A stretch of 64,000 bases of DNA, taken from contig OX597824.1 in NCBI GenBank assembly GCA_951406725.2, positions 65,906,001-65,970,000 on the forward strand. The letters run 5' to 3'. Of this stretch, positions 1 through 64,000 are shown piece after piece. The notes below the pieces were generated by a model. The model did not search any database. It was not told where the DNA came from and saw only the letters and a list, made by a program, of their open reading frames with translations. Position numbers and translations under genes: made by a program. This DNA is from Octopus vulgaris. Taxonomy: Eukaryota. Within the stretch, counting starts at the first letter, position 1. The number at the start of each line of letters is the position of its first letter.

Positions 1-741
1 GATGAAAAGGATGGCGCTTTATAAGTGTAACTGCTCACAGTTACTTGACAAATGCTAGTCAGTGGAATCCACATTCCTTTTTTCCAAATCAAATTGTTGT
101 TTACAATATCTAATTAATATTATCCCAAATGTTAATAGTCTGATGAATGATAGTCTCATTAATGATGACCTCTCTCATTTAATTTTAGTAGATGTGTTGA
201 TATTATAAATACTGTTGTTTTAGCACTACTGGCTTTAGGGAGTGCTATTGATGGAAGGAGCTGACAATAAGTTCCAGTTGGCACTTGATAAAGGGAGTGC
301 TTTTCACTATAATCTATATGTGTATTGATTATTATATATTTATTGCCTCCCAGTTATTTTATGCTAGTAACAGCAGTGTGTGAGGGGGGGGGGTGACGGC
401 AAAGCTGTTATCTATTGGCTGTATCTTATTAAACATTATCAACTAAAATGAGAAGTGTGAAAATGTTCCTAGAGGTGGTTGTTTTTTTTGTTTTATTTTA
501 TGTTTTATATATTCTCCTTCATCATTCTGCAGTTTTCTGCCTGCACCAAATGTGTATATGTATAGTATACACACATGTATGCATTTATATGTGTGTATGT
601 ATGTCTGTGTTTGTGTATATGTATGTTAATATTTCTTGTTTTGCAGGATTAGTCATCTCTACTTATTGAGATAGCCAATCCATGATTCAAACATAAGTAA
701 AGCATGCCTCAGTCTGATAGCTTTGTGTGTGTACACACATG

Positions 742-773
<32 letters not shown>

Positions 774-1221
774 TGCACACACACACACACACACACTCTC
801 TCTTTGCCATGTGTTGGTCAGTGTTAGGCAGGACCAATGGCTGATATTCATTCAAGCCAAGGAGACAAAGATAAACATGTAAATTTTATTGAATTTCTGA
901 AAACTGGTGTTCAACATTTAAGGCATATACATTTTGGAAGAATTATTGTGCAGTTTCAATGATATGTTTAAAAGAATAGGATCCATAAACTCGAGAAACT
1001 TCATGTAAGGTTTTAAAAAATTTGTTCATACCTTCCCCTAGAAACAAACACAAATCTTTTTCCGTTTTTAAAGAAGACAGGTGCAGCCATGGCTGTTAAT
1101 AAGGAGTTTGCTTCCCACTACGTGGCACCTTGGGCAAGTATCTTCAACAAAGCTGATCAAAGCTTTGTGAGTGGATTTGGTAGACAGAAACTGAAAGAAG
1201 CCTGTTAAATAATGTGTGTAT

Positions 1222-1540
1222 GAGTCATCTTCGTAGTCATAAAACGAGACAGATGAGTGACAACCTGGCCACTGGTGGTGGTGTAACGCACCATACTAAT
1301 CATATCTGTCGGGCATGTGGAAGAGAGTGTATTCGGTAGGAGGACTTAAACGACATGCAAAGGTACATGAAGCCCAGTTACAACTGCAGCCGGCTATTAC
1401 CAGTAAAGGTTTTAGTTGCTAATTTTGTACAAGACGTTGTAGATCTTTAGCTGGGCTAAAAAGTCACATTCGATCACAGCACCAGTAACAGTTAAGTTTC
1501 GTGCAATGGCCATACTCGATAACGAGGGGGCAGCCATAAT
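1222..1540 (+). mobile_element. RTE-clade LINE 3' end (C-terminal zinc-finger remnants plus short 3' UTR)
   Basis: Frameshifted translation HICRACGREC..GGLKRHAKVH...GFSC*FCTRRCRSLAGLKSHIRSQHQ*, followed by tggccatactcgataacgagggggcagccataa and a microsatellite tail. Confidence 0.7.
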
Positions 1541-1545
1541 GTGTG

Positions 1546-1580
<35 letters not shown>

Positions 1581-1704
1581 TTTAAAAAGTTGAATGTGAA
1601 TTTGTCCTTTAATTGGAGTAGTTTCCAAAAGATTTCTAATGTTGTTTCTTCATAATTTACTTTGAATTTACAGGTGTAAATTAGTGTAGATATGAAAAGT
1701 TATA

Positions 1705-2070
1705 TACTCTTTCTCTTTACTTGTTTCAGTCATTTGACTGTGGCCATGCTGGAGCACTGCCTTTAGTTGAGCAAATCGACCCCAGGTCTTATTCTTTGTA
1801 AGCCTAGTACTTATTCTATCGTTCTCTTTTGCCAAACCACTAAGTTACGGGGATGTAAACACACCAGCATTGGTTGTCAAGCGATGTTGGGGGGACAAAC
1901 ACAGACACACAAACATATACACACACACATGCGTATATACATATATATGACAGGCTTCTTTCAGTTTCCGTCTTCCAAATCCACTCACAAGGCTTTGGTC
2001 AGCCCGAGGCTATAGTAGAAGACACTTGCCCAAGGTGCCACACAGTGGGACTGAACCCGGAACCATGTGG
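1705..2070 (-). mobile_element. tRNA-derived SINE, family A (gtaaaaga-type tail), head truncated
   Basis: Reverse complement of the copy at 13611-13985; many near-identical copies in the window. Confidence 0.85.
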
Positions 2071-2076
2071 TATATT

Positions 2077-2353
2077 ATCATCATCATCATTCATTTAGCG
2101 TCCGCTTTCCATGCTAGTATGGGTTGGACGGTTCAACTGGGGTCTGGGAAGCCAGAAGGCTGCACCAGGCCCAGTCTGATCTGGCAGTGTTTCTACGGCT
2201 GGATGCCCTTCCTTAAGCCAACCACTCCGTGAGTGTAGTGGGTCCTTTTTATGTGCCACCTGCACAGGTGCCAGATGGGGCTGGCAAACGGCCACGGTTG
2301 GATGGTGCTTTTTATGTGCCACCAGCACGGAGGCCAGTCGAGGCGGCACTGGC
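2077..2353 (-). mobile_element. RTE-LINE 3' UTR-derived repeat (family B, (GAT)n tail)
   Basis: Reverse complement of 8256-8706, 29594-30046 and the 3' end of the RTE at 47210-48490. Confidence 0.8.
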
Positions 2354-3419
2354 AATAATATAGGTATATTAAATATATGATTTAACTTATTAAACAAAGT
2401 TCAACAAATTTCTCACCCATAACTCACCCTCCTCAACCCTAGATTTTATTGGTACTTAATTTAGGATTGCATGCACTAGAACTGGCCAAGTAGAAGACTA
2501 CACCAGGCAACTGTGTCTGTTTTGGCCTGGCTTTTACAGTTGGATGTTCTGCCTAACATTGACCACCCTGTAGAGTGGACTGAGTGCTTTTTATGTGGCA
2601 CCAGCACTGGCAGGATCACCTAGTAACTTGCAAGACAAGGAGTTTTGAGAGGGGAGGGGGCCTTAGAGGAGGGGATCTTGAGTCAGATGATGAAAGATTA
2701 GAGTATAACGGAGAGACAGAGAGGCAGAAATAGATGTCTTGCTATGGAGGAGGTACATGGTTACCCAACCAAGAGAGATAGAGAGGGAGAGAGAGAGGAA
2801 GACAGTGGGAAAGAAAGAGAGAGAACGAGAGGGAAAGAGTGGTAACAAGAAATGGGTGTGTTGCTCTAAAGGAGATACATGGTTACCCAGCAAGAGAGAA
2901 GAGCAAGGGAAAGAGAGAGAGAGAGAGAATGGGAGACAACAAGAGTGCAAGAGAGAGCAGGAGAGAGATAATGGTGAAGTGCCAGGGTTTACTCACAAGG
3001 AATGGGGTTCAGAGCATAGATGGAATGGTAGATTTAGGAAGAGAGAGATAAATGGTGGCAATTGTCAGGGCTTGCTCTCAAGGTACAGGGGTACAGGGAT
3101 ATAATATATGTGACCAGGTATTACCAAGAAGGTGCGATTTGGGGGTGGGGATTTCAGTAACTGGTGAGAACCTGGGTATAAAGAGGGGGATGGGAAAGCA
3201 GCAATACAGTGAACAGAGCAGTGCGGGTAAGGATGGGGAGTGGGAGAAAATCATAGCATATGAAGAGGAAATGCGAGGAAGAGAAAAGATACAGTTTGGG
3301 AGAGATGTAGTTTGGATTCTAGAGATAGGGTATGTGAAAATTTTATTGCTGTGTGCAGGCGGAACACAACGCTTTTATCACTCAGTTATGCTGACATGGG
3401 TGGGTCTTCTCTAGAATCT

Positions 3420-3810
3420 CATAGTGTCAGATATCTCGGTCCATTGTCATTTCCTCCATGAGCCCTAGCAACCTAAGATTGGTTCTCACTATTTCATCCC
3501 ATGTCTTCCTGGGCCTCCCTCTCCCACTGCTACCAACCACCTTCAATGATCGGCACTACCTTATACAGCTGTCTTCTTTCATATGCATCACATGTCCAAA
3601 CCAACATAGTCTTCTCTCCTGAACGCCACATTTAATTCCTCTTATGCCCAACTTTTCTCTCAATGCTGTTATGCTTTGCCATTCATTCACACTGATGTTG
3701 CACATCCAGCAGAGCATTCCACACCAGTCTACGCATGTCCTCCACATTCAGAGCCCATGTCTCACTACCATCGAGTATAGCCGTTCATGAACAAGCATCA
3801 TACAATCTAC
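3420..3810 (-). mobile_element. RTE-clade LINE ORF C-terminal fragment
   Basis: ORF 3556-3747 reads LREKLGIRGIKCGVQERRLCWFGHVMHMKEDSCIR (RTE 'RRLRWFGHV' motif); paralogous to 47380-47620. Confidence 0.8.
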
Positions 3811-3813
3811 TTT

Positions 3814-3845
<32 letters not shown>

Positions 3846-4169
3846 ATTGTGGGTGTGTACTCATTCAATTCTTCAAATACATACAAATAGATACATAGAT
3901 ACAATACATGTGTACACATACATATATATTAAGAAAATATACATATATTTACCTTAAGACAACCTTTTGGGGCATCTAGATGTTTCTTAAACTACTTGAC
4001 ATCGAAAGAAATTCTCATAAAGTCTTGTTATAATACCAGTTAGCCATGAGGGATTAAATATAAAATGACAGGAACATACCAGGGATGGATGGGGGTTGGG
4101 AGAGAGAAAAGTGTGCTTAAATGCAACCAAGAAAATTCTGTTGTTATTGATGCAGTGAAAATATTTCCA

Positions 4170-4997
4170 GAATGCTCTATTGTGTGCAGGTACCAAATCC
4201 TGCTGGAACAGAAATTCCAAGACATCAAGCAGCTTAACAGCTGATGGAGGTATGAAGTGCACCATGACCTCTTGGTAGATCATTGCATTGCCAGTGACTC
4301 TTAAGAGATACTGTTTCAATAATTCATATGATACAGTACTCTTAACCATCACTGAGTGCAGGGATTTGATGCTAGACCTCAAGCAGCTATGTTCTGTGCT
4401 GCTCCAGCCATCTTCAAAATTATTTGACCTTGGTTTCTGAACTGGATATAAAACTTGTTCTCATCAGAAAACAATACTTTGGACTTCCAATCTGCTTCTC
4501 CTTGACCTACGTCATCTATAAACCACTTATGCTGCCTGTTGTTAAGGAGAGGCTGGCTTGTTTCTTAGTACTTCACTGTTGCAGCCTTACCATTGAAACC
4601 ACAAGTGTATGGTGGCAAATTTTGCTAATGTTCACTTTTTATGGATCTACCCCATATCATCAAACTGGCTGTTTCATTACAGGACTCTGAAAACAGCGAG
4701 TTTTCCTTTCTTTATGGAATGAGTCAGTGATGATCTTTTTTCATTAACTGTTAGATCAAAAGTCCCACAAATGACTGCAGCACCGTTTCTGTGGCCTTAT
4801 TCCATAAATTATGTTATAAAATTTATTTCAAAGTATTAGTTGAAGGAGTAATGCTGATGATGTTCTCAGAATGTTTTAGCAAGCAGAATTTCCATTTTAC
4901 TTTTGTATCTTCCCTTGTTACTTTACAGTAATCACTGTAGAAATTAGTGAGATTGTTTATTTCCAACCCACCTTTTTTTAATTTTCTGAGACACAAT
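4170..4997 (-). mobile_element. Decayed Tc1-family (DD34E) transposon
   Basis: Minus-strand peptides WKSKVLFSDENKF, CLRSSIKSLHSVMV, GNAMIYQEVMVHFIPPSAVKLLDVLEFLFQQDLVPAH match Tc1 FSDE and FQQD motifs; TIR-like tgtgtctcagaaaatta near 4980-4996. Confidence 0.75.
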
Positions 4998-5474
4998 TAT
5001 TTATACTTATACACACACACACATTTATATATGGGATGTATGTGGTGTGTTTATATGCAAGGTATGTGTGTATGAGCATGCATATTCATATCAAGAGATA
5101 TTCAAATATGTAACAACAAACATACATATAAACATATATGTGTGTGTTTATGTGTGCATATATATATTGTATATATTTATACATGTCTGTGTACATACAC
5201 ACACATACCTCATGCATACACACATACAGACAGTGCAAAACATAGTGATGTTCTAATCTGTATTGTTATGGTATATGTTGAAGTCTCCCTTATCTCCATC
5301 ACATCTCACCGTTTTACATTCCCAGCTCCTGTTCATCTTTGCACTGATTAGACGACTCAGCAGTTGTAATTATGCCATTTGGCTTTTTTATCAGTGATGT
5401 TGTGACATGTTGCTAACGATATTATGACCCACTACCATCATCTGACTATGGATACTTGAGTAAACACTCACACA

Positions 5475-5519
<45 letters not shown>

Positions 5520-5630
5520 TCTCTCACTCTCTCACGCACGTACATACGCACGTACATACACACGACGTCAAGCTTCTGCAGTCAGCGACGATTGTATATA
5601 GGTCTATCTCTGTTTAAAATCAGTAGTTTG

Positions 5631-5683
<53 letters not shown>

Positions 5684-7160
5684 ATATATATATACACACA
5701 CACACATGTCCATTTCAAGGATACTAGATATTAAAGTACACGCAGGCGCGTGCACGCGCGCACACACACACACACATCTATACCTTTTTACTTGCCTAGA
5801 CACATAAATGTATGTATAACAGCTTTGATATATCATCGATCAGTCGTGATTTCAAATTCAAAATACCACTAATCCCTTTTGTATGCCTATCTTCCTCTGT
5901 CGGTCTTTTTGTTGGGCGGTTCACCTGATGAAATATAGGTAACTAGTTGCTGTCAACGTCTAGCATCATCAACGTCCACAAGACAGCGAAGGGCGCCTCT
6001 ACGCAGTGAACCGACCTGCTAGAAATAGAAGCCAAAACTCGCACGTTGTTGTTTGAAAAAAAAAAATGTGGGTGGTGGCAGATACATCAGACTATGATGT
6101 AATCACTGATATACCGGGACGTCTTTTGATAAGTTTGTTCAATTAAGACCGTTGTCATCATCAGCAGCATCACCCTCATCGTCAATAACAAGCAGTAATC
6201 GAGCCAGTAAGTTGTGTTTATATAGACCTGTTAGAAATAGCAGTCACATGTCCAACAATTCACAACCTTCAGCCTTATCCCCCAAATCCCTAAACAAACA
6301 AATAGGGGACACATTGAAAGACTTAGTTCTAGACTTTGAAGGTGTTTTTGTTAATATTTATATTACACATCAGTTAAGCTCACCTTTTTATTTTTTACTC
6401 TGGATTCTTTATAAAGAAATTGTCAGTCTAAACACCAAACAATTAGTACACACCTAGTGGTGGTGGTGGTGGTGGTGTTAATGTAGGTAAATGACTACCT
6501 TTAAGTTCATAGCACGATAGGTGAGGCTATAACGCTATTAGTAAGTAGTAGCTCCATTTCTTAATATTGACTAAACTTTTTTGTTCTACACGCAGGTAAT
6601 GCCTAAGTATATCTGACTTAACTTTATAAAATGGTTGTTGGCTTTGTGGTTCGTTCTTTGAAAAGTTGATTTTGAAATGTCGGCTGTTTTGTCTTTAGTT
6701 TCAGGAAGCTATGTTATAAATAAATAAATAATCTATCTTATCGTGTCAACTAGACAAGGTTTGGAAGCCATCGTTAAGTTATTTAAGCGTACAGCTGATG
6801 AAATTATTGGTCAAGCAAACTCCCATCTATAAATGAGTCAGTTTCACGATCAGGGTTGAATTGGGGCTAAAAATCAACATCGAAGACGACGACAAACACT
6901 CTCTCAACAAAGAATCCCTATATACTTGTGAATATGTTTCTATATGGGTATTTATGAAGGAGGTAGCTCATAAGATATAAAACTAAAGATGACAGTTTTT
7001 AGTAAAAAGAAAAACAAAACAACAAAAACCGTCCATTTTTGTCAACATTTACTATTAGTGCATGTGCGTATGCGCGCAAATTTAGCTTTATCAAATTATA
7101 GCTTACACGTTTACATATATACATTGACTAGTAGTCAATATCCGCACTTCTTTCAATATA

Positions 7161-7194
<34 letters not shown>

Positions 7195-7195
<1 letters not shown>

Positions 7196-7278
7196 ACGGG
7201 AAGCTTTATGAAAATAGACAAAAGACGAAGGCAGGTTTACGGAAATAAACAAAAGACGAAGGCAAGTGGAATACAAAC
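7195..7278 (-). mobile_element. Penelope-like element terminal fragment inside a (TA)n tract
   Basis: aacgggaagctttatgaaaatagacaaaagacgaaggcagg is identical to the end of the PLE at 41872 onward; has an internal duplication of caaaagacgaaggca. Confidence 0.7.
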
Positions 7279-8179
7279 ATATATATATATATATATGATT
7301 ATAACTTCCCTCTCTGCTTCCTTATACACAAATACATGCGTATGCTCATATGATACTCTGTACATGTGCAGAGTATAGGATTGTTATCGAGGTAATTAGG
7401 GGTACAGTTCTTACTTGCAATTTCATTTTTGTTGGAAATTGTCGAATAGTCTTACGATTCTCAACAGTGCTAAAACTGCTCAGTCACTATATGAAGAATT
7501 GTGCCTTTTCCTCCACATACTCTCTCTCTCTCGCACACACACATGATACTCTATATCAAACAATCAACTTCACTTTAAAAAGAAACTGAATACATTTTAA
7601 AAGTAAACTATATATTAATTTACATATAGACCTCCAGCTGGTTGTTTATTTACCTCTGATGATACTCTGGTTATACTCTAGAAATTGTCGGTTAGCTGTA
7701 TGTTCTGAATCTTATATTTACAGAATTCGGGTAATATTGCATCTAATGAGGTACTGATAGGTACAGAAGTGCTCAAGTTGACTTTTGAACCGCAACTAAA
7801 ACCGCAGCAGCCTAGCAATGAATGGCTACCAGTGGTTTATCATTGAGCTGGTACAGTAGAATGAACGTATGGATAGGCATACAACTAGCATCAATTTAGA
7901 ACATGGCATTTATATATTTAAACATAATTGCTCAGTTGTTACAGTATAATAAATCATAATAAGTAAGGAATTAAAAAGATGGAATAGAATGCTGTTAAAT
8001 GCTTATCTTATCAGGGAAAAAAGCACCATATGCACAGCTATACCTGAAACAGCTGTATGAGACTATTGTCACACCTTACTTCCTTATTTCTTATGATATA
8101 TTCTATTGTAACAATTCAGCAATTATGTTTAAATTTTTGTCATGATCTAAACTGATACTAATTGTTTGCCTGTTCATAC

Positions 8180-8241
<62 letters not shown>

Positions 8242-8255
8242 TGTGTGTGTGTGTG

Positions 8256-8706
8256 AAGACCTCTACTTGTGAAGACCTGTTGAGGCAAGTGAGGATCAGA
8301 ATCGAAATCGATGAATGGAAATTGCAGATGTGTTACCAGTGCCAGTGGCATGTAAGAGAACCTTCCGTTACCATCGCCGCCCCGACTGGCCTCGTGCCGG
8401 TGGCACGTAAAAAGCACCATCTGTTCGTGTCTGTTGCCAGCCTCGCCTGGCCCCCGTGCCGGTGGCAAATAAAAAGCACCATCCGTTCGTGGCCATTTGC
8501 CAGCTCTGTCTGGCACCTGTGTGGGTGGCACGTAAAAAGCACCCACTACACTCACGGAGTAGTTGGTGTTGGGAAGGGCATCCAGCCGTAGAAACACTGC
8601 CAGATTTGACTGGGCCTGATGAAGCCTTCTGGCTTCACAGACCCCAGTAGAACCGTCCAACCCATGCTAGCATGGAAAACGGACGCTAAACGATGATGAT
8701 GATGAT
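8256..8706 (+). mobile_element. RTE 3' UTR-derived repeat (family B) with internal tandem units
   Basis: Repeated ggtggcacgtaaaaagcacc units; ends ccatgctagcatggaaaacggacgctaaac(gat)n. Confidence 0.8.
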
Positions 8707-8707
8707 A

Positions 8708-8779
<72 letters not shown>

Positions 8780-9289
8780 GGGGATTTCAAACACACATTA
8801 TACTGTCTATGTTAGTCTTTTCACCACCTAATCAACTAAGTCAGGAAGACCTACCATTATCAATACATACTTAATAAAATATTAGTTGCAGTTATCTATC
8901 ACAGGGTTCAATCAGTTTCATCTTCAATTATCTCACTGTACACAAATACTAACTCAAAAGCATACATTTACGAAAAAGATCATATCATATATTCATACAG
9001 TAGCACTATTGTATGGGTGTTGTTGTTTAGTCTGAGGTCAGCCCTGACAAAAGAAATCTGTGATTGAAGGTATTTCAGCTTTGACCACACCTCTTATTAG
9101 TATGTATAACTACATTCATTATCCAATGAGTTTCCTATTTTTTAAGATTGTGGAGTGTGATTTTAGAGTCTGGGTTTGCTGTTTTTAATACTGTGTGCAA
9201 TCACCTAGAGGTTTTAGTGTGGGTGTATATAAAAACAATAATAGATATCTTTTTTCTTTCATTGGTAACATTTACCTCATTGTAAAAAT

Positions 9290-10050
9290 AAAAGCACAGT
9301 TAAAGGATTCTTCAAATTAAACTGGTTATCTAATATTATTTACCAAGTTTTTAAGGCTTGTTGTAGGTAGTGGAGGATGGAATTTATTCCATTATGCTGC
9401 ACTTTCTCATTAGATTTACTGTAGGGGCAGTTTTTACAAGTACCTAAATCTAGAGTTATATCTAACTATATTTAGATTCATATCTACTGTGAACTATAAA
9501 TCTAACTTTTTGAATATATTGAGGAACTCCTTAACAGCAGCCATTGTATGGTAATTCAAAATGAACAGTCCATTGAAAACAAAACCAGAAAAGTTATATA
9601 GGCTTCTCACAACATATATATTCATTCTGATACTTAGAAAGATAACTTGCCACCTCACTTTCCAGATATATTTGGCATTTAAAGGATGATAATATTAATA
9701 ATTATAAAATTTATTGCTCCGCTCTACATTAATGATTCTGGAAGGTGTGGTCTTTGTCTTCATTCTATAACAATCTTTTCCTTTTGCAATTTTGAACAAA
9801 AGATTGCAGTTAGCAAATTCTTTCAGACACATTCATCAATATTTATCAAGGAATTTCCAAATACCAACTGGCTGAGATAGTTTATTTCGTACACAATAGA
9901 TTAACCAGATTCTGAAAGATCGTCACATTAAATTGCTCCAACAATGCTTTGTGTATTTTATGCATTTTCTAATTTTTTTTTTACTTGGCAATCAATTGGA
10001 TCTTGATGACTAATTATGCCCCAATGTATTTACAAACATTTTTGCTTGTA
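9290..10050 (-). pseudogene. Highly decayed Penelope-type reverse transcriptase
   Basis: Minus-strand fragment LDLGTCKNCPYSKSNEK resembles the Penelope RT 'LDL...Y.PY.KPN' region; many stops and frameshifts. Confidence 0.45.
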
Positions 10051-10289
10051 TATTGTAATGCTTGTATATTGTAACACAGTTTCTCTTCTTCAATTGTGAA
10101 ACTTGGATGCAAATAGCTTCAGCCTAAAATAGTATAACCATATGTATATGTCCGTGTGTGTGTATAAAGCCATGACACTTTCAGTTAGTGAAGGAAATGG
10201 GGCTCATCTTTAAGAATCATTGTTTTTTCAAATAAATACATCCACTCTACTACTATGTATTGAGTACTTTGTCTTTAAATAATATTAAG

Positions 10290-10607
10290 TACCACTGGGT
10301 GGCACCTTGGGAAAGTGTCTTTTTCTATTGCTCCAGGCCGACCAAAGCCCTGTGAGTGGATTTGGTAGATGGAAACTGAAAGAAGCCTGTCATGTTTGTG
10401 TCTGTGCTTGTCCCCCTGCCACTGCTTCACAACCAGTGCTGGGGTGTTTATGTCCCCGTAACTTATCAGGTCAACAAAAGACACTGATAGAATAAGTACT
10501 TGCTTTAGAAAGTCCTGGGGGTCAATTTCTTCAACAAAAAACCCCTTTTAAAACAGTGCTCTGACATGGCTGCAGTCAAATGACTGAAACAAGTTAAAGA
10601 GTAAAGA

Positions 10608-10608
<1 letters not shown>
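10290..10608 (+). mobile_element. tRNA-derived SINE family A (head truncated)
   Basis: Matches 13611-13985; tail gcagtcaaatgactgaaacaagttaaagagtaaagag. Confidence 0.8.
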
Positions 10609-10642
<34 letters not shown>

Positions 10643-10648
10643 TATATA

Positions 10649-11540
10649 TGTGGTCTCATCAATAAGTATCCGGACAGTTGCCATAGTAACGAAGCTGTTG
10701 CCATAGTAATAAAGCAGAGTGAAGCTGTTTGGTACAGATTGACCTTGAACTCTGCTGTGCATGTGCATTGTTTTAATGTCCTAGCTCACTTCTATTGTGT
10801 ACAGCAGTGCTTGGAAGGAATGTGTGTAGCGTGTGATCATCACATTGACTATGAATCTGTATCAAATTTTGCCAAAAGCTTGGCAGTACTTGCTCAGAGG
10901 CCTATGCGATGCTGCAGAAAGTCTATGGAGAGGAGTGTATGAACTGAAAAAATATCGGTTGTGATGACCGTTCTGGGAGACCTGCAACCAACAGAACTGA
11001 GAAAAACATTGCAGATGTGCATGCAGCTGTGAGGGGAAATCTTCAAGTCACCATCTGTGAGTTATCAGAGGATGTGCAAATTAGTTACAGTTCAGTTCAG
11101 TCCATTCTCAACGAAGATTTGGGTATGAGATGCATGTCTGCCAAGTTTGTGGCAAAACTGCTTTCAGCTGACAATGCACTTGCCCGTTCAGCGCGACTTG
11201 TGTAGCAGTTTTTGGCTAGGCACAGCATTCCCCAGGTCTGACAGAAACTGTATCCCCCAGATCTTGCCCCTTGTGACTTTTTCCTTTTTCCAAAAAATCA
11301 AATCCTGCTTGAAAGGAAGAAGATTTTAGGATGCCAAGGAAATCAAAGTGAATGCGACAAGGCATCTGCTGATTATCCCAGAAAATGAATTCCAGGAATG
11401 TTTCCATTGATTGAAACAGTGCTGGATTAAGTGTGTGGCTTCCGAAGGAGACTACTTTGAACGAGATTAAATGTCAAATTGGTATGTGTTGTAGTTTTGT
11501 TTTTATAGCACCAGTCCGGATACTTATTCATCAGATCTCG
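10649..11540 (+). mobile_element. Mariner (DD34D) element, internally deleted, with both TIRs and TA flanks
   Basis: TIRs tgtggtctcatcaataagtatccggacag / ccagtccggatacttattcatcagatctcg; peptides IKFCQKLG, DDRSGRP, SAKFVAKLL (WVPxxL-like), DNA, YPPDLAPCDFFLF. Confidence 0.9.
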
Positions 11541-11555
11541 TATATATATATATAC

Positions 11556-11860
11556 TATTCTTTCAGTCATTTGACTGCGGCCATGCTGGAGCACTGCCTT
11601 GAAGGGTTTTAGTCAAATAAATTTACTCTAGAATCAGGGACGTAAACACACCAACAACTGTTGTCAAGCAGTGATGGGTGGGAGGACAAACACACACACA
11701 TATGGTGGACTTCTTTCAGTTTCTGTCTACCAAATCCTCACAAGGCTTTGGTTGGCCTGAGGCTATAATTGAAGACACTTGCCTAAGGTGTCTTGTAGTG
11801 GGACTGAGCCTGGAACCATGTGGTTGGGAAGCAAACTTCTTACTGCACAACCATTCCTGC
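11556..11860 (-). mobile_element. tRNA-derived SINE family A
   Basis: Reverse complement of the family A consensus with internal deletions. Confidence 0.8.
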
Positions 11861-11896
11861 TTTTATTATTTATATATGTGTGTGTGTGTATGTATG

Positions 11897-11956
<60 letters not shown>

Positions 11957-13493
11957 TATATACATTACAAACCATTTCATATCATTTTTGTACTGCCAGT
12001 CACCATTTTCTCACCTCTGATCTATTCCTAATTGACATCCACCCATAATTCTTATCGTTCATTCACTCATATTTATTGTCTTCCACTCTCCCATTATACT
12101 CTTGCTGATTCTTGTCTCTATGCTCTCTTCTGTCACCTTCTTGGACATGTCAGAGCAAACACTTGTGGGTTTGCTTTGGCACCTGATCATCACGACATTA
12201 CTTTGTGGCACCTCTCCTGTCACCTTCATTCACTTATGTAAAATGTGAAGTAACTGTGAATCTTCTCTGCAACAAACCTGTTCTGACTCCTCTCATCATA
12301 TAGTAACCTAACATAAAGTGGCTATTCTATTGCCTATTCTCCCTCTCAGATGAAGAAGGTCTTTAGTCTTGTGAGTTATGCAGCAACCTCACTAATGCTG
12401 GTGAAATTGCCTTTAAAAAGAAAAACACACCAACCTAATGCACTCTGTAAAGTAGTTGGTGCTCAGAAGGGCATCCAGCTATAGAAACCATAGCAAAACT
12501 AAAGCGCTGGAATAAGATGTGGTTCTCTGGCCTGTTGGATCCTACCTAGCCATCCAACTCATGACAACATGGAAAGCTGATGTAAAAATAATGATAATAA
12601 TTATGTAAACAAGAATGAATAATTATTTCTGAAGGGAACTGAATCACCTATATCTTGTTAACCATAGTATGGTCGTTATTCTATTTACTTGGTCAGACAT
12701 TGGAAGGTATTGAATTTTTCTTTTGGATTGAAATGTTTACTTAAATGAGCAGTTGATTTTATCTGTATCATGTATCACTATAGATACTCAACAACATTCT
12801 TGTATCTATCTCTGTATGCTATATAGCTCTCAACACAGAATAATATAGCCATCATCCAATATACATTCAGTGACTAGTCAATATGTACTGATGACTGCAG
12901 TGCACTGCTGCTAGTACACACACACACACACACTTCTTTTACTGGTGTTTTTGCATACATATAACATTACCTTTATTGGTTTTGTACGCATACACACATC
13001 TCTGTTTTCATTTATGGACACAAACATTCTGTGGTATGAACACATCTCTGTTACTACATGCGCATGTGCATGCATACACATGCAATCACCTGCATTCACA
13101 GACATGTAATCACTATTTACACTGCCTTATTATTCTATGTATCTACTTTAATTTGGTGTTTTTTCTTCTTTCCTTGGCACTTTATCAGTAGAGCATGTCA
13201 AATTCAATATATACCTTGCACACACACATACTCACACATGCACACATATACACATATACACACACATGTATGTATGTATATTTACTTCCTACTTATGTTT
13301 GAAGGTACACAGATGTATACTCACATGCACACATATATTCACACATACACCATATCTAGGTGTGTATTCATTTGATTAATGTATAAATAAAATGATGTAT
13401 AATTTCTTTTCTAGCCCCAATATCCTTTTTATTTAAGAAAGTTGTATTTTCTACTTAGCTATTAGAACAACTTATATTACTGGTACACATATT

Positions 13494-14090
13494 TATCCCC
13501 TTAGCATTTAAACTGGCCATACCTGCTTTATGTTCAAACTGGGCAAATCTGGCCTCTCACACCTATCCTTCAGTGTCATTCTAAAAATAAATTACCACAT
13601 AAATTACCATAGGTGCAGGAGTGGCTGTGTGGTAAGTAGTTTGTTTACCAACCACATGGTTCCGGGTTCAGTCCCACTGCGTGGCACCTTGGGCAAGTGT
13701 CTTCTACTATAGCCTCGGACCAACTGAAAGAAGCCCGTCGTATATATATATATATGTGCATGTGTGTGTTTGTGTGTCTGTGTTTGTCCCCCTAGCATTG
13801 CTTGACAACCGATGCTGGTGTGTTTACATCCCCATCCCTTAGCGGTTCGGCAAAAGAGACCGATAGAATAAGTACTGGGCTTACAAAAGAATAAGTCCTG
13901 GGGTTGAATTGCTCGATTAAAGGCGGTGCTCCAGCATGGCCACAGTCAAATGACTGAAACAAGTAAAAGAGTAAAAGAGAGAGTACATCATCAAACACTT
14001 AAAACTACAATAATAATGCATAATTAATTGAAAGCAACGTGAATGAATAAGCATTACATTTGACAGAGTATTCCTGATTGCTAAAGGACA
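13494..14090. mobile_element. piggyBac-type MITE interrupted by a SINE
   Basis: Degenerate ends ttatccccttagcatt ... attgctaaaggacaa (TTAA-CCCT/AGGG-TTAA type); SINE A inserted at 13611-13985. Confidence 0.45.
13611..13985 (+). mobile_element. Near full-length tRNA-derived SINE family A
   Basis: tRNA-like head with A box (gtggctgtgtggt) and B box (gggttcagtccc), internal (TG)n, tail (gtaaaaga)n. Confidence 0.9.
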
Positions 14091-14469
14091 ATTCCAGTAC
14101 TGCTTGCTAGATTACTTTTTGACACATTTATTGACTGACTGACTGTATCTTTATTATTTTTATTTCGTTCATCGAATGATCAGATCAATCAATTTGCTCT
14201 ATGAGTTATACTTTGTCATAGCCCTTTGACACACTTTTGTTTATCATTTATAGATTGGTGCAGTTTAGGAATAGTCATCCCTAACTCGTGCAGAAAGGAA
14301 GAGGACATGAATTTTTTTTTCACCTTTCATATTTTTAGCTTTGGTTTAGTACATACAACAGGAATTTTGAAATTATATATATGTGTGTGTTATCCATCCA
14401 CTATATATTGATGATTCTTCCTGATTTTTATATCCACATAAACTAGTTGAAAGGCATTTTCCCCTTTAA

Positions 14470-14593
14470 AGTGAGAAGACATTGCAAGCTACACATGCGC
14501 CTTCGTTCCCTAGAGGGAAAAGACTAGATTGGGATTAGTCGTTGCCTACTAGGGGCTCTTACATACCCGGGCAACGCCGGGCTATGCTGCTAG
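14470..14593 (+). mobile_element. Helitron 3' terminus (5' end not located)
   Basis: GC-rich hairpin cccgg-gcaacg-ccggg (14566-14581), then 8 nt, then CTAG followed by T (14590-14594). Confidence 0.7.
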
Positions 14594-14795
14594 TATATAT
14601 ATATATATATGTATATATGTTTGCATATAGATATGTATGTATGTGTGTGTGTATATATATGTGTGTATATATATATGTGTGTGTATATATATATGTGTGT
14701 GTATATATATATGTGTGTGTATATATATATATGTGTGTGTGTATATATATATATGTGTGTGTGTATATATATATATGTGTGTGTGTATATATATA

Positions 14796-14838
<43 letters not shown>

Positions 14839-14970
14839 ATGTAGATATATATATGTATGTGTGTATATATACATATACGTATAATGTGTGTGTTTATATG
14901 TATGTATATATGTGTGTATAGCTATGTATATGTGTGTGTGTTTAGGTATGTATGTATGTATGCATGCATG
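14594..14970. repeat. Compound (TA)n/(TG)n microsatellite
   Basis: Alternating atatat/gtgtgt blocks; source of several spurious ORFs. Confidence 0.95.
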
Positions 14971-16234
14971 TGTCTGTTATAAAGAATCCAACAGTTGGTG
15001 TTTAAAACTTCGTATTTTTTTACATTCTTCAACCCCATTTCGTACTATTTTCTTTCCCCTATGAAGTGGTAATAGGTATTTCCAAACTGCACCCATTGAT
15101 CTAATTGTTTCACCTTTTTCTCTCATGAATAATAATAATAATAACAACAACTACATCGTCAGTAAACATTTCAGTCAAGTTTGCCTCCATTTGCCTTCAG
15201 CTGTTAGAATACTACTGTTCCTGCCATATGTCACACTAGTATACACAGAATACAATCAACGACCGCCCCCACTATCTTTCACTTTTTTCGTTCACACTAA
15301 TTAAAGTTTACCTATTGGGTTGTTTTTCTTTTTTTTTTTATTACGCATTTCATTCGTTTACTTTTTTTTTTTTTTTTAAAGAAGTTATTGATTTACAGCT
15401 TTTAGGCTTTTTATTTGTAGTAGTTTTATGCTATCATCTCTGTATTGTATTTTAACCTGTAAATTCGGGCAGCAACGTCTCAGTACAAGTAATATACGTA
15501 CATACATATGTGTAAGTGAATTTGGTGAGTGAGATGTATGTGTGTGCGTGTGTGTGTATGTATGTTATGTGTGTGCGTGTTTGTGAACGTGACAATTTTG
15601 TTGTACATGTGAGTTTATGTGTTAGTGTGTGTGTGTGTGTGTGTTCATGCGTTTGATTTTGCTTGTACGTTTGCCTGTTTGTGTAACTATGTATGTATGC
15701 GTATGTGTGTATGTATATTATTTGTGTTTGTGTATGTGTTCATTTCTGTGTGTATTTTCATTTATATGGTTTTGTGTTTATCGTGTTTGAATAGAAATCT
15801 CTCTCTGTCTGTCTGTCTGTCTCTCTCTCCCCTCTCTCTGTAATGAATACTTGCAGTGCATATGTTAGTATGGGTGTACACATACATACCAATTTATGTA
15901 GATGTATTTATATTTATTCATATAATGTACTTGCCAACAAAAGTACGCGCACGCGCGTGTGTAGGCAGGCATGAATGAAAATCATATATGCTGGTGTGTC
16001 ATCTTCAAGGGCATATTCGATTATATCGACTCTAGTTGCTTGACCGGTGTTGGATTTTATGCAACCTCAGAAGGATGAAAGGCAAAATCAACCTGAGCAG
16101 GATTCGAACTCAAAACATAATCAAATATCACGTATTTTGCTCGTTGTTTTACTGATTAAGTCATTTTGTCCACGATATCGATCTACAGGAAGCTGTCTAG
16201 AGACGCCCAACTAAACGAATACTATATTCTATAA

Positions 16235-16560
16235 TGGTGAGGGCGCGTGGCTTAGTGGTTAGGGCATTCGGCTCATGATCGTAAGGTTGTGAGTTCGATT
16301 CCCGGCGACGCGTTGTGTCTTTGAGCAAGACACTTTATTTCACGTTGCTCCAGTCCACTCAGCTGGCAAAAATGAGTTGTACTTGTATTTCAAAGGGTCA
16401 GCCTTGTCACTCTCTGTGTCACGCTGATTATCCCCGAGAACTACGTTAAGGGTACACGTGTCTGTGGAATGCTCAGCCATTTGCACGTTAATTTCACGAG
16501 CAAGCTGTTCCGTTGATCGTATCAGCTGGGACCCTCGTCGTCGTAACCGGCGGAGTCTTT
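16235..16560 (+). mobile_element. tRNA-derived SINE, third family (CORE/Meta-like central domain)
   Basis: Head gcgtggcttagtggttagg...gagttcgattccc, then tgtgtctttgagcaagacacttta...ccagtccactcagctg; decayed copy at about 24460-24600. Confidence 0.75.
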
Positions 16561-16919
16561 TTTTATATTCTATAATACTATAGTCAGTTACTATATTTGA
16601 GTATCTTGCTTCTCTGATCATCGATACACTCAAGCTTTGATGCTTAGCAGCTGATCATCAAATCCCACTAGATTATCAACCAGCTTTCCGACAACAACTT
16701 TGGCCATCTTTTTGAATTCAATATTTGTACTGCCTATGTACATACAAAATCAAAAATATCGCAGCACCCGTAACTTTCAGAAACATTTTTGCACCCTTTG
16801 AATTGTCAAAGCATGGAACAAACGACAAAGATTTTCCTATTCGTCTTCAATGCTTCATAGACCAGAAGTGATATGCCTTTGTTACACTACTGAAGCTCAT
16901 ACTCAACCAACCCTATTTG

Positions 16920-17300
16920 TCTAGAAACGTTAGCACGCCGTGCGAAATGCGTAGCCATATTTCGTCTGCTGTTACATTTTGAGTTCAAATTCCGCCGAGG
17001 TCGACTTTGCCTTTCATCCTTTCGGGATCGATTAGATAAGTACCAGTTACGCACTGGTGTCGATATAATCAACTTAACCCGTTTGTCTGCCCTTGTTTGT
17101 CCTCTCTGTGTTTAGCCCCTTGTGGGTAGTAAAGAAATAGGTATTTCGTCTGTCTTTACGTTCTGAGTTCAAATTCCGCCGAGTTCGACTTTGCCTTTCA
17201 TCCTTTAGAGGTCGATAGAGTACCAGTTGAGTACTGGGTCGATCTAATCGACTGGCCCCTCCCCACAAAATTTCGGACCTTGTGCCTAGAGTAGGAAAGA
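16920..17300 (+). mobile_element. Two tandem tRNA-derived SINEs (family C)
   Basis: gagttcaaattccgccgaggtcgactttgcctttcatcctttcggg occurs twice; same family at 30051-30480 and 39113-39343. Confidence 0.8.
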
Positions 17301-17702
17301 ATATTCAAGGTTCCTACATTAGGCATGTCTTTTCTTATCTTTAATCCTTGCAAGACAAAATCCTAATGAATATACTGTTTGCGTATTCAATTATTTTTTC
17401 TGTATAGTTAAGATTTACGAGAGGTTTAGTAATAAATATCTAACTTGGAATATATATATACTATCTCAATGTTGAACAAATGAAGTTTCATGTTATGAGA
17501 TTTTGTTTGAGATTTTAATTTGAATACAAACACTTTAGTATGAACAATATCAGATAAATTAGCATTAAAAAAGTTAAGTATCTTTTAAAAACTCCTTCAC
17601 CCTTTCTCCACCTGTTATGGCTAGTTTTAGATGTATTAAGTTTCATTCTCTGCTTTCTGCAGCCTACTGAGACAGCCTAGCTGTTCTACTCATCCTTTAT
17701 GC

Positions 17703-17958
17703 CAGTAGTTCTCAACCAGGGTCCGTATGACACTTAAGGGCCCGTATAAGATTTTGTTCTTAAAATTTATGTGTGATAAATTGGTTATACTTTCACAATA
17801 CACAAAATATTTTAACAATTTTTTACACAATTCCTTATAATATTCAATTATAAATATACAATAAGGTTTCTTTGAAGCATCAAATAACCACGAGCGTCCA
17901 CCCTAATAAAAATAGGAAATAAAGGAGTCCATAGGTAAAAAATGGTTGAGAACCACTC
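17703..17958. mobile_element. hAT (Charlie-like) MITE
   Basis: TIRs cagtagttctcaacc / ggttgagaaccactc; degenerate 8-bp TSD ctttatgc / ttttatac. Confidence 0.8.
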
Positions 17959-20900
17959 TTTTATACTTACGTCAGGAGTCACCGAGGATCAAGACAAGGA
18001 AATTATGAATTATACTATTAGTTTTTACCTACATTCACTTTCCTTTCTAGGGCGGAACAAAGGACTCTGTAAACTTCAATAGTGCACCATATATTTAATG
18101 TCTGCTTGTTTCTCCTATTACTAATTATTCAACTATTTAGTGAGAGTGGCACTTAGTTACAGTTAAAGCAAACTGAATCAAGAAAAGCAATGTAAGAGTG
18201 TATATTTAAGAACAACATAATGGTTGTAATAAGGCTTGTATTATTCTTTTCCAGTCAGTAGTTCAGTACTGTTACCTCACAGTCATTGTACTTCATAAAA
18301 ACCATTGTTTTAATGTCCCCTTTTCCATGATTACATAGGTTAGATAGAGTTTATTGAAGCAGATTTTCTCTATAGTCAGATGCCCTCACTTGCATCCAAG
18401 CAAGATATTTCCCTGTGGCCAGACATGTTCTTGCAGAATTCTGGAAAAGAATGATACTGCTTGTATGACTGACAATCATTTTACAAACACTACATGATGT
18501 CAAGACAAGAAAAGACAAATGTGTGCACACACACACAACACACAACAGGCTTCTTTCAGTTTGTCTACTGAATCCATTCATAAGGTTTTGGTTTGCTTAG
18601 GGCTATAGTAGAAGACATTTGCTTAAGATGCCATGCATTTGGACTGAACCCAAGACAACAAAGTTGGGAAGCAAGCTTCTTATCACACAGCCATCTGTAT
18701 ATATATGTGGGTAGTAACATTAGTACTGCAGTAGATTTGCAGGATCAATAGATTGTAGGACAAAATGCCTTGTGATGTTTAGTTAAGTCACTTTATATTC
18801 CAAGTTCAAATTTCCTTCTTCGGGGGTTGATAAAACAAGTACCAGTCAACTACAAGAATCAATATTATTGGCTATTCTCCACCAAATGGCCTTTAGTACT
18901 GCTGCAGCACTGAAGGCAAGATGTTTGAATTCACTGATGTCACACACATAACAATGACCTCTTTTGGTTCACTCTAAGCTTTACATATACCAAAATAGAA
19001 AAAGAAAAACTGTTTTTCTCCTCTGTTGGAAAATGAAGAAAACTTTAAAAGGAAATATTCCTTTCAACTAGTTTATGTTGATATAAAAATCACAAAGAAT
19101 CATCTATATAAATATATAGTGGCTGGATAACACACACATACATACGCATATGTGCACGTGCACACACACACACACACTGCTAGCTTCTTTTAAATTCCAT
19201 CTACCAGGTCCATTCATAAAGCTTTGGTTGACACAGAACTATAGCAGAAGACAATTGTCAGTGATGCCATGCAGTGGGACTGAACACTGAACCCAGAGCA
19301 AATCTCTTACCATACAGCCATGCCTGCATAAATATATAATGTTTATGTATGTGTGTTTATATTGTTTTATTGATGTAGTTCAGTGGAGAATATAAATAGT
19401 GGTGAAAAAGCTAAAAAAAAATAAACGCTTTTACCAACAAAATCCTTTGAGATATTTGTTTTGCATTGGATTTATGAACTTTTCGTTGTCATTCTCATCA
19501 GAAGTGCAGTGAAGCTGTGTTTTAGCCCACTGGATACCTTGTAACTAACTGTACAACAAAATTGTGATATAAAATAAATTTGGGATAAGTGAGGCGTTGC
19601 TGAAATACTATAAAACTGTAAATTCCCTAACTGCAACATTATAACTCACTCTGTAACTTTGCCCCACTGTAAAGCCTCACAGATAGAATAAATGTGAAAA
19701 AAAAAAAAAAATCTTGAGATAATCCTTGTTAGTTTATCTGATATTTCCTTTAAATCCATTGTAATCTCAGATACAATAAGAATAAGCATTAAATTTATGA
19801 GGTTTTTTTTTCTTCTTTATTTTATATGTTTCTGTTATAGGTTTATTTTGTAGCTGCTTACCTTGCACTCATTTTGTTCTAGGCAACATCTGTTGTTAAA
19901 ATTCCATAATACCCTTGATATTTACTTTTGTTTTGCTTGTTTGAACTTGTTCTGTCCAGAATGCAAGACCTTATAAAACCCAGTAGCTCTAACTTGTTCA
20001 TTTTCATTCCAATCTTCATTCATCATGTCTGATCAGTCTATATCCTTCTCTTGCTATGAGTCAACTGCAGCTGGTAATTTAAATAGTGAGTCAGTGACTT
20101 AATAGACTTATTAGACCATTCTACTTTCAGATTAATCTCTTACAGATACCAGGCAGCTAATTTCCAGTGACATTTCGCCTATCTTTTCACATTCATTTAT
20201 TTCATTTACTCAGACTTAAATCTTCCACCAATCAACCACTGAGTGCTTCTGTTTCTTTTGCTATAATGACAATGATTTTTGTTTTTTGAACATACTGACT
20301 ACATATTGCCTGAACATAAATCTCTTTTATGCGCCTCCTTCTGTTCTCTTTCTGACATTTTTTCTCTCATTATAGCTCAGCTCTGAACCCCTTTATATAA
20401 ATATTTCTTTCTCAATCCTTCTCTTCAGAGCTGCAATCTTCTTGGACTTCTTAATCACCTATGTATTCCAGTCTACCCATGTATCCCAATTACCCATGTA
20501 TTCCAGTTACCCATTGTATTCCGGTTAGAATTCAAACAGGATATTAATCACAGTGACTGTATAATAGTTAGCCTTATCATTCAGTGAGATGCTGGTGGCA
20601 AGTTCCATAATCAATAAGAATGTTGAGATTCTCCTCAGCTCTATGATGGGGTCTTAAACATGATCATTGAGGAAAATTTAGTTGCTAGAAATAATGATTA
20701 AAATCTCCTACAAACCAAACCATACCATCTTAAAAAGAAATGACGCATTGGATAATATAGTCTATGGTACACTACTGTCTGAAAAAACAAGCATAAACAT
20801 GGCTTAAGTGTCTTCGATCAAAGGTCAACTCAATTAGGGTTGATTTGGAGCTAAACTACAATATCAACAATTTCATATATTGTATCTGGATCAGATAAAT

Positions 20901-23900
20901 TTGGCAGTGGAACCTATCTCTCTCCAAGCCCAGGAGGAGTTTAACTCAGCACTGAAAGTGAAGTTAATGATAATCCCATCAATGTTATATTATTATTGGT
21001 GCTTACAGTTGTGAGTTGTTTCAACAATGTGATACATACTTACACATAGATCTGCTGAGCTTTTGAGAGTTTAATGCTTTGAGGCCATAAAATAGTTGGA
21101 TGACAGAGTATAAATTTTTAACCCAGTGTCCTATTTACTTGGCCAGCTGTCTCCACCAGTCTAGAAAGAATCTAAAATGTTTGAAGTCTCTCTTGTCTGC
21201 GTTTCCATGGCTGCGGCAGAATCCACAGGTGTGTAGAAATAAACTGGACTGTGGAGATAATGCATTTCTGGGCTCTCACACTGCACCCTATACTTATTTA
21301 TTACTGCTTATTTGAGTGTGCAGTCTTGCCCTCAACTAGGTAGAGATATGGTATAACAAGAAAAAAAGGCTCTATAGATTGCATCTAGTTTTTTTTAATT
21401 GTCGTCTGGTATGCCATAGGATTGCTCATGAGGCTATACTAAAGTGTCAACCAACACCTCACATTATTCATCAGACTAACTAACTAATAGTTAAAAAATG
21501 TCAAAAGTTTATAGATACGATATGTTTTGTGTAAATGCACTGTAAGCCAGTATGACAAAATAGTGATAGAAATGATCACATTCCATTTCTGTAAGGATGG
21601 TGGATTGGCAAAAATCATTAAGGTGTTGGAAAAATTGCTTTGCGGTTTTTCTTTCACCTTTTTCTGAGTACAAATACTGCCAAGGATAACTTTGTCTCTC
21701 ATCAATCAGTGGGGTTGATGAAATAAGATACCACTCTAACACTGAGGTTAATGGTATTGACCAATAACCTCCTAAGATTGCTGGTCTTGTGCCCAAATTA
21801 GAAACTATTATTCTGTAAGGATAAAATGATTAGTGGACTATTTAATTTTACATTGCCTCAGTTCATTTTGGCTATTGAAATCAGGTGACAGGTTTTCTGA
21901 CAATGCTTATACATTATTTTGTAAGGGTTGTTGTTTTTTGATCTCAGGTCATGGCTGATTGAGCAGACTTATGATCAAAAGTATTCAATTTGTCATTCCA
22001 TTAACCTGTCTTTCTTAATGATTGGTAAGGTGTGATTTGTGAGGATTATTTACTATTTCTAGCAGGTTGAGTAGACACTTAAAGGCTCTGACATTGGCAT
22101 CTTTTTGTAAAGTTAGAATGTTTGAAAAACTAAGATTAAGATTACTAACTTCTTTGTTTTTAGCTCACATCCTTTGTGTGCTCTTTGATGAGTCTCTGTA
22201 CAGGATACCTCACTTGTAGAAACACACGACTGTTTTATGACTTGTTATAAAGACTGGAATCCTATCCTGGGTGAAATTTGTTCATCTGCTTAAATATTGT
22301 GGAACTACTCATCAGTCTCTCAAGATTGCATTTTATATATTCTTTTAAAAGACATCTGAAGGAATTTGATATGATGTAATGAATTAAAGGTTGGTTTTTC
22401 TATTAACTTACAGGTGTTGAATATGTTGCCCTTGGGTTGAAATGTCCAAATTGGTGCATATTTCTGGCAATGGTAACGGAACTGTTTCTCTTGCATGATG
22501 CTTTAGACTAATAAATTGTAGTCTTATTGATGTTGTTGTTATAGAAGCAAATAAATTTTTGTTTTTGTTGAATTTAGTTTCATGTTTCACTTAGTTTCAT
22601 TTAGTTAGTTTAAATCAAATGGTTACAGCCTTGCTGGAGCACACTCACTATCATTTTGTTTGTAAGTTTGCTTCACATTTACCTTCTGTTGTAAATTGTA
22701 TTGCTTGTTGTAGTTTATTTTTATGTCAAATGAAAAGTTGATGAAAACTGGAGTCAACCTATTTCAAGTATAGCTTATTGAGATAGCTGAGCAGGAATAG
22801 AAAGTGTTAAAAAAATAACACTTTCTCCCCTCAGGGTACTGGGCAATTTGGCTGGCTGTCTATATCTTGTCACTGAAGCATTGTGTTACTTTGGTCAGGG
22901 AAATTAGTCTACCTAGCTCTAAATTCTACTTGTTTAGCTTGAAGTCTATCCTAATCAAGCAAATCTTTGAGCAAAAGCTTTCTAGCTTTGTCCATCCCAT
23001 TTGTTTTTTGGAGTCATAGGGCCACATAATCTATTGTCTTTCTTTTTTTTTAAAGAGAGTGGATGTGGTTTGCGAGCCATTTTATTGTTATTCCTAGTAA
23101 GCTGAGGTATCACATGAATGCATCCATGTTGCTACAAAGGTCAGACTCAACACCATGAACAATGTAGCATGTAGAATTGACAAATGAGGCGTCTGTTGGC
23201 TTGCAGGACTGAGCTCAATCCCAATTCCACTCAATGAAAAGCTACATTCAGTAAACTACCATCCTGTTCAGTATCACTCTTGCATTTAACACCACAGAAT
23301 TGAAAATGAACACTAATCAACCTTATGCATCCTTGTAAGTGAGAACAGAATTAGAATCATTCTATGTTGGTAAACAGTTGAATAGTCATTTTGTCTGTTG
23401 CAGTCAATTGTCCTAAATTTCTGAAGCAGTTGTCTATCTTCTCAATTGAAACTTTATAATCTCTAATTTAAAGACTGGAGATAGTTTACTGAGAAATTCC
23501 ACTTGATGAAGAGAGATTTCAACAGATTGAATAGAAAGCTTTCCAGATGCTAGCTGATTGGTTCATATACTGTCATCAGTGGTTATTACTGTACTAAGTT
23601 GTGGCTTCACCCAGGTCTGGATAGAGTTGATAGAGCTTTAGATAGGATGCTTCATGATATTTAGTTTGACTGTGCTCTGAGTTCAAATCCTGGCGAGGTC
23701 AACTTCACTTTCATCATTTTGGGGTTTATAAAAAGTATCAATCCAGGGTAGTGGATTGGTGAAACTGTTCGTGAAACAGGCAAAATATTTTGCAGTATTT
23801 GTTCTGCTTCATGCATTCTAGTAGCAATACCTGTAATAAGAATGGTGTCAAGCTGTATTGGCCTAAGTCAGTGGCCTTTCTTTTGGAGAAAAATTGGTGG

Positions 23901-24415
23901 CATGGAGAAGGGAGACTTGCATGAATTGGTAACTGCTAGTCTTTCCTTAAGACTGCACATGTGCAGATGCATGGTCACTCTTGACCAACAGGGACCCTAG
24001 CCCAGATCAACTCTAATCAAGCAGACATATGATCAAAAGGATTCCAGCCATGACCATCCTAGCTTTTTGGTTGTATGTCCAGGACTACATTATCTAATGC
24101 ATCTTTTCTTTATTAAAGATTGTGGAGTGTGATTTGAGGAAGGTTTGGTTGCTATTTTTAACAGGTCAAGTAACTTGCATTATATTAAATACTATAAGTA
24201 GGTGTAGACTTGAAAGTGTCCATTCATTAACAAAAGTGTAGTTGAAAGTATATTTATTGACTATATATTGGTGCTGTAAATAGGCAGTTAATTGACCTTT
24301 CTTGATTGCAGCTATCTATCTGGGTAATCTGCTCAAAGACAGGAATGCTGTAAGTGAAACAACATATTTTTTACAACTGAGAGTTAAAGACCAGATTCAA
24401 CAGAAACTTACTTGC

Positions 24416-24459
<44 letters not shown>

Positions 24460-24970
24460 TCTGTGGCCTAGTGGTTAGGGTGTTGCACTCATAATTACTA
24501 GATCATGGTTTTGATCACCAGATCAGTGATACATTGGGTTCTTGAGCAAAAATAATCATTTCATGTTGTTTCAGTCCACTCAGCTGTAAATGGGTAAGCC
24601 AATGAAGGACTGGCATTCCATTCAGGGTGAATGTTAACTGATAGGGTAGCATCATTTAAAAGCTAAAACAATGTAAAGCTCATTGTTACTAATGGTGTAT
24701 AAAAGCAGCTGGTCATCTGGTGAATACATATATATATATATTAGTTATTGTTGACTTCCATTACTTAAAGTTTCATGCCAAATGGTTGTCATCAAATGAT
24801 GCATCAACTGTGAAATATTTGATATTTGCAATACTGAATATTGGAAGTAGCCTTTAGTTTTGACACACCATTTGGTGTTTGCCATTTGGTAAGAAACTTC
24901 AAGTAATGGAAATGCATGGTCAAGTTTAAATTTGGAACAAGGGTATTAACTGAAGTTTTATATACATATG

Positions 24971-25030
<60 letters not shown>

Positions 25031-28000
25031 TACATGCATACATATATATATATATAAATACACACACACACACACACATGTAATTGACATTGGAATCTTG
25101 GAGAATTCTTCAGAGATTCTAATACATATATGTACACACACATAAATATATATTACATGTAATGACCATGCTGCTGCCAGCTGCTGTGGACTGTGAAATG
25201 GTTAATAGAATTAACATTTCAGCTTCAAAACTTACACAGGCATTTGGCCAAATAATGACTATGAAATAATGATAATGATAATAATATTAATAATTATAAA
25301 AATGATAATGATCATAATAGTAGTAGTTGAAATAGTAACAGAATGACGTGTTTGATCACAATTGATCTAGAATTGAACATTACACTGCTGAACAATTGAA
25401 TTGTTGTAATGTTCTCTTATCTGGTTGTAACCAGTCTTTTTTGGCTTGTGCTGTTCTTTTGAATATCAAAAATACTTAATCTAATCAACTCCAATCTGCT
25501 TTTTGTAGTTTATTCACTACTAGTTTCCCATTTATGAACTCTGTTTTGGACAATAGTCGTCAGATAATTGTTTCGTTCAAATGTAATCAATTTAAGAGTT
25601 TTTATACTTTGATAAATAGTGGTTTTAGAGTGAGAGATTAAATCACTTATAGATTATTGATAACTGTTCTGTGTCTTATTTAAAAAAAAAGAAGAGAAAA
25701 GGTTTCAATTTGAATAATGTTGTTGCTATCATTGACATGGAAAGAACCTTGGTTGATTCTCTGGTATAAGAATAAGCTGGTTGTGTGCATGAGAGCAGAA
25801 ACCTGTTTTGATCAATATCATGAATATGCCAAATTTTAGTCTGACCAAAAATATACCAAACACCTTGTTGTATCATTGTTGTTCTTATTGTTTCACCCTA
25901 GGTCAGCCTGATTGAGCTAATTTATGGTCAGAAGCATCCTTGCCATGACCATTCTACCCCCCACCCTTTACTTTCTAGGTAACAGTCTATCAAAAACTTA
26001 ATTTTACCTTTTTAAGAATGTCATTCTTAGAATATTCCACACTATGTAGTGTTATATCTTGTTTAGCTGTTATTTAGTGTTTTGTTATTATATATTTTTT
26101 GTTTTAGCCTTTCAGCAACTGGCATAAAGCTTCCTTCCATCTCCATTCCTAGTGGCTTTTTCCTTTTTCCCTTTTCCATTGCTTTCTATCCTGCAACCTA
26201 CTCATAATAATATTAATACTAGTGCCAGTGGCAAAAAAAAAAAAGCAAAGAAAAAAGGCACCGAGTACACATTGTAAGGTAGATGGTGTTAGGAAGGGCA
26301 TCCAACCATAGAAAACATACCAAAGCTGACACTGAAGCCCAGTACAGCCCTGCAGCTTGTCAGATCCTGTCAGAATGTCTGACCTATGCCAGTATGAAAT
26401 ATAGATGTTAAATGAAGATGATAATGAGTGTTTGTTTACTATATAGTATTTTTTTTTTTGTTAAATAGTGTTTGGTTGTCATATAATGATTGGCTAGTAT
26501 TGTTTAGTCCCAAGTTGGTCCTGGTTGAGCAGACTTATGATCAAAAGCAGCATTCCATCTGTGATCATTCAGCATTCCCCTCACCCCCTAGGACTATATT
26601 ATTAAATGTCCTTCCTTTTTTAAGATAATAGGGTATAATTGAAGGGATATTTGATAACTGATATTTGCAGTATGTCAAACAACCAAATAGGGGCTCTCTT
26701 GTTGCTTTGTATAGTCCCCGAGTTGTAATTTAGCAATTGGTTGTGACAATAAAGGCATATTGCACTGTTTTGATCAAAGACCATTGTGGTTGTGGTTAAT
26801 GATGGAAACAGGTTCAGCTGATATAATTTAATGCAAGTTGACTTTTTACCTTGAAGAAAATAGAACATAAATGTCTTGGAAAAGTACCAATCCTTGGATG
26901 AAAGGCATAATCTCTCAGTTTAACACTACCACCTGGCACATCTGGGGCCTTTAGTGGAATTCACTCAGTAGTGCACATTCGAAGCCAGAGCCACAATTTG
27001 AGGATACTTCTTCCCTTCTTCAGAGGCCTATAAAAGGTTATGGATTGTGCTATTCCTTTTGGATAAAAGATAAAAAAAGAAAAAAATCATGTTGATGCAA
27101 AGTGCAGTTTTCAATATGTAGTTCATTGTGGTTTGTTTGGAAGATACTGTAAGCTATGTCTACTTTTGTTGAGGGTAATGGTTGGAACATACTTGTGATC
27201 TTAACATCATTTTATTATCATTTGTAGAGCTGATTAAATGATCGTAAGTTCTGAGATCGGATTACTAATAAAAGAAAGCTAAAAGTACTCTGCACAAGAG
27301 TGTACAGTGTTGAATAAACAATGAAAAGATATAAGCCAGTGAGGGAACATTTCTGTTTGTTGACCTGTTAGAAATAGAGCCAAATTACTGCCAAATTACC
27401 TTCAAATTACATCATACCTTCCTAAAACAGGAAGTATACATTAGAATAACGTATTCCAAAGTATCCTTCCTTTTTTAAGTTGGTAGCCTTAGAGATATTA
27501 AGCTGAAATAAAGATTTCTGAAATCAGCACAAGTTGATCACAGCTGAAGAATCTGTCTGTTCACGGTTCTCCCCAATCATGGCTGATTTGAGCCAAATAA
27601 CAACCAATAAAAAAAGATACAATTTCAAACAAAATAAATAAAAGTCACTTACTACTGTTTTTATTTCATGATTTGCTAAGTTTAGTTTATAGGCAAACAC
27701 TAGTAAAAATGTATCAGCTACTAACAGACTAAATTCTGCCAACAGAGTAAAGTATTGTAAAACACTGATGGTGCTCAGAATGAAAAAAATAAAATTATGC
27801 CTAGCTTTTCATGTCTATTATTTCCATTATGTGCCAATGTCCACTTGTCAGTTTATTGCAGATTTAGTAGGCAATAATCTGGTTTTCCTGTAAGTAAAGT
27901 AATATGTTTGTACAATTCTTTTAAAGTAACAGTGTCAGAATCACTCCATTGGTTGATCTATAGAAGAAAGAAATCACTGGTAATGGAGGGACATGTAATG

Positions 28001-28659
28001 TGAATGGATGATATATGCTAACAGTTACTGGCAGATATATAAGCTTGAGGTAGATGAAAAATAATAATGAAGATTACACCTTAGAAAATTAGATTTTGCA
28101 TACATGACATAGGATTGAGATGCATATTACATTACAGAACTATATAACTCCCGCCGTTATATGAAAAGAAAAACTCATATTAATTTAGTTAGCAAAGGAG
28201 CTTCTGTATGGTCCTTTGACCTGTTAGAAATCTGATCCAAATTGCCCTCAAATCACAGTGCTTGACCTTAAAAAAAGGCAAGATATTGGAGATATAGATA
28301 TCTACTAAGCATAAAAAAAAGTCCCAGGATGATCATCGTTGGAATGTCATTGATATGTCTAATGGATCAGTAATAATAAACACAAGTGATAAATAAGGAT
28401 TTCTGAAATTGGTTCAAGGTGACAAATTAGTTAAGAATATGTCAAGTTGATTAAATAATCAATCCCTGTGATGACAAACTGTCCAATCCATTCTAAGCAT
28501 AGAAAATTTATGTAAAAATTATGTTGTGCAAGGTGCTAATTCTGTTGACCATGTGGTATTGAGAGGCACGTTGGACCAAGTAGAGTCAGAACATTGCAAG
28601 ATAAGACTAAATACTAAAATAGTGCTAGACATTTTGTTGGATGTCCTCTGTTTCTGCCA

Positions 28660-28925
28660 ACCTCCTCTTCTTTTTCCCTCCCCTCCCTCCCCTTCTTCCC
28701 TTTCTCCTTCCCTCCCTCCCCTTCTTCCCTTTCTCCTTCCCTCTTCTTCCTTTTCTCCTTCCCTCTTCTTCCTTTTCTCCTCCCCTCTTCTTCCTTCTCC
28801 CTCTCCCTCATCTTCCTTCTCCCCTCCCATCCTCCTTACTGCTCCTCTTACCCAACTCCTCCTCTTCCTCACCCTCCCATATTCCTCACTATTCCCTCCC
28901 TCACCCTCTCCACTCCCCTCCTCTC
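28660..28925. repeat. Polypyrimidine (CCT/CTT) low-complexity tract
   Basis: Almost purely C/T on the + strand. Confidence 0.9.
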
Positions 28926-29593
28926 CATAACTCAGCGATTTTGTGAAATAGATTTAAAAAATAAGAACTGGGGTCAATCTATTTGTTCAACAAAATACTT
29001 CAAGGCGGTGCCCTAGCATGACCACAGTCCAATGACTGAAACAAGTAAAAGATAGAAGATATGTAATTAGAGCCTTACAAGATATACATTATACATTAAA
29101 GTATATACACATGAGCAAGTAAAAAGAGAAAACTACAAGATGTCTAATATTTTTTCAACAGTATAAACCATCTAATTGTCATCTGAATAGTGAATCTGTC
29201 AATATTTTTCTTACTCTATACCAGCCAAAGTTTACTTATGTAGTAAGTTACTTAGCAAATAATAGAGAGGATACAGATATACTTCATTGAGAAGTCTTTA
29301 AGGGGAGTAGGCATCCTCTGAGTTGTTGTTCTCATACATGCCAATGAAAAGAACAGAATTGTTAGCAAGCTGTGTCTTTAGTAGAAAAGATTATTATTAC
29401 TATTATGCAGCCATGGTTGACTTTGCCTTTCATCCTTTTGGGGTTGATAAAATTAGTACCAGTTGCATGCTGGGGGTGTCAATGTTATTGATTTCCTCTT
29501 CTCCTCAAAATTTGGACTTGGTACCAAAGATTTGCAAGAATAATAATAATAATAATAATGATGATGATTACTTCTTGGGACACAAAACTCTAC

Positions 29594-30046
29594 TTGTGAA
29601 GACCTGTTGAGGCAAGTGAGAATCGATCAACATCAATGGAAATTGTAGCTGTGATACCAGTGCTGGTGGCACATAAGCGAACCATCCGAATGTGGCTGTT
29701 GCCAGCGCCGCCCCGATGAACATCCATGTTGGTGGCACGTAAAAAGCATCATCCGATCGTGGCCGTTGCCAGCCTTGCCTGGTCCCTGTGCCGGTGGCAC
29801 GTAAAAAGCACTATCCGACCGTGGCCGTTTGCCAGCCCTGTCTGGCACCTGTGCCGGTGGCACATAAAAAGCACCCACTACACTCACAGAGTGGTTGGCG
29901 TTAGGAAGGGCATCCAGCCGTAGAAACATTGCCAGATCAGACTGGGCCTGGTGCAGCCTTCTGGCCTCCCAGACCCCAGTTGAATCGTCCAACCCATGCT
30001 AGCATGGAAAGCGGACGCTAAATGAGGATGATGATGATGATGATGA
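29594..30046 (+). mobile_element. RTE 3' UTR-derived repeat (family B)
   Basis: Near-identical to 8256-8706; (gat)n tail. Confidence 0.8.
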
Positions 30047-30050
30047 TTAT

Positions 30051-30480
30051 GGTGGTGAGCTGGCAGAATCGTTAGCTGGGCAGTATGTTTTAACGGCATT
30101 TTGTCTGTCCTTACATTCTGTGTTCAAATTCTGCTGCGGTTGACTTTGCCTTTCCTCCTTTCCAGGTCAAGCAAATAAGTACTAGTTATGCACTGGGGTC
30201 AATATAATCGACTAGCCCCCTCCCCTACAATTTCAGGCCTTGTGTCTATAGTAGAAAGAATTATTATTGGTGGGCTAGCAGAATTGTTAGCATGCCGGGC
30301 AAAATGCCTAGTGGCATTTCTTTCATCTTTGAATTGTGAATTCAATTTCTGCTGAGGTTGACTTTGCCTTTCATCCTTTTGGGGTCAATAAAATAAGTAG
30401 CAGCTGAGTCTTGGGGTAGATGTAATTGACTATCCCCTTCCCCCAAATTACAGGCTTTGTGCCTATAGTAGAAAGTATTA
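30051..30480 (+). mobile_element. Two tandem family C SINEs
   Basis: ggtggtgagctggcagaatcgttagc head and gactttgcctttcatcctttt core, twice; (att)n tails. Confidence 0.75.
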
Positions 30481-31656
30481 TTATTGCCACCACTGCCACT
30501 ATATTTATGGAGATACTTTGGCCGTTTAATGCTCTAATCTTTAAATCTTTAAATTTAGTGTCATCTAAATAATTGTCTAATTATCATGCAAATCATGTTT
30601 AAAACAAATTTAATCTAATAATGGAAGCCTGATAATATTGTATCATATCTGGACGAAGTTTGATCTAATTTCACACATGACACAATGATACCCTGTCATG
30701 GTTATCTACAGGATAAGAGGAGGATTATATTTGTTTCAAGGTTTCATCTGTAGATCTGGTAACCCTTACTGTGTGACTATAACTGTGTCTTTGTATGTGT
30801 GTGTGTGTGTGTGTATAGAATTGATAGTTGGAAGTGTATGGGAGCACAGAATGAAAGAAACTAGTTTTAGCTAGTTGCTCTGTCTGTCTACTTGCACAAC
30901 AACGGATGAATTTTATTCAGATTGTATGAACCATGTCATGTAATTCTTAACACACATTCACTACAACTATTAGAATGTCAATATTTCATGCTCGATTTCC
31001 TTTAATCAAACATTTATTATCCAACCCTAATTTTTATTGCCATTATTGTTTTTATTTTAACAATGCAGCAACATGGAGAAATAATGAAGATGTTGGGGTG
31101 GTAGTGGTAATTGTTGAAAGAATTATAATCATTAACTTTTGAGTTGTGCTGCTTCGGCTGCCTGCTTTTAATAGGATTCTTTTATCTCAAAGTTCTTTCA
31201 TTAATCAACTTGTTTCTCAAAGAAGGACTTCAATTCCCTATTTATTCCCTTGAAAAAAAAAAAAAAATGTTAAATAATATCAAAACAAATTAACAAATCA
31301 AGAAAATTAATCAATATTTCCAAACATAAACTTGGCAATTGTATTCTCCCAGTGTTATTCATCTGGTTATTTGCCACTTATTTGCATCCTCAGTTGTAAA
31401 GAATTTATGATTTTTGAATGAATGCATGTATATGTTTTCATGTGTCTATAGCTGTGTGTGTGTGTGAATGGATGTGTATATGTGGTTTTATGGTGATATC
31501 CTAATAGAATTGTCCAATGAAGCTTTGTCATTAATTAGAAATTTATTTATAAAAATACAGTTGCCACAGACCACTGAATAGTAACCTACCTACATTCACA
31601 ATTATTAATTGAAATTTTATTTATATTTGTTGGAGGAAAACTATTAGTGTGGCTGT

Positions 31657-32000
31657 CATCATCATCATCATCATCATCATCATTGTTTAATGTCTGCTTT
31701 CCATGCTGGCATGGGTTGGATGGTTTGATTGAGGACTGGCGAACCAGATGGCTGCACCAGGCTCCAATCTGATCTGGCAGAGTTTCTGCAGCTGGATGCC
31801 CTTCCTAACGCCAGCCACTCTGAGAGTGTAGTGGGTGCTTTTATGTGCCACTGGTATGAGGGCCAGTCAGGCAGTACTGGTGAAGGCTATTCTCAAATGG
31901 TGTTTTTTATGTGTCACCTGCACAGGAGCCAGTCCAACGGCACTGGCAACGACCTCGCTCGAATGTTGTTTTCCATGTACCACCGGCACAAGTGCCAGTA
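31657..32000 (-). mobile_element. RTE 3' UTR-derived repeat (family B)
   Basis: (cat)n followed by tttaatgtctgctttccatgctggcatgggttgga. Confidence 0.75.
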
Positions 32001-33458
32001 AGGCGGTGTAAGGTGGTAAGGCTGTGTGGTAAGAAATTTGCTTTGCAACCACATGGTTCTCAGTTCAGTTCCACTGCATGATACCTTGTGCAAATCTCTT
32101 TTTTATGGCCATGGGCTGATCAAAACCTTGTGTGGTACTGAGCTGAAGCTGTGGTGAAAGCGGGAGAGTAGGTAGGCCCTGCCGGGAGTTCCTGAGGACG
32201 GAAGTGCTGAAGAGAGCATGCACAGCAGGACAGGAAGGCCATGGTGAAATATTTCCATTCTTGGAAACAGATGAGTGTTGGCACCTGGAAAGGCAACCAG
32301 GTGAAGAAAAAGTCTTCCTTAACAAATTCCATCTGACACATGCTAGCATGGAAAAGTGGATGTTAAAAGGATACTGTTGTTGGTGTATGTATACACAGAT
32401 GCATGCACAATTCACCCTTCTTAGTGCTTCACCAGACACTATCACCTATGTCATTTTACCTATTCCATTAACAAACCAAATCCCGACCGCACTTCTGAAG
32501 TGTGACATCTTCCCCAATAAAGAGTAACCCTTTCTCTATTACTTTTTCTGTACTTCACACAATGTAGGTGAAGTAAAACATTTTTGCTTTGTAACATGAT
32601 AGGCTTTTAGTGGTAGGCTTTGTGGGCTTCTTTGAATTTACATAGCATAAAGCTTGGTGATGGTTCCTGTGCAGAGAGCTCAATAAGATGCCTCTGCAAT
32701 TACAACTCTGTTCTCTTAGTTGGTCAACTTGAATTTCATCCTCTAAAGGCTTGAAAATGTTCCAAATACAGAACATTAACTGTACAGTCAGTGTGCAAGT
32801 ATGCACAAACACTCAAAATGCCAGAAAGGCACATCACTACTGTACATGTATGATTCACAATTACTGAAAGCTGAGTACAATGTGTGGCACCATACCACTC
32901 ATAACTGAACCATACATGATTGTCAACACTAGCACAGATTCATTTACCATGTTTGTCAGAAGCAAGGCTAAATATAGCCCATAAGCAAGGCTAAATATAG
33001 CCCATAAGCAAGGAAAGTATGAAAAGCCTAAACATAAGCAGTACACTGCCTCATGACAACACCACACAAAGCTGAACAGTACATAATTATCAAAACTAAT
33101 TCATATTCCAAATATGCCAAAGGCTGAAGCTCATGAACTTTCAAGTTATATAATATATAACAAACTATACACTGTTTCATAATATACAACAACTTTAAGA
33201 AAACTGGAAGTGGCACTACACATAACCATAGGGAACTTGCTTCTGAACTGTGTGGTCTTGGGTTCATTTCCACTCTATAATACCTTATGTAAGTGTCTTC
33301 TATTATAACCCCCAGGCTTACCAAAGACTTGTGAATGAATTTGGTAGATGGAAACTGAAAAAAGCTCATTGTATGTGTGTATATATGGTGGTGGTTGTCT
33401 ACTCCTTATACATAAGGAGTAGACAACCACCACCATATATACACACATACAATATATA

Positions 33459-33856
33459 TAGTAATAATAACAATAAGCTTTGGATGGAATTCATAAACAT
33501 TTAATGCATTGCTATGTGCATTTTCACAAATCACATGTCTCTTAAGATCAAAGTCTGTATTCGTGGGATGATTTTAGCGTAGTCTGTAGTATCCATGGAC
33601 ATTGTAGTATCCGTAGACAACCTTCATACTGGTCAAAAGGGATAAACATATCTCTAGTAAACATCCATTAATGTAATATCAGCTGAAGAAATGAATCCAG
33701 GAAGATGATCTACCCAATGCCCATGGGTGCTATAGACTACACTGTAATCATCCCAGGAAGACTGTGATCTTAAGTGACATGTGATTTGTGGAAATGCATA
33801 TAGCAATGTATTAGATGTTTATAAATTCCATCAAAAGATTGTTCTTATCATTACTA
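33459..33856. repeat. Old long inverted repeat (arms about 33459-33604 and 33715-33856)
   Basis: cattgctatgtgcattttcacaaatcacatgtctcttaagatca pairs with tgatcttaagtgacatgtgatttgtggaaatgcatatagcaatg, and the pairing extends on both sides. Confidence 0.85.
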
Positions 33857-34005
33857 CATTTATCCTACATATATTGGTACAGCTCAATGCAACCCCAAAA
33901 AAGTGCTTCACCAGTTAGCGTCATTAGACTGTGGTGGCATAATGGAATAGGAGCTTTATTTACATATTCAAAACATTTCCTGTAAACAAATTTGGAAGAT
34001 ATATA

Positions 34006-34036
<31 letters not shown>

Positions 34037-35022
34037 GCGCGTGCATGCATATGTAACTTACCTCTTCCCCTCACCAGTCCCAGAGTTCCTGAAAAGGATC
34101 ATAGGAACTGTCTTTTGTGTTCTGAATAAGCTATTAAAACAAACAAAAGCAGCTAACACTTAATCAACTTAATTGTGCTTAATCTTCATAAAACATTACC
34201 ATTGCACTTTCATCTGAGATTATTCAATTTGTACTTTGCTTTTTGCTGCAGCACCTTTAGATTTCCTGTCCATTCATGTTATATGACAATGCAGTTACAT
34301 ATTTCCTCCATATATCTAATATTTTATTCTTTTTCATAAATCATAGGTTCTTCCATCCATATGCAATCACTACTTTGCCACTGTATCATTTGTGTTCTCT
34401 GTGATGTAGGCTAATAGGGATAATTTACTACTTTGAGTAAGCCATCTATCGTTATTCTTGTTGTGTAGCCACAGATCAGTCCTGATTCTGTAGTCTTATC
34501 ACTAAATGTGTTCTAGCTGTCATTATAGTTTTTTTTCTTTTTTTCATAGTGTATAAATCTAGGACTAGTTTATCCAATATGTCATTCCTATATTTCAGAA
34601 CAACAAGGTATGATTTAAAGGGAGATTTTACCTGCTGTTTCTTATAGATCAGATGTCTGTATAAATGCTCTTTTTTGCTCATTGCTCATGTTAGGCTATT
34701 GTGATGCTTATAAAAAATGTAAACAAGAATATGAGTTGCACAATTTTATTTACACAATCTGATGAAACTGATTGGTTCAATCCTCATTACAAGTTGCCAA
34801 AAATATTTATTTAGTATATGGATATACAGATTTATATACAGAATTGCAACAATATTATATATTTTACTCTATTATTCTTCCTTTCAGCTTTTTAAACTTT
34901 AAATGTATTTTATTTTTAGCTCCTTTATATTGTGTCTTTTATAAAACTGTTTCTCTGACATTGTATTAATTTCATATCATTGCAGGTTGATGATAATAGT
35001 GTAGAGTAGCTGGCGACTTACA

Positions 35023-37032
35023 ATGTCTCACATTATCCCGATGGTATCAGGTTCTCCGCCACCTCTTGATGATATTACTTGGAATGATGAAGAAGACGAT
35101 GAAGATGACTTTGGTAATTTCACCGGTGTTGCAGACAATGTCAAAAGCCCTTCCTCTGACAGAGGGTTGTATTTGGATGATACTGTTGAGTTTGATGCCT
35201 TTAAAGACATACACTTCAACACCATAGATGGGGACATTGTAAATAAAGATCTTTCATCAGCATCAGCTACCAGTGAACGACCCATTCTTCAGAACCTCAA
35301 CTTGTTCCCAGACAACCCCCCTCACATTGAGCTTAGTGAAAAAGCCTTCAGTAATGGAGAAGATATGCAAACAGCATCAAATGTTGCTGAGTTTGAAAAT
35401 ATTAGTTGTGATACTAAGACATTGGGCTATTTGTCCAACCTTGATGGCAGTCGAGGTCGAGACTCTATGACTGATTCTGGTCACTGTAGTACTGATATCT
35501 CACCTGTTCCAAAGTCGGATGAAAGTCCAGATTCCTGTGATAAAAGTACCTCTTCTGAACTTGAAGATAACTTCAATGGTGAAGTAGGTGAGAAAGGGAA
35601 TTGTCAATTGTTCTGTAATCTCTCTGAGATCAATACAGACCAGCTGACTGGTAGAGCTGATAGCTCTGGTTGTGATAAAGATAAACGTTTTATCAACACC
35701 ACCAACACCACCACCTCTAATAATACTAACACTACCACCACTACTAACACAGACATTGACCACAGTACATCCCAAACAGATCCACAGAACCCAAATAAAG
35801 ACATTTCTTCACATGAACAATCTTCGTTTAGTACAAACACCATGAATCAACAAACTGATAAATCTGGTGATTCACCATCACCACCACCACAACCACCACC
35901 ACTACCACCACCTCCACCATCCTCCTCCTCTTCTTCCTCATCATCATCATCACCATCATTATCAACATCACTTCCTTCTCCTAACTGTCCTCCTCTCCCT
36001 CTACCTACTACAGCACCAGATTCTGCTGCTATTTCCCAATCTGAATTTACAGCTGGAACCAATGAAGCTGTGAGTTCAAATCTATCCAACACTTGTTTGT
36101 CAGGCATGTTTGATGATGATTCTGATGACTGGGCAGACTTCTCGTTTGCTGTCACATCGAATCCACCTCCTCTACCACCTCAGGGCAATAACACTTGCAG
36201 CAGTTTCCAGGTCTCTGAAAACCTGTTCTCCCCGTCCACACCGTCTTTTGAAGAGTCGTCTACACGAGCTGAAAATGAAGAATTTGCATCAGAAAGCATT
36301 GAAAATGAATTAGCAGCAGGTGAAGACACCCTAAAAGACATTTCTGAAGAGATTCAGAGTTCTTCATCCATTCAATTTGACTCAAATTCTAGAAACCCTA
36401 ATTCTTCACCAGATATACGGAGTGAAATAGATTTACCGAGTCTTGATGAGAGTTCAATAGACTATGACGATTTGGTTCAGAACTGTGAGTCTCGCAGTAA
36501 CGACAGTCTAGATGGGAGCTATTCCATTTCGGATCAGGTCCGGACAGTTGAACTGAAATATTCCACAGAGGAGAACCAAGAATCAGACGATGATTATGGT
36601 GCTTTTCCAGGAACAGGTACTAATTCAGCTTCAGATAATTTTGTGCCCAGAACATCAAACAGTGATTCAATAACTAGTCAAACAAAGTCTGAAGAGGATG
36701 AGTTTGGTGATTTCAATAAGTTCAATCGAGCTGTTGCAGAAAGTGAAGACGAGTGGGCTGATTTTGAAGCTGCCACTTCACCTTTTTCTGTGGACATCCA
36801 AGTGCCAACAGAGTCGGCTGTGTCTGACAAGTTGAAAGAGGAAGAGGAAGAGGAATCCTCTTGGTGTAGTTTTGATGCTAACGTCCAATCACATTCCAGT
36901 CATGAAATTGACAGTGGCCAATGGGCACAGTTTTCTGAAAGTTCCTCACTCAGCCATAATGATCAGGAGCTTCCAGATGCTTCACAGCAACAGCTACCAA
37001 GTTTTTTCCCACTTGACCCACTACATTCCAAT
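35023..37032 (+). CDS. AFTPH: Aftiphilin, first coding exon (670 codons; exon starts at 34986 after tgcag)
   Basis: N-terminus MSHIIPMVSGSPPPLDD..DDEDDFGNF matches the aftiphilin start; adaptor-ear motifs FGNF, YGAF, FGDF and acidic WxxF motifs WADF (twice), WCSF, WAQF; donor gtaagt at 37033, phase 0; in-frame TAG upstream at 35002. Confidence 0.9.
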
Positions 37033-37443
37033 GTAAGTAACTTTGATTTACTTGTATATATCAGCTGCACCACTGCTACTACTTCAACAATCACTACTCT
37101 ACCAATATCACATCATCTAAGACAACTATACAGGCAATGTAGAATAACTGTATTATTATTACTACTGTTATTGTTTTTATTGTTACAACAACAAAATTTA
37201 CCAAACTATATTATTGCAACTACTTCCACCACCACATCAACCAGAAAAAAAGAAAAATTATCACAAAAGCCAGCATAAGAATGAAGTAACAACCATCACA
37301 ATGACAAATATCATCACCAACAACAATTACCACCAGCACTACATCAAATACCATCAGCAATTATATTAACAAATTAAAGAAATGTTTACTGTTTTCTCTC
37401 TCATTTGCTCTAAACTTGAATTTATCAATCTTCATTGAGATAT

Positions 37444-37805
37444 TTACTCTTTTACTTGTTTCAGTCATTTGACTGTGGCCATGCTGGAGCACTGCCTTTA
37501 GTCAAGGAAATCGACCCCAGGACTTATTCTTTGGAAGCCACGTACTTATTCTATTGGTCTCTTTTTGCCGAACTGCTAAGTTACGGGGATGTAAACACAC
37601 CAGCATTGGTTGTCAAGCAATGTTGGGGGGGACAAACACAGACACACAAACACACATATATAGACATATACATATATACAACAGGCTTCTTTCAGTTTCC
37701 ATCTACCAATTCCACTTGCAAGGCTTTGGTCCGCCCAAGGCTATAGCAGTGGGACTGAACCTGGAACCATGTGGTTGGTAAGCAAGCTACTTACCATACA
37801 GCCAC
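37444..37805 (-). mobile_element. tRNA-derived SINE family A
   Basis: Reverse complement of 13611-13985. Confidence 0.85.
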
Positions 37806-39112
37806 ACAAAAAAATGTTAGTTATATATCTGAGCTCTCTGTCAGTCTGTCTCTCTATGTACACACACACACACACACAATGTTATCCTTCATTCTATGTT
37901 TACTATAATGTAATATATGTTTTACTCTATAATATGTACTGAGTCCTCTCATTTTATTTATGAAAACTCTTGCAATTTACCATGTATATATGTGTGTGTA
38001 TGTGCATGTTGTTTCTGTTTTATTAAAGTGTTGAACTGAAAAAGCTAAAACTTATCCTTATGAAGCTATTGATCCATGATTTTAATCTTAGTATAATTGT
38101 TAGTATCTCTTAAGTTAACAATTGCTAGCAGTTAATAATGTGGGGATGTATTTGGAAAACATTTTCACTTACATTATTAATGCTCTTGGCAAAAGCATGT
38201 ATGTTGCAAAATCATGATTCTGCTACCCAAGAAATGCCTTATAGTCATGTGTTTGTTAAAAAACTGAAATGATAAATGCTGAAAGTGAAAACAATAACAT
38301 CTTATTAAAACTATTCTTCTCTGCAAGCCAGCAAGAGAACCTATGCTTGGACCTGCCATAGGGATGGTCACCTAGTCCTTGATAAAGTATCTGAAAATGA
38401 ATAGCACACCATGTCATGATTAGAATGCCCTTGATTCTTAGGTCTACAAATGCAGAGTTCATAAGGGGTTAAAGCAACAACAACAAATAAGTATGAACTT
38501 TTGTTGTTTCACAAGGTAGAGCTAATCTCCCAGTCAGACTGAATCTGTGGCCTGGCTTATATTCTCAGTTGTCATTTCACTTAATAAAATATGTGAATAC
38601 CATAATTCCATTCATCTTTACTTAAATCTAGAAATGTGTGCTTATTTAAAAGATCCCTATGTTATTAAGATATCTTAAAATAAAATTCTTGGTAGATCTA
38701 ATCATGAAGAGGCTTTTTTTTTTCAAATATTTTACATTCTAATTTTGACAAAATACCATCTGCAGTGGGAAATATATAAAACCTGGGAGATATGATGTAT
38801 CAAGGAACTAATCTTTTTCTTGGAGTCGAGGTTTTTTTGGGAAAATAGAATGTAGTCTTGGCACTGCAGACTATCTATGAAGATGAAATAGCAAAGTGAT
38901 TAAGGTTTTAGACTGATAAATCAAAGCTAGTGAGTTCATAACTGCTGTAAGTATTTCATTGTAACTCTAGATTACAACACTTATTTGATTGGCTTCACTT
39001 CCGTGAACTGCCAAATAACAGGTAACAGATGTAAGAATGTTACCTTCAGTAAATTAGTATACTGTCTCAGTATACTGATCATTTCTAGATCTAAACACCT
39101 AGAAGCATATAT

Positions 39113-39343
39113 CCGTTTCTTTACTACCCACAAGGGGCTACACACAGAGGGGACAAACAAGGACAGACAAATGGATTAACTCGATTACATCGACCCCAGT
39201 GTGTAACTGGTACTTAATTTATCGACCCCGAAAGGATGAAAGGCAAAGTCGACCTTGGCGGAATTTGAACTCAGAACGTAATGGCAGACGAAATACGGCT
39301 ACGCATTTCGCCCGGCGTGCTAACGTTTCTGCCAGCTCGCCGA
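39113..39343 (-). mobile_element. Young family C SINE with target-site duplication
   Basis: CpG-rich reverse complement of 16920-17140; flanked on both sides by gaagcatatatc/gaagcatatatatc-like direct repeats (about 39102 and 39342). Confidence 0.85.
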
Positions 39344-40380
39344 AGCATATATCATTATCATCACTACTACTACTACTAACTATCTATCTATTTATGTGCA
39401 GTAGCAGAAGCAATTGAGAGCTGGACAAAATTTCTTTAATCTCTCTGATATCAATCCATCTGATATAGTCTCTAGTTCCATAATACAAAACTACCTATTC
39501 TAAAGCTCTTCAGATATAAATTAAAATATTTCATCATTGTTTTAAGCAACATTTTAAAACTAACTACACAAACTCACTAAGGTATCTTTATAGTGTTCCT
39601 AATTTCTTCTTAATAATAAAAATGGTAGTTATTTAACTAAATCTGGTGAAATTTTTTGTTATTTTCAAAATTAATTGAATGACATAATCTGCATGTTTCA
39701 TTAGAAATGTAATTGTGAAAGGGTTAGGTTAAGTACATAGTTATGTTCCAAATTCAAATTTTACCTGAACAGACTTTGCTTTTCATTCTCTAGGGTTGAT
39801 GAAATAAATGCCACTCATTTACTGGAGTCAGTTTAATTGGCACCTATTTTCTACAGGTATTTAACATAGTGCAAACGCTAGATATTAATATTGTTATTAT
39901 TATAAGCTATAATTAGTTAATAAATGTCATGTGCATAACAATGACATATGTACTAATTCTTAATATGTTCCAGCATATTCAAACATGAATATGCCACTCA
40001 CTATTGTATTTCATCTTTGGAAAACAATTTCTTTCTTCAGATGAAGGATGAATGTGTATTAAGACACACATTCATCTTATAGTAAAGGAACTTTGGGACA
40101 TTCAATATTTCAACCTTGTTGTGTCTCCCCAGCCAAAGTTACTCCAGTTTAATGAATCTAAACAAGAGGTTTTGGCTCTTGTGTATAAGTTAAGCGAACA
40201 ATCTATGTGCTGATGTGTGCTATCTGCCTAACTGATAGTAAATCATTATGTGCACGGTTAATTTTTAGTTACTTCTACATTCCATCATTAGTTTCTATGT
40301 TTTGATTTGTTTTGCTATTTTATGAGTGACATCAAAGAAATTCAATGATTCCTCAATAAAGATGTTCCAACTGTTTAATC

Positions 40381-40557
40381 CAGGGGTCCCCAATCACTGG
40401 GCTATGGACCTTTGGTAGGCTGCACAGAAAGAACACATTTGAAAATTTTATTTGTAATGTAATAATTAAATTATATGTTATCCATTTCCAGTTCATGGGA
40501 AAATTCTCTTGAATGAAACTGGTTCATGGTGCAAAAAAAATGGATTGGGGACTGCTG
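40381..40557. mobile_element. hAT MITE
   Basis: TIRs caggggtccccaatc / gattggggactgctg; 8-bp TSD gtttaatc / gcttaatc. Confidence 0.8.
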
Positions 40558-41483
40558 GCTTAATCAACAAGAAACCTCATTAAATTATAGCCAAAGTGGC
40601 TGAGTATTCCCTATACAGTAATACTTTTAACATAATCCTCAAGTAGAATTAATATGGTATGTGGCAAAACTGGCCTTTTGAATTACAGGAGCATTTTGTC
40701 TATACAGTTTCCAACTATCTAATTTCACTCACTTGTCTTGGTTCTACTTGAAGTCATAGAAAAAGACATTTGGCAAGGTACCCCACAATGAGATTGAACC
40801 TGTGATAATGGATGTGAAGCAAACTTCTTAACCATTTGGTCTTACCTATACCCAAGTCAGTACATATAGCACTCTGTTACTAATAACATAAAAATCCTTG
40901 ACTTAATAACTTAATATCTTGTTTAATTAGCCACTGGAAACTACTTTATTTCAGTTGTAAATTAGATGTAGTTATGCAGGTCAAATAAATATATAAATGG
41001 GACATTTGTGAGGTGCTGTGAGCTGAGAGAAAATAGAACAGATGTAAAGGTTAAGTAGCAGTCTGTATGAGATAAATATTGTGAAGAAGGGCAAAAACCA
41101 TGCTCGATTAAATATGATCAAGAGTTTAATTCATGGCTATTCTGTTTACTGTTCAACTTTCACTGTGATTGAAAATGGGTCTGTGGGGTGCAGGTGAAAC
41201 ACTTTGGACAATATTGATGTACAATGGAATAATTGTTTGAAAGAAGAATATCTGTAGAATGTAATTTTCTGTTTTCTTGAGCCATTTTCATGATTAAAGA
41301 AAAAAATATTGTTATTAGTTTAGGAAAGGAGGGTATAACTTATATATATATTTATATAAAACAAGCTTCTTTCAGTTTATGTCCACCAAATACACACACA
41401 AGGCTGTGGTCAGTCTAGGGCTATAGTAGAACACTTGCCCAAGCTGCTACACAGTGGCAAAACCATGTAGTGCCTTTATATAT

Positions 41484-41839
41484 TACTCTTTTACTCTTTT
41501 ACTTGTTTCAGTCATTTGACTGCGGCCATGCTGGAGCACCACCTTTTAGTACTTATTCTATCGGTCTCTTTTTGCCGAACCGCTAAGTGACGGGGACCTA
41601 AACACACCAGCATCGGTTGTCAAGCAATGCTAGGGGGACAAACACAGACACACAAACACACGCATACATATATATATATACATATATACGACAGGCTTCT
41701 TTCAGTTTCCGTCTACCAAATCCACTCACAAGGCATTGGTCGGCCCGGGGCTATAGCAGAAGACACTTGCCCAAGATGCCACGCAGTGGGACTGAACCCG
41801 CAACCGTGTGGTTGGTTAGCAAGCTACTTACCACACAGC

Positions 41840-41842
<3 letters not shown>
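41484..41842 (-). mobile_element. Young tRNA-derived SINE family A
   Basis: CpG-intact reverse complement of the family A consensus. Confidence 0.85.
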
Positions 41843-41871
<29 letters not shown>

Positions 41872-41874
<3 letters not shown>

Positions 41875-42690
41875 GGGAAGCTTTATGAAAATAGACAAAA
41901 GACGAAGGCAGGTGGAATACAAACAAACAATTGTATTAGTATGGCGCTCAGGAAATATAAATAAAACAAGTCTTTAACGTTTCGAGCCTACGCTCTTCAA
42001 CAGAAAGATACACAGAGAAAAAACACAGAAAGAAAGAGAGAAAAAAAATATGCGTGCAGAAGCTAGCGAATCAACATGGCGATCTGATTTCGGCCAGAAG
42101 TCAAAGATCAAACATGAGACACAATAGCGAAATTAGGGGAGATAATAGGGTTGAATGACCTCGCTCCAACATAAGAGTGTGTGTGTGTGTATGAGAAGAG
42201 TGTGTGTGTGTGTATGAGAGAGTATTAGTGCGTATGAGAGGTCTGGATGTGTGTATGTATATATGATGTGATGTGTAAAGTCGTATGGTGTAGTGTAGAG
42301 AGAGGGGAGGGGGAGAAGAGGAGGGGGAAGGGGAGAAGGAAGAAGAGGAGGGGGAGAGGGAAGGAGAGGAGGAGGGAGGATAGAGGGAGAGGGGGAAAGA
42401 GAGAGAGAAGGAGAGTGAGGGAGCAGATAGAAAGAGGGAAGGGGAAGAGGGAAGGAGAAAGAGGGAGGAAGGGAAGAGGAGTAGGGGTGAAAGGATGAAG
42501 GACTGAAGAGAAGTAGGGGTCGGGGGGAGGTTAGATGAGGAGGGGGGAGAGTTGAGACCAAATAGCGTATAAGAGCGAAGAGAGAAGATTAATTCCTGTT
42601 CACGGCGCAAACGGGAATCCAGATGGCCTCTGTGTAAGGACAAACCAAACACAGACAGGTGTTGCAAGGAGTGACCGGTGGAGCGATATA
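41872..42690 (-). mobile_element. 5'-truncated Penelope-like retroelement (GIY-YIG endonuclease C-terminus plus 3' tail with HHR)
   Basis: STGHSLQHLSVFGLSLHRGHLDSRLRREQELIFSLRSYTLFGLN matches the PLE GIY-YIG C-terminus (GH..R...E..I..L.....GLN); both ends lie in (TA)n. Confidence 0.8.
41972..42007 (-). ncRNA. Minimal type I hammerhead ribozyme motif (A6U variant) in the PLE tail
   Basis: Minus strand reads cttt-CTGTTGA-a-gagc-gtag-gctc-GAAA-cg-TT-aaag; stems I and II pair; ACGT palindrome as stem III. Confidence 0.7.
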
Positions 42691-43435
42691 TATAAAGTGT
42701 GTGTATACACATATACATAGGGCATGTAGTTATATAGATATTTATTCAATATATACACATACATTATGTACATTTTCAGTCAAAACATGAACCACACTAA
42801 CTCACTTGGTTATTTCTTTCTCGCACAATAAAAATATATACCTTTCTTTCCTAAACTAATAACAATATTTTCTTATCATATATGTGAGCTTGTGTGTATT
42901 ATGTGTGCACGTGTGTGTGTGTTACTGTCTCCTTGGTTTAACTTCACATGAAAGTTGGAAATGAGTGTCACCATCATACAAGTGGTGTCCTTTGTTTCCA
43001 ACCTCCTGTGAAAACATATCTGGTCACGGGAAAATATTATCTGACTTGGAAACAGGTGAGGATTGGTGACAGGAAGGGCATCCAGCTGTAGAAAACTCCA
43101 CTTCAGCAAATTCCATCCAACCCATGCAAGTATTGAAACATGGACAATGAAATGATGATGATGATGACGATACATGTTTTTGTTTTGCTTTATGCTTGCT
43201 AGCATGGGGATGAACATATTAAGACATTGTTTTACTATAGAATACCTTTCCTGTCACTAATCCTCACTTGCTTTTCATGTAAGAGAGCTCTTGTTCCACA
43301 TGTCTTTGAAAAGGTGACATGAGTGGATGATTTGTTGACAGGACAACTACAAACAACATTGGTTATAGTGAGAACCTTTTCTAGAGTGCAAATGCAAACA
43401 AATATATACAGATGCACAAATGAGCATTTATATGA

Positions 43436-43479
<44 letters not shown>

Positions 43480-44245
43480 GGCAAAGTAAAACAGCTGACT
43501 CAGAAGTCCTGAAAAAGGCTGGATGCACAAACATCCAATCACTCATCATATTTACTCAGATGCATGTTGCATATGGAAGATAATAGGATTCCATAGCTGT
43601 TGTCCGGCAGTGGGTTGTGCACTAGAAAGCATTCTCAGCACAAACTACATAAAATTACAAAAACTGCATAAAAGGCAACGTGAAGGAACTGCAAAATCAA
43701 TGTAAATAACTGGGAAGAACTGGCTTTTAGAAAGAACTTAGTGAAGGAATCATGTAAGGGAAGGCTGTAAAACTTTTGAAGAGGGTCACCTTGAGCATGA
43801 AAGCCTGAAACACTATCATCAGAAACACTATTATAAGAGGCTATCTTCAGAATCTCAATGAGGACATGAAGTACTGGATATGTGAAACATGTGGGTGTGT
43901 ACTCTTTCCAATTCTGGGCATGTCAGCCATCTGAGGTTCCATGACAGATAAACAGTATGCAATGTCCTCCCTCCTAAACTGGGTTATTTGACATGTGAAA
44001 AAGCTTGCAAGTTGATTTCAAGTCTGAAGAGACATATTGCGGTTCACAGTGATCATTTCTCACAAAGTGATCCAATCTATCCAGTTGAAGTTTCAAATTT
44101 TATCTGTTACTTACGTATCAAGCCATGCAGATCTGCATTGCGGGTGAACACTCATCTGAGAGGTTATTGATGGTAGATTAGAAATGGCATTGACAATAAG
44201 GAAGCTCAGAGAAATGGCAATCGTCTGTGAGGATGGAATAATTAC
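43480..44245 (+). mobile_element. Decayed RTE-clade LINE 3' portion with zinc-finger remnants
   Basis: DSEVLKKAGCTNIQSLI; WICETCG...HLRFH; CEKACKLISSLKRHIAVH; similar to 1222-1540. Confidence 0.65.
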
Positions 44246-45409
44246 TAGATTGGTAATTACATTGGTTGTTGAGTGTTAGTAGTGTTTGCATGTTCGGTGG
44301 ATGGAAATTTTCTTAGCTGGCGTTGCGTGTGTGTGTGTGTGCATGATCCCTTGATAGTAGGCTAAGTATTGCAATCATTGGGACACATCTTTTGGTAGAT
44401 TTTTTGACTTACCTCATAAATCTGGGGATTATTCCCAGTTTCTGCTGCATTAAGCAGGATTGGAAACACTTCTTTCTCCTTGCCTACAGCACTAATCTAT
44501 TATAGATGAACAGTATTGGTACAATTTGAGTACAAAGCTGCCCACTAGCAAGCTGCTATCAGTTCAGTGTCCAATACTTAAGATAAAATCAATTGCTTAA
44601 TCAATACTGAAATATCCACATTTGCAAAAACAAAGCCAAAATAACAACAACTACAACAGAGAGTGAGAGAGAGAGAGAGAGAGAAATAAAGGCAAAAATA
44701 CATTCAGATAAAACATTTAAAAGTTCATGTAAACAAATTTTTTCATATCCAATTATAGATGAACTGCTGGGATGTTAATATTAATGATTTTAGACATTTT
44801 AAGAAGCAGTTTGACACAGTAACAGAGAAATAGGTCAACTGATGAGATTCAGACCACATATATTGGCAGGTGACCACGTTACTGACAGTACTGCAGAGGT
44901 CTTGTTATTCTTTCTCCTCAGATCACTCACTATAATTTGTTTCTGCTCTTTTATCTCTGCAAGATAATTTGTCCTTCACTTAGTGCTAGCCAAGAAAGAC
45001 AAATTTACTTAGTTGCTTGACCTGCTAGAAATAGTATTTAATTTGGTCCTCATATATTTTCTTGTAGGAAACGAAAGATGACGTGTATCGAGGGTATTGT
45101 AATCTTGGATACATTGTACCTTAAACAGGTTGGGAGATCATTGATGAAGGCTTTTGATTATAGATCTCATAGATTTGGGGTGATCTGGGGCTAAACAACA
45201 ATTACATTAAACATTAAACTACTGAGTTAAAATTGGTTGAGCAGAACTATTGCCATAGTTTAGCTTAGAGGTATTTACCATCAGTCATATTTACAGTTAT
45301 CTCTGTCTTGTTAGCATATCTAATCAAATATCAAGACAACTAGGGAGTCTTACTTCACTTAAGTCCTTTGCTCCTTATTGAGCATAAACCATCAACAATT
45401 TATCTTCTT

Positions 45410-45765
45410 CTTTTACTTGTTTCAATCATTAGACTGTGGCCATGCTGGGGCACTGTCTTGAAGAATTTTTAGTTGAACATATCAATCCCAGTACTTTTTT
45501 TTTTTTTCTTTAAAGCTTGGTACTTATTCTATCAATTTGTTTTGCTGAACTTCTAAGTTATGGGGACTTAACCACACCAGCACCAGTTGTCAAGTGGTGA
45601 GGGTGGAGAAACACATGACACAAAGACACATGGACATGTGTACACACACACACGATGAGCTTCTTTCAGTTTCCATCTACCAAATTCACTCACAAGGCTT
45701 TGGTTGGCCCAAGGTTATAGTAGAAGATACTTGCCCAAGGTGCCACACAGTGTGACTGAGACCCA
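45410..45765 (-). mobile_element. tRNA-derived SINE family A
   Basis: Reverse complement of the family A consensus. Confidence 0.8.
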
Positions 45766-46618
45766 AATCACTATTCTTAACACTGGCCTGTGTTTTTCCC
45801 TCCTTTATGCCTACTGGATCCCTGCTTTTTCAGGTCTATCTCAGTATCATGCCTCATATATATTCCCGAGGGATGGCCTTCCTCTCCTAGGTCTTGTTGT
45901 TTTGAATTGTCAATGATTTTTTTTTTACTTTGCTTGTTTTCAAGATAGAGGTGTTAGCTCTATGCAAACCCATTTTAACCTTTAGGAAAAGTGGGCCATA
46001 ATAGAGTCTGACCTCTGCCTTTGACCTATCTAGCATGAGAGGCACTACCAGGAACTTGCACTCTGTTGGCATAGCTCTGTATTACACAAGCCACCACTCT
46101 GCAAAGGTCTAGACCTTGTGGTGGTTGTAACCTCTCAGCATGCTAAAAATAGCTAAATTTCTTTCAGTTAAATCATACTTACTGTTTTAAAAAAATAGGA
46201 ATGATACATTGAATCATGTTGTCCTTGATATACCATTCCTGAAAAGATGATGAGGTGGTCACTTCTGGAAAGACTTTGGTCAGGGATAAACAACAAGTTG
46301 AAACTAAATATGGAATGTTGTTGAATAGTCATTGGACCAATATATATATATGTATATACATCTGTATATGTGTGTACATGTACATATGTGTGTGTGTGTA
46401 GATCTGTGTACATGTGTATGAATGTATATATTTTGTACAAAATGTATATATTCTCTGTATGTATATGTAATAAAATCTGAAATATCATGTATATTAAATT
46501 TATTCTCCTTTCTTCAGCTTTCTGATGGCTTTCATTAGTCTTAGTTTATATTTCTACAACAATCATTGAGACATGCTACAAATTTTTAATTTCTTTCATA
46601 CTCTTTCTATCTCCACAG

Positions 46619-46785
46619 GTAAATATTTCTCAAACTATAGTCTCAGTTATGAATAATACTTTCCCTAAAGTGGCACCAATCTCAGTTTCCTGTAAATTAC
46701 TAGAGAATGCTCTGCTTCAGGATGTTATTCTTCAGGATGTTACGATGAAGAAAACTGCAGGCACACAAAAGAAAGCCGGAACAAG
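46619..46785 (+). CDS. AFTPH: Aftiphilin coding exon 2 (167 nt, phase 0 to 2)
   Basis: Acceptor ctctttctatctccacag and donor gtaact; open frame VNISQTIVSVMNNTFPKVAPISVSCKLLENALLQDVILQDVTMKKTAGTQKKAGT; joins the flanking exons in frame. Confidence 0.75.
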
Positions 46786-47209
46786 GTAACTGTATTTTAG
46801 TGAACTTTCAATCTAGTGAAAGTTCAATCCATTTCAATCTAGTGAACTTTCAATCTATTTTTTCTTCTCCCCATTTGTCTCTCTCTGAAAGTAAAAAAAA
46901 ATGACTCTATTTGCAGATTTATAGCAGGAAATTTGCCAAATGTCTGCTTAATTATTTTATTTGGCACAGAAAGGGAAAAATATTGAGTTATTAAGCTTAA
47001 CGTACCATGATCCTGGTCCCTGAGACTTGATTTTGTGTTTACTTTACTGGAAATATATTGAATCCTAGAAAAAAAAAAGATTTAACTCTTACTGTCTGGT
47101 GCTCATATGGGAGTTCCTATATATTCTTTTGGTTTGCTCTATTAAATTCCCATTGCAAATGTTCTATTATCTTCAAAATATTTATTTATTTTCCAGTGTT
47201 AATTTATTT

Positions 47210-48490
47210 AGACAGCTGCTAGAATAAGAATAGGCTGGGCAAAGTTCAGAGAGCTGGTAACAAAGGGCTTCCCACTCAGAGTGAAAGGTAGACTGTATAA
47301 TGCCTGTGTGTGAACAGCCATGCTATACGGCAGTGAAACATGGGCTGTGACTGCTTAGGACATGCATAGACTGGAAAGAAATGAAGCTAGTATGCTTCGT
47401 TGGATGTGTAATGTCAGTGTGCATGCATGATAGTGTAAGTGTCCCGAGAGAAAAGTTGGACATAAGAAGCATCAAATGTGGTATGCAAGAGACACGACTG
47501 CACTCGTATGGTCATGTGATGCATATGGATGAGGACAGCTGTGTGAAGAAGTGTCACACCCTAACAATGGAGGGAACCTGTGGAAGAGGTAGATCCAGGA
47601 AGACATGGGATGAGGTGTGAAGCACAACCTTTGAATGTTGGGCCTCACAGAGGCAATGACAAGTGACCAAGACTGTTGGAAATATGCCATGCTTGAGAAG
47701 ACTCAACAAGCCTAGTGAGATCATAGTCATGGCCGATGTCAGTGTTGCATAACTGGCCTGTTTAAAAGGACCCTTCAGTCATCAGGCAATATGCTGTGCT
47801 TGTGAAGACCTGTTGAACCAAGTAAAAATGATGCCAATGCTGATGTCATGTAAAAAGTACCATTCGAGCATGGTCGATACCAGTGCCACCTGACTGGCAC
47901 CCATTCCTGTGGCACATAAAATGCACCAGTCAAGTGTGGCTGATGCCAGTGCAGCCTGACTGTCACCTGTGCTGGTGGCACATAAAACATACTATTTGAG
48001 CATGGCCAGTGCCAGTGCTGCCTGACTGGCGCCAATGCTTGTGGAATGTAAAGTGCACTATTTGAGCATGGCCGATACCAGTGCCACCTGACTGGCATCC
48101 ATGCTGGTGGCATGTAAATCGCTCTATTTGGGCATGGCTAATGCCAGCGCCACCTGACTGGCACCTGTACCTGTGGCATGTAAAAAGCACTATTCAAGCA
48201 TGGCCAATGCCAGTACTGCTTGACTGGTATCTGTGCTGGTGACATGTAAAAAGCCCCATTCAAGTGTGGCTGATGCCAGTGCTGCCTGACTGGCACCCGT
48301 GCTGGTGGCACATAAAAAGCACCCACTACACTCTTGGAATGGTTGGCATTAGGAAGGGCATCCAGCTGTAGAAACTTTGCTAAATTAGATTGGGGCATGG
48401 TGCAGCCTCCTAGCTTACCAGTTATTAGTTAAAGCGTCCAACCCATGCCAGCATGGAAAGCAGATGTTAAACAACGATGACAATGATAAT
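47210..48490 (+). mobile_element. RTE-clade LINE 3' portion: ORF end plus long tandem-repeat 3' UTR and (gat)n tail
   Basis: AARIRIGWAKFRELVTKGFPLRVKGRLYNACV*TAMLYGSETWA...GHVMHMDEDS...GRGRSRKTW; continues into family B sequence. Confidence 0.85.
47830..48320 (+). repeat. About 8 tandem units of about 60 bp in the RTE 3' UTR
   Basis: Unit approximately aaaagcactattcgagcatggccgatgccagtgccacctgactggcacccgtgctggtggcacat. Confidence 0.85.
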
Positions 48491-50094
48491 GAGACAATAT
48501 CAACATCATATATAGTTTTGGTGCATGACATTATCAATATTTTGCATCTGCTTTACCAGGCTTCCATGGGCTGGATCAGTTTTTATAGTCCAAGTCAGCC
48601 TTATTAAAAGTTACTATTCTCCTAGATAGATGTGAGATCATCTCTCAGTAACATTTCTTTACGTAGTTCCTATGGCTGGATGACCTTCATATTGTTAATC
48701 ACTTGACCAATTGTAATGAGATTATTTTATCAGGGAACCAGCACTAGTGAAGTTGTCTTGTCTCCAGCAAAACTAATGAGTCCTCTACCTTACATAGTCA
48801 CCATATGATCATTCCCTAGCAACAGAGAAGTTATCTTCCCTCCTGGCAAGACTATAGAGAGTACCCCCTTTCCTGCTTTGTCTCCATTTATTTTCACCCA
48901 CAGAACTTCATGGGAAGAGAGAAACAGAGTGATTGAAGTGGATGGATAATAGAAGAAAAAGTAGTGGGGAAGAGAGAGAGAGAGAGAATAATACACAGCT
49001 ATATGATAGTTCTTGTTAAGGAGATTGAATAGTAGCAATATTAAAAGTGATAGAAGCATGCCTGATTGTGAGAGAACCAGGCATGATGAGAGAGAACCAA
49101 ACTAAGAGGATGATAGAAAAGAGAGTTATAAAAGAAAACCAGAGTGATTTGAGCAAGACAGTGATAAGGGAGAGAGAGAGGAAAAGAGAGAGAAATTGTA
49201 TGTGTGCAAGTGAGATAGACAAATATATATATGTATATATGTATTGAGCTATATATAACAAAAGTGTATACTATAAAGCAGTATATGTTGTGTATATGAA
49301 AATGATGTGTGAGTGAAATATGTTTGAGTGTAAAAGATATGTTTGCACAATATAGGTCTGTGTGTTATTGTTTTGCTTTAAGTCAGCTACTTAAGCAGTC
49401 CTACAGTCAAAGGACACCCAAACCATAGATATCTCGACTTTTTGTATATCTAAAACTATATCATCTAATGTGCCATTCCCTTTTTAAGGCAAAGGTGTAG
49501 TTTGTAAAAGAATTTGATTGCATTTTTTTAGCTGATATTGCAACAATCACATAGAGGCTGTCTTATTTGTTCATATGTGTTTCCAATCCCTCTCTCTCTC
49601 TCTTGTATAAATGTAGTAATAGGGATTCAATGAATCAAACAGATCTCACATTAAGCTCTTTGCCAACTGCATAACTGACAAGAATCGCCATGGCAGAAGT
49701 TAGGGTAACCATAGCATCATTCTAAAAATCCAGGATGTACAATGGTGGAGAGAATGTATATAGATAGAGCATTCAAGAGAAGTGATGTGAGAAGGTAAAT
49801 GTTTTTCATATGTTTACAGCTGTTTCATAATCAGGTTATATATAATAGATGTTACATTGATATTAACACACATATAAAATATGCATATGCCTTTCTATGT
49901 ATGGGTTTACACACACATATATATTTATCTATATATGTGTATATATGCATATTTTGTTTGTGTTAATATTGATATATCATCCATTATTTAACAGTTGTAA
50001 ATATATGGAATAAATGTGTGTTACATCACTTCTCTTATCTGTTTGTGTGTGTGTATACATACATACATACATACACATATACATACACATATAC

Positions 50095-50155
<61 letters not shown>

Positions 50156-50562
50156 AGTTATCGAATTGGAGGGCACCAAGCACTCCTGATTGAGTTGCTG
50201 TCTCACAGACTTTGGCATATTTTCTGTTATTTTGTTTTAAACCAGTTATATTTAATGAGCTTTCTCCAGTCAAAGAGGACGAGGATCATAGTTTTTGATT
50301 TCGTTTCTTTTTTTCTCATTTTATTTTTTACACCAGCCTTTTTCACTGTTTTTCCACATATTTTTCTCATTTCCTTATTGTCCAGTGTTTTTGTTTTTAA
50401 AAATTATATATAATGCAAAAACAGAGCCTGAAAGATTGCTTTAAAATACATGGCATATTTTATAAATATATTATATATCATAATAGCATGAAACTATTGG
50501 TTGTGTATTTAATTTGATATCTGTCTCTCTGACTGTCTGTCTTAGTCTATCTGTCTATCTTA

Positions 50563-50605
<43 letters not shown>

Positions 50606-50771
50606 CTTTCAGTCATTAGGCTAACACCCATGCTGGGGCACACTATCTCGACTCCAGTACTTACTTCTTTTTAGTCTGGTACTTATTCTGTCAACCTCTT
50701 ATGCCAAACTGCTAAGTTATAGGGCCATAAACAAGCCAGCACTAGTTGTCATGCAGTGGTGGGGCAGATAT

Positions 50772-50809
<38 letters not shown>

Positions 50810-51679
50810 GTATGATGGACTTTCACATAGTTTCTCTCTATTAAATGCCCAAAGTGCTGTGCAGTGGGACTAAACCCAAAGCCAATTGTTGTTGCAAAGC
50901 AAGCTTCTTAGCCACACAGCTTTACTTGTGCCTTATTAACCCTTATGTGACAATATTCAAGAATTTGGAAGTGACTTTGCCATTATTAAGATGATGTGTG
51001 GAATATAACTCAATGAAAAGTACCATCAAAATTATGATAAATGGCTTTAATTTGAATGTGAACTCTTGAAAACAAGAGGTTTTGTATAAGAGAACCAGAG
51101 ACATTCTCAGCCGGGTTGGCATCAAAAGAGTTTTTTTTTTTCTCTCTTCACATTTCTGCCAGCCATATTATCCTTTTACAATTTATTTATTTTTGTCTTT
51201 CTCCCCTTCTCGTACACTATAAATCTGTCTCCAGCCCCCTCACTGTCCTACTATCTCCTACTACTACTCATGTTGTCCTCTTTCTCTAATTCCACTAACC
51301 TCTTCAGCCTTCCTTTTTTTTTATGAGCAGACACACCAGTACAAACGCAATCAATAATTAAATATATATATTACAGGGTGTTGCTGTTGTAATGTAATTA
51401 CCCGGGGTTTTGATTTGATTTTTTGTTTTCAGTTGACCCTTCCTGCCCTCAACCAACACTGACTCTCTCCCACTACCATTGCCATAACCACCGCCATCAT
51501 ATCACATTGGAAAATGGCTTTCTCTCTTTACAATAGCAATGACTTCCAAATAATTGGTATTCTCTAATAGAATTTTTATGTGTAGAATTAGTTGGTTTTC
51601 TCAACCACAGAAATTTATAACAAGCATTTTGGTTGCATTTTCATTGATGAGTACAAACTAAACCAGCAATAACAACAGT

Positions 51680-51710
<31 letters not shown>

Positions 51711-52019
51711 TGTGTATGTGCATGTACATACATGTGTGTATTGAAATAAATAAATGAAACTGAAATGAAGATAAACCTTTACATTAAAATAAACAACAAT
51801 CAATTTATCAATTTTTAATTATCATTAGAAGTTCCTTTCTTTTTACATTTTTGCTGTTTCAATTTTATTGTTATTTTAATGTTTTTTTAGATAACATTTT
51901 ACTGGATATGATGTTTTTGTTTCCCTGGTCGTGTCCTATAAGACAGGTCGTTGTTGTTGTTATCATCATAACCATTCTTCAGTATTATAATTTTTATCAC
52001 TGCAACCATTGCCATGACC

Positions 52020-52275
52020 ACCTCTTGCATCACTACCACCACTGCTGCTGCTGTGCCTGCCACCACCACCACCACCGCTGGTCCCATCACCACCACCTCT
52101 GGTCCCACCACCACTGGTCCCATCACCACCACCACTGGTTCCATCACCACCACCTCTGGTCCCACCACCACTGATCTCACCACCACCACTGGTCCCACCA
52201 CCACTACTTCTCCCACCACCACTACTGCTCCCAACACCACCACTGTTCTCACCACCATTACTCTCACCACCAATA
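52020..52275. repeat. (ACC)n-based minisatellite with ggtccc interruptions
   Basis: Repeated accaccaccactggtccc units. Confidence 0.85.
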
Positions 52276-53454
52276 TCATTGTAACACCAAAGGAGCATCT
52301 ACAGCAGTCATGGGCAAACTGTGGCCTATGGGATTTTCTGAATAGCATGCCTAAGAGAAAGATACTTTGAATTCTTTTAGTAGTGCAACCTGCTTGATGA
52401 TGATTCATGTCTCATGCAGCCCGCTTCTCAAGGCGTTTGCTGTTGTCCAATGCCTGTTCTACATGATAACTAGAAAAAGCAGCCAATTTCCTCAAATTGC
52501 ACCCTACTGCCTTAAAACGGAAGGATACATCAATAAATGTTGTCCTAGATATACAAAATAACAGGAGCATCATGGGTGAAATACCTTAGATCAGAAGGTC
52601 TGCTGAATGAGGGCTGACTCAGGGTTAGGGTTAATTGTATGAAAGACTTCATGAGAGCATAATAATTAAGCTGTTGTTGCTGCTGTTCTTGATGATGAGG
52701 ATTATGATGATAGTCACCTTCATCCTCCTCATCAACATCATCTTCATCACAGCCACTACTGCCGCCACCACCACCCACTACTACTATCACCACTACTACT
52801 ATCACCACTACCATCATCCACATTGTTTTTGTGCTTTCTTTTTGTGTGTTTTGTTTGGACAGTTGTTTTGTGGAAGGTTTGCATTACATGTAACTATCTT
52901 CCTCGTCTCCACCAACCCAATTCCCTTCGACACTCTGGCTACTTATCTATTGTGTACTAATTCTAATTAATATCATTAATGTCATACTGTTATTAATAGT
53001 TTCTCTCTCTGAGAGCAGAGCTCTAAGGGATGAGAGAATATGTGGCATGTGAGATGAGAGTTAGAAAAACTGCCAACAAGCATCCCCATCCTACCCCAGA
53101 AGGTTTTTGTAGCTAAAATTCTCTCTAGTAGGTAGTGATAATAACTAATTACTTAATGATTTCTTACATTGGCACAAAGCCGGTTATAAATTTGTAAGGG
53201 ATGGGTGTGTGTAGACAACTAAAGTATTTATTAAGAATATTTATTGGTATTTGTTACAGCAACCAGTGGTGGGATGAAAAGCATGTTTGATGAACCTTGC
53301 TGGTATTTGAGTTTAGCACATGGGAGGGTTAAAACTAAGTATTGTTATATTTGTGCTGATTTATTCTGAAGTCAACCTTGATCATGCAGACTTATGGTGA
53401 AAGATATTCAAGCCTTGGACATCTTGTCATTTTTTTGTTTGTTTTCAAAAATTG

Positions 53455-53840
53455 TTGGAGATGTGGTTGTGTGGTTGAAAAACTTGCTTTTCAACCACTC
53501 AGTCTTGGGTTCAGTCCCACAGCATAGCACTTTGAGTAGTGTTTTTTCACTGTAGCCTTGTGAGTGGATTTGGTAGTTGGAAACTGAAAGAAGCTTGTTG
53601 TATGTATATATGTATATATCTATATGTGTCTTTGTGTTGTGTTTGTCTCCCACCACTGCTTGATAACAGGTATTGGTTTGTTTATATCCACATAACTTAG
53701 TAGTTAGGCAAAAGAAACTGATAGGTGCCAGATTAAATAACAAAGTGAGTGTAAGTACTGGGGTCGAGTTGTTTGACTAAACCCTTTAAGATGGTACCCC
53801 AGCATGGCCCAATCCAATCACTGAAACAAGTAAAAGATAA
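53455..53840 (+). mobile_element. tRNA-derived SINE family A (older copy)
   Basis: Head gtggttgtgtggttgaaaaacttgc...gggttcagtccc and tail ctgaaacaagtaaaagat. Confidence 0.8.
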
Positions 53841-56041
53841 ATGATATGAGTTGGATTTGGTTGCTGTTTTTAACAGGACAAGTAACCACATATAGGTTCC
53901 TTCATTGGCTGGATTAGTATACTAAAAATTAAACGAAACATTGCTCTCTTGGCTGATTTTGGTACCTCAAATGCTTAACGTTGTAGAAATTTGAGATAAA
54001 CACTAGGTCATCAGATTGTGATGGGTGGGTCTAGAAAGGGACTATTGTTACATAGTTCTGTTGCTTGGGAAGTTCAAGGAGAGAGTTTCAATGCCTTATC
54101 CAGGATACTTTACCACAGCACAATTCTGGTCTTAAGATACAATCTCATGAGTCTGAATTATGGCTTTCTGCTGTTTGAAATTGAATCACAAGAAATTCAT
54201 GACGTAGGTTAAGAAAAAAACAAAAAAAAAAAAACAATGGATGGTAAATAGAGTTGTTGGAATTTGTTTTTCTAGGTGTGTATAAAATTCTTGTGTTGGA
54301 TTGGCAGAGTTGTTAAAGTATTGGAAGAATGCCTTGTGCTGCTTTTTCCTACATTCTTTGCTTCAAGTTAAAATGCTGCTGAGGTCAACTTTGTCTTTCA
54401 TCCTTTTGGGTTTGATTAATAATATGCCAGTTCTGGGTAGTGGGTTGGTGGAATGTTAGGGCATTGACTGAGATGACTTTTTGGTACTGTATTCTGAGTT
54501 CACATCGTACCTTCTATCACTAACAACAAAAATAGGAAAAATAATGATGAGCATTTGCTTAAGAAATTCTCAAGCACTTTTAGCTGATTACTTTCAATGT
54601 TAACACAGGAGAGGATGCAAAGGGACTTTCAAGCCCTCTACACTCAATGATAATTAAATAGAGAAACTATAAACAAAAAAGATATTTGTTAGAGTGCCAC
54701 TTCATGACACTGTCTATATTTACTCATCATTTGACACAATAGTCATTTTCTGATTTAACTGTGAAAGTCAAACAGTTGTAAACTCTTCAGTGTTTTCTGT
54801 AAAGAGAAAAATAGATCTCGTACAGAAAACTGAATCTGTAGACAACAATGATGCATTGATACTGCATGTATCAACAGTACAAAGATACAGTCAGTAAATA
54901 TACCAGCCCAGGGAAACACTCTTGCACTACTCCCTTCTCCCTTTAGATATGCACAAACAACGCATATCTAAAGCCCTCAAAATTACTTCAAATGTTAGAC
55001 TTCATGATCTCTTATCTCTCATAGCAATATCAAACACATGCATACATATGTATGTGTGTGTATGTGAAACATTACCAAAAATACACTTCAAGACCATGAT
55101 TTCTTTTGGGGTTCATAAAATACTGAATTGGTACCAATGTTTAAAGCAAGTTGTACATTGGAGTACTGCTCTCTTATTTGTGAATATGAACGCAGATGAA
55201 TATCTTAAACTGCATCTGTCTTGAGCCATTGAGATGAATGGTAAAATCTCACTAACCAGTACATTATAAGCAATGGATCATAGACAGATTGTTTCTTTTT
55301 TGTTTCTTCTACTGTAATTATGATAGCCATATCTTCACTGAAGCCTACACAGATGCACTCATATTTCTTCCTTTTACCATCTCTGATATGCCATACTGAG
55401 CAATTGCCCAGTAACTAAATGATCCCTTCCATGGAATTACATCCCTGCCCATAGTAAATCAATGAGGGAGCTTGTATAAGGTTGCTGAACCTACTGGAAA
55501 TAACAACCAATCTCCTTTTAGTTGCAACCTTTAGTCTTAAAGCAGTTAAAATGGATGGACACATTAGTGAAGATTTGTTCATTTCAAGTCTGTTTTTCCA
55601 TGCGTGCATGGGTTAGACTAATATGTTATTTGAGGAACATCTATTTTACAGCTGGATGCACTTCTTAATGCTAATCCTTACCAGTTTTTTTTAATATAAG
55701 GGATTACTTAAAGGCATCAAGAGTCTGGATGACATATTGACTGGAGAAATTGACAACACCCACCATTACACTTTTGTGCAAATAATTGCAGACACACACA
55801 GCCCTACATGCATGTGCATGTACACATATGCACATGCACACACAATGCATTTATGTAACACCTTGGGCAAGGTAATCCTTGATATATAAAAAGGCTAGAT
55901 GGTTATGACTACATTTTTCCCTAGGGAACTTTGAACCCCTCAACATTTTTCAACTCCTGAACAAAACATTTAATCATTTAATTATTATGCAATATATTTT
56001 TCTATATTTGATTTCAACTTTGAGCTCATCTTTTCTTTCAG

Positions 56042-56177
56042 TGCTTACACATCTAGTTGCTGTATATGGAAACAGCTATTGGATGTTGATGTCACAGATG
56101 CTCTGACCTATAACTTCACTGATTCCAAAGGCAGCAACAGGTTGTTTAAAACTTTGCGGATAGATTCCAGAAAAATT
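56042..56177 (+). CDS. AFTPH: Aftiphilin coding exon 3 (136 nt, phase 2 to 0)
   Basis: Acceptor ttttctttcag and donor gtgagt; (S)AYTSSCCIWKQLLDVDVTDALTYNFTDSKGSNRLFKTLRIDSRKI aligns with the conserved aftiphilin W..L.D....L.Y....S.....L..L.ID.R.I block. Confidence 0.88.
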
Positions 56178-57084
56178 GTGAGTAAGATTTTGTCTTAGGT
56201 CGTTTCCACTCAAAACTGTAAACTGTTTTACTGTTTTTACCCCCCCCCACTGTTAAATGATTAAAAACTTTGGTATGCATCCATCCTCTTAAGTGTCTCA
56301 CCTTCAGCAAATGCTCTTTACAGTAGCTTGCAGTTGACCAATACATTGTAGGTGAAATTTAATAAACAAAAAGTATGTACAGATTGGTCATATGTATATG
56401 TGTACCCGTGTATGTCTATGTAAAATTGGAGTGTCAAATGAAAGTTCCTTGTGGTTTTTTATAGTTATAATTGAGTTATGCCCCTTTATGCCAATAATCT
56501 AAACTTAGTTATTCAATACATAGAGATCAATAAAATAAATACCAAACTTAATACTGGTGTGAATATTATTATCATCATCATCATCATACATCTGTTTTCC
56601 ATGCTGGCATGTTGGATAGTTTGGCAGGAGCTGATGAGCTGCCTGGACTCCATGTCTGTTTTGGCATGGGTTTTATGGTTCAATGCTCTTCCTAATGCCA
56701 ATCACTTTACAGAGTGTACTCGGTGCTGTCATGGGTGCTTTTATGCGGCACCAGTGCAAATGCTTTTTATGTGGCACCAGCACCCATGAGCCTGCAAGAT
56801 TAGGATCACTCAGCTGAAGAGAGGTGCAGGAGAGATGCCTGTATTCAAAATAATTAAGAACCTTGAAGGCAGTACCCCATAACTGCAGTCTAATGCCTGA
56901 AGCTAGTAAGAGAAAACTCATACATACCATGCCATTGTTGGTGGGATAGTTTTGTAAATTTAAATATTGTTAGTAGTAGGAAAACTGAAACTGAAACTAA
57001 GTTACTTCTACAACATATTTCTTGCATGTGTGTGTTATGGTTGATTATCATTGTTTGTTTGTTGTTATTTTCTTTCTTCTATAG

Positions 57085-57261
57085 TTGGTGACTCACAAGA
57101 AGCCAGGCGTTCCAATATTTGCAGCGAACTTAGGTTTATTGGAACCCAGCAAAGTAATTAGTGGTGAGCTTATGAAACCTTCATCCAATCTGGTGCCATC
57201 GTTGCCGCAGGAAACTCTCATAGATACCAACCGTACGGATCAGTGTGATTCCCTCAGACAG
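57085..57261 (+). CDS. AFTPH: Aftiphilin coding exon 4 (177 nt, phase 0 to 0); gene continues past the window
   Basis: Acceptor ttctttcttctatag and donor gtgagt; LVTHKKPGVPIFAANLGLLEPSK matches the aftiphilin VP.(Y/F)AA.LG.LEP.K motif. Confidence 0.9.
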
Positions 57262-57729
57262 GTGAGTTTAATCCTCAGTTAGTTTATTTCAGTTTTTGGC
57301 CAGTGGTAGCTGCACTTCATTGGCATGATTATTTGTCAGGTACATTTTGAGCTTGATACTCATGTGAGGTTGATTCTTTTTATTGTTATTCTTGCTTTGA
57401 GTCTAAAGACTGGCGCAACTACTTACTTTGGGATCTTTGGTTTCCACGCATATTATCTTTATTTCTGACACCTTATTGCTTTAATCTCATAAATCTTTTC
57501 TTTATCTTTTTCCTTTCAACTTCATACCTATGTTCTTACAAATATTGTTCTAATATATTAACTTATCTTTCAGGAACCCCCACCACCTTTTGTCATTTGT
57601 TAAATTTGTTTCAGTGTCTTCTATAATTTCAGGAAAGCCTTCATCAGCCTCTTTTTCTGAGATGAGTGTAAAGTTTTTATAAAGAATTCTTTTCAGTTTT
57701 GATTTTATTTTCTATTAAATTATTATTAT

Positions 57730-57765
<36 letters not shown>

Positions 57766-57797
57766 TTATATATATTCATACATACATACATACATAT

Positions 57798-57848
<51 letters not shown>

Positions 57849-58050
57849 GTGTATAAGAGGTATTGGTATCAAGAAGACCCAAAGGTGTTAGGTAATGCTG
57901 AGTAAGTGCTATGGACAGACTATAGTTAAGCTCCAGATTCGATGAGGAGTCTAACATACGTCGTGTATTAGCATGTAATTATATAAAAATTAACAGAATG
58001 AGATAAAAAAATCCAAGGCTGTGAATAGTTTTCAGAACCTTTATAAAGAG

Positions 58051-58098
58051 GTCTTACAGCTGTTTCTGGGATATTTTATATATCCCTTCATCAGAGAC
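58051..58098 (-). ncRNA. Type I hammerhead ribozyme motif (left arm of inverted repeat 58018-58229)
   Basis: Exact reverse complement of 58146-58193. Confidence 0.85.
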
Positions 58099-58145
58099 GG
58101 TGCAAGAAAATGTTGAAGTAATAGTTATAGAAATTTTCTCACACT

Positions 58146-58193
58146 GTCTCTGATGAAGGGATATATAAAATATCCCAGAAACAGCTGTAAGAC
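58146..58193 (+). ncRNA. Type I hammerhead ribozyme motif (right arm of inverted repeat 58018-58229)
   Basis: gtct-CTGATGA-a-gggatat-ataaa-atatccc-a-GAAA-cagctg-TA-agac; intact core and palindromic stem III; predicted cleavage after 58189. Confidence 0.85.
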
Positions 58194-58268
58194 CTTCTCT
58201 TTATAAATGTTCTGAAAACTATTCACAGCGTTGTATATATATCTATCTATATATATATATATATACAT

Positions 58269-58305
<37 letters not shown>

Positions 58306-58356
58306 CACATACATATATATGAATATATATATTATATGTATATCTATATCTATCTA

Positions 58357-58410
<54 letters not shown>

Positions 58411-58439
58411 AAAATAAGCAACAAGGATGTCCAGAGGTA

Positions 58440-58527
58440 ATGCAATACGATTGTTTCAAGCAACTCCATTTAATTGAACAATGCAATCATTACATTTATT
58501 TAAATGCAGAGCAATCCTCAGCTGCAT
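58440..58527 (-). ncRNA. Type I hammerhead ribozyme motif with extended stem II
   Basis: Minus strand reads atgcag-CTGAGGA-[ttgctctgcatttaa...ttaaatggagttgctt]-GAAA-caatcg-TA-ttgcat; the partner arm on + reads GAAA-cgattg-TA-ctgcat (58655-58672). Confidence 0.65.
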
Positions 58528-58845
58528 AAAGACATAGAATTTAATTAAATTAAAGCAAGTGGACACATTAGTACAATTTTGCCTAAAATCTCCAAGAAGG
58601 TAAGGAGATAGGCAAAGAACATGCTGCCTTCACTTCAATTAAATGGAGTTGCTTGAAACGATTGTACTGCATTACCTCTGGATATCCTTGTTGCTTATTT
58701 TGATTTTAATCACCTTATTATGAAATTGTATGGATAATACTGTACTAAATTCTGGTGCCTCAACTTAGGTACCATATTCATCTGAATTTAAATTTTTGCT
58801 GAACTTGTTTACCATATACACACACATATATATATACATACATAT

Positions 58846-58878
<33 letters not shown>

Positions 58879-58879
58879 G

Positions 58880-58966
<87 letters not shown>

Positions 58967-58980
58967 TATATACATATATA

Positions 58981-59178
58981 TATTATTTAATAAACACAGT
59001 TCATGTTATTATGTGTTGAGAAAATGCCAAACACTGTTTTATAACACTTCTGAAATTTCAGCACACGCATCAGGCACTACCTACATGTCAGATGTGTTAT
59101 AAAACAATGTTTGGCTTATTCTCAGCACATGAAACTAATAGTAGCACATAATAGCATTTATTGTGCTTATTAGATAAT
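58981..59178. repeat. Inverted repeat carrying two halves of a disrupted hammerhead
   Basis: Minus strand gtgc-CTGATGC-gtgtgctga (59077-59058); plus strand tcagcacat-GAAA-ctaatag-TA-gcac (59122-59147). Confidence 0.65.
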
Positions 59179-59246
59179 ATTTATGTCTCACCAGATGGAG
59201 TACTTTTTTTGATGATCTTACCATCACGCTCTCTCTCTCTCTCTCC

Positions 59247-59293
<47 letters not shown>

Positions 59294-60794
59294 ATGGATT
59301 AAATGTTTAAATACCTGAGATGTGTTATTAATATGATTTTAATTTTTTTTTTACTGTTAAGCTTGAGGATGTTTTAATATTTGACTTTTCATTATGTTTT
59401 GGTCAGTTTGATGTCTAATCAGCATCAAGTGTCTTATACCCAGATATGTACACAGTACCAAACAAGATTCTAACAAGGAACCTTTATTTCCAAACAAAGT
59501 AGATACTCAGATGATTGTAGCTCAAACCTATTGAAATTTAGTATACATAGAGGTAAAGATTAACAGATGTTTCATCAGTAGAAAAAAGAGTTCAGTAGTC
59601 TGGAGAAATTATAATCATACAACAAATGGATAGCTTATGTATAATCTGACTTGGGGCTGTACTTTATTTATAATTAAGGCACTTTAATTTGTGCTAATTT
59701 CACTAAGCTGTAAAAATATAGGTACCTTAGTAACATACAGTTTATCACTATAAGCAACTGCAGTTCTATATAATTACAGAATGTCTTTGTTAGCTTGAGT
59801 ACTGAGTTCAGATCCTACATAATTTGCAAAAAGGATGAGCTCTGACTGAGTTAATAATTCCTAATCATTTTGGGATTTTTCTCCTTTCAAAGCAAAAAAT
59901 AATCCCTAAAGTCCCTTTCCCTCTTACCAGCCTCTAATGACACATTTCATATGTTTAGTAAAAAATAAGTGCTTTCTTGTTTGATAGTTGGAAATACAGG
60001 CAAAATACTTTTTTGCTTTAATTATTTCTGAACTGCGTGATGGTGAAGTTTACATTGGATCTGCAGTAACTCAATTGACTATGGAACTAATTGGAAAACA
60101 AAAATAAAATAATAGACAAAGTTGGTTTATAAAATAAAGGTGGTTTACTGTTACTTATTTAATTGATTTTTGTGGGAAATGAGAAGTAAGTTTCAACACC
60201 AGAAGGATTTGAATGATCTTGTATTTCTCTATTCAAGTTCTGCTGAAGTTGACTTTGCTGTTTAACCACTATGGAACTAGGGAGTTGATAACGTAATTAC
60301 TTGTAGCATAATTAACTTCAGTAGCTATCCGTCTTCTCACTGATTTTTTATAAACCCTATCTGTTAATATATCATGTTGCTTAGCCCCAGGTTAGATTGA
60401 ACAGATTTAAGATGAAATATACTCCAGCCATAACCCACATACTTTACTTGTGGTTGTGTGGTAAGAAGCTTAATTTTTTTTTTTTTTTTTTTTACACATG
60501 GGTTAGAGTCATTGTGAGTAGGAGATTTCAAATTTGAATGTGGGTGTAATTTTGCCTGCGGAAGAGAAAAACTTTACCTCCAACTAAGAGGTTTTCCACC
60601 GCTGGTGTAGAGGCATCTTTGTTGACTCATCTACAAGTATTTTAAATATTAACTATAGTGGTTAGTTAGTAGTAACAATGAGTGGTAAATTGACATCTCT
60701 TAGATGTTTTTATGTTGTGAGTTCAAATTCCACTGTAGTCAACTGTGAATGTTAACTTTTTAGGTTTGACAGAACATGTAACTGGCAATATATC

Positions 60795-61162
60795 TTTTAC
60801 CTTGTTTTAGTCATTACACTGCGGCCATGCTGGGGTCCTGCTGGGGTCCTGAAGAATTTTTAGTTGAATGAATTGAACCCAGTACTTTTTCTAAAACCTG
60901 GTACTTATTTTATCAACCTCTTTGCTGAACTGCTAAGTTATGGAGATGTAAACACACCAACACTAGTTGTCAAGTGGTGGTGGAGGACAAACACACACAC
61001 ACACACAAGCTTTTTTCGGTTTCCATCTACCAAATCCACTCACAAGGCTTTGGTCAATCTGAGGCTACAGCAGAATACACTTGCCCAACGTGCTACATAG
61101 CGGGACTGAACCCAGAACCATGTTGTTGGGAAGCAAGCTTCTTACCACACAACCACACCTGC
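60795..61162 (-). mobile_element. tRNA-derived SINE family A
   Basis: Reverse complement of the family A consensus. Confidence 0.8.
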
Positions 61163-62281
61163 ACTTGGAGCTAATTTAAAGAAAGTGGGCCTTGTCCCTT
61201 CCCAGTAAAAAAAATGTAATTAGTATTTATGTAGTGGATAAGCTAAATATATTATTCATATATAATCAATTAATTCAGTTTTATTTTTCCAGTCTGTTTT
61301 TTTTTTTATATATTAATCGCGTCAAAAATTTCTTTTTTTTTTTATCTTGATGTGTTATTTTATGTATTTTTGTATGCTTATTATTGAATGTATGATTATA
61401 CAAGAGGATGTAAAACAAGTGTGTGTAGGTGGAGAGGGTATAAATTTGTGTTGCATACATATATGTACATGCACATACATGTACATAACACATGTGCATG
61501 TGCACACACACACATACAATTTTTATTGCATTTATTATTAATCTTTTATATCTGTATGTGAGATTAAAAAACATTTAATGCATATTTTTTCTATCACTTT
61601 CTCTCTCTTTCTTACCCACACATGCATACACACAAATACAATGTTGTGTTGATACTGTCACTTAGAAGAGAAACTCATTGTAGATAATTCCAAATAAATA
61701 TTACAGATGTTGATATTTTTTTGGATCTCTCTCTTCTTCCATCTCTCTCCCCTTCTGTGTACATACATACAATGCAAATAATGTATATAAAGAATCTCTG
61801 CAGTGTTGGTGATGATGATTATAATGAGTGTTGGTTGTGGAGCAGCAGCCCAGAAAACTACTGAGCAACTGGGTAATAAAGTAGTGGTAGATATGACTAC
61901 ATGAGCAAATGGGTAGGGTGAAATATGGTAGCAAGATAAGTGGAAAGCTGAATATCAGATATTCCTAAGCTGAGAAAGCAACATAGATTAGATGTTTCAG
62001 TTATGTTGTCTGCTGTAAGGGATGAAGGAGAGAGATATATTGATAATATTGATATAGTGATATCATTGGAGAGAAATTTTGTTTGAAATTATATCAGTAA
62101 TCAGTGCAGGAAGAGTATTTAAGAGTCAGTATTGAAAGATTTTAATCATCACAACCATCATCACCATCATTGTTTTAACAGCCACTGTTCCTTGTTTGCA
62201 TGGGTCAGATGGAAATTGTATGGTCAGATGGAAATTTTCTATGGCTGGATGCCCTTCCTGTTGCCAGCCCTTTGTTATATA

Positions 62282-62606
62282 TATTACTGATGAAGGTTAT
62301 CCCCCACTCCCATCAACAATCAATTTCCAGCTGGAAATTGATTGCTGATAGGAGTGGGGGATAACCCCCTACCTTTTACCCTTATGGCTGACAGATGGCA
62401 TAGCTGAAGGAGGACGACACAGCTGGAAGCCGATGACCAGCACCAAAAGGACATAACCCCTATTGTTTATATCTATTGTTACCCCCCCGCCATATTTTAA
62501 AGAGGCCATAGGCCAACAGGTCTTAGGGTTTGAAGATACACCATTAAGGTACCCTTTATGGTGAGAAACCTAGGGTAACCCTATAAATCTGCCTTCACCA
62601 GTAATA
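62282..62606. mobile_element. TIR-bounded element with a 72-bp palindrome and a hammerhead motif
   Basis: TIRs tattactgatgaagg / ccttcaccagtaata; palindrome 62295-62366; HHR motif 62524-62583. Confidence 0.6.
62524..62583 (+). ncRNA. Type I hammerhead ribozyme motif (U3 variant)
   Basis: tagggt-TTGAAGA-ta-caccat-taaggtacccttt-atggtg-a-GAAA-cctaggg-TA-acccta; 6-bp stem I. Confidence 0.65.
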
Positions 62607-62935
62607 AATATAGACTGCTCTACTTCTTAGAGTGTGCTTCTCTGGATTTATGTTTTTCTAACGAAAAATTATATATATATATAGTAATATGTAAAGGTAA
62701 GATCCAAGCATCAAGGTGTAGGAAGGAAGTTAGTAAGCTTTGAGCTGTGTATAGAAGGTATAGAAAACAACTTTCAGGAACAATAGTGGTTCATTGACAT
62801 AAAAGTTTATAAAACTTTCCCATATTGAAGTTCAATTAGCTGGAAAAAGTTATTTTATAGTTCACAGTTAGCAGCTGGGATTGCTGTGTATACAAATAAA
62901 CATCCAAATTTAGGGAAAGGCGTAGATAAAATCCA

Positions 62936-63019
62936 GGCTACATATGTTTCATAGCTAGTGAAACCTTGGAAGTAGTAATTATCCAAATGGGGGGTAATCC
63001 ACTAGCTACTCATCAAGCC
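62936..63019 (-). ncRNA. Type I hammerhead ribozyme motif (U3 variant, long stem II), left arm of inverted repeat 62897-63239
   Basis: Minus strand reads ggc-TTGATGA-gtagctagtgga...ttcactagctat-GAAA-catatg-TA-gcc. Confidence 0.7.
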
Positions 63020-63115
63020 AAAGATACCTAAGTCAAATGAAGGTTGCAAACCTCCTGCAAGTTAATATGGAATCCCTTGACAACAATGTAGCCTTCATTT
63101 GTCTAAGGTATCTTT

Positions 63116-63199
63116 GGCTTGACAAGAAGCTCGCGGATTACCCCTCATTTGGATAATTACTACTTCCGAGGTTCCACTACCTACGAAACACATGTAGCC
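63116..63199 (+). ncRNA. Type I hammerhead ribozyme motif, right arm of inverted repeat 62897-63239
   Basis: ggc-TTGACAA-gaagctcgcgga...ttccactacctac-GAAA-cacatg-TA-gcc. Confidence 0.6.
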
Positions 63200-64000
63200 T
63201 GAATTTTATTTACTCCTTTCTCTAAATTTGGATATTTATATATATATATATGAGTAAGTGGACAAACGAAAGAAAGAGCACTCTCCAAATATATTTGGTG
63301 GAATGCTATTTGTAGTTTGATTGATAGTAAGAATGTAGATTGATCCGTGTGTGCATGTGTGTGTACCATTTTCTCTAATTCATAAGATTCTGTTATCAGT
63401 TTGGAAATGTGGATCATTTAAAAAGTTTCTTTTGATTCATGCATGAAGTACTGTCTAAAGTTAGATTCAATATGTCTAATTTTATTACTTAACATTTCTT
63501 GTCTCATTTAGCTGCATGAAGTCTCATCTTGCTAACTTGTATGAAATTTATTGCTCTTTTTCAAGGATTTCTTTTTTGAGAAATATATTTCTATTATGAC
63601 ATATGTATATATGAAATCTGAAGTATTTCCATGGAAAACCCCCACCAACATATGACAGTACTCCAGCATGGCCATGTGTGATGCAGTTTTAATTTTAAGA
63701 AAGTATAAAAAAATTACCCAAACTATAGAATTTACAAAATGCTTTTTTTAAAATTTATTTTGTTATCTATTTATTTTTTTGCTTTTTATATAGATTTGTT
63801 TTCATTTTCTAGCAAATGCACTATGTTGATTTGGGAATCTCACCATGAACACAGCCCTCTTTCCTATCAGAATATTTGATTATATGTAAATGGATATAAG
63901 AAGCAAAACTGATGAAACATTCTTTTATTCCCATGATGTATCCTGCCTAACATTCCCTGACTAGTTCACAGTACTCAACACACTAGAACTTTCTCTCTTC

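Follow-up and report, generated by a model that had tools for sequence, protein, structure and literature searches.

The window, a stretch of 64,000 nucleotides from Octopus vulgaris, contains coding exons of AFTPH, and the two hammerhead motifs analysed here lie in an intron of that gene. AFTPH was identified by a PF15045 match on the exon 56043-56177 (26.7 bits, cutoff 22.5), and the three best Atlas matches of the large exon are all aftiphilins, with lead-level scores of 0.83-0.84. Three coding exons were located up to 57085-57261, and 232 nt of the transcript contig have no exon placement. Runs X1 and X2, available as contigs only and of guessed RNA nature, cover the last of these exons, and the X2 contig joins its end at 57261 to an exon at G000:C11:65990956 (L116:956), a join that fits splicing. 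Because this contig bridges 27.7 kb, the hairpin formed by the two motifs is intronic; the intron reaches window-equivalent 84955. The hairpin begins 757 nt past the exon end, in agreement with the distance of about 0.8 kb from an AFTPH coding exon given in the initial annotation. Elsewhere in the AFTPH span, 51972-52370 holds a Thr/Pro-rich repetitive open frame, probably a triplet repeat. The locus comprises the following features.

57085..57261, plus strand: coding exon of AFTPH that precedes the host intron (X1 and X2 contigs cover 57085-57261/3)
57728..57845, no strand: (TA)n/(CA)n microsatellite, left flank, likely target, from its sequence and the (TA)n preference of the Hydra clade in the available part of PMC8557442
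57846..58128, minus strand: 5'-truncated PLE 3' end, long-terminus copy, with hammerhead, short-terminus site near 57985 and tail of about 140 nt
57846..57985, minus strand: one-sided 3' extension (tail) past the family short terminus, on exactly one arm in 24/27 pairs
58051..58098, minus strand: type I hammerhead motif, left copy, identical to 58146-58193, predicted cleavage 3' of 58055
58112..58132, no strand: hairpin loop, made of unmatched left-copy 5' bases and the junction of two truncated copies near 58128
58128..58233, plus strand: second 5'-truncated PLE 3' end, inverted head-to-head, tail-less, 87-94% identical to family copies
58146..58193, plus strand: type I hammerhead motif, right copy, from sequence, folding and family columns
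58234..58408, no strand: (TA)n/(CA)n microsatellite, right flank, from sequence

The arms of the hairpin, 58018-58111 (94 nt) and 58133-58229 (97 nt), are reverse complements of each other apart from four substitutions (right-arm positions 58140, 58141, 58145 and 58208) and one 3-nt gap (58195-58197). All five differences fall outside 48 nt, 58146-58193 on the plus strand, that are identical to 58051-58098 on the minus strand; twin 48-nt hammerheads in a hairpin of about 94 bp with differing flanks had been described at the outset, and both elements of that description hold. The predicted minimum free energy of the hairpin is -150.4 kcal/mol (z -25), and 0/200 shuffles were equally good. In the family alignment the left copy matches up to 58128 and the right copy from 58128. 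(TA)n sequence lies on both flanks of the hairpin, as it does around most printed family copies. A MITE-like element with 70-nt inverted ends that are 94% complementary (58409-58703) directly adjoins the insertion. Further along the window, a short hairpin at 62287-62370 starts with CTGATGA, shows no evident hammerhead junction and has Rfam miRNA-like matches below cutoff, and about 63000-63240 looks like an imperfect inverted repeat.

In the right motif the core consists of CUGAUGA (58150-58156), GAAA (58178-58181) and UA (58188-58189), stem I of GUCU/AGAC (4 bp, 58146-49/58190-93) and stem II of 7 bp (58158-64/58170-76), which is preceded by A58157 opposite A58177. Stem III is the palindrome ACAGCUGU at 58181-88, so that core, stem I, stem II and palindrome were all found as first described. 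Both arms carry the type I core residues C3 U4 G5 A6 N7 G8 A9 / G12 A13 A14 A15.1 / U16.1 H17 and three stems, open at stem I. Stem III has 2 bp in a monomer (P about 1e-4) or 8 bp in a dimer (-11.1 kcal/mol). No G10.1-C11.1 pair closes the core directly, as the A-A opposition comes before the G-C pair. Cleavage of the right motif is predicted 3' of A58189. The hammerhead model was absent among the 88 matches at E<=1 in an Rfam scan of the window, and the Rfam miRNA matches on the hairpin and the microsatellites all lay below the gathering score.

The parent PLE family

The copy at 57846..58128 is 81-84% identical over its span to the copies at L011, L012, L049, L128 and L148; with 57846-57990 as query, 2473 genome candidates were obtained, 40 of which were scored. 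The copy at 58128..58233 ends about 30 nt short of the usual short terminus. The right arm gave 1502 candidates in the 2.8 Gb genome, and all 40 that were scored matched, giving 48 matches. Most family copies are single arms with variably truncated inner ends. A 5' walk through other copies reached the end of an ORF, for which there are 10023 candidates, 150 of them scored. From the 150 scored matches, 20 8-kb loci were picked because their frames were long or their scores high; in 17 of them the arm follows the endonuclease on the same strand, mostly at 0.9-1.5 kb, and three (L106, L108 and L111) lack it downstream. RT and C-terminal GIY-YIG are collinear with the hammerhead end in L100, L097, L185 and L188; the last two are natural copies that contain RT, EN, arm and tail, L185 with an inverted tail-less arm in addition. 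The supposition that the parent was a PLE is thereby borne out, and 5' truncation, inverted or tandem ends and an optional tail were all found in the family.

A DNA transposon with long terminal inverted repeats, such as a MITE, would explain why a short unit ends in inverted arms and why the copy number is high. The predominance of single arms, the variable truncation of their inner ends and the tail on one end only speak against it, and the collinearity of the arm with the RT/GIY-YIG ORF contradicts it; this reading is almost certainly wrong and was rejected. Naiad was also rejected, as it has an N-terminal endonuclease and lacks a canonical hammerhead.

The family ORF contains DKT, YRDD, CxCX5C, a GIY-YIG box and CxxC..E..N..CxH. 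The replacement of DKG by DKT is seen as FSDKT in L154, L155, L159, L162, L164, L166-168 and L171. Inspected by eye, the translations of L095, L099-L103 and L108 have the CxCX5C linker, CxxC and CxH around conserved E and N, and one cysteine between the GIY and YIG boxes, thus lacking a two-cysteine CCHH core. RWK is present in L162 and L168, and the closer copies L154 and L156 have RRK. The match to PF01541 (GIY-YIG) had an E of 0.0027, below cutoff, and Pfam revealed no RT family in the Hydra-type fragments or the intact sister ORFs. From its DKT, linker and endonuclease motifs and a by-eye comparison with the Hydra-1_Obim protein, the family appears to be an unlisted cephalopod PLE of the Hydra clade; it is not among the available Hydra rows of PMC8557442 files S1 and S2. 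Since open frames reach at most 336 aa among the best RT matches (150 scored out of 4901 candidates), the family appears to be dead, unless an intact copy escaped detection.

Intact Hydra-type families occur in the same genome (L172-L183: G000:C19:23217871, C4:96407101, C5:50456810, C4:50168599 and C9:84178954). They have ORFs of 800-1090 aa and many copies, seem young, and carry hammerheads 0.4-2.0 kb past the ORF, some with stem II regions of 40-55 nt. L174 (G000:C2:37615500-37625400) holds an intact sister element of 981 aa and a head-to-head inverted partner with a 660-aa frame. Fragments of a second PLE type with a two-cysteine GIY-YIG core are inserted beside family copies at L105:212-1216 and L112:1741-2244; they are Neptune-like.

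Conservation of the core and identity of the twin motifs

For the family comparison, 89 copies were aligned that had been found via upstream DNA, the endonuclease or the tail and not via the motif; 16 of 143 matches were left out as partial, and a copy had to match the arm in BLAST to be detected at all. Apart from position 4, the core departs from the majority in 32/889 cells, as against 196/2708 flank cells (columns with at least 85% majority), a difference with a nominal P of 7e-5 across copies that are non-independent. G8, A9 and A14 are invariant in 89/89 copies; in loop II both the length and the sequence vary. The same core recurs in four Hydra-type sister families whose ORFs are intact (loci L172, L177, L179 and L180); their stem I sequences and stem III palindromes are different, and one of the palindromes is imperfect. 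Because the core varies less than the flanks and is shared by the sister families, the motif is, judged from these alignments, a selected hammerhead of the PLE lineage. Conservation of CUGAUGA and GAAA over the flanks, on which the initial annotation had made its proposal depend, was thus recovered in the family outside position 4.

The A-A opposition at the base of stem II had been singled out as atypical. In the family, 57 of the 89 copies have A-G and 22 have A-A. Exact 48-mers in the genome, sorted by 58176-77, number 30 with CG, 10 with CA (two of them the AFTPH locus) and 13 with TG. This is the symmetry predicted by CpG decay, so the A-A is likely a decayed A-G; TA at these positions is a shared state of an older subfamily, which means that part of the family also inherited A-A. 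A special standing of the opposition is therefore not supported, and in the rows available from PMC8557442 file S2 the stem II base is mismatched in 15/26 Hydra elements, mostly as U-U. The sister at L180 has A-C there. U-U replaces A-G at L097:1577-1662 and 6350-6424, as in the Hydra polyp elements.

Position 4 (column 58151) is C4 in 38 and U4 in 48 of the 89 copies, and the form combining C4 with A-G was the commonest of four exact 48-mers tested (47 genome copies). C4 follows subfamily-diagnostic columns (58218, for example, with P 9.5e-7), which argues that master copies carried it; the window copy falls in a U4 subfamily. Lunse et al. 2017, the principal account of variant PLE hammerheads, may already include U4C or mismatched forms. 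Apart from that paper, which may cover them, no U4C PLE family and no octopus hammerheads beyond those of PMC8557442 were found in the literature searched. In the accessible part of PMC3088659, U4C reduces activity in vitro but still allows viroid infectivity.

The identity of the twin motifs had been taken as conservation at the AFTPH locus. For five events among 97 columns, P is 0.03 that a fixed window of 48 columns stays clean and 0.18 that some run of 48 does. Three of the five are transitions at family CpG sites, and the remaining two give P 0.24. In 16 other twins the motif differs in 64/766 cells (8.4%) and the flanks in 76/742 (10.2%); only 1 of the 16 has no motif difference, and L137 has no substitution at all. 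Thus, there is no good evidence of selection at the AFTPH locus, though its twins are among the cleanest seen, and the claim of conservation was not upheld: local purifying selection as the cause of twin identity was rejected, given P values of 0.03-0.24 depending on the null and the lack of marked protection in the 16 other twins. Some homogenisation or protection may have acted at this locus. The window arms depart from the family column majority by 0.7%, other sets by 2.8-6.6%, a comparison that is partly circular as it was built around the window arm. Both window arms share a CpG-derived A, which requires that they stem from the same source copy, underwent conversion or were hit twice in parallel.

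Folding and origin of the insertion

An isolated monomer is predicted to favour an alternative fold (-14.4 vs -8.5 kcal/mol), with stem III at P 1e-4. Two isolated copies co-fold with a double hammerhead as the minimum free energy structure (-32.9 vs 2 x -14.4 kcal/mol), and the palindromic stem III would thus suit a dimer, as originally suggested. In the context of 57950-58300 the stem II pairs form with P <= 1.2e-14 and stem I with P < 1e-43 on both strands. The two copies face outward, so that on either strand the antisense arm is transcribed ahead of the sense motif, and, being on opposite strands, the twins cannot dimerise with each other. This arrangement is predicted to leave the locus with little prospect of activity in vivo, less than that of solo copies. 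The motif at the AFTPH locus is accordingly predicted, by equilibrium folding, to be sequestered and likely inactive in its context; it had been put forward as the best candidate for an active ribozyme in the window, a rank that the head-to-head geometry would deny it on both strands.

A different view would be that the motif has been exapted as an active intronic ribozyme and, as monomer or dimer, cleaves the pre-mRNA of AFTPH, the duplex perhaps having first been opened by editing or a helicase. The locus does lie inside an expressed gene, it retains the canonical U4 core found in only 33/89 motif-independent copies, and its arms differ in 0/48 motif positions against five events in 49 flank columns, the fixed-window P of 0.03 given above. 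That value rises to 0.18 post hoc and to 0.24 once CpG transitions are set aside. Identity between sense and antisense copies also strengthens the blocking duplex, which is predicted for both strands, and gains nothing for catalysis; editing would be expected to strike the core adenosines as well. In the available text of PMC4209133, PLE hammerheads cleave poorly even as dimers, and in PMC11167929 they cleave only with protein. Exaptation is, on these grounds, highly improbable. An A>G difference at 58177 also occurs in the DNA-sized runs X17 and X19, which points to paralogues and not to editing. None of the contigs listed spans the junction between the arms. The hairpin duplex could serve as a substrate for A-to-I editing or small RNAs.

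The head-to-head arrangement is routine in the family. With duplicate loci removed, 27/30 adjacent arm pairs are head-to-head, 2 are tandem and 1 is tail-to-tail. The tail (query 57846-57975 of the window) is on one arm in 24 of the 27 head-to-head pairs, on both in 0 and on neither in 2, with 1 uncallable; 8 of these pairs had been picked for the tail and 1 is the window itself. The other 18 comprise 15 with the tail on one arm, 2 with none and 1 uncallable. One tail in 15/17, against a ceiling of one half under independence, gives P about 0.001 by hand arithmetic. For PLEs, the consulted portion of PMC3846280 describes head-to-head ends that may have a 31-bp tail on one side, and that of PMC8557442 inverted 5'-truncated copies; the family counts supply figures for the one-sided-tail rule.

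Very probably, then, the insertion consists of two 5'-truncated 3' ends of a high-copy PLE, joined head-to-head in the AFTPH intron, with hammerheads that are likely inactive. As to how it arose, the endonuclease may have cut the (TA)n tract, after which each target strand would have primed its own reverse transcription, from a long 3' start site in one case and from a short one, about 140-150 nt away, in the other. The two cDNAs would have halted just 5' of the hammerhead and then been joined. In PMC11167929 a PLE protein acts on both target strands, cutting and extending each, and the tail is bounded by two RT start sites. Within RNA of the element, the motif would form a double hammerhead via ACAGCUGU and cleave weakly, perhaps helped by protein. 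In AFTPH pre-mRNA or an antisense transcript, the first-made antisense arm is predicted to capture it in a duplex of about 90 bp, which would leave with the spliced-out intron. The window copy appears to be decaying, mostly at CpG.

The inverted pair might instead be a single fold-back product, formed on one RNA or cDNA through self-priming or template switching, and not by two primings. The accessible part of PMC3846280 reads inverted junctions as self-priming, and both window arms share subfamily letters and CA at 58176-77. Arms at the same locus, however, often differ in family-polymorphic states (the TTC indel in 7/17 twins, position 4 in 4/17), although slippage and CpG decay could yield some of these differences, and the twin spacers vary freely from 3 nt to 3.5 kb. 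Fold-back is therefore less likely than not; it would alter the proposed step only and leave the identity of the feature unchanged. Returning to two primings, start sites fixed 140-150 nt apart would entail exactly one tail per pair. The broadest form of this reading, a tentative one that falls somewhat short of an even chance, is that every inverted insertion arose by opposite-strand primings at two such fixed RT start sites, and that U4C + A-G masters transposed through several subfamilies. Were it true, transposition of these masters would mean that the hammerhead is rescued by protein or dispensable for mobility in vivo.

Comparison with known systems

The AFTPH-intron locus itself is a real motif in an ordinary transposon remnant. 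Of use to PLE specialists are the one-sided tail of about 140 nt, the U4C masters and the intact sister families. The natural core variants (U4/C4 and A-G/A-A/U-U) could test whether PLE hammerheads must cleave for transposition, a test that the intact 800-1090 aa ORFs of sister families in this genome would bring within reach.

The comparisons below draw on the available portions of the papers cited. The Hydra-clade PLEs (PMC8557442, Hydra-1_Obim and Penelope-13_HM) share with the present family the C-terminal GIY-YIG, DKT, the CxCX5C linker, CxxC/CxH around E and N, (TA)n targets, an inverted 5'-truncated copy and, at the 3' end, a type I hammerhead whose stem III is palindromic and whose stem II is often mismatched at its base. 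The hammerhead here differs in sequence from that of Hydra-1_Obim, which makes this a separate family. The element is longer than the usual <3 kb of the clade, with an Asn-rich insert and a 3' UTR of 1-1.5 kb; in place of U-U it has an A-G or A-A mismatch; it often carries U4C, against U4 in each of the 26 Hydra rows of file S2; and the tail is about 140-150 nt instead of 30-40 bp. According to the same file, Penelope-13_HM, a Hydra element, carries a hammerhead on both strands.

The minimal PLE hammerheads of PMC4209133 have in common with this motif a 7-bp helix II, a 4-bp helix I, an extra nucleotide after A9, a palindromic helix III and a predicted dimer. The present motif has one further extra nucleotide, which faces the first from between C11.1 and G12. 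That paper had also recorded dual motifs in Schistosoma, on opposite strands and 100-700 bp apart. Non-LTR retrozymes (bioRxiv 10.64898/2026.07.22.740005) likewise have a type I hammerhead of PLE origin but form tandem arrays; with only 2/30 adjacent arm pairs tandem here, a retrozyme array was rejected. The inverted pLTRs of Adineta vaga and Poseidon of Anolis (PMC3846280 and PMC11167929) share head-to-head inverted ends, an optional tail at one end, Asn-rich inserts and two RT start sites with the octopus family, whose tail is four to five times longer and for which strict one-sidedness has been counted, at 24/27 pairs with the tail on one arm and 0 with it on both.
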